Below, one piece after another: positions 1 to 50,590 of a stretch of DNA of 50,590 nucleotides. Both the position numbers and the translations under genes were made by a program. Source of the DNA: Candidatus Yanofskybacteria bacterium RIFCSPLOWO2_01_FULL_42_49 (GTDB lineage Bacteria > Patescibacteriota > Minisyncoccia > 2-02-FULL-40-12 > GWA2-44-9). Location: positions 1-50,590 of the forward strand of contig MGKI01000012.1 of the NCBI GenBank assembly GCA_001795615.1, read 5' to 3'. The notes below the pieces were generated by a model. It did not search any database. It was not told where the DNA came from and was given only the letters and a program-made list of their open reading frames with translations. The stretch's first letter is position 1; the number at the start of each line of letters is the position of its first letter.

Positions 1-7
1 TATTTCA

Positions 8-50
8 TTTCTCTCACTTTTTGAAAGATGTGAGAATTTTTTTTAATTTT
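8..50 (+). terminator. Probable intrinsic terminator of a gene upstream of the window
   Basis: Imperfect hairpin tctcactttt/aaagatgtgaga followed by a long T run. Confidence 0.5.
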
Positions 51-91
51 TTCATTTCTAAATTCTACAAGTGATCGGATTCAAATGCGAA

Positions 92-621
92 TTTAGGTTT
101 TGCCCAACTCCTTTACTGTGAGGTTCACATGGCGAAGGCAGATCTAAAGCAGGTGGCGTAACCGATGAGTCGGTGGCGCCACTCCTGTTTCGTCAGAGGA
201 GGGTACAGTCCTGTATCCTCCAGAGGCCCGCCTTTGCGAGCTGAAGCCCGCTTCGGCGAGGCAAAAGCCCGCGCATCGTTAAGCGCAGGGCTTACTGGCG
301 ACCACCGCCGCGGGATAAACGAAAACTCCCGCGGTTCCAACCAACCTGTACATGCGCTGAAAAAGAAAGGAGTAGCAAGGGCTTGAAAAATGAAGCGGAG
401 GAACTCCGCTAACACAAATTCCCCAGTTTTTGCTAGTTTTGTCTGATACAAAACTAGCATCTCTTTCCGCGACCCCGCACTTAACAAGGATAAGTTTTGC
501 AGCCGCAAAGAAGTAAAACTTTGAAGTTAGTTCGCAACTCATATTGCGAGATGACTTCTTGGTTGTCCTTCAAAACGACTGCTTTGCAAATTCTTGTTAA
601 GTGACGGGGTTGCAGGAAGGG
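92..621 (+). ncRNA. Candidate structured non-coding RNA, unclassified (multi-hairpin domains)
   Basis: No credible ORF. Nested stems 107-114/366-373, 198-208/211-221, 308-315/327-334, 431-442/448-459, 463-490/592-620. Non-Watson-Crick pairs are G-U when read on the + strand. Confidence 0.5.
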
Positions 622-622
622 A

Positions 623-651
623 TTGACAAATTATAGGCGTAAGCGTATAAT
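623..651 (+). promoter_or_regulatory. Consensus sigma70 promoter
   Basis: TTGACA (623-628), 17-bp spacer, TATAAT (646-651). Confidence 0.85.
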
Positions 652-656
652 ACAAT

Positions 657-1407
657 TCTTAAGTACCTTTTAATCAGTTCGGGCTCTTCACCCTCACACT
701 TAGTTAGCGATTGCCTAACGGCATCGCAGATATTCGCTAACTAAGTGTGAGGGCAAGACGGGCTCGAAATAAGCCAACTAATGCGTGGTATCTAGGCATT
801 CAAGTAAGATATTTACGGCCGTAAAGATAGTAGGAATTTCTCTCTCATTCTAGAAATAGTAGAAATGTCCGTTAAGCGTTGTTGGTTTATTTCGGGCCCC
901 CACCTCAAGTTATTATGAGGGGTCCAAAAAGATGGTTGGAGTCGTGGCAGTTAATACGGCGGGGTTTGGGTGTCGGAACTACTTATAAAACCCCCGCCTG
1001 TTTTTTGCGACTCCAGCCAAAAAGAAGGTCACGCCAGCCACAATTAGAAGGTGGTCAATAGGTCCGGAGGTCCGACGCGCGGAGTGCGTGTTGGGGCGAT
1101 CTCATTAAAACTGGGGACCGAATGGCGTGACCGACATATGGCCGAAACCGCGCGAGACGAAGGGAAACCCCTGGAACCTAAAAATTCCAGATCGTCTGGC
1201 GGTTTCGGCAACGAAATGACTGTGGCGTAGATCCGCCGCCGGCGAGCCGGGGCCCTGTGCTAAAGCATGGGGTGGAGAAGGGGTGAAAGAGACCCGAGAA
1301 TCTGTGCCACAGTCCTCTCACTCGCTCTATGCGAGATGAGTCCGTCGGCATTGGTAACCCGACGGGGAGACAAACTACCAGCTCAGCGCAACCCGCTGGG
1401 CTTTTTT
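657..1407 (+). ncRNA. Candidate large (~750 nt) structured ncRNA, unclassified
   Basis: Lies between a perfect promoter and a terminator. Consecutive closing stems 691-710/734-753, 760-778/881-899, 933-945/1007-1019, 1027-1036/1123-1132, 1141-1151/1199-1209, 1218-1232/1300-1314, plus hairpins 1317-1340 and 1341-1366, with short A-rich linkers. No credible ORF. Confidence 0.7.
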
Positions 1408-1413
1408 GTTTTT
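1380..1413 (+). terminator. Intrinsic terminator
   Basis: agctcagcg-caacc-cgctgggct followed by tttttgttttt. Confidence 0.75.
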
Positions 1414-1478
1414 GCCGTAGTCGTGTGTTCGCTCAAAGCCACCCCCATTTTAATCACGGATTCCTCACAGAACGCTAG

Positions 1479-1689
1479 CAACACCTACCGCAATTTTAAT
1501 CACGGTTCCTCGCCTTCAAAAACTTACTCAAGATAGAGTAGGTTTTATTATCTAAAATCACAGGTGACCCTCTCTTGCCTCCTCACTATCGTTCGGCGTT
1601 CGACCTATGATTTTAGATAAAACCTGCTCCACTCTCATAAGTTTTCTCGGCTCGTCAAGTGATAAAATTGCGGCAGGTATTGCTCGCTT
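1479..1689. repeat. Dispersed ~210-bp hairpin element A, copy 1 (MITE/REP-like or ncRNA)
   Basis: About 90% identical by eye to 6982-7191; ends are inverted repeats and the whole element folds as one long hairpin. Confidence 0.85.
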
Positions 1690-1742
1690 TCGAATAACTT
1701 AAGAGAGACGATCTCCTTGGTGTCTGACAGAGTTTTATCAAA

Positions 1743-1923
1743 CCAATAATAAGTGAGGTCTTGTGTCATCCGAGACAATTGAGACCCCGAGGGAGCCGGA
1801 TGATATAATATCTGGCCGATAGGCCAATCATCCGGCGACCGGAGGGGCGAATTTAGCTGAGGTAGGATAACTCTAGGATGAGTTATCCTACCGGAAGCGT
1901 GTCGAGGATGATACAAGGCCGAG
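1743..1923 (+). repeat. Dispersed ~180-bp structured element B, copy 1
   Basis: Reverse-complement copy at 26161-26361; terminal stem cttgtgtcatcc/ggatgatacaag plus internal hairpins. Confidence 0.85.
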
Positions 1924-1985
1924 CATTAGAGGCGTATCTGAAAAGAATCGCCTTGAAGCGAGGGTTAATATAGTAGAGACCAAAA

Positions 1986-3812
1986 CTAAGGAGTGATTTT
2001 CCAAACAAATATAGAATTGCCGATGACAGCTATGGGTTTATGGGCGTCGAGCCAGGCGTAACTGGTTTCTGGTTTTTCCCGCGAACCCATGAAAAATGAA
2101 GCTGATACGGCGATGTAGCCGCCGTTGGGGTTTTTTGCCAAGAAGTCGCGAGCGTCCTTATATGTTCCTGCATTTATCCAAACGAGTTTCTCTTTTAAAT
2201 AATAACCTTGATCAGCCCAGCCGAAGTAATCAAAATGAATTTTATCTACATTTCCGCCAGCTGGCGGATTCTTAACCCACATCGCGAGCCGTTTTAAATC
2301 CTGCCCCCAATCCAAATTAGAGTCGACGACATATTGATGTCCGCCCGACGGTCCGCCGGCGAGTTGGTTGAAGTAGGTCAGATAATAGGGATACACTCGG
2401 ATGTTTTCTACGATATACCAACCCAACAAAGCAAAAATTAAAATCGTCCCGATTTTAATTTTTGCTTTGTAATCTCTAATCTCTACAGAGATTCCCGGCT
2501 TCGCACGGGAACCTTTTCCGAGCAATCTCGAATCTCTAATAATCTTTGAAAGTTGCCCCGCTAACATTATAAATACAAATCCATATGTCGGGAGCAAATG
2601 TCTCACCCCGATATTAAGATTGGCTCTTATGCTCAGATACCAATATATTGCTATCCATAATAACATCGAAAACTCAACAAAGTAAGTTTTTACCCACTCT
2701 TTAATTTTTAGAAATTTAAAATTAGAAATTAGAAATTGCGTTTTGGTTGTTAAATATACGAATACAATTATCGTTAACAACCAAAACGCGAGGGGTTCTT
2801 TAATCGCGTACACAACCGGGAAATAATTTTTCCAGGCATAATTCCTCACCTCACCGAGAAAGAAAGTAGTGTTGCCGCCGATGGCTCTCTGGTTAACCAT
2901 AAGAAGTCCGGTGGCATAGTAAGCGAGCGGTCTTATCACCGGTTTATCCGACGCCCAAATGACAGGATCAGCGATAAGGCGATTGCCGTATGACCCTAAA
3001 TTATATGCGCTGTCTGATTTCTGTTTTGCCAGCGGATAATTCATGGTATGGAGAGCGTAAACCGGCCAGACAACCAGAATAATTCCCATAGCCATTAGTA
3101 CAAGGGAGCGGACAAACAAAACCGCGGACGACTTGAAAGAAAAAGAATTAGCAAAGAGCCAAGCAATAACCATCAAAATAAACAGAGGTGCAAGCAATAC
3201 TACGGAAAATTTGGTCAATTGAGCAATTCCAAAAGCAATCGCTGCGAGCCAAAATGTTTTTCGGGATGGCTTTTGTAAATATTTGATAAAAAAGTAGGTG
3301 CCAAGAAGTACCCCGAATAATGCCGGCATATCGGTGGTGACAAACCTTGAATGGGCCAGTACCGTAGGCGAGAACGAGAAAAGAATGGTTGCGATAAGAG
3401 CCGCGGCTTTTCCATATCTTTCATTCGCAAATCTGTAAATCAACACAGCCGATAAAACAAAAAACAGGAGCATTGCTGATTTAGCCGTTCGAGCAAGTAG
3501 GTCAACATTATTTGAGGGATTGTAAATAAGCGTTCGTCCGAAATTCCACTGGCCATTAATATCGCTAAGCCAGTATTGGGTAGAAAAAGCCGATTGATTG
3601 ACTGGTAGTAATGATAGAACCAATCCTGCAAGATCTTTGGCCAAAGGCGGATGTTCGGGATTTAACCGATAGTCGCCTTTGGTGATATATGAATATCCGG
3701 CTCCGACATGTGGGATTTCATCTACAATAAAAGAATCATCCCACAGGCTGGTGATCGACAAAGCCAACGCCACCAAAACGACAAGCACGGCGATGTTAGA
3801 TATCTTTGCCAT
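1986..3812 (-). CDS. GT-C fold glycosyltransferase (family 39 / ArnT / PMT-like), 608 aa
   Basis: N-terminal TM then DE motif (IVDEIPH), NPEHPPL, multiple TM helices, DSNLDWGQDL motif. Confidence 0.85.
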   Translation of the reverse strand: MAKISNIAVLVVLVALALSITSLWDDSFIVDEIPHVGAGYSYITKGDYRLNPEHPPLAKDLAGLVLSLLPVNQSAFSTQYWLSDINGQWNFGRTLIYNPSNNVDLLARTAKSAMLLFFVLSAVLIYRFANERYGKAAALIATILFSFSPTVLAHSRFVTTDMPALFGVLLGTYFFIKYLQKPSRKTFWLAAIAFGIAQLTKFSVVLLAPLFILMVIAWLFANSFSFKSSAVLFVRSLVLMAMGIILVVWPVYALHTMNYPLAKQKSDSAYNLGSYGNRLIADPVIWASDKPVIRPLAYYATGLLMVNQRAIGGNTTFFLGEVRNYAWKNYFPVVYAIKEPLAFWLLTIIVFVYLTTKTQFLISNFKFLKIKEWVKTYFVEFSMLLWIAIYWYLSIRANLNIGVRHLLPTYGFVFIMLAGQLSKIIRDSRLLGKGSRAKPGISVEIRDYKAKIKIGTILIFALLGWYIVENIRVYPYYLTYFNQLAGGPSGGHQYVVDSNLDWGQDLKRLAMWVKNPPAGGNVDKIHFDYFGWADQGYYLKEKLVWINAGTYKDARDFLAKNPNGGYIAVSASFFMGSREKPETSYAWLDAHKPIAVIGNSIFVWKITP

Positions 3813-3814
3813 GA

Positions 3815-4921
3815 CTAAAAAACTTCAAGTAATGCTATTGATACCATAAGCGCAATTAACGCCAAGAACGGTCCGGCATTAAGTCCCATCCAGTGTTTGT
3901 GCTGGTGAGGATAAACCCCCACACTCATACTATGAGTGTGGGGGTAAACCAAATGCTCCCATTTATTTAGTTTCTCCATTACCCACCAGAGGCCTTTAGC
4001 CGATAATAATATTATCGGCGGCAATATTACGCTAAGGCCAAGAACTCCTGCTTGCGCAGATGGGTCTGCTGGTAACAGCACTGGTACAAGCATTACAAAC
4101 AGCCACGAGAAAACAACCGTATGGGCGACGGAAAAATGGCCGTGTTTTCTCTTTAACCAGTGGATGATTTCCTTGATGAAACCTATCGCGAAAAATATGC
4201 TTATCGGCCAGGAAACAAGATTAGAACCGCTAGGCTCTATAAACACGATCTTATCTATCAGCCATCCCAAGTTTCTGTACAATTGCGTGAACGGTTCAGC
4301 GCTTGAGAAAACGGAATTATCCGCGGACAAAATAAAACCGGGATTTTGCCAGACATAAAAACCCACAGGCAGAACGACTGCCATAGCCGTAAGGACCAGC
4401 AACGAAAAACCGCCCAAAATTTGTCCCTTGGTCTCGCTATATTTAGATAAAGAAAAATCTTTTTTGATGTAATCCCAATAGTTCAAAAATAGGAGCAATA
4501 CTGCTAGCGGCGCGACAAGAAAACTCTTGCCGGCGTACAACCCTGCTCCGCCAAACAAACCGGCCATAAAAAAATCAAAAACATGGCCGTATTTTAGCCC
4601 GTGCCATATGAAGTAAAAAGCATATATCAGAGCGAAAGAAGCGAGGGTCTCTTTGGCGCCGGATTTAGACATAAAAATATGCCACGAAGATACGGCAAGC
4701 AGAAAAGAAGATATCATTGCTAAATTCTCGTCAAATAATTCCTTGACCAAAAAATAAAGGCCAATGACGGACAATATTCCCGCTGAAACGGAAAGTATGA
4801 TGGAAGCTTTTTGTTCAAGCGGTAAACCCGGGCCCCAATTTAAGCCGTACAATCTTACAAAAACGGCGACAGCCGTTATCAGCGCCAGGATCCAATAATT
4901 GTTTTTTCCCGATGTGGCCAT
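3815..4921 (-). CDS. ArnT/PMT-like membrane glycosyltransferase-related protein, 368 aa
   Basis: Polytopic; LYFLVKELF...ISSFLLAVSSWHIFMSK pattern of GT39-like proteins; 2 bp from the neighbouring GT gene. Confidence 0.65.
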   Translation of the reverse strand: MATSGKNNYWILALITAVAVFVRLYGLNWGPGLPLEQKASIILSVSAGILSVIGLYFLVKELFDENLAMISSFLLAVSSWHIFMSKSGAKETLASFALIYAFYFIWHGLKYGHVFDFFMAGLFGGAGLYAGKSFLVAPLAVLLLFLNYWDYIKKDFSLSKYSETKGQILGGFSLLVLTAMAVVLPVGFYVWQNPGFILSADNSVFSSAEPFTQLYRNLGWLIDKIVFIEPSGSNLVSWPISIFFAIGFIKEIIHWLKRKHGHFSVAHTVVFSWLFVMLVPVLLPADPSAQAGVLGLSVILPPIILLSAKGLWWVMEKLNKWEHLVYPHTHSMSVGVYPHQHKHWMGLNAGPFLALIALMVSIALLEVF

Positions 4922-5005
4922 TTAAACTATTCTAACAGAAATTAATATTTTGCTTGTCCACACCGGCTATTTACATTAGTTTCGTAATTTTTTATATTTG
5001 TGTCG

Positions 5006-6652
5006 ATGGTAGAGAAATTAACTCAAATTCAACAGGAACAAGTTGGGACTCCCGAAAAAAGCGCGGAGGAGTTGTGTTTGGAAACTCTTAAATTAAAACG
5101 AGATCTTTTATCATCTCATTATGCGTTAAATTCTTTGAGGAGAGCGCTAGACAAGCGTGTGAAACAAATGACAGACGAGGAATTTAAAAGCGATCTGGAA
5201 GTTTCTAACTACAAAAAAGTGGCTGATGAATACAACAGGAGAAGAAGGATTTTTCTGGAATCTTTTGACAGCTTATCCGAAGCCGACAGAGAAAAAATAA
5301 CCGAACTGACCAGCTTAACTAAAATTGAGATTGAGTTATCGTCTAGGAAATCTGCGGTTGTTGAGCCAGAAGTTAAACCAGAAAAAGAAATCTCTGAACA
5401 GCAAGTTGTTGAAAAACCGGAAAGAGAAATTACTCTTGAAGAAGCCGAAAGGATGTTGAAATATTCTAAAGACACTGGCAGGGTTCTAGAGCTTGCTTAT
5501 TGGGAGTCAAAAAGGGCTGAACTTTTAGAACGCCAAGATGCAGAAGCAAATCCAGACAGGACTGCGCCAAAAGGATTTACGCAGAGAGTTAGGGATTCTT
5601 ATGATAGCAGGATGTCTCCGTTAGGACTAAGGAAAGAAGCGATGGAGGCGTTGTCATCTGATCAGCCGGAGACGGGAGATGTCTCCCTGGAAACCAAGGA
5701 CTCGCGGCAATGGACCGTCAAGGGCTGGCTTGCCGAAAGAGGCAAAGGTATTTTAAGCGCTGGAATTTGGGAAGTTCGCCAGGCATGGCGGTTCCAAAAA
5801 GGCACCAAGCTTGCCGCTGATGATCTGGAAGCATTATCAGCCGGAATAAATATTGAGAACGCCGACGAAGCTCAAGAAAAAGCCAACGAGATTTTAAGGA
5901 TAATGAGGGAAAACAATATTACCACCGTAACGGCTCCGGAATTTGTCGGCATTGCCAAGAATGTTACTTATGAAAAGGCGGCCGAAAACAATGACAGGAT
6001 AGAGTACATTATTAAAAACGCTATTGATACCTTTAAGGAGAGAGTGGCTAAATATCGCGGGCAAGCCACGGCTGAAACCGTTTTGACGCCAGAAAATATT
6101 AAAGAAGTGGAAAATGACTTAAGGATGCAGTTAAATAAGTTCAGAGACGGAGCGACCATGGAAGATGTCAAGAACTTTGCCAAAGTAATGCGCGATAACA
6201 TGGATAAGCGCTGGTGGCTAAGGTATGTTTACGCTCCGCTTGAAGCTTCTTTGCTTGGCTATTTGGGATATACATATCTGCCTTGGTCCAGATGGTTTGG
6301 CGGCGGTGATTTAGTTCCCGGCGGAGAAGATATCGCCTTATCGCCTGAAGAAACCGGGCAGAGATACATGGATCACAATATGTGGGAAGAATCGAGAGAA
6401 CACCTTAAGGAAATAGGAGTTGAAAATCCAACCAATGAAGACATTCAGGCGGTGGATAGCGCCGCTGCTCAGGAAAATAATATTCATGTTGTAAATCCCG
6501 ACACAAATCAAACTTTGTGGCCGGAGACAGCAGGAGGTCAGACCAAAGATATAAGTATGGTGAAGGGGCTTATTAAATGGGGGGCGGCGCACAAAGCAGC
6601 GCTTGCGATAAAGGCCGCAAGACTGGGAGTTAAAGTCGCGACTGGATTTTAA
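5006..6652 (+). CDS. Hypothetical protein: coiled-coil/charged N-terminus, one TM near the C-terminus, possibly a LysM-like C-terminal domain
   Basis: 550-aa ORF (ATG at 5006); hydrophobic stretch RWWLRYVYAPLEASLLGYLGYTYL. Confidence 0.7.
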   Translation: MVEKLTQIQQEQVGTPEKSAEELCLETLKLKRDLLSSHYALNSLRRALDKRVKQMTDEEFKSDLEVSNYKKVADEYNRRRRIFLESFDSLSEADREKITELTSLTKIEIELSSRKSAVVEPEVKPEKEISEQQVVEKPEREITLEEAERMLKYSKDTGRVLELAYWESKRAELLERQDAEANPDRTAPKGFTQRVRDSYDSRMSPLGLRKEAMEALSSDQPETGDVSLETKDSRQWTVKGWLAERGKGILSAGIWEVRQAWRFQKGTKLAADDLEALSAGINIENADEAQEKANEILRIMRENNITTVTAPEFVGIAKNVTYEKAAENNDRIEYIIKNAIDTFKERVAKYRGQATAETVLTPENIKEVENDLRMQLNKFRDGATMEDVKNFAKVMRDNMDKRWWLRYVYAPLEASLLGYLGYTYLPWSRWFGGGDLVPGGEDIALSPEETGQRYMDHNMWEESREHLKEIGVENPTNEDIQAVDSAAAQENNIHVVNPDTNQTLWPETAGGQTKDISMVKGLIKWGAAHKAALAIKAARLGVKVATGF

Positions 6653-6675
6653 CCGATAACTGAATTTAAAACTTT

Positions 6676-6975
6676 ATGGACGAATTAAACCAAGGACAAC
6701 AACAAGTTGCTGATAGAATCGGAGAACTACTTGCTGAATCACCGCTTGATGAAGATATCAAGCAAGTTTTATTGGACGGAATAGAACGGCTTCCGGAGCA
6801 CTTGTTATTTAAGTTACTGGATGTTTTGGAAAACGAAAGAGAACAGCTTGAAGCGGTTGCTTTTGAAGTACAGTTATTTTTGAAAGAACAAAAAAACAAC
6901 TGGGAAAAAACAGCTCAGGATCAGCAAAAAGCGGCAGATACGATAATTGATGCTTGGGTTGAGAAATTGAAATAG
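6676..6975 (+). CDS. Hypothetical acidic helical protein, 99 aa
   Basis: ATG ORF directly following the previous gene, protein-like composition. Confidence 0.7.
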   Translation: MDELNQGQQQVADRIGELLAESPLDEDIKQVLLDGIERLPEHLLFKLLDVLENEREQLEAVAFEVQLFLKEQKNNWEKTAQDQQKAADTIIDAWVEKLK

Positions 6976-6981
6976 TGCTTA

Positions 6982-7191
6982 CAACACCTGTCGCAATTTT
7001 AATCACGGTTCCTCGCCTTCAAAAACTTACTCAAGATAGGGCCGGTTTTATAATCTAAAATCACAGGTAACCCTCACTTGCCTCCTCGTTTCACTCGGCG
7101 TTCGACCTATGATTTTAGATAAAACCTGTTCCACTTTCATAAGTTTTCTCGGCTCGTCAAGTGATAAAATTGCGACAGGTATTGCTCGCTT
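6982..7191. repeat. Dispersed hairpin element A, copy 2
   Basis: Direct-orientation match to 1479-1689 with a compensatory change in the terminal stem. Confidence 0.85.
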
Positions 7192-7290
7192 GGGCGGTAT
7201 AAAAATATAAAATAAGGAGCTAGGGTGAGATGCTTATATCGGCTTAAAGGGCCGTTTTTGTGCCTATTTTATAGTGAGCTTGTCGAACTA

Positions 7291-7320
7291 TTGACAAACA
7301 TATGCCAGATATGATATAAT
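7291..7320 (+). promoter_or_regulatory. sigma70 promoter
   Basis: TTGACA-18 bp-TATAAT, with TG extended -10. Confidence 0.75.
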
Positions 7321-7388
7321 TAAAGTATACAGTTGAGGACAGATCTTTTCTTACTCCGGTAGCCAATCCGGAGTGTCAGGAGGAAGCA

Positions 7389-7889
7389 ATGAGAAACGTA
7401 TTCTTCGCCGTCGTCACCGTCGTCGCTCTCGCTCTCGGGTTTCTCGGAATCGCCGGGTGCGAGCTGTTCGGCAATCGTGCCAGCACCACGCCGGCATCGG
7501 TGGTCAGCGATGTTTCGTATGGTGTCGCATCTCCGGCGCGTACGGAGCTATGCGTCGACAACGGTGCCACGATGCGGAATTGGATCTTCTCCGATCGATG
7601 GATGAAGAACCAGTTGACGCACGACACCTACACGGTTGACGACGGTCGGACCTACAATGCGTTCCGGATCCTCACCGACGACTCGACCCTTCCGCCACAT
7701 CATGTGCGATTCCGGAAGGTGGTCGTGAACGTCGGCGACGGGCCGACGCTCGAAGGCCACTCCTACTTGAGGACACTCATCAATGGTAATCCCGCGACCA
7801 TTTTGAGAGAGATTCTTGTGGTGGAGTTCAACGGCCGACTCGAGCGTCAGCGCCGGCCCCTGCCGCCCTGCGGAACACCACGCAGCTAG
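7389..7889 (+). CDS. GC-rich hypothetical exported protein / putative lipoprotein, 166 aa
   Basis: AGGAGG RBS, signal peptide with lipobox-like IAGC; codons visibly GC-richer than flanks. Confidence 0.7.
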   Translation: MRNVFFAVVTVVALALGFLGIAGCELFGNRASTTPASVVSDVSYGVASPARTELCVDNGATMRNWIFSDRWMKNQLTHDTYTVDDGRTYNAFRILTDDSTLPPHHVRFRKVVVNVGDGPTLEGHSYLRTLINGNPATILREILVVEFNGRLERQRRPLPPCGTPRS

Positions 7890-7970
7890 CGCCCGCCACC
7901 GTCACGGCAAGTCCGGACGGCCTGCGCGCGCGACAGAGTTCCCCAGGAGTGGGCGATGCCCCACTCCGAG

Positions 7971-8033
7971 AACCGCCCCGAGGGACGGAGAACCAGACAT
8001 CTTGGTTCCCGTCTTCTCGGAGGCGGTTTTTTA
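7971..8033 (+). terminator. Long-stem intrinsic terminator
   Basis: aaccgcc.ccgag...ctcgg.aggcggtt followed by a T run. Confidence 0.65.
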
Positions 8034-8064
8034 ATTTGCTCTCTTCTTTTTACTGATCTTTCTT

Positions 8065-8106
8065 AAACCGCCATATAACTAGCAATTGCTAGTTATATGG
8101 CGGTTT
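8065..8106. repeat. Perfect 42-bp palindrome without spacer
   Basis: aaaccgccatataactagcaa|ttgctagttatatggcggttt. Confidence 0.9.
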
Positions 8107-8191
8107 TGATGTTTTGGTGTGTTTAGTGTTTTATGTTTGGTAAATGGGATTTGTTGATTAAAAATATTTGTTTTAGTGGTATAATTAACCT

Positions 8192-8629
8192 ATGCCAGAA
8201 TCAGGTGTTACCATTGAACAAGAAATAGCCCAACTTGAACAACAGATTGCCGAGAAAAGGCTCCGCCAGCTGGCGGATTTGGGCGTCCCACTGCCGGAAT
8301 TGCCTTCCGTTGAGACGCAGGAACCATCAACCGAAAAAGAGGCCCTTCACAAAATTATCGGCGAAAAGATTCAACAGCAAGCACCCCAATATCAGCCTGC
8401 GCCAGTCAAACCGCAACAGGACGACAGCGCTTTAAGCTATGTTTTGCCGGAGTTGAAAGATAAAGTTCAGGAACTCGTTAACTTGGTTTTTAACAAAAGT
8501 TTAGAGGACGGTATAAAAGAAGTGGCTAAGACCAATAATGCCGCGCTGATTGATGCGTTCCATGATGTCTTGGTGGATGAATTATATAATGTTTTGGTGG
8601 AAAGGAAAAAGCTAGAAAAATTAACCTAA
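8192..8629 (+). CDS. Hypothetical protein, 145 aa (upstream of the VirD4-like ATPase)
   Basis: ATG ORF 6 nt after TGgTATAAT; C-terminal LIDAFHDVLVDELY helix. Confidence 0.75.
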   Translation: MPESGVTIEQEIAQLEQQIAEKRLRQLADLGVPLPELPSVETQEPSTEKEALHKIIGEKIQQQAPQYQPAPVKPQQDDSALSYVLPELKDKVQELVNLVFNKSLEDGIKEVAKTNNAALIDAFHDVLVDELYNVLVERKKLEKLT

Positions 8630-8770
8630 TTGTTCTAATTATTCTAATTGACCTAAACAAATCCCAATAATCTAATGACTAATGCCTAAAATTTTATTTC
8701 GTCATTTGGAAATTAGACATTGGGTATTATTTAGAATGATTAGGTTAATTAGAAATTAGAATAATTTTAT
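8627..8770. repeat. AT-rich intergenic inverted-repeat element built from ctaat/attag units
   Basis: First half has ctaat units, second half attag units; related to 34729-34892. Confidence 0.6.
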
Positions 8771-8775
8771 TCACC

Positions 8776-11151
8776 TTGTCTCTATTTCTCATAATAATCT
8801 ACCTCATCGTCATCGCCATTATCTTCATTGCCGCTTTAGTTTTGCTTGGTTCGTTCAGAACCAAAGGCAGTATTGCGCGAGCGCTTAACATGTCGCTTTT
8901 TTCGATTACTCTTCCGCGCGATATCTCGACAAGTTCGGGGCAAGGACAGCAGAGAACGGAGAAAGAGCTGATTTCCATAATGGAACAGCTTTACTCGTCT
9001 TTTTCCAACATTCACTCAAGGGGCTGGAATAAATTTTTATACGGCGAACCGTATATTGTCCTTGAAATGGCCGTTCACCATGTAGGCGAAGAAATATTTT
9101 TCTACATGGCGGTTCCCAGAACCTATGAGCAGATTTTTGAAAAACAGGTCCACGGTTTTTTCCCGACGGCTGAAGTTGAGAGAGTTAAAGATTATAATAT
9201 TTTCAATCCCAACGGTTATTCTTTTGGTGCCTATGTGAGATTATCCTCAAACTCCATTCTGCCTTTTAAAACATATCAAAATTTACAGGCGGACCCCTTA
9301 AGTGAGATAGCGACCTCTCTTTCAAAACTTGAAAAAGAAGGCGAAGGGGCGGCGATTCAGATATTGATGCGGCCGTCTCACAGAAACGAAGCCCGCTCTC
9401 TGGCTCAAAAAGTAGCAAAAGAAATGCAGTCAGGCCACAAGTTTTCAACGGCGCTATCAAGGGCCAAGCATAAGCCCAAAAAACTAGCGCCCGACAAGCA
9501 GCAGCCGGAGCCGTCCCGAGTAGTAACGCCGTTTGAAGAAGAAATCATCAAAGGCATTCAGTCCAAGGCGACAAAACCGGTCTTTGACACGAATATAAGG
9601 ATGGTTGTTTCCGCGGACAACGAAATGAGGGCGCAGCAAATTCTAAATGACATGGAGGGCGCTTTAGTTCAGTTTACCGCCAACGAAATGAACAGCTTAA
9701 AAGTGGCGAAAGTTTCTTCGGGCGCTTTGTCTAAATTATTGTTTAATTTTTCTTTCAGGTTGTTTGATAACTCTTATGCAACCCCGTTATCGTCCGAAGA
9801 AATAACCAGTTTGTACCATTTCCCGCTGGCCTCAACTCTGGCGCCGAGGGTTAAATTTTTAAGGTCAAAAAGCTCTGAGCCGCCGGTTAACTTGCCTCAG
9901 GAGGGGATAATTCTGGGCAAGAATATGTTTCGTGGGGTAACAAGCGTGGTGAAGATGTCCAAAAACGACAGAAGGAGACATTTTTATACTCTAGGCCAAA
10001 CCGGTACCGGTAAATCAACTCTGATGGAAAACATGATCGGTCAAGATATCGTGAACGGAGACGGCGTCGCATTTATAGATCCCCATGGTACGGCGATAGA
10101 GAAAATTCTCGGCACGATACCTTCGGAAAGAATGGATGATGTCCTAGTGTTTGATCCGGCGGATACGGGCCGGCCTATCGGTATCAATATGCTGGAGTAT
10201 GACATTCGATATCCTGAACAGAAAACATTCATCGTTAATGAACTTTTAAGCATATTCCAAAAACTGTTTCTCGCTGAGACGATGGGGCCGATGTTTGACC
10301 AGTATTTCAGGAATGCCGTACTGCTTTTGCTGGACGATTCTCAACACGAGAAACCAACCCTGGTAAATATCCCGAGGGTGCTTACGGATGAGGCCTACAG
10401 GAGGGATAAATTATCCCGAGAGACGAATCCTATCGTAAAGAATTTCTGGGAATTTGAAGCGGAAAAAGCCGGCGGCGAAGCGGCTTTGGCCAACATGGCT
10501 CCGTACATAACATCAAAAATTAACGGTTTCATTGCCAACGAATATTTACGGCCGATCCTTTCACAGCAAGACAGCGCGTTTAATTTTCGGGAAGTCATAG
10601 ATCAAAAGAAAATACTCCTAGTTAATTTATCAAAAGGCAGAATAGGCGACATCAATGCCAATTTACTGGGCATGTTCATAGTCGGCAAACTTCTGATTGC
10701 CGCTTTATCGCGGGTAGATGTGCCTGAAGACCAAAGGAACGATTTTTATCTGTACATTGATGAGTTTCAGAATTTTACCACCGACAGTATCGCGACTATT
10801 CTCGCCGAAGCCAGGAAGTATCGCCTTAACCTTACGATTGCCAATCAGTTCATCAAGCAGCTGGTCGACAAGATTAGGGATGCTGTTTTCGGCAATGTGG
10901 GTTCAATGGCCGTGTTCAGGGTTGGCGCAGACGATGCCGAGTTTTTAAAAAATCAATTTGATCCGGTGTTCACCCCACAGGACCTTTTGAACATTGATAA
11001 TTTCAATTGTTATGTTAAATTGCTTATTAACAACCAGACCGTAAGGCCGTTTAATATTAAAATAAATCCGCCCCAAGAATCGAACCCGGAACTTGCGCAA
11101 AAAATTAAAGAATTATCGCGAATGAAATACGGAAAAGCAGCACGCGAATAG
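8776..11151 (+). CDS. VirD4/TrwB/HerA-like (DUF87-type) ATPase with N-terminal TM, 791 aa
   Basis: DRRRHFYTLGQTGTGKS Walker A, FIDPHG, LYIDEFQNF Walker B, EARKYRL..ANQ. Confidence 0.9.
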   Translation: MSLFLIIIYLIVIAIIFIAALVLLGSFRTKGSIARALNMSLFSITLPRDISTSSGQGQQRTEKELISIMEQLYSSFSNIHSRGWNKFLYGEPYIVLEMAVHHVGEEIFFYMAVPRTYEQIFEKQVHGFFPTAEVERVKDYNIFNPNGYSFGAYVRLSSNSILPFKTYQNLQADPLSEIATSLSKLEKEGEGAAIQILMRPSHRNEARSLAQKVAKEMQSGHKFSTALSRAKHKPKKLAPDKQQPEPSRVVTPFEEEIIKGIQSKATKPVFDTNIRMVVSADNEMRAQQILNDMEGALVQFTANEMNSLKVAKVSSGALSKLLFNFSFRLFDNSYATPLSSEEITSLYHFPLASTLAPRVKFLRSKSSEPPVNLPQEGIILGKNMFRGVTSVVKMSKNDRRRHFYTLGQTGTGKSTLMENMIGQDIVNGDGVAFIDPHGTAIEKILGTIPSERMDDVLVFDPADTGRPIGINMLEYDIRYPEQKTFIVNELLSIFQKLFLAETMGPMFDQYFRNAVLLLLDDSQHEKPTLVNIPRVLTDEAYRRDKLSRETNPIVKNFWEFEAEKAGGEAALANMAPYITSKINGFIANEYLRPILSQQDSAFNFREVIDQKKILLVNLSKGRIGDINANLLGMFIVGKLLIAALSRVDVPEDQRNDFYLYIDEFQNFTTDSIATILAEARKYRLNLTIANQFIKQLVDKIRDAVFGNVGSMAVFRVGADDAEFLKNQFDPVFTPQDLLNIDNFNCYVKLLINNQTVRPFNIKINPPQESNPELAQKIKELSRMKYGKAARE

Positions 11152-11256
11152 CGCGCTACAAATGCGTCCACACGAATATATTTGTATGAAGCCGTTCGTA
11201 GTCGGCGATTTGTAGAACTATTTGTAGCATTTGTACGTCATTCGTAGATTTGTGTT

Positions 11257-11961
11257 ATGTTATTCACCAGAAAGGATTTCTATTTTTCCATAACTACCGG
11301 TCTTATCACCGGTATTATCGCTTGGCGGATTTTAAATTTTTTGGGGTTGGCGAAAATCGGTATTTGGGGCCGGTCAATTGAGAATTGCCGGATTCTCCAG
11401 ACCATTGATTGTCAGCCGATTTATTCGATTTATTTTTCATCTGACTGGCTTATTTTGCTCGTTCCTGTTTTATGGATTCTCGGCGTTAATCTCGGATACT
11501 TTCTCGGCCGTTGGTTTGCTTTCTTTAATCAATTCGGCAAATTTGCGGCTGTCGGGTTTACTAACGCGGCAGTTTATTTCGGAATTCTAAATTTCTTGAT
11601 TTCTTGGTCCGGCTTCAACAAAGGTCTGTGGTATTCTGTATTTGTGGCCGTAGCTTTTGTCATTGCCACATCTATTAGTTATTTTTGGAATAAATTCTGG
11701 GTATTTTCTTCCGTGAGGCCGGGCTTTACTGATGGCCAGCCTGATAATCAAATCAGCGGAGGAGAGTTTGGCAAATTTTTAACCGTGTCTGCAGTTGCCG
11801 GTTTGGTTAATGTAGGTACCGCATCTTCGGTGGTCAATCTCATGAATCCCGTACTTGGATTGACGCTTGATCAGTGGGCTAATGTTGGCGGAGTCGCCGG
11901 TTCGGCGGTAGCTCTTGTGTTTAGTTTTATAGGGTTTAAATTGGCAGTATTTAAGAAGTAG
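11257..11961 (+). CDS. GtrA-family membrane protein, 234 aa
   Basis: QFGKFAAVGFTNAAV and SYFWNKFWVF motifs. Confidence 0.8.
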   Translation: MLFTRKDFYFSITTGLITGIIAWRILNFLGLAKIGIWGRSIENCRILQTIDCQPIYSIYFSSDWLILLVPVLWILGVNLGYFLGRWFAFFNQFGKFAAVGFTNAAVYFGILNFLISWSGFNKGLWYSVFVAVAFVIATSISYFWNKFWVFSSVRPGFTDGQPDNQISGGEFGKFLTVSAVAGLVNVGTASSVVNLMNPVLGLTLDQWANVGGVAGSAVALVFSFIGFKLAVFKK

Positions 11962-12040
11962 CAACTAGCGAATAGCGCGCTACAAATGCGCACACACGAA
12001 TAAATTTGTAGCATTCGTAAGTTATTCGTAGATTTGTGTT

Positions 12041-13207
12041 ATGTTATATCGTAAATATCGTCCGCAAAATTTTTCCGAAATAGTCGGACAGGAACATGTG
12101 GTTAAAACTCTCCAGGGAGCATTAGAAAGTGGCCGAGTGGGCCATGCTTATTTATTTACCGGCTCTCGAGGTACAGGAAAAACATCGTTGGCAAGAATTT
12201 TTGCTAAGGCATTAAATTGCGCCGATTTTTCCAAAATGAGAGAATCGAATTTTGCTGAAAAATCGAGCGTCCGCCGAAGCCTTGGCGAAGGCGGATTACC
12301 TGAGCCATGCAATCAGTGTGATAGCTGTCTTGCCGCTAGCCAGGGCAATTTGCTTGACTTGATAGAAATAGATGCGGCATCCAACAGAGGAATTGATGAA
12401 ATCAGAAATCTCAAAGATTCGGCTCTTGTTGCCGCTCCCAGCGGTGGGTTTAAGGTTTTCATAATTGACGAAGTCCACATGCTGACGAAAGACGCTTTTA
12501 ATGCTCTTCTTAAAATTCTTGAAGAGCCGCCGTCGCATGTCGTCTTTATTCTTGCCACAACGGAACCGCATAAAATTTTGCCCACGGTTCTTTCGCGGGT
12601 TCAAAGATTTGATTTCAAACGGCTGAATCAGGGACAAATTTCCGGAAAACTTGGGATGATGGCCCGCAAAGAAGGGATTAAAATAAATGAGGAAGCGTTA
12701 AAGACAATAGCAATGTCGGCAGACGGAGCTTTGAGGGATGCGGAAGTTGCTCTTTCTAAAATTCAGGCCTGCCTACCGGTAGGCGAGGCGTCTACAGACT
12801 CGACCAAAGCAATTTCTGTAGATGAAGTGAACGAAATGTTGGGGCTGGTTTCCTACAGATATTATCCTGAATTTGTGAGTTGCCTTCTTGGCAACGACAA
12901 AACCGGTGCGCTTGATCTTATTCAGAAGATTTATTTATCGGGAGCGGATTTGGAAAATTTCACCGGCCATCTTGTGGAATATATGAGAAAAATTTTAATG
13001 GCCAAAATAAATCCAGTCGTTCTTGCCTCAATCAGCGGCATAAACGACGAAGAAACAAAAAGCATCTTGGCGTTAGGCCAGAATACAGATGGCCAGAAAT
13101 TGATAAGAATAATAGTAAGCTTCTCCAACGCCAGAAACGAGATAAAACATTCTCCGGTACCGCAATTGCCATTAGAGTTGGCAGTTATAGAATTATGTGG
13201 AACATAA
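12041..13207 (+). CDS. dnaX: DNA polymerase III subunit gamma/tau
   Basis: LYRKYRPQ.F.EIVGQ, HAYLFTGSRGTGKTS, EIDAASNRG, IIDEVHML, FILATTE. Confidence 0.97.
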   Translation: MLYRKYRPQNFSEIVGQEHVVKTLQGALESGRVGHAYLFTGSRGTGKTSLARIFAKALNCADFSKMRESNFAEKSSVRRSLGEGGLPEPCNQCDSCLAASQGNLLDLIEIDAASNRGIDEIRNLKDSALVAAPSGGFKVFIIDEVHMLTKDAFNALLKILEEPPSHVVFILATTEPHKILPTVLSRVQRFDFKRLNQGQISGKLGMMARKEGIKINEEALKTIAMSADGALRDAEVALSKIQACLPVGEASTDSTKAISVDEVNEMLGLVSYRYYPEFVSCLLGNDKTGALDLIQKIYLSGADLENFTGHLVEYMRKILMAKINPVVLASISGINDEETKSILALGQNTDGQKLIRIIVSFSNARNEIKHSPVPQLPLELAVIELCGT

Positions 13208-13293
13208 TATAACACTAATTTACAAATTTACACGAATGCCACAAATAGTTATTCGTGGTATTCGCATGTCATTCGTAGATTTGTGTTACATCC

Positions 13294-14463
13294 GTGAGGA
13301 ATATTATTTTACTCGGACTCACCTCTCTTCTTGCTGATTTTTCAAGCGAAATGGTCGTGCCTATTTTGCCGTTCTTTATCCAAGCGGTCGGCGGCGGAGG
13401 AATTGCCATTGGCTTGATTTTTGGCGTTGGCGATGCCGTAGCGGCTTTGCTTAAAGTGTTTTCCGGATATTGGGCCGACAGGACAAGAAAATACAAACTT
13501 TTTGTTTTTGGAGGATATTTATTTTCCGCGGCTGCGAAGTTTCTTTACCCTTTTGCCAACAGCTGGAGCCAAGTTTCCGCAATCAGGCCGATAGAAAGAA
13601 TGGGCAAGGGATTCAGAGATGCTCCGCGCGATGCGATTGTATCGGAATCTGTACCCCATGAGCGAAGGGGCTGGGGTTTTGGCGTTCAGAGAGCGATGGA
13701 CAGCGTTGGCGCGTTGGCGGGCTCGGTATTTGTTTTTGTGCTTTTTCTTTACCTAGATTTTCCTTTTCAGAAGATATTTTTTGTTTCCGCTCTGGTTGCT
13801 TTGTTGGCTGTAATTCCGATATTTTTTGTGAAAGTGCCGGCAGAATTGCGGCTGAACCATCGCAAAAAAGTATCGTTTGAAAAACTCTCATCCGAAGCCA
13901 AACGGTTTATTATGATTGCCACCCTGTTCGCTTTTTCTAATTTTAGCGTCGCATTTTTTGTTCTGAAAGCGCAGTTATCTTTTACCGATTTAAGTCAGCG
14001 CCAAGCGCTTGCCATAGCTCTTGTGGTTTATATTATTTTCAATATTTTTGATGCTGGTTTTTCAAGGCCAGCTGGAGCGCTTTCGGATCGAGTTGGCAGG
14101 AAGAAAATCATATTCACCAGCTACCTTATCTTCAGCGCCGTTTCTTTGGGATTCTTAGTTTTGTCTCTGAATTCACCGGCGTTGCCCGTCAGTTTCATAA
14201 TTCTCGCCGGTTTGTTTGCCATGTACGGGTTATTCAAAGCATTTGTCGATGCTTCCCAGAGGGCATTTATTTCCGATCTGTCAGAAGTTGAAATTCGAGG
14301 CACGGCTCTCGGCACTTTTGAAACATTCACCGGCCTGGCTGCTATTCCGGCGGGTTTAATCGCCGGAGCTTTGTGGAATGTAAATCCTGTTTATACTTTT
14401 ACCTATGGTTTGGGTCTTTCTTTGATAGCCGCGATAGTTCTCCTGGTCGCCACTAGTAAATAA
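13294..14463 (+). CDS. MFS transporter, 389 aa
   Basis: About 12 TM helices, GYWADRT and GALSDRVGRKK motif A, ERMGKGFRDAPRDA. Confidence 0.9.
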   Translation: MRNIILLGLTSLLADFSSEMVVPILPFFIQAVGGGGIAIGLIFGVGDAVAALLKVFSGYWADRTRKYKLFVFGGYLFSAAAKFLYPFANSWSQVSAIRPIERMGKGFRDAPRDAIVSESVPHERRGWGFGVQRAMDSVGALAGSVFVFVLFLYLDFPFQKIFFVSALVALLAVIPIFFVKVPAELRLNHRKKVSFEKLSSEAKRFIMIATLFAFSNFSVAFFVLKAQLSFTDLSQRQALAIALVVYIIFNIFDAGFSRPAGALSDRVGRKKIIFTSYLIFSAVSLGFLVLSLNSPALPVSFIILAGLFAMYGLFKAFVDASQRAFISDLSEVEIRGTALGTFETFTGLAAIPAGLIAGALWNVNPVYTFTYGLGLSLIAAIVLLVATSK

Positions 14464-14471
14464 ATGTGTAG

Positions 14472-14580
14472 TAACCCCGCCACCAAACTTTTCCGCTGAC
14501 CGCCATTCAAAAAAGGGGCGGGTTTGGTGCGGGGTTAAGTATTTGTTGCTACTCGCTTCGCTTGCAGACAAATACTTAAA
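14472..14580. repeat. Double hairpin between convergent genes (terminator-like, palindromic-element derived)
   Basis: taaccccgcaccaaac/gtttggtgcggggtta, then aagtatttgt/acaaatactt enclosing ctcgcttcgct. Confidence 0.65.
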
Positions 14581-14599
14581 AACCGACACAAGGTCGGTG

Positions 14600-15082
14600 T
14601 TAGTTTCTCCAAGCGGGGACTCTGTTTTCAGGATTGATAAATAAGTGGATCCACATGGAAGCATAAGCTCTGGTACACACTTCCCGGGTTTCCAGAAGTG
14701 CATTTAAACACGCTTCTTCTTCGCTGACTGCACAACCGTCTTCAGGGCAGGGGTTGCCTTTTGCTGCGCAGGTTTCAGTCAGGGCTTTTTCAAATCTGGC
14801 GCAGACATCAAGATAAATTTCCCTCTTTTCCGATAAAAGCAGACTAGCCAGGTCCAACTTTGATAAATTGCCTTCCCAGGCAAAGTCCATCAACTTTCCC
14901 GGCGTTCCGACAAGTTTATCAAAATAGTTTTTTGCCACTGCGTCGTGCAGAAAAGGCCGTTCTACATTATCTGGTTCCAGTATTGTCCGTGTTTCCAGGT
15001 TAAACTCATATTTCAGACACCCGTCTTTTTCGCTTTCAGGGCGGACTGATCCGTTATTGTCCATGAAGCAGAAGAGCGTCAT
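14600..15082 (-). CDS. Hypothetical Cys-rich protein, 160 aa
   Basis: ATG ORF with GAGG RBS; C-x5-C-x4-C-x7-C cluster. Confidence 0.65.
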   Translation of the reverse strand: MTLFCFMDNNGSVRPESEKDGCLKYEFNLETRTILEPDNVERPFLHDAVAKNYFDKLVGTPGKLMDFAWEGNLSKLDLASLLLSEKREIYLDVCARFEKALTETCAAKGNPCPEDGCAVSEEEACLNALLETREVCTRAYASMWIHLFINPENRVPAWRN

Positions 15083-15196
15083 GGCTGTGCCTCATTAAAA
15101 TCAATGTTCTGATGTAATAATAACATAGTGAGCAGGAAAAAAAAGATTGGAATTTCTTAGTTTTTAGTGTAAAATAGTATAATATTTAACTAATAT

Positions 15197-15269
15197 TGCC
15201 GGGTGGTGTAATTGGTAACACGTCTGCCTTTGGAGCAGAAGACTTCAGGTTCGATCCCTGACCCGGCAG
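15197..15269 (+). tRNA. tRNA-Gln(TTG), CCA not encoded
   Basis: TGCCGGG/CCCGGCA acceptor, GTGT/ACAC D stem, TCTGC-CTTTGGA-GCAGA anticodon arm, TCAGG-TTCGATC-CCTGA T arm. Confidence 0.95.
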
Positions 15270-15392
15270 CAGTCCTGTGATAGGTTCTTGCGACCACGAC
15301 GGATCGCGCCGTCATGTGATACTTTTTCTACCAAGGCACTGTGTCTGTCCGTAGCTTTAGTGAAGGAGAATACTGGTAGAATAAAAATAGAA

Positions 15393-15947
15393 ATGAACAA
15401 CCACGAAAACAACTTAATCAGAGATTTGATGCTTGTTGTGTTTAGTATTTTTATAGCGATTATTCTTGCCAAGACTGGAGTTCTTCAAGGATTAATCACA
15501 TCAACTCAGGAGATGAGATTTATCGGCAGTTTTGTGGCTGGAATATTTTTCACTTCTGTTTTTACTACTGCGCCGGCAATAATAGCTTTAGGTGAAATTG
15601 CGCATGCTAATTCCGTGATCTCAACGGCTCTTCTGGGGAGCATGGGCGCATTGGCGGGGGATTTGGTTATTTATAAGTTTGTAAGGGATAGGCTGTCTGA
15701 ACACCTAATGGAGTTGGTTAAACACCGAGGCGGGGGAAAGAGGATTAAAATGTTATTCAAACTGAAATACTTCAGGTGGCTGACTTTTCTTATCGGCGGT
15801 TTCATTATTGCCTCTCCCTTGCCGGACGAGTTAGGAGTCAGCCTTTTGGGTTTTTCAAAGATGAGAATTCGGTTTTTTGTCGCTCTCTCCCTGGTATTTA
15901 ATTTCATCGGTATTCTTTTAATCGGTATAGTCGCCAAGGCTTTATGA
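15393..15947 (+). CDS. Small multi-TM membrane protein (DedA/VTT-like features), ~184 aa
   Basis: Likely ATG at 15393; FFTSVFTTAPA, GALAGDL, ASPLPDELG; overlaps the ATPase start (ATGA). Confidence 0.7.
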   Translation: MNNHENNLIRDLMLVVFSIFIAIILAKTGVLQGLITSTQEMRFIGSFVAGIFFTSVFTTAPAIIALGEIAHANSVISTALLGSMGALAGDLVIYKFVRDRLSEHLMELVKHRGGGKRIKMLFKLKYFRWLTFLIGGFIIASPLPDELGVSLLGFSKMRIRFFVALSLVFNFIGILLIGIVAKAL

Positions 15948-18577
15948 CCAACCTTGAACTCATGAATAAAACACAAGACCAACTTTTCTGGTCGTTACCG
16001 GTTCAAAAGGTTATTGAAATACTGGATACTGATGTTCGAAGCGGCCTTTTAGAAAGCGAGGTAACGAGAAGAATAAAAATCTTCGGTCCCAACGTGATTG
16101 AAAAGCCTCGGCGAGCTCCCGGACTTTTTATTTTATTAAACCAATTCAAAAGCCCGCTGATTTTGATTCTGTTGTTCGCCGGCGTTGTTACTTTGTTTAT
16201 TGCCCATTACCGCGACGCGCTATTTATTTTTGCGGCAGTAATCGCGAATACTGCGTTGGGCTTTTATCAGGAATATAAGGCCGAGAAGGCTTTAGCGGAA
16301 CTTAAAACATACCTTAAACAGAGAGCAAGAGTTATCCGCGATGGCATAGAGCGTGAAATAGACGCCGCGGAACTGGTGCCGGGTGACATTGTTCACCTTG
16401 CTCAGGGAGACCGTATTCCTGCTGATGGACGGCTCATTTTTGTTAACGACTTGCAGGCTGACGAGGCGATTCTAACGGGAGAATCTCTGCCGGTATCAAA
16501 ATCAGTTGATCCGGTGAGCGCAGAAGCAACCATCGGTGACCAGTATTCCATAGTTTTTGCCGGGACACTCGTAACTCAAGGCATGGGTACTGCCGTGATC
16601 TGTCGCACTGATTTTTCGACAGAGCTGGGGAAAATTGCAACACTAGTGGCGGAATCACAGAGGGAAGAAACTCCGCTACAAAATGCAATCAAACGTTTTA
16701 GTGTAAAAGCAGGGATAGTTTTAAGCGTCTTTACTCTCATTATTTTTGGTATAGGCATTGCTTTGGGTTACTCGCGCGTGGACATGTTTCTGACATCCAT
16801 AGCGATTGCTGTTTCGGCGGTTCCGGAAGGCTTGCCCGTAGCCATGACGGTTATATTGGCGATAGGAGTTCAGCGCATGGCGCGGCGCAAGGGCGTTATC
16901 AGAAAGTTGATTGCAGCGGAGACACTAGGGGATACCAGCGTAATTATCATTGATAAAACAGGAACACTAACAATGGCAAAAATGGAATTAAGCAAGGTTC
17001 TCCCGGCTGTTGATGGAGGAGAAAATAAACTCTTGGAGCTGGCTATTATTAACACCAACACCTTTATAGAGAATCCCGACGACTCGCCATCGGAATGGCG
17101 AATTAGCGGAAGGGTACTGGAGTCGGCGCTGGTGAAAGAGGTTGCTCTTCGGGGTGTTCTTGTTGATGCTGTAAAAAAGAAAACTTTAGTTTTAAGTTCG
17201 TTGCCATTTAATGCCGCTAATAAATTTTCTGCCTCGCTAATACATGATGGGGAGAAACATTTACTCGTCTTTTTCGGCGCGCCGGATATTTTTATCAACC
17301 GTTCAACATTAAACGATACGGAGCGGGACGCCGCCTTAAAAGAAATCGGTTCTCTTGCTGAATCCGGGGAACTTGTAGTTGGGGTGGCGACAAAAGAAGT
17401 TGAAAAAAAAGAAGATTTTATTTTTTCGAAGGACTTAAAATTAACGGGCCTTCTGTTTCAAGGGCTAATTACTCTACGGGATCCGATAAGGCCGAATGTT
17501 AAGGAGGCAGTCCGTAAGGTGCAAGAATCCGGCATAAGAGTAATAGTCATGACCGGTGATCATCGTGGTACCGCTGAAGCTGTAGCCAGAGAGGTGGGTC
17601 TGTACATTGAGAAGAAAGGAACTCTTGACTCCTCGGAGCTTAAATTGCTATCCGATGAAGATCTCAAAAAACGCCTGCCATTTCTACGGGTTATTTCTCG
17701 CGTATCCCCGACTGATAAAATGAGGATCGTAAAAGTGTTTCAAGAAACAGGAGAGGTCGTAGCCATGACCGGAGACGGCGTGAATGACGCGCCCAGCATT
17801 AAACAAGCGGATATCGGAGTTGCTATGGGTTCAGGAACAGAGGTGGCGCGTGATGTTGCGGACTTGGTATTGCTGGACGATAATTTTGAAACCATTGCTG
17901 CCGCCGTGGAAGAAGGCCGTCAGATTATGCACAATATCCGCAAAGTTCTGGTGTATCTCCTTTCTGACACAGCCGATGAACTTTTCTTAATCGGCGGAGC
18001 TCTTTTAACCGGTTTAGCGCTTCCTTTGAATGCGCTTCAAATTCTTTGGGTTAATTTTTTTTCAGATAGTTTTCCGGCGGTCGCATTCGCTTTTGAAAAA
18101 AATATTGACGGTTTAACTTACCGGCCCCAAAGCACAAAAGCCGGTCTTTTTGATCCCGTGATGAAATTTTTAATTTTATTCATCGGTCTTTCCACGAGTG
18201 CGTTTTTGTTCGTACTGTATTGGTTACTACTGCGAGTCGGGTTTCCGGAAGACCTTGTGAGAACATTTATTTTCGCCAGTTTCGGAAGTTATACTTTATT
18301 TTTGGCATTTTCTCTTAGAAGTTTAGAAAAAAATATCTTCAAATACTCTGTTTTTTCAAATCGTTATCTGGTTGCCGGTGTCGGTATTGGATTGGTTCTT
18401 ATGGCCATGGCTATCTATATTCCGTTTTTTCAATCTTTACTTAAAACCGTGTCGTTGCCTTTCTACTGGCTTTTAGGAGTTGCGCTGATTGCTCTAATTA
18501 ATATTCTGGCGGTTGAATTTGGAAAATGGATTTTCCGTCGTAAAAGATCCATGGGTTCCTTGAAAAAAAATAATTAA
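15944..18577 (+). CDS. Cation-transporting P-type ATPase (P2-type), 877 aa
   Basis: LTGES, VPEGLP, DKTGTLT phosphorylation site, MTGD, MTGDGVNDAP. Confidence 0.95.
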   Translation: MTNLELMNKTQDQLFWSLPVQKVIEILDTDVRSGLLESEVTRRIKIFGPNVIEKPRRAPGLFILLNQFKSPLILILLFAGVVTLFIAHYRDALFIFAAVIANTALGFYQEYKAEKALAELKTYLKQRARVIRDGIEREIDAAELVPGDIVHLAQGDRIPADGRLIFVNDLQADEAILTGESLPVSKSVDPVSAEATIGDQYSIVFAGTLVTQGMGTAVICRTDFSTELGKIATLVAESQREETPLQNAIKRFSVKAGIVLSVFTLIIFGIGIALGYSRVDMFLTSIAIAVSAVPEGLPVAMTVILAIGVQRMARRKGVIRKLIAAETLGDTSVIIIDKTGTLTMAKMELSKVLPAVDGGENKLLELAIINTNTFIENPDDSPSEWRISGRVLESALVKEVALRGVLVDAVKKKTLVLSSLPFNAANKFSASLIHDGEKHLLVFFGAPDIFINRSTLNDTERDAALKEIGSLAESGELVVGVATKEVEKKEDFIFSKDLKLTGLLFQGLITLRDPIRPNVKEAVRKVQESGIRVIVMTGDHRGTAEAVAREVGLYIEKKGTLDSSELKLLSDEDLKKRLPFLRVISRVSPTDKMRIVKVFQETGEVVAMTGDGVNDAPSIKQADIGVAMGSGTEVARDVADLVLLDDNFETIAAAVEEGRQIMHNIRKVLVYLLSDTADELFLIGGALLTGLALPLNALQILWVNFFSDSFPAVAFAFEKNIDGLTYRPQSTKAGLFDPVMKFLILFIGLSTSAFLFVLYWLLLRVGFPEDLVRTFIFASFGSYTLFLAFSLRSLEKNIFKYSVFSNRYLVAGVGIGLVLMAMAIYIPFFQSLLKTVSLPFYWLLGVALIALINILAVEFGKWIFRRKRSMGSLKKNN

Positions 18578-18594
18578 AATCCTAGAATTATGGA

Positions 18595-19317
18595 ATGAGA
18601 CTTAAGACCCTAAGGCGCGATAAATTGTTTGTTGTTTTGAGGAATCTTATCGTTGCTGAAGCGCTGGTTTATCTGGCTTTTTTGGGTCTGGCTTTATCTG
18701 CCGATTGGGGTGAAATGTACGAAGGTTCTGTTTTAGCAAATTACTTGCGGTTTGAAGTTATCGAGTTCTCGTTCTTGGGATTAGTTCAGTTGGGATTGAT
18801 TATTCTGGTTTTTGTCAGGTCGCTAAATGAGGAAAACGACATCGATGAAATAATAAAATCCGAAGAACACGAAAAACTGGAATTTAAAACGTCCTTCCGC
18901 TGGGATGCTAATCGCAATCAAATTAATAAGGAGCTTGAAAAAGCAGTTATGAAAACGGTAGCTGCTTTTTTAAATTCTAACGGCGGCCGCCTTTTGATAG
19001 GGGTCAGCGACAAAGGCGTGCCGGTCGGACTGGATAATGACTTTGCCTCTTTGGTTAAAAAAGATGCAGACGGGTTTGAAAATCATTTTAACAATATTTT
19101 TAACACAATGATCGGGCCCGGATTAAGGCGCTTTGTAAAACTTGAATTTGGCAATATCTCCGACAAAACGGTTTGTTTAGTTGATATTGAGCCGAGTCAC
19201 AAGCCGGTATATTTGAAAACAGGGGAAAGCGAGGACTTCTATATTCGCACGGGCAATGTTACTACTCCGCTTAAAATGAGCGAAGCGGCCACATACATAT
19301 CCTCTTGGCGAAGATAA
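18595..19317 (+). CDS. AlbA_2/Schlafen-like domain protein with two N-terminal TM helices
   Basis: EHEKLEFKTS, KTVAAFLNSNGGRLLIGVSD, FYIRTGN motifs. Confidence 0.85.
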   Translation: MRLKTLRRDKLFVVLRNLIVAEALVYLAFLGLALSADWGEMYEGSVLANYLRFEVIEFSFLGLVQLGLIILVFVRSLNEENDIDEIIKSEEHEKLEFKTSFRWDANRNQINKELEKAVMKTVAAFLNSNGGRLLIGVSDKGVPVGLDNDFASLVKKDADGFENHFNNIFNTMIGPGLRRFVKLEFGNISDKTVCLVDIEPSHKPVYLKTGESEDFYIRTGNVTTPLKMSEAATYISSWRR

Positions 19318-19338
19318 AAACGGGCATGCGCCCGTTTT
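19317..19338. terminator. Bidirectional terminator
   Basis: aaaacgggc-atgc-gcccgtttt between convergent genes. Confidence 0.7.
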
Positions 19339-19345
19339 GGTTTAC

Positions 19346-19627
19346 TTAATAGATAAGTTTATGACCGGAATATGTGCCTTCCGTGGTGACGGAATTGCCT
19401 CCGAATGTAACATACTCTGAAGCGTAGACCGTTCCTTCAACTCTGGCGCGACCGGTTACACGGACGAAATCTTCAAGAATCGCTTTTCCGGATACTTTAG
19501 CTTTAGGAGCTATATGAACCGTTGGGGCGACCTGGGCGGTTTCCGCGACCAGTCCTCCGCCGTTGGGATGGCGGTAGAATTTTACCCCATCGACCATCAT
19601 TACCACATCTCGGTGCTTATCTTTCAT
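19346..19627 (-). CDS. Small hexapeptide-repeat (left-handed beta-helix-like) protein, 93 aa
   Basis: RHPNGGGLVAETAQVAPTVHIAPKAKVSGKA; AGGAGG RBS; translationally coupled to the upstream gene. Confidence 0.75.
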   Translation of the reverse strand: MKDKHRDVVMMVDGVKFYRHPNGGGLVAETAQVAPTVHIAPKAKVSGKAILEDFVRVTGRARVEGTVYASEYVTFGGNSVTTEGTYSGHKLIY

Positions 19628-21540
19628 TACTGGCCTCCTTTTTTGTTTGTTTTTAAGCGACTGGCGACGATTTCAGCTAGGTCTAGGATAGCGACGCTCT
19701 GATTACCGCTGCGCACAGCCGCGTCCCCGAGCATTATCGGGCAATACGGGCAGGCAACTGCAATAGTGCCGGCTCCGGTTTCTTCTGCTTCTTTAAACCT
19801 TATTTGATTGATTCGATCTTTGCCCTTTTCATCGTTTCCGTCATCGGCTATAAACAGCTGGGCGCCCCCTGCTCCGCAACAGAATGTGTTGCTTCCGCAA
19901 TGGGTCATCTCTTTTACCTCGTACCCGCAATTCCGAAGGATTTGCCTCGGTTCCGAAACAACTCCTCGATCTCGAGCAAGATAACAGGGGTCGTGGTATG
20001 TGAGGGTTCCGGAGTATTCCGGGCTCAAGGCCAGTTTGGCAGTCAGTTTATTTATTAGCTGGGAGTGGTGAAGCATGGTGATGTTCAGGTCGCTGTAATC
20101 TTTTATCTGGCGGTAGTCTTTGTCCAGCATCGTTGTACAGTGGGGACAGCATGAAACTATTTTTTTAACCCCTTTGCCTTTGAATGTTTCGGTCAGTTGT
20201 TCAGATAATGTTAAGAACAGGGCTTCATTGCCGGCTCGTCTTGCCGGTTCTCCGCAGCAGATCTCATTTTCCAAAACACCCCAGGAAACACCGGCCTCAT
20301 TAAGTATGTCTTTCATCGCTACGGCAACCTTTTGGCCATGTGGGTCATAGCCATTGCCGCAACCAAGCCAGAATAACCACTCTTGGTTTCCGTCGAAAAT
20401 CGGGAAATTTTCTTTCTGGACGAACTTCCTTCTCGTCTCCTGCGAAATGCCCCATGGGTTATGTGGAGCTTTTTCCATGGTTGTAAAAAGTTTGACCACC
20501 TTGTCGTTATTGATTCTGCCCTCGCTTACCAACCCTCGGCGAAGGTCAAGGATTTTACGGCCCACATGCTCGATACCGACAGGACACTCATGCGTGCAAG
20601 CACCGCAAGTGGTGCATTGGAACAGATTCTTTTCATCTATCCACGCTTTGCCGGCGCTTACTTCCTCTGTCGTACCGGCGATGATCTTACCCCCCGACAA
20701 GAGTCCATGTTGCATATCAAGGATTATAAACTTAGGATCAAGCGTCTGACCGGATGCTTGAGCCGGGCACACATCGGTACAACGGCCGCATTCTACGCAG
20801 CCGTTTACTTGAAGTATGTCTAGCCAAGGAAGCTGTTTAAATTCCACAAGACCTAAGTCGTCGTTCTCAATATCAAGAGGGCGCATGGTGCTTGGCAATT
20901 CCGGCTTGAGGAATATTGCTATCGGTGCGAGCAGTAAATGCAGATGTTTTGAATTAGGCACAATTACCAGCAAAGCCAGTAATGAAAAAGTATGAGCCCA
21001 CCAATTCAATGCCCAGATAAGATCTCTGTTTTCCAGCCCCCACCAGTCAAGAAGATAAGTCAGCATGAGTATGGAAATAAAGAAAGCTACTAATCCGGAT
21101 GTAAGCGACAGTTTCCCCAGCGCTTTGGGACGGATGATAAATCTTCTGTATGAAAGATAAGCCATTCCGACTAGGACCAGAAACGACCAGACAGCAACAA
21201 ATGCCCCGTACCAGCCATCTATTTCAAAACCGGTGGTTTGAAATCCGGTAAAACCAATAGCCATATGGTTAAAGGTGGCGAATGAAAAAGCGACAAAACC
21301 CCACATCACTAAAGCGTGCATCAGTCCAACCAACGGCCTTCCTTTAATTACCTTGGTCTGGCACAGTATCTCAAGAAAAAACCTTCCGAATCTTAGTCTG
21401 AGATTTCCTAGATCCAGTTGGTTTTTATCGAATTTTTCAATATGCAACCTAGCCAATATTCTACCCGTGAAATAGACAAGAGCCGAAACAAACAAAAGTA
21501 TTAAGACAACCTGTCCCGGCAAGCCGCTGATGATCCCCAT
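19627..21540 (-). CDS. Membrane-anchored Fe-S oxidoreductase (HdrD/GlpC/FadF-like), 637 aa
   Basis: N-terminal TM helices, CVECGRCTDVCP and CTTCGACTHECP 4Fe-4S motifs, two CCG domains (CCGEPA..CCPHC; YHDPC..CCGAGG..ACPYC). Confidence 0.9.
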   Translation of the reverse strand: MGIISGLPGQVVLILLFVSALVYFTGRILARLHIEKFDKNQLDLGNLRLRFGRFFLEILCQTKVIKGRPLVGLMHALVMWGFVAFSFATFNHMAIGFTGFQTTGFEIDGWYGAFVAVWSFLVLVGMAYLSYRRFIIRPKALGKLSLTSGLVAFFISILMLTYLLDWWGLENRDLIWALNWWAHTFSLLALLVIVPNSKHLHLLLAPIAIFLKPELPSTMRPLDIENDDLGLVEFKQLPWLDILQVNGCVECGRCTDVCPAQASGQTLDPKFIILDMQHGLLSGGKIIAGTTEEVSAGKAWIDEKNLFQCTTCGACTHECPVGIEHVGRKILDLRRGLVSEGRINNDKVVKLFTTMEKAPHNPWGISQETRRKFVQKENFPIFDGNQEWLFWLGCGNGYDPHGQKVAVAMKDILNEAGVSWGVLENEICCGEPARRAGNEALFLTLSEQLTETFKGKGVKKIVSCCPHCTTMLDKDYRQIKDYSDLNITMLHHSQLINKLTAKLALSPEYSGTLTYHDPCYLARDRGVVSEPRQILRNCGYEVKEMTHCGSNTFCCGAGGAQLFIADDGNDEKGKDRINQIRFKEAEETGAGTIAVACPYCPIMLGDAAVRSGNQSVAILDLAEIVASRLKTNKKGGQ

Positions 21541-21601
21541 ATTCCGTTCTCAAAGAACATAACTGTCCCACAGATACGATAATTTTTAGATTTTGTCCAG
21601 T

Positions 21602-22465
21602 CTATTTTGCCACTATTATCATGGCTTTTCTTTTGGGAGGCAACGGCAAATCATCGCCGGTTGCGTAGTCGTGTATGGCGTTAAAGAGTGTCTGTTCCGG
21701 ATAGCGATACTGTTTTCCGAGCCGGGTGCCCGGGTCATTGGTGATAAATTCTTTTGAATCGGGGTCATAGCCGATTATTACCAGCATGTGGCGCAAAGGA
21801 CCGGGCTGGGTATAGTAAGGATTGTGGAGCTCTTGTCCGTTCATAGGAGTAATAACCAGACTTCCGTTATGAAGTTCGTTTTTAATATCTTCAACGGAAA
21901 AGTCATAACGAAGTTCTATTTTTTGGTATTTGTAATAGTCTTTAAATATTCTATCAACCGTATCTCGAGCGGAAGTATCCAAAAACACTCCGTAATTTGA
22001 AAATTCGTAATCGGAAATTGCCAATATTTCCTGCCTGGCTTTTTCGGGTGTGATATTTGTGCCTCGGATCCACGACATGGCCATAAGGGCCGAAGCTTCC
22101 TCACAGCCGTTGCTTAATTTAGGATTGCTCCATTCGCTGAAAGGCGCTTGGGGAGTAAATGGTACATCGAATAATATCTGGTTCGGGCTTGGTGTTCTGC
22201 TTGGAGTTGGTATTACCGAAGGTCCTGCTTGCCCGCCAGAGCCCTGCGACGGCTGGGAGCTTGTCGATGTAGTAGGCCTGGGCGTAGAGGTGGGTCTGGG
22301 TGTCGCGTTGGGGTCTGACTCGAAACCCGGCAACGAACTGGTGCGGGTGAAGGGAGTACTCATTGACCGTAAAGCAATGAATGAAATAAAAATACCGGCC
22401 CCCAGAGCCGTTGTTAATAAAATAAGATATAGCGGTATCTTCCTCATGGTTTTGTCTCTAAACAT
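21602..22465 (-). CDS. C39-like peptidase with TM anchor and P/T/S linker
   Basis: VPFTPQAP..GCEEASALM, HMLVIIGYD, FITNDPG. Confidence 0.85.
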   Translation of the reverse strand: MFRDKTMRKIPLYLILLTTALGAGIFISFIALRSMSTPFTRTSSLPGFESDPNATPRPTSTPRPTTSTSSQPSQGSGGQAGPSVIPTPSRTPSPNQILFDVPFTPQAPFSEWSNPKLSNGCEEASALMAMSWIRGTNITPEKARQEILAISDYEFSNYGVFLDTSARDTVDRIFKDYYKYQKIELRYDFSVEDIKNELHNGSLVITPMNGQELHNPYYTQPGPLRHMLVIIGYDPDSKEFITNDPGTRLGKQYRYPEQTLFNAIHDYATGDDLPLPPKRKAMIIVAK

Positions 22466-22546
22466 ATCATAAAATCAGTCATTTTGAAACAAGGTGCACC
22501 TTGGGTATTGTCGCTTTTTAAGAATAAGTTGGTATAATTAAGTGTA

Positions 22547-24070
22547 ATGAGTTTATTCAACAAGGGAGCCAAATACAAAATCCTTTTTGTCGCATCGGAG
22601 GCGGCGCCTTTTGTTAAAGTTGGGGGCTTGGGTGAGGTTATGTATTCTCTTCCCAAAGCGATGCGCGAACTTGGTTATGATGCGAGAGTTATGATACCCA
22701 AATACGCCACAATGGATATTGATAAATTTCCTGTTCATTTGGAATATCACGGACTTGCGTTGGAAAAGGAAAATAACGACCCAAACGGCCTGCTTGTTTC
22801 AAATGTTTTAAAACATGAAAGTGAAGAAGACGGGACGGTTACATATTTCCTTGAGAATATGGAGTATTACGAAAAGAGGGCCAACGTCTATGGCTATGGA
22901 GACGATACCACTAGATGGGTCTTGCTTTCTCGGGGGGTTTTGGAATTTATAAAGGTCTCCGACTGGAGGCCGGATATTATTGTTGCCGCCGACTGGCAAA
23001 CCGGTTTCATCCCGAACCTAATGCATACGGAATACAAAGATGACCCCGTTATTTCTAAAATTACCGATGTGTTTTCAATACACAACCTGAAATATCAAGG
23101 CACTTTTGACCCTGCTTTAGTGTCAGAAATGGATCTTGATGCCGGTCAAAGTCCGGTTCCGGAATTTTTTGATCCCCGGATGAAATATATGAACGGTATG
23201 CGCAGGGGAATTAAATACGCCGATGCCATAATTACCGTTTCGCCAACTTATGCCAAAGAAATTATGACAGAAGAGTTCGGCGAAAAACTGGATAAATTAT
23301 TGAATGAACGCAAGGAATGTCTTTTTGGTATCTTAAACGGCATAGACACGGAGTCGTTTAATCCGGAAACAGATGAAACGCTGACCGCAAATTATTCGCC
23401 AAAATTGTTGGAAAAACGTTCTGAAAATAAAATTGCCATTCAAAAACAATTCAGCTTGCCGGTTGATAAAGATAAATTTGTTGTCGGAATGGTAACCAGA
23501 ATAACCGGCCAAAAGGGATTCGATCTTTTGGAGGATGGGCTGGATTCATTGATGGATAATCTTGATTTTCAGTTTATTCTTGTCGGTGAAGGAGAGTCAA
23601 AATATCGAAAAGTTATAGACGACCTCAAAATTAAATATCCTGATAGAATTGGGACCCACTTTACTTTTGACTCTGTTCTCCCGAGATTAATATTCGGCGG
23701 AGCTGATGCGGTTTTAATACCGTCTAAATATGAACCGTCCGGTCTTGTTCAACTGGAAGCTATGAGATATGGCTGTATTCCGATAGTCAGAAAAGTAGGA
23801 GGACTAGCCGACTCTGTTGATGATTTTGACCCGAAGAATAACAAGGGAACAGGGTTTGTTTTTGAAAAATATGATGCCATGGCGTTTATAATAACTTTTG
23901 TCAGATCTTTTGAGATATTCAAACAGAAAAAAGAGTGGGAAAGACTGGTTAAGAGAGCGATGGCCAAGGATTTTTCTTGGCAAAAATCCGCCAAGGAATA
24001 CATCAAAATATTTAAATTAGCAGTCCAACTACACAAAGGAGACAAAACAAAGTTTTATAACAGACCGTAA
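22547..24070 (+). CDS. glgA: Glycogen/starch synthase (GT5)
   Basis: KILFVASEAAPFVKVGGLG, DWQT, IHNLKYQG, PSKYEPSGLVQLEAMRYG. Confidence 0.93.
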   Translation: MSLFNKGAKYKILFVASEAAPFVKVGGLGEVMYSLPKAMRELGYDARVMIPKYATMDIDKFPVHLEYHGLALEKENNDPNGLLVSNVLKHESEEDGTVTYFLENMEYYEKRANVYGYGDDTTRWVLLSRGVLEFIKVSDWRPDIIVAADWQTGFIPNLMHTEYKDDPVISKITDVFSIHNLKYQGTFDPALVSEMDLDAGQSPVPEFFDPRMKYMNGMRRGIKYADAIITVSPTYAKEIMTEEFGEKLDKLLNERKECLFGILNGIDTESFNPETDETLTANYSPKLLEKRSENKIAIQKQFSLPVDKDKFVVGMVTRITGQKGFDLLEDGLDSLMDNLDFQFILVGEGESKYRKVIDDLKIKYPDRIGTHFTFDSVLPRLIFGGADAVLIPSKYEPSGLVQLEAMRYGCIPIVRKVGGLADSVDDFDPKNNKGTGFVFEKYDAMAFIITFVRSFEIFKQKKEWERLVKRAMAKDFSWQKSAKEYIKIFKLAVQLHKGDKTKFYNRP

Positions 24071-24086
24071 GCTGCTCAAAAATAAA

Positions 24087-24106
24087 AGACCGCGATCAGC
24101 GGTCTC
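24087..24106. terminator. Terminator between convergent glgA and nadA
   Basis: agaccgc-gatca-gcggtct with an A-rich flank (U tract on the - strand). Confidence 0.6.
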
Positions 24107-24123
24107 TGCGTTACTGTTAAGGA

Positions 24124-25254
24124 TTATTGTATTGCAAGCATTCTTTCAATGGGGATTTTGGCCCTTTCGGCCAACTCTGGATCAACGGTTATTTCATGTT
24201 TCATGTCCCGCAAGGATTCATATAGATTGCGAAGCGTGTTTTGTTCCATAAAAGCGCATCTTGCCTCCGGATTTGCCGGAATGAATTCTTTATCCGGAGC
24301 AGCTTTTTGCATTGGGTAAATGTTGGTAACGGTAGTTGCTACGATTATCTTCTTGGCCGGAGTTTTCTTTACAAACTCCAGCATTCCCCAAGTTGAGCGA
24401 AGCTGCATCATTTCTTCGGACACAAGACCTTGGTCCAACAGCATCGAACACTTGGACACACAGCCGCACTCCGGGTGAGCGGTAACCGCCGCATCGGGGT
24501 GAAGCGCCATTCGCCTCATTACATGGTGGGCGGTTATTTTCTCGTGGACATGGCACGCGCCCATCATCAGCCAAAGGTTATCGGTTGATCGGCCCATTTT
24601 CTTGAGCACGGTCATTGCGAAGTATCCGAGAAACACATCCGGTAAGAAAAGAAGGGGGCTATCGGGATGTCGTTCGGCCATATATTGGATGACCTTAGCG
24701 GCGTTAGTCGAGGCGCAACAGATGTCAGTTTCAGCTTTTACGTCCAGATAAGTATTAACATAACTTATCACTTTTCCTTTGGGGTGTTCGTGTTTCCAAG
24801 CGAGGATTTTATTTACATCCGCATGGGCGGCAAGAGAGCAAAGAGCTTTCCGGCTTGGCGTCAGAATAATTTGGTCGGGCTGTTTCATAACGGCCAACAT
24901 TTCAGGCATAAAAAGCACCGCTGCTTCTACTATGACCTTTTTCTTGGAGTCCCTGCCTATTTTGGCAAGGTGAATAGAGTCGCCGATGAAATCTGCTTCA
25001 TCCTGAACATCAGGGGGCTCATAGTTATGAGCCAGAACAAGAGCGCCTATTTCTTTCTTGCGGCTTCTTATCCCGCTCTTTAGAAATTTCCTTTCTTCTT
25101 CGGGAATATTTTTAGGGTCAGCTTCCGGCGGAATGGGCGGCACTTCAATAGGCGGCCCGAGGTCAACCTCGGGTATCATCTCAATGGCTTCGCTTGCGCG
25201 AAGGATATCTCCGGGCAGTACCAGTTTGTTCATCTGAACTTCTTTGCCCTCCAT
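24124..25254 (-). CDS. nadA: Quinolinate synthase A
   Basis: LAHNYE..VQDEADFIGDS, ALCSLA, SYVNT, CCASTNA, FLPD, GACHVH, AHPEC, ARCAFM. Confidence 0.92.
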   Translation of the reverse strand: MEGKEVQMNKLVLPGDILRASEAIEMIPEVDLGPPIEVPPIPPEADPKNIPEEERKFLKSGIRSRKKEIGALVLAHNYEPPDVQDEADFIGDSIHLAKIGRDSKKKVIVEAAVLFMPEMLAVMKQPDQIILTPSRKALCSLAAHADVNKILAWKHEHPKGKVISYVNTYLDVKAETDICCASTNAAKVIQYMAERHPDSPLLFLPDVFLGYFAMTVLKKMGRSTDNLWLMMGACHVHEKITAHHVMRRMALHPDAAVTAHPECGCVSKCSMLLDQGLVSEEMMQLRSTWGMLEFVKKTPAKKIIVATTVTNIYPMQKAAPDKEFIPANPEARCAFMEQNTLRNLYESLRDMKHEITVDPELAERAKIPIERMLAIQ

Positions 25255-25311
25255 GGCTTTAAACGAAGAAGGGTTGTTAGAGTACTGTATATATCATATA
25301 CTGACAATTGC

Positions 25312-26157
25312 ATGGATAGTCAAGAATTAAAAATTAGTTTTTTCTGTAGAAAGAATAATAAAGTTGCTTTGGCTTGGGCAGATAAGATTAAGAAGTATGT
25401 AAACAAAAAGCATATCCGGGCTTCTTTTGTTGATAAAAATCCCGAGGTTCTGATTGTTTTAGGCGGTGACGGCACCATTATTGAAGCAACGAGAAAATTT
25501 CACCATAAATCTAATCCGTTAATATTGGGCTTGAATTTGGGCAATGTCGGCTTTCTTGCCTCGGTACGAAGTCCGAAAGATTTTCTGAGCAGTATCGATA
25601 AATTTTTAAGCGGTAAGTTTTCCGTATCGGAAAGAACGATAGTAAGTGCTGAGATTTTTAGAAAAGGCCAAAAAGTGTTTGGCACGGAAGTTGTAAATGA
25701 GGTCGTTGTTCAAAGTATTCTCGGCATGGTTGATCTTGAAGTTTTAGTCGGCGGCAACAGTATCAGAAATATCAGAGGAAGCGGTGTTCTGGTGGCGACG
25801 GCCACCGGTTCAACTGCATATAATCTGTCTGCCCACGGACCGTTAGTGATGCCCAACATCAAGTGTCTCGTCATTACCGAAATAATGGATCACAATGTAC
25901 CCACTCCAAGTATTGTCGTTAAATATAATGAGCAAGTAGTCGTTAAAGTCAGCGGTTTCAGGCAAAAGGGAGTTCTGTCAATTTCTAAAAATAAGAAAAA
26001 AGCCGATGTAGTGCTAATAGCCGACGGCGCCAAAGTTTTTCCGCTCGAAAGGGGAGATATGATTGAAATTAAAAGCTTGAACCATTTGGTAAAATTCGCG
26101 GAAATTGAGAAAGGCTACTTCTTCAAAAGCCTGAAAGACAAATTCTCCGTCAGGTAG
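25312..26157 (+). CDS. nadK: NAD kinase
   Basis: VLGGDGT, GLNLGNVGFL, VNE, ATATGSTAYNLSAHGP. Confidence 0.93.
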   Translation: MDSQELKISFFCRKNNKVALAWADKIKKYVNKKHIRASFVDKNPEVLIVLGGDGTIIEATRKFHHKSNPLILGLNLGNVGFLASVRSPKDFLSSIDKFLSGKFSVSERTIVSAEIFRKGQKVFGTEVVNEVVVQSILGMVDLEVLVGGNSIRNIRGSGVLVATATGSTAYNLSAHGPLVMPNIKCLVITEIMDHNVPTPSIVVKYNEQVVVKVSGFRQKGVLSISKNKKKADVVLIADGAKVFPLERGDMIEIKSLNHLVKFAEIEKGYFFKSLKDKFSVR

Positions 26158-26160
26158 TCA

Positions 26161-26361
26161 CTCGGCCTTGTATCATCCTCGACACGCTTCCCTGCCTACC
26201 GGCAGGCAGGAGGTAAGATAACTCATCCTAGAGTTATCTTACCTCAGCTAAATTCGCCCCTCCGGCCGCCGGATGATTGGCCAAAAGGCCAGACATTGTA
26301 TCATCCGGCTCCCTCGGGGTCTCAGTTGTCTCAGATGACACAAGGCCTCGCTTGTTGTTGG
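26161..26361 (-). repeat. Structured element B, copy 2, carrying a 20-bp palindromic insertion (26191-26210)
   Basis: Reverse complement of 1743-1923 plus the extra cctgcctaccggcaggcagg. Confidence 0.85.
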
Positions 26362-26398
26362 CCAGAGTCTGAATCAAAAGATTAGAAGGACCAAATAA

Positions 26399-26884
26399 CT
26401 ATTCGCTGCATTCGAGGCGGCAGCTGGGAGGAATATAAGTGGGGGCGAGTTCGCTCTCTTTTTTTTGACCGGGTAGGATAATATCAAAGGTTTTTTTAAT
26501 CAGCGACTCAAATATACTCGGTTCATTTTTTACCACTGAAGCGCCGAGAACCTCCACTTGATCTTTACTCTCTTTAAACGCTTCAACGGCCTTTTTAAAC
26601 ACTTCTTTTTCGTTTTCAGGAATATCTTTAGATTTTAAAATGGCATCTGCGGTCGGTTGAGAAAAAAATCTATCCAGCAAGCTATAATTTGAATTTAAAT
26701 TGTCTATAAGTATCTCATTTCCTGATTTTGGAAAAATAAATTCATATGTTTTATCCTTGAAATTACCCAGAACATTACCCATGGCCCCGGCAATACCGGC
26801 CGTACTGAAACTAAAAGGCAGAGAACCGGTAAATCCTCCTAAAATCAACCCGAGTATTATGAATAATCCCAGGATATAAAACAT
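26399..26884 (-). CDS. Hypothetical protein with N-terminal TM/signal, 161 aa
   Basis: ATG ORF downstream of the pilin fusions, same strand. Confidence 0.7.
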   Translation of the reverse strand: MFYILGLFIILGLILGGFTGSLPFSFSTAGIAGAMGNVLGNFKDKTYEFIFPKSGNEILIDNLNSNYSLLDRFFSQPTADAILKSKDIPENEKEVFKKAVEAFKESKDQVEVLGASVVKNEPSIFESLIKKTFDIILPGQKKESELAPTYIPPSCRLECSE

Positions 26885-26894
26885 GACATATTTG

Positions 26895-29800
26895 TTATGG
26901 AATTTGTAATCTTATGGGCCGAGGAAGAAGACTGTTTTGTTGAGCGGTATTTCCTTGTCCGGCGTCATGAAGCATATAGCTATAAAAACCAGAAGAAGGC
27001 GCCGGGGACTGGATTCTAGTACCGGCTGGTAAATCATTATCGCTCGGCTGGAGCAAGAAAATATCTGCTTGGTCCATCCTTATTATGGCTCCTCCGTTAT
27101 TATATCCGCCAAGAATATCCCCCTCATCTATTTGATGATTAAAAACAACACACGGCTCTAATTCTGTGTGGCAGCCACCGCTTCCGACTGGCCAATATTG
27201 TACAGTCAAACATGTGTTTTGGTCATCGTCGCATTGAGTTATTGCAGAACCTGGTTGTGGTGCTGGTGTTGGTATTGCTGTCGCCGTGGGCACAGGAGTT
27301 GGGGTTTGTGTTTGTGTGGGCGTAGATGTAGGTGTGGGTGTGGGTGTGAGCGTAGGTGTAGGTGTAAAAGTTGATGTAGGTTGTGGTGAGCTAGATGGAA
27401 CCGTTACCCTAACTCTGGCGAGCTCATCTCTTGAAGGCCAATGAAGCAAAGTGTAGGTATGAGTACCAGAGGGAGGGTCAAAATCAATTTTAGTACCGGC
27501 TGGTAAATCCAGATTAGACTCTGCGATAGTGGCTATTTCAGCCGCGTTTCTTTCTATGGTTGCTCCGTCCGAGGGAGGAGATGTATTCGCGATATTTGTT
27601 GTTGTATAATCAAGAACAATGCCCTTTCTCCCGTCTCCCAAGGGATTGGGGGAATAATATCCACGGATAGTTCCGGACGCGTTAGATGGGTTTGGCGTAG
27701 GTGTAGGCGTAGCAGGTGTAAAAGTCGATGTAGGTTGAGGTTGGGGTGAGCTAGTTGGAGGGCTTCCGGGAAGTGTTATATCAAAGATTGCTTGGCCGCT
27801 CGAAATGCTTATAAAAGATATTTCGACCCCGCTATCACTTATTCTGTCTCCTGGAGACAGGAAAAACTCCGGAGAACTAGGAGCTAAATCCACTAGAGCC
27901 GGAGAAAAACCAAGTTGAGTTAGGTTATTTACTAACAATACGCCGGGAGGAAGACTGGAATCAAAACCTATTGATTCTCTGAACTCAATTAAAAATTCTC
28001 TTGAATTGGCTGAAAACCTTGCACTGTCACCAAACTGGAGGGACCCTAATGTGTATCTCCCGCTTGCTGCAATTTGAGTAGGGGCATTACTCCAGCCCAA
28101 TTTTTCTCTCGCGTGGGCATTAAAATGAACAGCGTTTTGAGGCTGCCCCATGATGTCATAGACATTTCCATATCCTTGGGTGCCACAGGCATCAAATATA
28201 CCTAAGCAGTTAATTGTAGCTTCAGCATGGTATAAACTTAAAACATGGCCAAGTTCATGGGCCAGAAGATAGTCAAACTTTGTCCAAGTAAAAGGATGGG
28301 AGGAATATGAATCTGCATATTGCGCAACATCACCCATCAGCCAGATGAATCCCATAGGCTGACCATTTAAAGTGTCCTTCCCTAAAGTTGCCAATCCACA
28401 TGTAGGACTAGTACCACATATACTGCCTGCAGCTATAAAAGTTATGATATCGTAACCAGAAGTATCTATACCACTCCCACTTCCCTGAAAGAATGTATCG
28501 GGATTTAAAGGGCTCATTTTATTAGCTACAGTAATCGGTATCCATCCCACGACATCTCCGCTGAAAGAGAAGCTATTACCAGAAGCCTCTTTGTAAAAAG
28601 CTAAGGCGGAACCATTAAATGCCATATCTCTGATTTGAGAAGGTGAGAAAGGTCCTGAAGCAGAGTTGTCCATATTTACTAGAACAACTAGCATCTTTTC
28701 ATCTCCCGATGCATTAGCAGAAGTCATTCCGGTTGATTGACCTACCGAGCGCGTAATAAAAGAATTACTTCCTAAAACATAACCATTGATATTTCCGATC
28801 TGCCCGGACACTTGAGGAGCATTGTCTTCTGCAATATACAGATCTAGATTTTGATTTCCGTTTGAAATCTTATGCTCATAGGTGGCCTGTCTACCTGAAA
28901 AATCTTCCGAAATTATTGTTGTTAACCGAGCATTATTTATGGTTGCGGGTCTTTCGGCTAAGTTGGCGGAGTCAGGGGGTAATTTATTTATAGTGCCGCT
29001 GTCTAATAAGTTATCCCACACTAAATCGGGACTGTTTTGAACGGTCAGGGCTTGGTTGATTAAATTACTTCTTGTATTAAGGGCCGAATCTAAATTTGTT
29101 TTTATCTGACTTGCGGCAGGACCACTTGAGTTTTGATAATCATCGGCCAGTCTTTGAATTTCTTGTGTATTTGATGCCAACTGACTATTAATAAATGTTC
29201 TGTTTGGGTTGTTATTTGTTCCTAACCCCGGCAGTGTAAATGTCCCTCCGACAAGATCAGGATTTATGGTGTAAAGGATAATATACGCGGCAAGCAGAAT
29301 GATTGCCCCGGTGATGGCATTAGTTATCCTTCCTCGGGCTTCATTGACCTGTGCCGTATTTCCCGCGGCTGTAAACCACATGAATCCGGCGTAAAAGATC
29401 ATCACGAAAACGACGGTGCCTAAGATATTGAGGGACCAGGTGAATATCAGAGAGACTAACTGACCGAATCCGGGTAGGCCTTCAGTGGGGATTCCCGGGG
29501 CTTTGGGATTATCAAACGGTTGGCCGCCGTCATCGGGTGGCAGATCAACTGGAGACGGAGCGGGACCTGTAAATGCAGTGATCCTTACCCCCGTTCGTCC
29601 CCATGTAACTATCGCGTAGTTGCCGTCGGGACTTACTGCGGCATGAGGGGTAAATGTTTCTTCCGCGGTTAACACCGTAAATTGCTGTCCGTTAATTTCT
29701 CCGACTACTCCTCCGGCCGGTCCCTCCGCGATTATCAGCGACCCAACAACCCAAGCCCTTGTTCCCCAAGAGACCAGGTTGTTGTCTTGGTCGACGGTGA

Positions 29801-31151
29801 TTATCTGACTGTTGGATATTCTTGAAAGGCCGGTAGGAGCGCCTTGTCCGGCTTGAGTTGTTGATCCGCCGGTGAGAGAGCGGGTATAAATATTAAAACT
29901 CCCGTCTTGCCATGCGATTAGCCCTTCGCCCAAAGCAGTCGGATCGTTGCCTCCTCCCGGGCCGAGGACTTCCGTTGAGTTAGTATCGCTTCGCCATAGT
30001 TTTATACCGTAACTTGGACCGCCGTCCCGATAGGCAAGCCACAAGATTCCGTTATAAGACGAGAGGCGAGGAAAAGCTAAAGCATTTGGCCCGAGATTAA
30101 ATGTTTTCTCTAATTTTTGGTCGGAAAGGTCGGGAGCGTAACTGTAAAGACTGACTGTCTGTCCCGGAGATCCCAGTTGTGCCGCTACCCAGAATCTTCC
30201 GTTGTGCCAAGCTACATCAGGAAAAGTTCCCGCTCCCAAGTTTTTGGTATTCTGATTGGTTATTAAAACGGGAGGCGGAGCGGAACCGGTACCCGAAATA
30301 GCCGTCCAGATATTCTGATGTTCTGTTTGTAGTAGAGGCAGGGATTGAGTGCCTCCGGGCCGGGCATATGAGAATATAAATAAGCCGACAACATTAGGGT
30401 CGTTGTAGGACTTGAGGTAGGGTGGAATCTGGATGTCTTTTAAGGTATTCAAATTCGTCCAGGCGCCGTTTCTGTCATAGCCCTGGATGACCAGAAACAT
30501 TTTTTTGTTGCCGATTTTTTGTTTTGAGGAGTTTATCTGGCCGTTTAAGTCGGCAACTATACTAGCGTCGTTTTGTTTAGCGGGATCCACATATGCCTCA
30601 AAGCCGATAATGTCCAAGTTGTTTGCCTGGTAACTCGCGCCGCTTTGTATCTGCTGGGGAGTATAATTGATGGCTATTCGTTTTTTGGAAAGACCGGCTT
30701 GAGAAACTAGCCTCTCGAAATTGCTTATATAATTTTCAGTTTCTATTTTGCTCCAGTTAGGCTCGTCAGCCAAGTAAATGAATTCTATATTCTGCCAATA
30801 GGATTTTGTCAGTTCAATGCTTTGTTTCCAATCATTTGGATTCTTGGCGACATGGTAAACGATTTTGTGTCCTAAGGTGATTGTTTCGTCAAAGGCGCTA
30901 TTTAAATTTTGTATGTCTTGTTGTGAAACATTAGGCGGCCGTATCCAGCTTTCTTCAAGTATTATCTGGGTATTGGTATAATCCTTTATCTCGTTTTTGA
31001 AATCTCCGTATTGCGAGTCGACATAATAATAACCGAAAAGAAGCGGGTGATCGGGAGCGGGTAGAGAGCTTTGGGCTGTTATGCTAAAAAAATATAAAAA
31101 ACCGACACTTGCCCCAAAAGTCAGGATTGTCAGATAAGTTTTTCTACACAT
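26895..31151 (-). CDS. Large secreted multidomain protein: putative TIM-barrel/GH-like and beta-rich domains, internal VirB2/TrbC-like pilin module, M11/M6-like zinc metalloprotease, PT-rich linkers, 1418 aa
   Basis: Signal peptide; YLADEP; pilin motif IFYAGFMWFTAAGN..VNEARGRITNAITG..ILYTINPDLV; HELGHVLSLYH and YGNVYDIMG. Confidence 0.75.
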   Translation of the reverse strand: MCRKTYLTILTFGASVGFLYFFSITAQSSLPAPDHPLLFGYYYVDSQYGDFKNEIKDYTNTQIILEESWIRPPNVSQQDIQNLNSAFDETITLGHKIVYHVAKNPNDWKQSIELTKSYWQNIEFIYLADEPNWSKIETENYISNFERLVSQAGLSKKRIAINYTPQQIQSGASYQANNLDIIGFEAYVDPAKQNDASIVADLNGQINSSKQKIGNKKMFLVIQGYDRNGAWTNLNTLKDIQIPPYLKSYNDPNVVGLFIFSYARPGGTQSLPLLQTEHQNIWTAISGTGSAPPPVLITNQNTKNLGAGTFPDVAWHNGRFWVAAQLGSPGQTVSLYSYAPDLSDQKLEKTFNLGPNALAFPRLSSYNGILWLAYRDGGPSYGIKLWRSDTNSTEVLGPGGGNDPTALGEGLIAWQDGSFNIYTRSLTGGSTTQAGQGAPTGLSRISNSQIITVDQDNNLVSWGTRAWVVGSLIIAEGPAGGVVGEINGQQFTVLTAEETFTPHAAVSPDGNYAIVTWGRTGVRITAFTGPAPSPVDLPPDDGGQPFDNPKAPGIPTEGLPGFGQLVSLIFTWSLNILGTVVFVMIFYAGFMWFTAAGNTAQVNEARGRITNAITGAIILLAAYIILYTINPDLVGGTFTLPGLGTNNNPNRTFINSQLASNTQEIQRLADDYQNSSGPAASQIKTNLDSALNTRSNLINQALTVQNSPDLVWDNLLDSGTINKLPPDSANLAERPATINNARLTTIISEDFSGRQATYEHKISNGNQNLDLYIAEDNAPQVSGQIGNINGYVLGSNSFITRSVGQSTGMTSANASGDEKMLVVLVNMDNSASGPFSPSQIRDMAFNGSALAFYKEASGNSFSFSGDVVGWIPITVANKMSPLNPDTFFQGSGSGIDTSGYDIITFIAAGSICGTSPTCGLATLGKDTLNGQPMGFIWLMGDVAQYADSYSSHPFTWTKFDYLLAHELGHVLSLYHAEATINCLGIFDACGTQGYGNVYDIMGQPQNAVHFNAHAREKLGWSNAPTQIAASGRYTLGSLQFGDSARFSANSREFLIEFRESIGFDSSLPPGVLLVNNLTQLGFSPALVDLAPSSPEFFLSPGDRISDSGVEISFISISSGQAIFDITLPGSPPTSSPQPQPTSTFTPATPTPTPNPSNASGTIRGYYSPNPLGDGRKGIVLDYTTTNIANTSPPSDGATIERNAAEIATIAESNLDLPAGTKIDFDPPSGTHTYTLLHWPSRDELARVRVTVPSSSPQPTSTFTPTPTLTPTPTPTSTPTQTQTPTPVPTATAIPTPAPQPGSAITQCDDDQNTCLTVQYWPVGSGGCHTELEPCVVFNHQIDEGDILGGYNNGGAIIRMDQADIFLLQPSDNDLPAGTRIQSPAPSSGFYSYMLHDAGQGNTAQQNSLLPRPIRLQIP
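29218..29447 (-). repeat. 230-bp exact direct repeat (pilin module), copy 1
   Basis: Identical to 31176-31405. Confidence 0.9.
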
Positions 31152-31153
31152 TA

Positions 31154-33295
31154 TTATGGCTGAGTTTGTTGAGTAGTTCCTAACCCCGGCAGTGTAAATG
31201 TCCCTCCGACAAGATCAGGATTTATGGTGTAAAGGATAATATACGCGGCAAGCAGAATGATTGCCCCGGTGATGGCATTAGTTATCCTTCCTCGGGCTTC
31301 ATTGACCTGTGCCGTATTTCCCGCGGCTGTAAACCACATGAATCCGGCGTAAAAGATCATCACGAAAACGACGGTGCCTAAGATATTGAGGGACCAGGTG
31401 AATATTGCGGCAATTAGCTGGCCGAAACCCAATAGGCCTTCAGTGGGGATTCCCGGCTGAGAGGGCTGATCAAAAGGAGTTCCTCCCGTCCGTACTGTTA
31501 AATTTTGGGGGCTTTCTGTTGATCCTTGAGATCCCGACATTAAAATTTTATAAATACCCCCCGCAAGATCAGGAACTTCAAATGAAGCAATTGTTGCTCC
31601 CATGTTTATAGCCGTCGCAACAGAATAGAATCTTCCATCTGATGAATTTTCTAAACGCACGGAGTCAACTAAATTTGTACCAAAAATTTCTACGGTCTGA
31701 CCGACTACGGCGGTTTGAGGGCTGATGCCGGTTATTGTCGGCGGTCCAGTTGGAGTAGGCACTGGCGCTGGAGGCGGGGGAGGCTGGGGTGGTACAGGCG
31801 GTGGTTGGTCCGAGCATAGTACCGGAGAGGGCAACGATCCGCCGCCGTTTCGAGGATAAAGATAGGCGACTTCGACTACCCCGGTATTTTTGTAAGGCCA
31901 GTCGGCTACATTAAAATCAGGCCTGATATTTGCGGTATTAGCGCAATCCTGATGGGCAACATCAATTGCGAAAACTTCGTAATTCGCCATGCTTCCGGTT
32001 TGAGGCGCGTTGCCCGATCCGTAATAGTAGGATATTCCTTCTTTCCACGGATCGTTTAAGTTGGCCCGCTTGCCCTCAAAAGCCCATCTTGTTCCTCCGG
32101 TTCCTGCCCTTAAACGCCTTACTACTTCGTCTAAATATCTAAAATCATCACAGGAACTTTCAAGCCAGTCCGGATGGTCATAAGCAACGCTATCAACGGT
32201 AGCAGACATATCGGGAACGGTTGAAGCAGCCGGAGCGGGATTAATACAATTTCCACCGCCTGAAGGCGGAGGCGGACTTGAAGGCGGCTGTCCTCCGCCT
32301 CCTCCCCAAGTAACATTTTGTAACGCTTGAGAAAATTGATTAACAAACCCCATCTCATTTGACATAAAATTGGATTGAATTGAAGTTCCATCAAGTCCAA
32401 AACTAGCGTTAGAATGGAAAAGCCATACGGCAATGCCGACCCTTTTTGCGTTTACTACGCCATCAATTAAATCGCTAGTAGTGTAGTTCGAAATGGAATC
32501 GGTGTGATAGGGTTCTCCGATATAAGTAGGTTTGTTTGAAATAACAGATGACGATAAATTTGTATTAAGTTCTTGGCCTCCGGCGAAATGTACATTAACC
32601 AGGTTCATCCCAAAATAATCAGCGTTGCTTATTGCGGTTGGGCCACTGGGGTCACCACTTGAGACAGATAGAATTCTGCCAGACGGAAGTCCGCTTTTTA
32701 TATTGCCGATATCTGCGTTAGATAAATCAATTGCGGGATGGTCGTATTCATTCTGTATGTCATAAAAAACATTCGTTTTACTGTTCAACGCATTCATCAC
32801 TGAAATCATCCCTCTTTTAAATTCGGGTACACACATTACCTCATTTCCAGCCGATGCAGTACAGCCAGCTCCGGCAACCGTCTCTCTTGCAAAAGTAATG
32901 TCAACGATCATACCAAGACTGTTTGCCGTATTAACAATGGAAATTAATTGGTTAAGCCTGGTTTGATCAATGCTCCCGTCCGGATTCATTACTGTATTGG
33001 AGGAGGGAGTGTATCTTTGAGAACAATTGGGGCAGTAATCCCAGAGATTTGGAAAAATTCTAATGCCGTCAAACCCTTTTGATTTAAGCCAATTTAAGTC
33101 AGCAGAGGGGTTAGAAGCATCCAGACCGTCCCAATATCCGCTTAATACTAAAAATTTTGGTTGGCCGTTAAGCGTAAAACGATTGCCGGATATGCCCAAA
33201 GTAACGGCTGATGCTGAATCTATTAAAAAGAGGAAAAATAAAACTCCCGGAATAAAATAAGTAAAAAATTTGAGACTCCTTTTTGAGTTTTGCAT
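31154..33295 (-). CDS. Secreted GH5/GH-A-like TIM-barrel + IPT/TIG-like domain + C-terminal VirB2/TrbC-like pilin, 713 aa
   Basis: GNRFTLNGQPKF, GFDGIRIF, YDIQNEY, KPTYIGEP; PTITGISP..GQTVEIFGTNL; pilin motif at the C-terminus. Confidence 0.75.
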   Translation of the reverse strand: MQNSKRSLKFFTYFIPGVLFFLFLIDSASAVTLGISGNRFTLNGQPKFLVLSGYWDGLDASNPSADLNWLKSKGFDGIRIFPNLWDYCPNCSQRYTPSSNTVMNPDGSIDQTRLNQLISIVNTANSLGMIVDITFARETVAGAGCTASAGNEVMCVPEFKRGMISVMNALNSKTNVFYDIQNEYDHPAIDLSNADIGNIKSGLPSGRILSVSSGDPSGPTAISNADYFGMNLVNVHFAGGQELNTNLSSSVISNKPTYIGEPYHTDSISNYTTSDLIDGVVNAKRVGIAVWLFHSNASFGLDGTSIQSNFMSNEMGFVNQFSQALQNVTWGGGGGQPPSSPPPPSGGGNCINPAPAASTVPDMSATVDSVAYDHPDWLESSCDDFRYLDEVVRRLRAGTGGTRWAFEGKRANLNDPWKEGISYYYGSGNAPQTGSMANYEVFAIDVAHQDCANTANIRPDFNVADWPYKNTGVVEVAYLYPRNGGGSLPSPVLCSDQPPPVPPQPPPPPAPVPTPTGPPTITGISPQTAVVGQTVEIFGTNLVDSVRLENSSDGRFYSVATAINMGATIASFEVPDLAGGIYKILMSGSQGSTESPQNLTVRTGGTPFDQPSQPGIPTEGLLGFGQLIAAIFTWSLNILGTVVFVMIFYAGFMWFTAAGNTAQVNEARGRITNAITGAIILLAAYIILYTINPDLVGGTFTLPGLGTTQQTQP
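31176..31405 (-). repeat. 230-bp exact direct repeat (pilin module), copy 2
   Basis: Identical to 29218-29447. Confidence 0.9.
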
Positions 33296-33392
33296 TAACC
33301 TCAGTATATCTTAGTTAATAGCTTTAGTCATGATATAATATCAACATAGGCGAGTATCAAGCTATCAAGCATAGTATTAAGTATTAGGTATT

Positions 33393-34727
33393 ATGTTGCG
33401 CAGTTCAAAATTCATCATTATTTTTGTGGCGGTTATAGGCACTTCTTTTTGTTTTACCCGATTCGTTAGCGCAGATGTACAGGATGAGATAGCCGACAGG
33501 CAAAGGCAGATAGAAGAACTGCAAAGACAGATAGAAGAGTACCAGAACCAGGCGGATAAAGTCAGAGGCCAGTCCAGAACGTTGGAAAACGAAATAGGGC
33601 AGTTAAACGCAAAGATTAACCAGATAACCCTTGAAATCCGCGGACTTGAACTTTCTGTAGGCAAAACAAAGCTAGAAATAGGAGAGACGGAGAAACAAAT
33701 AGACGAGTCGGAAAAAGCGTTGAAAAGGCACAAAAACGCTCTGGCTCAATATCTCAAAATCGCTTATCAGAACGACCAGATTACACTGACTGAAATTTTA
33801 TTTAACAATGAAAATTTGTCGGATTTTTTTAACTATCTTAATGACTTAGAAAATACCCAGGATAATCTCAAGGTTACCATCCAAAACATAAAACAGCTGA
33901 AAGTTGATCTGGAGGATCGCCAAGTCTCGCTGGAGGGAAAAAAGACCGATCTGGAACATCTAATCGGAATCCAGGCAGTTCAAAAAAAGAGCCTAGACAT
34001 TAATAAAAAAGAAAAAGACACGATACTGAAAGAAACAAAGGGACAAGAGTCAAAGTTTCAGGAACTGATAAAAAAATCCCAGAAAGATATAGAAAAAATT
34101 AGAGAACAGCTGACATTTCTTAAACAGCACGGAATTACCGCCGAAGACGCGGTAAGGTATGCCCAGCTTGCCGCCATAAGAGCCGGTATCAGGTCCGCTT
34201 TTCTTCTGGCCATCCTTGAAATAGAATCCCGTCTCGGACAGAATGTCGGTACTGGCAACTGGAAGGATGACATGTACGAATGCTACATTCGTTTGGGGAC
34301 TAAATATTATCCGAACCGTAAGGCATATTATTTACAGCGGGCAGAAACGGAGAAAAACGCTTTTTTTGCGATTATAGGAAAACTGGGCTTTAACCCCGAT
34401 TCAGTTAAAGTCTCTCGCGAACCGAATTACGGTTGTGGCGGAGCAATGGGTCCAGCCCAATTCATACCGTCAACCTGGCTGTCTTATGAGGAAGAGGTCG
34501 CGCGATTAACCGGCCACAATCCTCCAAATCCATGGAGCATTGAGGATGCATTTATGGCCTCAGCAATTAAATTAGCCAAGGGTGGAGCTGACAAAAAAAC
34601 AAGAACAGCTGAAAGCGGCGCGGCTCGGGCGTATATCGGAGGCAGTACGAAATGTTCATCAAGCATCTGTAATTATTATTCAAGCACGGTGTTAAGAAAG
34701 GCAGATGAGATAGAGAGAAACTTATAA
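33393..34727 (+). CDS. Coiled-coil (PcsB/CwlO-like) protein with lytic murein transglycosylase domain
   Basis: Signal peptide, long coiled coil, ILEIESRLG, GGAMGPAQFIPSTW, PNPW. Confidence 0.85.
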   Translation: MLRSSKFIIIFVAVIGTSFCFTRFVSADVQDEIADRQRQIEELQRQIEEYQNQADKVRGQSRTLENEIGQLNAKINQITLEIRGLELSVGKTKLEIGETEKQIDESEKALKRHKNALAQYLKIAYQNDQITLTEILFNNENLSDFFNYLNDLENTQDNLKVTIQNIKQLKVDLEDRQVSLEGKKTDLEHLIGIQAVQKKSLDINKKEKDTILKETKGQESKFQELIKKSQKDIEKIREQLTFLKQHGITAEDAVRYAQLAAIRAGIRSAFLLAILEIESRLGQNVGTGNWKDDMYECYIRLGTKYYPNRKAYYLQRAETEKNAFFAIIGKLGFNPDSVKVSREPNYGCGGAMGPAQFIPSTWLSYEEEVARLTGHNPPNPWSIEDAFMASAIKLAKGGADKKTRTAESGAARAYIGGSTKCSSSICNYYSSTVLRKADEIERNL

Positions 34728-34728
34728 C

Positions 34729-34892
34729 TAAAACAATCCCTAATCTCTAAACCCTAGTCTCTAAACAATACAATATCAAAATTCAAAAATTTTAAACTGT
34801 CCCGACTACAGTCGGGACATGCCCAAAGGGCTGTTTGAGATTTAATATTTTGGATTTATTTAGAGATTAGAAATTAGACATTAGACATTTTT
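34729..34892. repeat. AT-rich intergenic inverted-repeat element with a GC palindrome (tgtcccgact-ac-agtcgggaca) in its centre
   Basis: aatctctaaa/tttagagatt and tctaa/ttaga units. Confidence 0.6.
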
Positions 34893-34908
34893 ATGTTAAT
34901 TTACTCTT

Positions 34909-36336
34909 ATGTTCTTTAATAAGTCGAGGTACTTAAAAATGATCATGAAAAAACCGCCGGGTATTTTTGTTCTTTCTTTATTATTTATTCTTGCGGCTCC
35001 GTTGTTTATTTTTAATGATAAAAACTATACACAAATGATCGAAGCGGCTTTGTCCAACCCCATTGAGATTGCAAGCAACTCCGCCGGCGACATATATTTG
35101 CCAGCCCCTAATATTCTAGACAGACTTGCTGAAAAAGACGACGAACTAACTATGGTGCCTGTTTCGATCGGGCCGCGGGAGATAATTTATTATGAAAACA
35201 GGTACACCATTCTCTCGTATAAAACTCAAGCGGAATGCAATAAAAGAAAAGGTTTGTGGGATGAAAAACATGGCGTATGCAAAGCAGTTAGTCGGAAGCG
35301 TTCGACTGATAAAGAAAAAACTATTGGCTTAAAGCTTCTGAATATAGAAACCGGGGAAGTAGAGGTTGTTGCCGTTAAAACTAAAATTAACATCAACGGG
35401 GTAAGTATTGTTGCGCCTGACGGTTATCAGATAGAAATAGTCGAACGGCCGAATGGCATAAGGTGGAACTACTGGAACACTCTTTATCGCGTAATTTCAC
35501 CGGCAAATATTGTTGTCATAAAAAACAACTATCCAAGAGAGACCACTGAAACTGTTTCACAAACAGTTAAGGGCAAGGTAGTCAACAGAAGCAAGAAAGT
35601 CGTCAGAGGATTTCTGTATGTTCCCCATTCGGAATTTTTTGAACAGGAAGAAAATAGGAGCATTCTAGTCAAAGCAGGTGCAGATTATCTTAAAAGTACG
35701 GTCGCCCAAGCATTTAATACTCTCCGAGAAAGGGGAGTTAAATCAAGAGCATTTCCGGAAAAGTTAGTAGCGGATGTTGAGGCGCTATCGCCAAGATTTT
35801 TTGAACGGCTTCCGCTTCTTGAACAGGGTGACTTTACGGAATTTCAACTTGATCCCCAGAAAACAGCAGAACGAGTATTGATAATTCTCGGGGCTAATAA
35901 AGAAAATGCCTGGAGGCATACTTGTAACCGTTCCGACGCCTGCGGCTGGGTGCAATTTACGCCCCGGACATATTCGAATATGAGAAAATTCTATCCGGCT
36001 GCCAAGGTTGAAAAAGATTTTAAAACAGGCGCTGGCGATCATACTAATTCAATAATGTCTGCGATCTTACTGCATGATAATAATCTAGCTCCTCTTGTTA
36101 AGAAATTCGGCGATAAAATTCTAAACGACTCTGACCTTGAGAAGTATCTGGCGGCGTCTTATAACGGCGCTCCGAGGTGGGTAAGCAATTCATTGAACGC
36201 CACTATCTCAAAAGCGTTTGCCGGTTGGGTTACCGCTCTCTCTCCGACTCGAAAGGACTCAAGAGGCGGATTGAGAAAAGAAACTAGGGATTTTATGACT
36301 AAGCTGGATTACTTGATTGAGAAGGATCTCCCCTAG
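34909..36336 (+). CDS. Exported protein with probable C-terminal lysozyme-like/SLT domain, 475 aa
   Basis: N-terminal TM; ACGWVQFTPRTY and AASYNGAP resemble SLT motifs II and III. Confidence 0.6.
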   Translation: MFFNKSRYLKMIMKKPPGIFVLSLLFILAAPLFIFNDKNYTQMIEAALSNPIEIASNSAGDIYLPAPNILDRLAEKDDELTMVPVSIGPREIIYYENRYTILSYKTQAECNKRKGLWDEKHGVCKAVSRKRSTDKEKTIGLKLLNIETGEVEVVAVKTKININGVSIVAPDGYQIEIVERPNGIRWNYWNTLYRVISPANIVVIKNNYPRETTETVSQTVKGKVVNRSKKVVRGFLYVPHSEFFEQEENRSILVKAGADYLKSTVAQAFNTLRERGVKSRAFPEKLVADVEALSPRFFERLPLLEQGDFTEFQLDPQKTAERVLIILGANKENAWRHTCNRSDACGWVQFTPRTYSNMRKFYPAAKVEKDFKTGAGDHTNSIMSAILLHDNNLAPLVKKFGDKILNDSDLEKYLAASYNGAPRWVSNSLNATISKAFAGWVTALSPTRKDSRGGLRKETRDFMTKLDYLIEKDLP

Positions 36337-36398
36337 GTCAAATCCCCTTGAAAAGCTGGGATTTTTGTTTTGGACAAAACTTGCTATAATACAGCGTT

Positions 36399-37652
36399 AT
36401 GAAAAGTCAAGAAAGAAAAATGGTCTATGTGGCGATGTCAGGAGGTGTGGACTCGTCGGTTGCCGCCGCTTTGTTAAAGAAACAAGGTTATGATGTAACT
36501 GGTGTTTTTATGAAACCGTGGCAACCCGAAATATCGAAATATCGAAATATCGAAATATCGAGCGGTTGCCTCTGGCAAAAAGATAGGGAGGATGCGATGA
36601 GGGTAGCAACAAAACTCGGTATTCCTTTACTTACTTGGGATTTTTCTAAGGAGTATAAGAGGGAAGTGGCTGATTATATGATTCGAGAATATCGAGCGGG
36701 AAGAACGCCTAATCCAGATGTAATGTGCAATAAACACATTAAGTTTGGGCTATTTTTGGAGAAGGCGTTAAAAGAAGGGGCAGATTATATTGCGACGGGA
36801 CACTATGTCCGCTTGATGCGGAAAACTCTAAATTCTACAGAGATTCCCGGGCTAAAGCGCCGTGAACCTTATCTGAGCAAACTCGAAACTCTAAACAAAC
36901 TCAAAACTAAAAATTCTAAAAAAACTGAAAATTTAAACATTGAAAATTCATTGAAAATTGCCAAGGATAAAAATAAGGATCAATCCTACTTTCTCTGGAC
37001 ATTGACGCAGAAACAGTTAAAATACTGCCTATTTCCCATCGGGGATTATATAAAGCCGGAGGTTAGGAGAATGGCCAAAAAATTTGGTCTGCCGACGGCT
37101 GACAAAAAAGACAGTCAAGGCGTGTGCTTTGTCGGACCTTTGGACATAAAGGTGTTTCTCAAGAGTTACATTAAACCAAAGACGGGGGATATTATTTTAG
37201 GGGATAATACCCGTTCGACTCGCTTTGCTCGCTCAGGACGTGTTATCGGACAACACGACGGCGTGTTCTATTATACCCTTGGCCAAAGACATGGTTTGGA
37301 TATAAAAAATGGCAGAGGTCCTCATTTTATAATAAAAAAAGATATTAAAAAAAACATTCTCTTCGTCGGTTCAAAAGAAGACCTCTTTTCTCAAAAAATG
37401 AAATTAACAAGCATAAACTGGATAAATCGGCCAAGCCAACCTGTGGATAATCGACTTCGCAAGTCGATTATCCACAGGGGTGGGGGATTGGAAGTGGATG
37501 TGAGGGTGCGTTACAGGGCGCCGTTGGTCAAAGCAATTATACATAATAATGGGGAAGTCGTGTTTAAGAAACCTGAAATTGCCATAACTCCGGGACAATC
37601 GGCTGTGTTTTATAAACACGATGAACTTATTGGCGGCGGGATTATTAAATGA
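36399..37652 (+). CDS. mnmA: tRNA-specific 2-thiouridylase, with several in-frame insertions
   Basis: AMSGGVDSSV, GRTPNPDVMCNKHIKFG, IATGHY, KDQSYFL, DSQGVCF, YTLGQRHGL, AITPGQSAVFY. Confidence 0.96.
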   Translation: MKSQERKMVYVAMSGGVDSSVAAALLKKQGYDVTGVFMKPWQPEISKYRNIEISSGCLWQKDREDAMRVATKLGIPLLTWDFSKEYKREVADYMIREYRAGRTPNPDVMCNKHIKFGLFLEKALKEGADYIATGHYVRLMRKTLNSTEIPGLKRREPYLSKLETLNKLKTKNSKKTENLNIENSLKIAKDKNKDQSYFLWTLTQKQLKYCLFPIGDYIKPEVRRMAKKFGLPTADKKDSQGVCFVGPLDIKVFLKSYIKPKTGDIILGDNTRSTRFARSGRVIGQHDGVFYYTLGQRHGLDIKNGRGPHFIIKKDIKKNILFVGSKEDLFSQKMKLTSINWINRPSQPVDNRLRKSIIHRGGGLEVDVRVRYRAPLVKAIIHNNGEVVFKKPEIAITPGQSAVFYKHDELIGGGIIK

Positions 37653-37697
37653 TATCATTCCCTTCAAAGGCGGACGTACAAAATTTGTAATTTATAA

Positions 37698-38219
37698 ATG
37701 AAACAGAAACAAGAAAAAATTCCTAATGCACTTACTTCAAAAGAAAATCTTGGCTCCCCTCATTTGGTAAAAAATTTTAAAGAAAGAACGGGTGGGCGGG
37801 ATGTCTTAGACATGGAGGGCAAAGAGTTTTTTGACGAGCTGGTGGGAGATATCGAGGATCTTAAAATGACGGATGATTTTTTACAGGTCCTACTTCTTAA
37901 AAGATTCGTAACTCTTCATGAGCCAGTATCTTCAGCACGAGAAAAAATAAACGAAAGAATAAAAGATCTTGAAGACACTCTTGAAGCATTGCGGGGCAGA
38001 TTTGCAAGGAATCCCAAAATAAAACACGATGAGATTGACGATGAGTTTGAACGACTTTCGATTGAAGAAAAAGATAATATTGAAGAAGAATTAGAACGCT
38101 TAGGGGTAACCTACAAAGTTTTGGGTCATTTTTTAAGAGCTGGCATTTTTACTGAGTCTGATACGCTAATGAGGGCCAAAGAAGCTGTTTATAATCAGAT
38201 AAAAAAGTTCACCCCGTGA
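37698..38219 (+). CDS. Hypothetical acidic helical protein, 173 aa
   Basis: ATG ORF, overlaps the gpmI 3' end by 11 bp. Confidence 0.65.
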   Translation: MKQKQEKIPNALTSKENLGSPHLVKNFKERTGGRDVLDMEGKEFFDELVGDIEDLKMTDDFLQVLLLKRFVTLHEPVSSAREKINERIKDLEDTLEALRGRFARNPKIKHDEIDDEFERLSIEEKDNIEEELERLGVTYKVLGHFLRAGIFTESDTLMRAKEAVYNQIKKFTP

Positions 38220-39759
38220 GAATCTTGAGCAAACTGTTTCCTGTCATCTCTTCTGGTTTTGGTATGTCCATCAATTCCAGTACGGTCGGCGCCACATCGC
38301 TCAATATGCCGTTTACCTGAGACCAGATTTTTTCCACTTCTTCTATTTTGCGTTCCTTTTGAAACCGCTTTCCGACCAGATAAAAAGGTACGGGACTTTC
38401 TTCGTGCTTTGTTTTTTGTTCCCCAGAAGATTCATATACCATGGATTCTGCATTTCCGTGGTCAGCGGTAACTATCATAATTCCGTCTTTGGCAAGAACT
38501 GCATCGGTAACTCTTTTTAGCGCCACATCCACCGTTTCTATGCCTCTTATGGTCGCTTCCAGGTTTCCGGTGTGAGGAATAACATCTGAATTAGCAAAGT
38601 TTATTATGTAAAAATCATATTGATCTTGTTTTACATATTCTTCCACTTTCTCGGCAATATCGTTGGCTCTCATCTCCGGATTTGTAATATGATCCTTCAA
38701 CGACTCTATGAAAATATCCGTTTCTCCGGAATAAGGCGCATTGTTCAAACAATTAAAAAAGTATGTAGTATGGGCGTATTTTTCCGATTCGGCGATATGC
38801 AGTTGCGTTTTTCCGTTTTGGCTCAAAACTTCCGCCAGGCCGTTTTTTATCTCAGGCAAAGAGAAAGAAACATTAAGCCTAGGATCTTCCAGATATTGAG
38901 TCATGGCGACGACAAAAAGATTCTTATGCTTTTCTGTCGGAAAAATTTGGAAGTCTTGCTCTATAAAACTTTTGGTAATTTGGCGCATCGAATCCTCTCT
39001 AAAGTTAAAAAACACCAAAGCGTCATCGTCTTTTATAAAGCCCCGATCATCAACTATTAGCGGAGGCAACTTGGGATCGGTATATCCCATGGTGTAAAGC
39101 ATCTCTATTTTTTGTAAGATATCATCGGTTATTTCTCCAGCTCCACGAGCTAAAAGTCCGTAAGCTGTTTTTGTGTTATCCCAATTTTTACCTCTATCCA
39201 TCGCGTAATCCCGGCCGATAACAGTTGCGATAACGCCGGTTCCAGTTTTGGCGATATGTTCCTGTAGTTTTTTAATTAAGAGCGGCGCTTCTTTAAGCCC
39301 CGAGTCTTTGCCATCGGTAAAAAGATGAATCTTTAAGTTGCCGATGTTGTTTTTTGCCGCGAGATCTATTAACGCAAAGAGGTGGCTCATGTGAGCATGC
39401 ACCGAACCTGAAGTAAGAAGTCCGGCGAGGTGAAGCGTAGAGTTGTTAGTTCTAACATGATTAACGGCCTTGAGCAGAACTTCATTGTCAAAAAAACTAC
39501 TGTCGCCTATGGCTTTATTTATACGGCTTAAATATTGGGAAATAGTTCTGCCGGCGCCCATAGTCAAATGGCCAACTTCGCTATTGCCGGCTTCGCCCCA
39601 AGTCATTCCCACTGCTTTTCCAGAGGCCTGTAAAAGCAGTGATGGGTAATTACGCTGAACAAAATTAACGAACGGGGTGTGCGCGTATAAAATAGCGTTG
39701 CCGAATGTTTGCGATGAATATCCCCAGCCGTCTAAAATTGCAAGAATAATGGGTTGCAT
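38209..39759 (-). CDS. gpmI: 2,3-bisphosphoglycerate-independent phosphoglycerate mutase
   Basis: ILDGWG, GNSEVGH, GSVHAH, FTDGKD, GRDYAMDR, FNFRED, AESEKYAH, TADHGNAE; ATG at 39759. Confidence 0.95.
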   Translation of the reverse strand: MQPIILAILDGWGYSSQTFGNAILYAHTPFVNFVQRNYPSLLLQASGKAVGMTWGEAGNSEVGHLTMGAGRTISQYLSRINKAIGDSSFFDNEVLLKAVNHVRTNNSTLHLAGLLTSGSVHAHMSHLFALIDLAAKNNIGNLKIHLFTDGKDSGLKEAPLLIKKLQEHIAKTGTGVIATVIGRDYAMDRGKNWDNTKTAYGLLARGAGEITDDILQKIEMLYTMGYTDPKLPPLIVDDRGFIKDDDALVFFNFREDSMRQITKSFIEQDFQIFPTEKHKNLFVVAMTQYLEDPRLNVSFSLPEIKNGLAEVLSQNGKTQLHIAESEKYAHTTYFFNCLNNAPYSGETDIFIESLKDHITNPEMRANDIAEKVEEYVKQDQYDFYIINFANSDVIPHTGNLEATIRGIETVDVALKRVTDAVLAKDGIMIVTADHGNAESMVYESSGEQKTKHEESPVPFYLVGKRFQKERKIEEVEKIWSQVNGILSDVAPTVLELMDIPKPEEMTGNSLLKILTG

Positions 39760-39886
39760 AAAAGTGTTGCACAAAACTCGCAGATTTGATACAATTATCC
39801 CATAGTTAATACAAATAACGCAAATTATTAATAGTTAGTTCGAAAAACTAAGTTTTACGAACAAATGTTAGTAAATTATAAACAAC

Positions 39887-41419
39887 ATGTTTTCACAACT
39901 AAGTCCGCTTGTAGCGGCGGTTTCGGCTTTACTCCCGGGGATAATCATCGGTTATCTAGTTCGGCAGCTACTCTCAAGTAAACGGATAAGCTCGGCGGAA
40001 TCAAAAGCCGAAGCGATACTAAGCGACTCTAAATCAAAATCTCAAGACATACTTCTTGAAGCAAAGAATAAGGCTTTGGCTATTCTTGAGGATGCCAAGA
40101 AAGAAGAAAAAGAAAGAAATTCGCAGCTTTCAAGAATAGAGAATATCTTAACTAAAAAAGAGAACGAACTTGAACTAAAGGCCAAGGAGCTTGGCGCAGA
40201 AAAAGAAACGCTTAAATCCAAAATAGCTGAATTCGGCACGCTTAAAATAGAATTAGAGCAGACCAGAGTCAAACAACTTGCCGAGTTAGAAAGAATCTCC
40301 GGGTTAGACAGGAACCAGGCAAAAGACGAAATGTTGGCCAAGGTAGAAGAAGAATATAAAGACGATTTATACAAGCAGCTGAAACGGTTGGAGCAAGATA
40401 ACAGAGAAGAGTTGGATAAAAAGGCACGGGAGATATTAACAACTTCAATACAAAGATATGCCGCCTCTCATATAGCGGATGTTACGACAACAGTCGTCAG
40501 TTTGCCGTCAGATGAGGTTAAAGGAAAAATCATCGGAAAAGAGGGAAGAAACATCAAAACAATAGAACGACTGACAGGCGTGGACATTATCATCGACGAT
40601 ACTCCGGAAGCGCTTGTTGTGTCAGGATACGATCCCGTTCGCAGGCAAGTCGCAAAACTAGCTATTGATAAGCTTATAGCTGACGGAAGAATTCATCCTG
40701 CCAAGATAGAAGAAATGGTAGAAAAAGCCAAAGGCGAAATAAACGAGAAAATAAAAGAGGCCGGAGAGGCGGCGTTATTTGAAACCGGAGTCGGACCGAT
40801 GGACCCTAAACTTACTTACCTTCTGGGCCGTCTGGCTTTCAGGACAAGCTTCGGCCAGAATGTTTTGCTTCACTCCATAGAAATGACCCATATTGCGGGC
40901 ATGCTTGCCGCTGAGCTTGGATTGGATGTTCCTGTCGCGAAAAAAGCCGCATTGTTCCACGATATAGGAAAAGCGGTTGACCACGAGGTCCAGGGTACTC
41001 ATGTAGAAATAGGCAGGAAAATTCTCCAAAAATTCGGAATGGATACGAGGGTCATACAAGGGATGGAAGCTCACCACGAGGAATATCCATATGTAACTCT
41101 TGAATCAAGGATAGTTCAATCGGCGGATGCCATTTCCGGCGCAAGGCCGGGGGCAAGACGGGATACGGTTGAAATATACTTAAAACGGTTGGAAGACCTT
41201 GAAAGAATCTCCAATTCATTTGACGGAGTGGAAAAATCCTATGCTATCCAAGCGGGCCGTGAATTGAGGATATTCGTTACACCGACTAAAATTGACGACC
41301 TAAGCGCTCTCAAAATGGCAAAAGATATTGCCAAAAAAATAGAGGAGGAAATGAAGTATCCGGGAGAAATCAAAGTCAATGTCATCCGCGAGACGAGGGC
41401 GATAGAATACGCCAGGTAG
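39887..41419 (+). CDS. rny: Ribonuclease Y
   Basis: N-terminal TM, coiled coil, KH domain KGKIIGKEGRNI, HD domain FHDIGKA, ADAISGARPGAR. Confidence 0.97.
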   Translation: MFSQLSPLVAAVSALLPGIIIGYLVRQLLSSKRISSAESKAEAILSDSKSKSQDILLEAKNKALAILEDAKKEEKERNSQLSRIENILTKKENELELKAKELGAEKETLKSKIAEFGTLKIELEQTRVKQLAELERISGLDRNQAKDEMLAKVEEEYKDDLYKQLKRLEQDNREELDKKAREILTTSIQRYAASHIADVTTTVVSLPSDEVKGKIIGKEGRNIKTIERLTGVDIIIDDTPEALVVSGYDPVRRQVAKLAIDKLIADGRIHPAKIEEMVEKAKGEINEKIKEAGEAALFETGVGPMDPKLTYLLGRLAFRTSFGQNVLLHSIEMTHIAGMLAAELGLDVPVAKKAALFHDIGKAVDHEVQGTHVEIGRKILQKFGMDTRVIQGMEAHHEEYPYVTLESRIVQSADAISGARPGARRDTVEIYLKRLEDLERISNSFDGVEKSYAIQAGRELRIFVTPTKIDDLSALKMAKDIAKKIEEEMKYPGEIKVNVIRETRAIEYAR

Positions 41420-41520
41420 TAGATTTTCCAGCTGCGACTTAGTCGCGTATTAAAAAACTGGAAAATTCACTACCTGGTATGCTCGATAGCTTGCCATTAT
41501 CTTTCTAACTCAAAAGATAA

Positions 41521-41550
41521 AAAGCCCCGCGTGGTTGCGGGGCTGTTTTT
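41521..41550. terminator. Bidirectional terminator
   Basis: agccccgc-gtggtt-gcggggct with A and T flanks. Confidence 0.7.
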
Positions 41551-41559
41551 CAGCGGACA

Positions 41560-42153
41560 TTAGGATAGGCCACCTTTTTCTCCTACTTTATTATTCCTAA
41601 GCTCATAATCAGTTACAATCCTAATATAATCACGATAGACCAGAGGAAGCGTGAATTTCAGCATTTTGTGTTCTTTAAAAAATTGGTTATAGGAATAAAT
41701 CTGTCTTTCATTTGCACCAATCATGGTTTGTTTGCTTGTTAACTCTGCACCAATAATATCTACTTCCCAATGTTTTTGCATCTGTTTTCTTACCGGTACT
41801 TGCTTGGAGGATAAGATTAGGTGTCCAAATTCGTGTCCAAGTATGCCCGCCAAATCTTTAGTTGAGAATTCATCAATTATTCTTTGGCTTATGATTATCA
41901 AAGAGGCGTTAGAATCTGCCCAAGCGTTATAACATTGCCCTCCCTTGATTAAAAAAACCGGCTCTGCAATATTTTTCGGCTTGGTGGTAAAAAGAAGGAT
42001 CGCCTGTTTTATTTTCTGGACTTGTGGTCCTGTCGGTTTTCGCTCTCTGCTGTAAGTACAAGAAAATAAAATATTAGAAACTTGAAAAGAAAAAAACAGA
42101 TATGCTAAACCAAGAAGATACAAAAAACGAACCCTATGTTTAAAAAGAGCCAT
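41560..42153 (-). CDS. M48-like zinc metalloprotease, 197 aa
   Basis: YNAWA, LAGILGHEFGH, EVDIIG; N-terminal TM. Confidence 0.75.
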   Translation of the reverse strand: MALFKHRVRFLYLLGLAYLFFSFQVSNILFSCTYSRERKPTGPQVQKIKQAILLFTTKPKNIAEPVFLIKGGQCYNAWADSNASLIIISQRIIDEFSTKDLAGILGHEFGHLILSSKQVPVRKQMQKHWEVDIIGAELTSKQTMIGANERQIYSYNQFFKEHKMLKFTLPLVYRDYIRIVTDYELRNNKVGEKGGLS

Positions 42154-42499
42154 ACCTCACCGCGTGCTGAAGAATTTGCTCATGATACCGCTCTATTATG
42201 AGTAAAAAATCAAGATATCTATGGAGTTCTGCTTCCCTAAACTCCTAACTGACTTCGGTTTCATGTCATTTTGAATTCGCAACATCAGCTATTTCTTAAC
42301 AAAAACGCAGAGGAGGGTTATTAATCAATAAACGCTTGTTAAGTGACAGAACCACATCCCGCCTATCAATGAAAAGACCCTGTTGATAGGCAGGGCTTGC
42401 AATTTCCGCATAAAACCTAGATAATTGAACAAGTGATTAAAAATCCCACTTTGGGTCGATTGGGGTTAAATTAAGAATGTTATAAAAATAACTATAACA

Positions 42500-42690
42500 C
42501 AGCTGGCTTGACCGAATTCCAGGCAAAAGGCGGATCGGAGTTCGTTAGAGGTGCTTTAGCCCGCTAAACTCTGTAGGATGTTGCGAGCCATAGTGAACTA
42601 TGGTGAGCAATAACCAGAGCCTTTTAACAAAGAAGTCGGTCAAGAGCGTACTGCCATAAGTCGCCATAGGCGACGGGCAGAGCGATCAGC
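42500..42690 (+). ncRNA. Structured 5' leader or small RNA upstream of HU
   Basis: Stem 42507-42515/42636-42644 enclosing aaaaggc/gcctttt and ccatagt/actatgg; downstream ctgcc..gtcgcc/ggcgac..ggcag. Confidence 0.45.
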
Positions 42691-42700
42691 AAGTTTATAA

Positions 42701-42982
42701 ATGAACGCAATAAAAAAAGGCCAATTAGGCCAAATGTTAGGTGAAAAAATGGGTGTTACCAAAAAGCAAGGTGTAGAATGGGTAGATGCTTTTGTAGAAA
42801 TAGTAACTAACACCTTAAGAAAAGGAGACAAAGTAAATATCACTGGTTTTGGTATTTTCAAGGTTTCCGACAGGAAAGCCCGAGAAGGAAGAAATCCGAG
42901 AACCGGAGAAACTATCCACATCGCGGCTTCAAAGAAACCGAGATTTACTGCCGGTAAACTACTCAAAGAAGCGATTAAATAA
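42701..42982 (+). CDS. hup: HU family DNA-binding protein
   Basis: VNITGFGIFKV..RKAREGRNPRTGETIHIAASKKPRFTAGK. Confidence 0.95.
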   Translation: MNAIKKGQLGQMLGEKMGVTKKQGVEWVDAFVEIVTNTLRKGDKVNITGFGIFKVSDRKAREGRNPRTGETIHIAASKKPRFTAGKLLKEAIK

Positions 42983-43022
42983 ACTAGCTATTAGTTGCTA
43001 GCGACTAGTCGTTAGTTTATTT

Positions 43023-43056
43023 AAACCCCGCCTGCAAATGGCGGGGTTTGGTTTTT
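43023..43056. terminator. Bidirectional terminator
   Basis: aaaccccgcc-tgcaaat-ggcggggttt. Confidence 0.75.
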
Positions 43057-43058
43057 AA

Positions 43059-44099
43059 CTACACTCCCAGATAATGCCGAAGTTCATCTTTTTGCTCCAT
43101 TATCGTTGCGTATCCGATATTTTGAAGCTCTTTCATCTGGTCCGGGGTAAAGTTGTGGAGTTGAATATGCGGCGTTATCTTCATCAGCTCAGGACTTAAC
43201 CGGACATAGTAAATTTCCGGAAGACGGGGATTGCTTCTTCGCTCCAATTCATAATATTCTATTTTCTTATGCGTACAGCGATCACGCATGATGTCAAAGG
43301 AACGGCTAAGGTCAGATATCCATTCTTTTGGCGCTGTTCCCGACTGCAGCGGCGGCCAATAATCAAAACGAATAAGCTTCTTGTATTGTTTCATCTGGCG
43401 GATAGGGAAATCGGTCCAGACTTCGCCGTCAACGGTATCGATGCCGTCAATTTTAATGAATGGAAATTTTCCGGGAAGACGAGAAGACGCAAGCAGAATG
43501 TTTATCCAGCGTTCCGTGTGCCTTGGATTTTCGGGATCGTTGTTTAAGGGATCATGATTATAAAAGATTACCTCGCCTGGTTTGCTTACATCGGTAACGA
43601 TAACCCCAAGGCGAATTTTAGAATTAAATATAGCCTTAAAATCCAGCCCGTCGTCCTTGTCGTTAAGAAGGTCTCTCAACGGACCAGGAGACAGATGTGA
43701 TTCACTGTGTACCAACTCATTGCCGACGATAGCATCAGCGGCAAAAAGAGTAGCTAATCCACTAAGTCCCAGTAATGTCTTTTTGCCTTTTGATAATTTG
43801 TGGTCAAACAGGATTAAAAGTCCTAAACCAACGGTGGTAACTCCAAGAGCAGCAAGCTTTATCTTTAACCCTCTCTTGTAACTGAAGATCCGATCCGGGG
43901 ATAAATTTCCTATTACTTTTACGGCTTTATCCGGTGAACTGATAACCGCAGAAGCCGCCATGGCGCCAGCGGAACTGGCGATTATTTCATCGGGCTCCGG
44001 CAGGCCAAGGTCATACCACGCTCTCGCTGACCCGCTAAGCAAAGCTAAGCGAACAACTCCTCCCGGCCAATTCATAACCAGGTCGTATTTTTCGCTCAC
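43059..44099 (-). CDS. Patatin-like phospholipase with divergent motifs, 346 aa
   Basis: PGGVVR, ASSAG (GxSxG-like), LASSRLPGKFP, VDGE (DGG-like); two inserted hydrophobic helices. Confidence 0.75.
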   Translation of the reverse strand: MSEKYDLVMNWPGGVVRLALLSGSARAWYDLGLPEPDEIIASSAGAMAASAVISSPDKAVKVIGNLSPDRIFSYKRGLKIKLAALGVTTVGLGLLILFDHKLSKGKKTLLGLSGLATLFAADAIVGNELVHSESHLSPGPLRDLLNDKDDGLDFKAIFNSKIRLGVIVTDVSKPGEVIFYNHDPLNNDPENPRHTERWINILLASSRLPGKFPFIKIDGIDTVDGEVWTDFPIRQMKQYKKLIRFDYWPPLQSGTAPKEWISDLSRSFDIMRDRCTHKKIEYYELERRSNPRLPEIYYVRLSPELMKITPHIQLHNFTPDQMKELQNIGYATIMEQKDELRHYLGV

Positions 44100-44167
44100 A
44101 ACAACCTCTTGTTAATGAACTGATTTTATAAAACAATGATGTTTCTTTATAAAATAAAAGTCAAGAT

Positions 44168-44193
44168 AAAAAGCCGAGGTTAAACCGGCTTTT
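44168..44193 (-). terminator. Terminator after protease gene
   Basis: aaaagccg-aggttaaac-cggctttt. Confidence 0.6.
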
Positions 44194-44209
44194 TGTTTTA
44201 TTTATTTAC

Positions 44210-45112
44210 TCATGGCTGTTTAATGGAATCAATAAATATCTGGATATCTTCAAAAGAAAGAGCGGTGGAAAGAATCGAATCTGATTCAGTCATCATTCCT
44301 GCAACTTCGCCTTTATTATTCAACAAAGGACCGCCGGAAAATCCGTGTCTGGCCGGCTTTAGGAGCCTGAATTTTTTTTGAATTCCAAGCGACTTAAAAG
44401 ATTCGACAAAAGTAATGGCATTTTCAACTACAGATCGTATCGGATCGGACATGACACTTTTCTCATCACCGTCCGGTAAATAATAAGAACCCTGCACGGA
44501 GGAAAAACCGCTTGAGTATGTCACCTCTCCCACCCGAGCTCCGGTTGCGAGACTTAGTCCCAGTACCGGAATTTTTTCGGCGGATCTAAAAGCAATAATA
44601 TCCAGATATTCTCCAAGAGGACTCATGGCAACAGGCTCAATCGGAAACTCTAAACGACCGGTTGAAGTTTCCACTATTACTACAAATTTCTGTTCGTAAT
44701 CCGAGGCATAAATTATTCCGTTTTGGTCAATTTCAATTATTGCTCCGCAATGGCTTCGCAAATTCATTGCCGTATCGACCAAGAGATGCCTCGCGCTTAT
44801 GATATAACCGGATTCTTTTTCAATAAAACCGGAACCCTGTGTCTTTGTTTTTGCACAGGGAGAATTCATAAAAAGAACGGCTTGCGGGTTTTCCAAATTT
44901 GATTCCTCTGTTTTGTTTAAAATATGATTTGAAAATCTGGCCTCAATAATAAATGTGTTTTTCTGGGCCTCAAAAACCTTTTTTGGAAGTTTGTGCTCAG
45001 AGAGCATAATCTCGCCTTGCGGATAAACGGTATCGAACTGCTGTCCGAAAGACTCCTCGACGTTAACAAGACTCATGGCTGCGACCACGAGTAATTGCAG
45101 GACCAGCCTCAC
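44210..45112 (-). CDS. Secreted trypsin-like (S1) serine protease, 300 aa
   Basis: Signal peptide, GSGF, ISARH, LDI, HGFSGGPLLN; AAGGAGGT RBS. Confidence 0.85.
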   Translation of the reverse strand: MRLVLQLLVVAAMSLVNVEESFGQQFDTVYPQGEIMLSEHKLPKKVFEAQKNTFIIEARFSNHILNKTEESNLENPQAVLFMNSPCAKTKTQGSGFIEKESGYIISARHLLVDTAMNLRSHCGAIIEIDQNGIIYASDYEQKFVVIVETSTGRLEFPIEPVAMSPLGEYLDIIAFRSAEKIPVLGLSLATGARVGEVTYSSGFSSVQGSYYLPDGDEKSVMSDPIRSVVENAITFVESFKSLGIQKKFRLLKPARHGFSGGPLLNNKGEVAGMMTESDSILSTALSFEDIQIFIDSIKQP

Positions 45113-45260
45113 ATTACCTCCTTATTGACAAAGGGCTAGGATTTATGTTTTATTATACTCTTCAATTATTCAAATAGCAAGAAAAGGGGAACCGTCGGAC
45201 ATTCGACTTTTTAATTATTTTGTGTTTAAGTCAAAACATATTCTTTGAAAATCAGGCCAA

Positions 45261-50590: not shown

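What the first reader, a model, noticed from the sequence alone, without database searches (positions are those of the whole stretch)
623..1413. Candidate ~750-nt large structured ncRNA with perfect promoter and terminator
Seen: TTGACA-17-TATAAT, then six large domains closed by 10-20-bp stems (691/753 is a perfect 20 bp; 760/899 19 bp; 933/1019 13 bp; 1027/1132 10 bp; 1141/1209 11 bp; 1218/1314 15 bp), several branched internally, joined by short A-rich linkers, then two small hairpins and a U-tailed terminator. Wobbles in these stems are G-U on the + strand, matching the promoter direction. I found no signature of RNase P (GAGGAAAGUCC), tmRNA, SRP, rRNA or group I/II introns. Established: bacterial ncRNAs of this size class are few (GOLLD, ROOL, OLE, HEARO). 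Inference: an abundant large ncRNA, possibly of an undescribed class, in a reduced CPR-type genome.
Basis: partly seen in the sequence, partly recalled or inferred. Interest (0 to 1): 0.85.

Follow-up and report, generated by a model that had tools for sequence, protein, structure and literature searches.

The report
New large structured RNA in CPR bacteria
This is a real gene for a roughly 750-base folded RNA that makes no protein, matches no catalogued RNA family, occurs once per genome across one family of ultra-small (CPR) bacteria, and looks like a 100-base hairpin RNA that has grown by adding extra folded modules.

Summary
Window 623-1413 has a 12/12 sigma-70 promoter, an intrinsic terminator and all six reported stems. 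The fold is far more stable than shuffles (z -11.3 on +, -8.2 on -). Rfam 15 gives nothing at gathering score for the window or for 32 related loci.

A covariance model of the 5' domain finds one locus per genome in 44 of 62 genomes of the window's family (16 of 23 genera; probably Ca. Yanofskybacteria). It finds none in 43 genomes of the three sister families. The core stem covaries: 95% paired, 16 of 23 pairs changed on both sides, 0 of 500 shuffles as good. All 29 loci examined have a near-consensus promoter.

Only the 5' leader and the P1/P2 domain (760-899) are family-wide. Domain 1 (691-753) is an inserted copy of a dispersed hairpin repeat. Domains 3-6 are genus-level modules that are swapped or absent in relatives, and total length runs from about 280 to 820 nt. 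A roughly 100-nt version of P2 that ends in a U-run occurs in 5 of 148 genomes of four other families of the class.

Function is unknown. My best guess is a protein-binding scaffold RNA. Expression could not be tested. It is not SRP, 6S, RNase P or tmRNA.

The parts
623..651 (+). Sigma-70-type promoter, TTGACA-17-TATAAT. The transcription start is inferred at about 657-659.
   Evidence: 12/12 match. Homologous loci all have a promoter at the same place: 29 of 29 score at least 9/12, and 9 score 12/12.
657..680 (+). 5' leader, apparently single-stranded and pyrimidine-rich. It reads AAGUACCUUUU here; the family consensus is AGUUCUUUACA.
   Evidence: Invariant or nearly invariant columns in A1 and A4. 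No consistent partner within the RNA.
681..690 (+). P1, 5' strand. It pairs with 916-925 and encloses D1 and P2.
   Evidence: MFE helix 681/925, 10 bp. A P1-like helix appears in the single-sequence folds of most homologues, and its sequence varies. It was not formally tested.
691..753 (+). Domain 1: an inserted copy of a dispersed 63-nt hairpin repeat. It is not part of the conserved RNA.
   Evidence: Other copies lie at G000:C11:9425-9488 and C4:32257-32313 and in G049, G045 and G042. Contigs of relatives in 4 of 4 runs replace 673-759 with 23 nt. G001, G002 and G007 have no insert at this position; G003 has a different short hairpin there.
760..899 (+). P2, the conserved core. A 19-22-bp closing stem has an A-rich 5' strand and a U-rich 3' strand. 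Inside it are hairpin P2a (789-829, loop with AUUCAAGUAAGA) and a variable hairpin P2b (about 836-866).
   Evidence: CM R1 finds it in 44 of 62 family genomes. Covariation: 95.1% paired, 16 of 23 pairs changed on both sides, 0 of 500 shuffles as good.
916..925 (+). P1, 3' strand. It is followed by the A-rich linker CAAAAAGAUGG.
   Evidence: The linker is conserved in A1 and A4.
933..1019 (+). Domain 3, a genus- or species-level module. It contains a terminator-like hairpin (958-998) followed by a U6 run (999-1006).
   Evidence: Stem shown. The closing stem differs but still pairs in G001 and G007 (sequences). It is skipped in contigs of relatives (joint 900>1023). Internal terminator-like site.
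1027..1132 (+). Domain 4, a three-way junction. It is conserved in sequence in genera g1 and g5.
   Evidence: 5 sequences; the stems are invariant and one arm has a variable tip. BLAST identity to G007 is 84% over 128 nt.
1141..1209 (+). Domain 5, a branched hairpin shared with G001.
   Evidence: 3 of 26 predicted pairs differ on both sides and stay paired between the two sequences.
1218..1314 (+). Domain 6. It is shared with G003, where it sits at a different position in the RNA, and with G056.
   Evidence: 5 of 25 predicted pairs are compensatory among 3 sequences. Positions are given.
1317..1365 (+). Two small hairpins (1317-1340 and 1342-1365).
   Evidence: G001 and G003 have equivalent hairpins with different stem sequences (sequences).
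1380..1413 (+). Intrinsic terminator: a 9-bp stem followed by a U-run.
   Evidence: The crude terminator script reported a hairpin plus U-run in 26 of 29 homologous loci; for about 18 of these I judged it a plausible terminal terminator.
1986..3812 (-). Context only: a convergent PMT/PMT_2 (GT39-type) membrane glycosyltransferase gene. It is the conserved downstream neighbour of the RNA gene.
   Evidence: Pfam PF02366 at 6e-15 and PF13231 at 6.2e-13. A homologue lies convergent downstream in 24 of 30 loci.

Best explanation
Window 657-1413 (+) is a stand-alone gene for a structured non-coding RNA of a family not yet catalogued.

Shown: it has its own near-consensus promoter and an intrinsic terminator. 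It is single-copy. Its 5' part (a pyrimidine-rich leader, helix P1 and the P2 rod with an inner hairpin) is conserved with covariation across most genera of one CPR family, probably Ca. Yanofskybacteria. Its 3' two-thirds is a string of G+C-rich modules that differ between genera, change order or are missing. One module (691-753) is a recent insertion of a dispersed hairpin repeat. A roughly 100-nt form consisting of P2 alone, ending directly in a U-run, exists in four other families of the same class.

Inferred: the P2 rod and the leader are the working part. In this family transcription runs on past the rod, and lineage-specific modules have been added behind it. The direction, growth rather than reduction, is not proven.

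Most likely mode of action (about 0.35, inferred only): the RNA acts as RNA, as a stable scaffold or decoy. A protein would bind at the conserved rod, its internal loops and the AUUCAAGUAAGA loop, and the 3' modules would be accessory. This is how RNase P, SRP or tmRNA carry lineage-specific expansions around a fixed core (recalled general knowledge). Base-pairing through the free leader is the second option (about 0.2).
For: Promoter, terminator and fold statistics. One locus per genome in 44 of 62 family genomes at E<=1e-3, covering 16 of 23 genera; second hits are the opposite strand of the same place. Order-level search at E<=0.01: 46 of 105 genomes hit (G000 plus 45 of 61 other family genomes), with 0/8, 0/26 and 0/9 in sister families. 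Covariation of P2 and P2a: 95.1% of cells paired against 87.6% in shuffles, 16 of 23 pairs changed on both sides, 0 of 500 shuffles as good, and slid controls 38.8-62.8% paired; the same picture appears on an independent MAFFT alignment. Compensatory changes in D5 (3 of 26 pairs) and D6 (5 of 25 pairs). Promoter at the same position in 29 of 29 loci. ORFs are not conserved as proteins: tblastn matches are short and switch frame. The 3' part has 55.7% G+C against 42% for the genome. Only the D1 segment has other copies in the genome. The small version was found with R2 and its alignment shows the shared closing stem and P2a. The downstream PMT gene is conserved (24 of 30 loci) while the upstream neighbour changes between an FtsQ-type gene, MurB and DnaJ.
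Against: No transcript evidence: no RNA run was listed, so expression, ends and abundance are untested. The RNA is not universal. 16 of the 61 other family genomes had no hit at E<=0.01. G009 (100% complete, same genus as strong hits) has nothing recognisable at the syntenic DnaJ/PMT site, even with filters off. It is therefore dispensable or replaceable, which weakens a housekeeping reading. No partner protein was identified. The stems of D4 are invariant, so they carry no covariation information. The surrounding 2 kb is full of palindromic repeats, so some of the 'ornate' look in this genome comes from insertions. Some both-sided changes (columns 6-10) reflect a 1-nt register shift between subgroups, not independent events. 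Sequences are related, so shuffle controls overstate significance.
Confidence: 0.8

Rival explanations
1. It is a trans-acting base-pairing regulator. The conserved, apparently unpaired pyrimidine-rich 5' leader (AGUUCUUUACA; AAUUUCUC in the small version) is a seed that pairs with purine-rich sites such as ribosome-binding regions. The rod serves as a stabilising and terminating hairpin.
For: The leader is among the best conserved segments. It has no consistent partner within the RNA; cognate against non-cognate leader-linker duplexes gave -5.97 against -5.47 kcal/mol, permutation p = 0.06. The small version has the classic sRNA layout of promoter, leader of roughly 50-60 nt, hairpin and U-run.
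Against: In G000 no complementary site of 12 nt or more beyond chance was found for the leader or the loop: leader 12-mers 1 hit against 1.3 expected, loop 12-mers 0 against 0.8. Seeds of 6-8 nt cannot be tested this way. The rod is conserved far more tightly than a mere terminator needs (A10). Structured 3' additions of 200-600 nt are not expected for a seed-type sRNA (recalled general knowledge).
Confidence: 0.2
2. It is a self-assembling RNA-only particle, as reported for GOLLD, ROOL and OLE. The modules provide contacts between RNA copies.
For: Large size, many closed domains, no adjacent partner gene on the same strand, and very stable folding. The abstract of PMC12286853 (seen in the listing) says GOLLD, ROOL and OLE form homo-oligomers.
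Against: No sequence or structure match to those families. The modules are not conserved between genera, and contact surfaces would be expected to be conserved. Length ranges from about 280 to 820 nt. Nothing here tests assembly.
Confidence: 0.1
3. It acts in cis or in antisense on the convergent PMT glycosyltransferase gene. The two genes share a terminator region and the RNA tunes PMT expression.
For: The convergent PMT neighbour is kept in 24 of 30 loci while the upstream neighbour changes. In several genomes the RNA terminator lies about 10-30 nt from the PMT stop codon (sequences).
Against: In G000 and G052 several hundred nt separate them. The small version in other families has unrelated neighbours such as obg, M23 peptidase and MurD. 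The conserved part is the 5' end, the part farthest from PMT.
Confidence: 0.07
4. It is a very divergent 6S-like or SRP-like RNA, both being rod-shaped housekeeping RNAs.
For: No 6S or SRP RNA is detected anywhere in G000. The small version is a roughly 100-nt rod.
Against: The Rfam models for 6S, small SRP and large SRP give no hit in the window. In the large form P2 is a three-way junction, not a central bubble. In the small version the apical loop is 16-18 nt, not a tetraloop. The protein partner of an SRP RNA was not found: Ffh M domain in 0 of 62 family genomes, and the SRP54 GTPase domain only as P-loop-level partial hits.
Confidence: 0.05
5. It is not a functional RNA. It is an intergenic dump of palindromic mobile elements (MITE/REP-like) that happens to fold well.
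For: D1 is such an element. Further palindromic repeats lie at 181-232, 471-612 and 1470-1691.
Against: Apart from D1 the stretch is single-copy in the genome. The core is conserved with covariation, a fixed promoter and a fixed orientation in 44 of 62 genomes. Branched domains D4-D6 are conserved with compensatory changes.
Confidence: 0.03

Closest known systems
OLE RNA (Rfam RF01071)
   Same: A stand-alone, highly structured bacterial ncRNA several hundred nt long. It is restricted to one lineage, sits among ordinary chromosomal genes and lies next to a membrane-protein gene. The properties of OLE are recalled, not tested here.
   Different: No match to any Rfam model, including OLE. The phylum is different. 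The neighbours here are an FtsQ-type gene and a convergent PMT glycosyltransferase, not the OLE-associated genes. The 3' two-thirds is not conserved between genera.
ROOL and GOLLD RNAs (Rfam RF03087, RF01998)
   Same: Large, many-domain 'ornate' bacterial RNAs of unknown function. The abstract seen says they form RNA-only oligomers.
   Different: No model match. No hit in viral contigs with the core motif. The gene is single-copy, chromosomal and syntenic. Length varies about three-fold within one family.
RNase P RNA, tmRNA and SRP RNA, as examples of a fixed core with lineage-specific expansions
   Same: A conserved core (leader, P1 and P2) with variable helices and modules added around it. 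Every locus has its own strong promoter.
   Different: RNase P RNA and tmRNA lie elsewhere in this genome, at C11:55438-55856 and C11:124188-124549. SRP RNA and its protein were not found at all. The RNA is missing from some complete genomes.
Classical Rho-independent sRNAs (5' seed plus terminator hairpin)
   Same: The roughly 100-nt version in other families has a promoter, a short pyrimidine-rich leader, one long hairpin and a U-run.
   Different: The hairpin is about 100 nt long and is kept almost unchanged across four families. The window's member reads through it and adds about 500 nt of structure.

Membership tests
Any Rfam 15 family (including GOLLD, ROOL, OLE, HEARO, raiA, 6S, SRP, RNase P, tmRNA, group I/II introns) | Scores at or above the family's gathering threshold with its covariance model | tested here: not met
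   Whole window: only 2 tRNAs, elsewhere. Permissive scan of 1-2100: best match 25.7 bits against a 230-bit cut-off. 7 + 20 related loci: 0 matches. 5 small-version loci: no match at the RNA's position.
RNase P RNA / tmRNA | It is the genome's copy of that RNA | tested here: not met
   RNase P RNA lies at G000:C11:55438-55856 (91.8 bits, E 4e-29). tmRNA lies at C11:124188-124549 (107.2 bits).
SRP RNA (4.5S / large bacterial SRP) | Match to RF00169 or RF01854 | tested here: not met
   No hit in G000 and none in the window.
SRP RNA (4.5S / large bacterial SRP) | Its binding protein Ffh (M domain) is present in the genome | tested here: not met
   PF02978 in 0 of 62 family genomes. PF00448 appears only as partial P-loop-level matches.
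6S RNA | Match to RF00013, and a rod with a large central bubble whose 5' and 3' ends pair | tested here: not met
   RF00013 has no hit in G000. P2 encloses a three-way junction, and the 5' leader is not paired to the 3' end.
HEARO / omega-RNA and other guide RNAs | An adjacent nuclease or transposon gene (IscB, TnpB, Cas), or a repeat array | tested here: not met
   The neighbours are an FtsQ-type POTRA protein, MurB or DnaJ, and PMT. There are no direct or tandem repeats inside the RNA.
Group II intron | Domain V/VI signature and usually an intron-encoded reverse transcriptase | tested here: not met
   No Rfam intron hit. No ORF is conserved inside.
Independent bacterial ncRNA gene (generic) | Own promoter, own terminator, conserved structure with covariation, no conserved reading frame | tested here: met
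Independent bacterial ncRNA gene (generic) | A transcript with the predicted ends is observed | not testable with these tools
   No RNA run was listed for this stretch.

The most novel reading that the evidence does not exclude
Living relatives preserve a size series of one RNA. It runs from a roughly 100-nt rod sRNA in several Paceibacteria-type families to 280-820-nt multi-domain RNAs in Ca. Yanofskybacteria. The large forms would be built by read-through of the rod's terminator and stepwise capture of structured modules, including a mobile hairpin caught in the act at 691-753. The large form would have acquired a new job as the RNA core of a lineage-specific RNP or RNA-only assembly. This phylum appears to lack the SRP system altogether.
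Probability: 0.15. Interest if true: 0.9.

Novelty: categorically new. Interest (0 to 1): 0.72.

Why it matters
Few bacterial ncRNAs longer than about 300 nt are known, and each one (RNase P, tmRNA, OLE, GOLLD, ROOL, HEARO) has proved biologically or structurally instructive. This one comes from CPR bacteria, for which my literature searches found no reports of non-coding RNAs of this kind.

It already has about 45 homologues and a covarying core. Modular variation is unusually visible: the same gene is about 100 nt in some families and over 750 nt here, modules are swapped between species, and a mobile hairpin sits inside it. That makes it a ready case for studying how large RNAs grow. It is also a defined target for cryo-EM and SHAPE and for metatranscriptomics of groundwater communities. 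If a partner protein exists, it would point to a CPR-specific cellular process.

Tried and rejected
- Expression: the look-up of sequencing runs listed 20 runs, all DNA, with no RNA holder. Transcription, ends and abundance are therefore untested.
- Read laying on DNA contigs of 4 runs cannot show transcripts. I used it only to see variant forms in related organisms.
- Antisense targets: no complementary site beyond chance in G000 for the leader or the P2a loop.
- Partner of the leader within the RNA: the best duplex sites lie at inconsistent positions. The cognate against non-cognate leader/linker test gave p = 0.06, which is inconclusive.
- Protein coding: ORFs 879-1061, 1051-1230 and 1267-1536 give only short, frame-switching tblastn matches in relatives.
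- Repeat array: no direct or tandem repeats inside the RNA.
- Phage origin: 0 viral contigs hold the 19-nt core motif.
- Mobile context of the small version: its neighbours are ordinary genes (Obg, cupin, M23 peptidase, Mg-chelatase-like ATPase, endonuclease III-type, pilin, MurD).
- Sequence conservation of 3' modules between genera: none except D4 between g1 and g5.
- An eyeballed likeness between the G009 intergenic region and the 3' ends of g7 RNAs was not supported by blastn.
- The P1 count by script (27 of 30) is unreliable, because the script sometimes counted outer P2 pairs as P1. I use it only qualitatively.
- The terminator-finding script picked internal U-runs in several loci, including G000, so the length range is approximate.
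- Model R3, built from 5 near-identical small versions, refound only those 5 of 151 genomes. The true spread of the small version is unknown.
- Literature: searches, and text look-ups in three papers, found nothing on this RNA or on SRP loss in this phylum. I saw only listings, abstract starts and the passages returned.
Full report
**What is in the window.** Positions 623-651 carry a perfect TTGACA-17-TATAAT promoter on the + strand. A 9-bp G+C-rich hairpin at 1380-1402 is followed by TTTTTTGTTTT. Between them, 657-1413 folds to -323.7 kcal/mol, against -250.0 +/- 6.6 for 20 dinucleotide shuffles (z = -11.3). The reverse complement folds less well (-290.6, z = -8.2). The + strand fold has 24 G-U among 245 pairs. 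No ORF longer than 89 aa lies inside.

**Not a known RNA.** Rfam 15 at gathering thresholds finds only two tRNAs elsewhere in the 50.6-kb window. A permissive scan of 1-2100 returns only plant-miRNA and snoRNA models far below their cut-offs, which are generic hairpin matches. The genome's RNase P RNA and tmRNA lie on another contig. Twenty-seven homologous loci and five loci of the small version also give no Rfam family at the RNA's position. Six literature searches and three text look-ups found nothing about such an RNA.

**Conservation.** The window is contig 12 of an 807-kb, 14-contig genome. BLAST found partial matches in 18 of 62 genomes of the same family. Reading these loci showed a common plan:
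- a strong promoter;
- a leader with AGUUCUUUACA (AAGUACCUUUU in the window's genus);
- a short helix P1;
- a long rod P2, with an A-rich 5' strand and a U-rich 3' strand, enclosing hairpin P2a whose loop reads AUUCAAGUAAGA;
- an A-rich linker;
- a variable number of further domains;
- a terminator.

A covariance model of the 5' domain (R1, built from 15 sequences) finds exactly one locus per genome in 44 of 62 family genomes at E<=1e-3, covering 16 of 23 genera. The extra hits are the opposite strand of the same place. At E<=0.01 it hits 45 of the 61 other family genomes and 0 of 8, 0 of 26 and 0 of 9 genomes of the three sister families of the order. The exact 19-nt core motif occurs in 11 named records. 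Six are titled Ca. Yanofskybacteria, three 'uncultured Ca. Saccharibacteria' and two 'Patescibacteria group'. It occurs in no viral contig.

**Covariation.**
- On 30 model-aligned sequences, 95.1% of cells pair, against 87.6% in shuffles. Sixteen of 23 pairs show changes on both sides, and no shuffle out of 500 reaches any of the five measures. Sliding the 3' partners by 1-3 columns drops pairing to 39-63%.
- An independent MAFFT alignment of 26 P2 domains gives the same picture. There, part of the both-sided count at columns 6-10 comes from a one-base register shift between subgroups.
- The sequences are related, so these controls overstate significance. The signal is nonetheless strong, and the distant genera change A-U runs to G-C pairs coherently.
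- All 29 loci examined have a promoter scoring 9-12 of 12 at the same distance from the leader. Nine score 12/12, and most have a TGn-extended -10.
- The three longest internal ORFs give only short tblastn matches that jump between frames in relatives. Conservation is therefore at the nucleotide and structure level, not the protein level.

**What the six domains are.**
- Domain 1 (691-753) is not part of the conserved RNA. Two more copies lie elsewhere in the genome, and further copies occur in three other genomes, with compensatory stem changes among copies. G001, G002 and G007 have no insert at that position, and G003 has a different short hairpin there. In 4 of 4 metagenome runs, contigs of related organisms replace 673-759 with 23 nt. 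It is a dispersed hairpin repeat inserted between P1 and P2, which explains its perfect 20 bp.
- Domain 2 (760-899) is the family-wide core, P2.
- Domain 4 is nearly identical in sequence in genera g1 and g5, apart from a variable tip (5 sequences).
- Domain 5 is shared with G001, with 3 compensatory pairs.
- Domain 6 is shared with G003, where it sits before domain 4, and with G056, with 5 compensatory pairs among 3 sequences.
- Between genera the 3' parts are otherwise not alignable.
- A crude script puts total length at about 280 to about 820 nt.
- The 3' part is 55.7% G+C in a 42% genome.
- A terminator-like hairpin plus U6 lies inside domain 3 (958-1006).

**A wider, smaller relative.** A second model built on 26 P2 domains (R2) was run on a sample of 151 genomes of the class. 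Outside the family it hit five genomes of four families at E from 8e-10 to 4e-4, plus one doubtful A/U-rich hairpin at 0.007. The five real hits are about 100-nt rods that keep the closing stem and P2a (alignment). Each has its own TTGACA/TATACT-type promoter 50-60 nt upstream and a leader containing AAUUUCUC (GGUUUCUC in one), and four of the five are followed directly by a run of U. They are about 85-90% identical by eye across the four families. They sit among ordinary, unrelated genes and match no Rfam family. A sample of 150 other genomes of the phylum gave no hit. The window's RNA is thus the expanded member of a wider but patchily detected family. Whether large forms grew or small forms shrank is not established.

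**Context.** A convergent PMT/PMT_2 (GT39-type) glycosyltransferase gene lies downstream in 24 of 30 loci; by my reading most of the remaining 6 are cut short or out of range. The upstream neighbour varies: an FtsQ-type POTRA protein in 17 loci (in 3 of them MurB lies between it and the RNA gene), MurB in 8 and DnaJ in 4. The RNA is not universal. With thresholds relaxed to E<=10, complete genomes G018, G009, G020 and G071 have no convincing hit, and G016 has a weak hit that R2 later confirmed. In G009 the syntenic DnaJ/PMT site holds about 300 nt with no likeness to the RNA, even with filters off.

**How it may work.** Nothing here shows function.
- Favoured reading, about 0.35. The evidence fits an RNA that acts as RNA and whose working part is the leader plus the P1/P2 domain. 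A fixed core with lineage-specific additions resembles RNP scaffold RNAs, so I favour a protein-binding scaffold or decoy.
- Second option, about 0.2. The free, conserved, pyrimidine-rich leader makes a base-pairing role possible. No extended target was found in the genome, and no partner for the leader within the RNA was established.
- RNA-only assembly, about 0.1. Coupling to the PMT gene, about 0.07. Neither is excluded.
- An SRP-RNA reading is rejected. RF00169 and RF01854 are silent, and the partner protein was not found. The Ffh M domain occurs in 0 of 62 family genomes and in 0 of 151 genomes of a phylum sample. The SRP54 GTPase domain appears only as P-loop-level fragments. That apparent absence of the SRP system is itself noteworthy and needs independent checking.
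- A 6S reading fails on both the model and the topology.

**Verdict.** This is a genuine, previously uncatalogued structured ncRNA family. The window holds one of its largest members, inflated in part by a mobile hairpin. Confidence that it is a real ncRNA gene of a new family is about 0.8-0.9; confidence in any specific mechanism is low. Transcript evidence is the main gap.

Noticed in passing
whole genome G000, 62 family genomes and phylum samples: The SRP system was not found. The small SRP RNA (RF00169) occurs in 0 of 62 family genomes and 0 of 121 phylum-sample genomes. The large SRP RNA is absent from G000. The Ffh M domain (PF02978) occurs in 0 of 62 family genomes and 0 of 151 phylum-sample genomes. 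The SRP54 GTPase domain (PF00448) appears only as partial P-loop-level hits of 31 bits or less in the family. The controls rang in 12-14 of 14 known genomes. Two literature searches found no report of this.
   Followed up: partly
window 691-753; G000:C11:9425-9488; G000:C4:32257-32313; L023, L027, L037: A dispersed hairpin repeat of about 63 nt. It has a 20-bp stem, an inner small hairpin and a conserved asymmetric loop. Stem changes among copies in four genomes are compensatory, so it is either a small mobile element or a structured module in its own right.
   Followed up: partly
window 459-623: A palindromic element lies between an upstream hairpin and the RNA promoter. Positions 471-612 match G003:C5:14776-14919 (81%) and G065:C40:8984-9124 (76%). 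It appears to have been inserted just upstream of the ancestral promoter region.
   Followed up: no
window 100-470: The non-coding stretch upstream is collinear with the regions upstream of the RNA gene in G001 and G003, and ends in a 12-bp hairpin at 431-459. The sub-hairpin at about 181-232 has extra copies on three other contigs of G001. This could be a second small RNA or more repeats.
   Followed up: no
window 1470-1691: A nested long inverted repeat (arms 1470-1498/1663-1691 enclosing 1526-1565/1603-1642) lies between the RNA terminator and the PMT gene and looks like a MITE. It caused the spurious plant-miRNA Rfam match.
   Followed up: no
L109-L113 (G236, G248, G339, G361, G228): A roughly 100-nt rod-shaped small RNA gene with its own promoter, followed directly by a U-run in four of the five. 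It is nearly identical across four families of the class but was found in only 5 of 148 sampled genomes outside the family. It is homologous to the P2 core of the window's RNA.
   Followed up: partly
G000:C5:39-66 and 989-1185: The only 16S rRNA matches are two fragments at a contig start, with about 900 nt between them. This may be an insertion or intron in the 16S gene. No 23S rRNA is assembled.
   Followed up: no
G000:C11:55438-55856: The RNase P RNA scores 91.8 bits, below Rfam's 100-bit gathering score for RF00010. It is a divergent bacterial type-A RNA.
   Followed up: no
L119 (G009:C3), locus positions 1199-1500: In a 100%-complete genome of a genus whose other members have the RNA, the syntenic DnaJ/PMT intergenic region is about 300 nt and shows no likeness to the RNA. 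This looks like a lineage-specific loss or replacement.
   Followed up: yes
window 1986-4921 (- strand): Two adjacent membrane-protein genes lie on the - strand. 1986-3812 is PMT/PMT_2 by Pfam. 3815-4921 (368 aa) was not scanned but reads as a multi-pass membrane protein.
   Followed up: no
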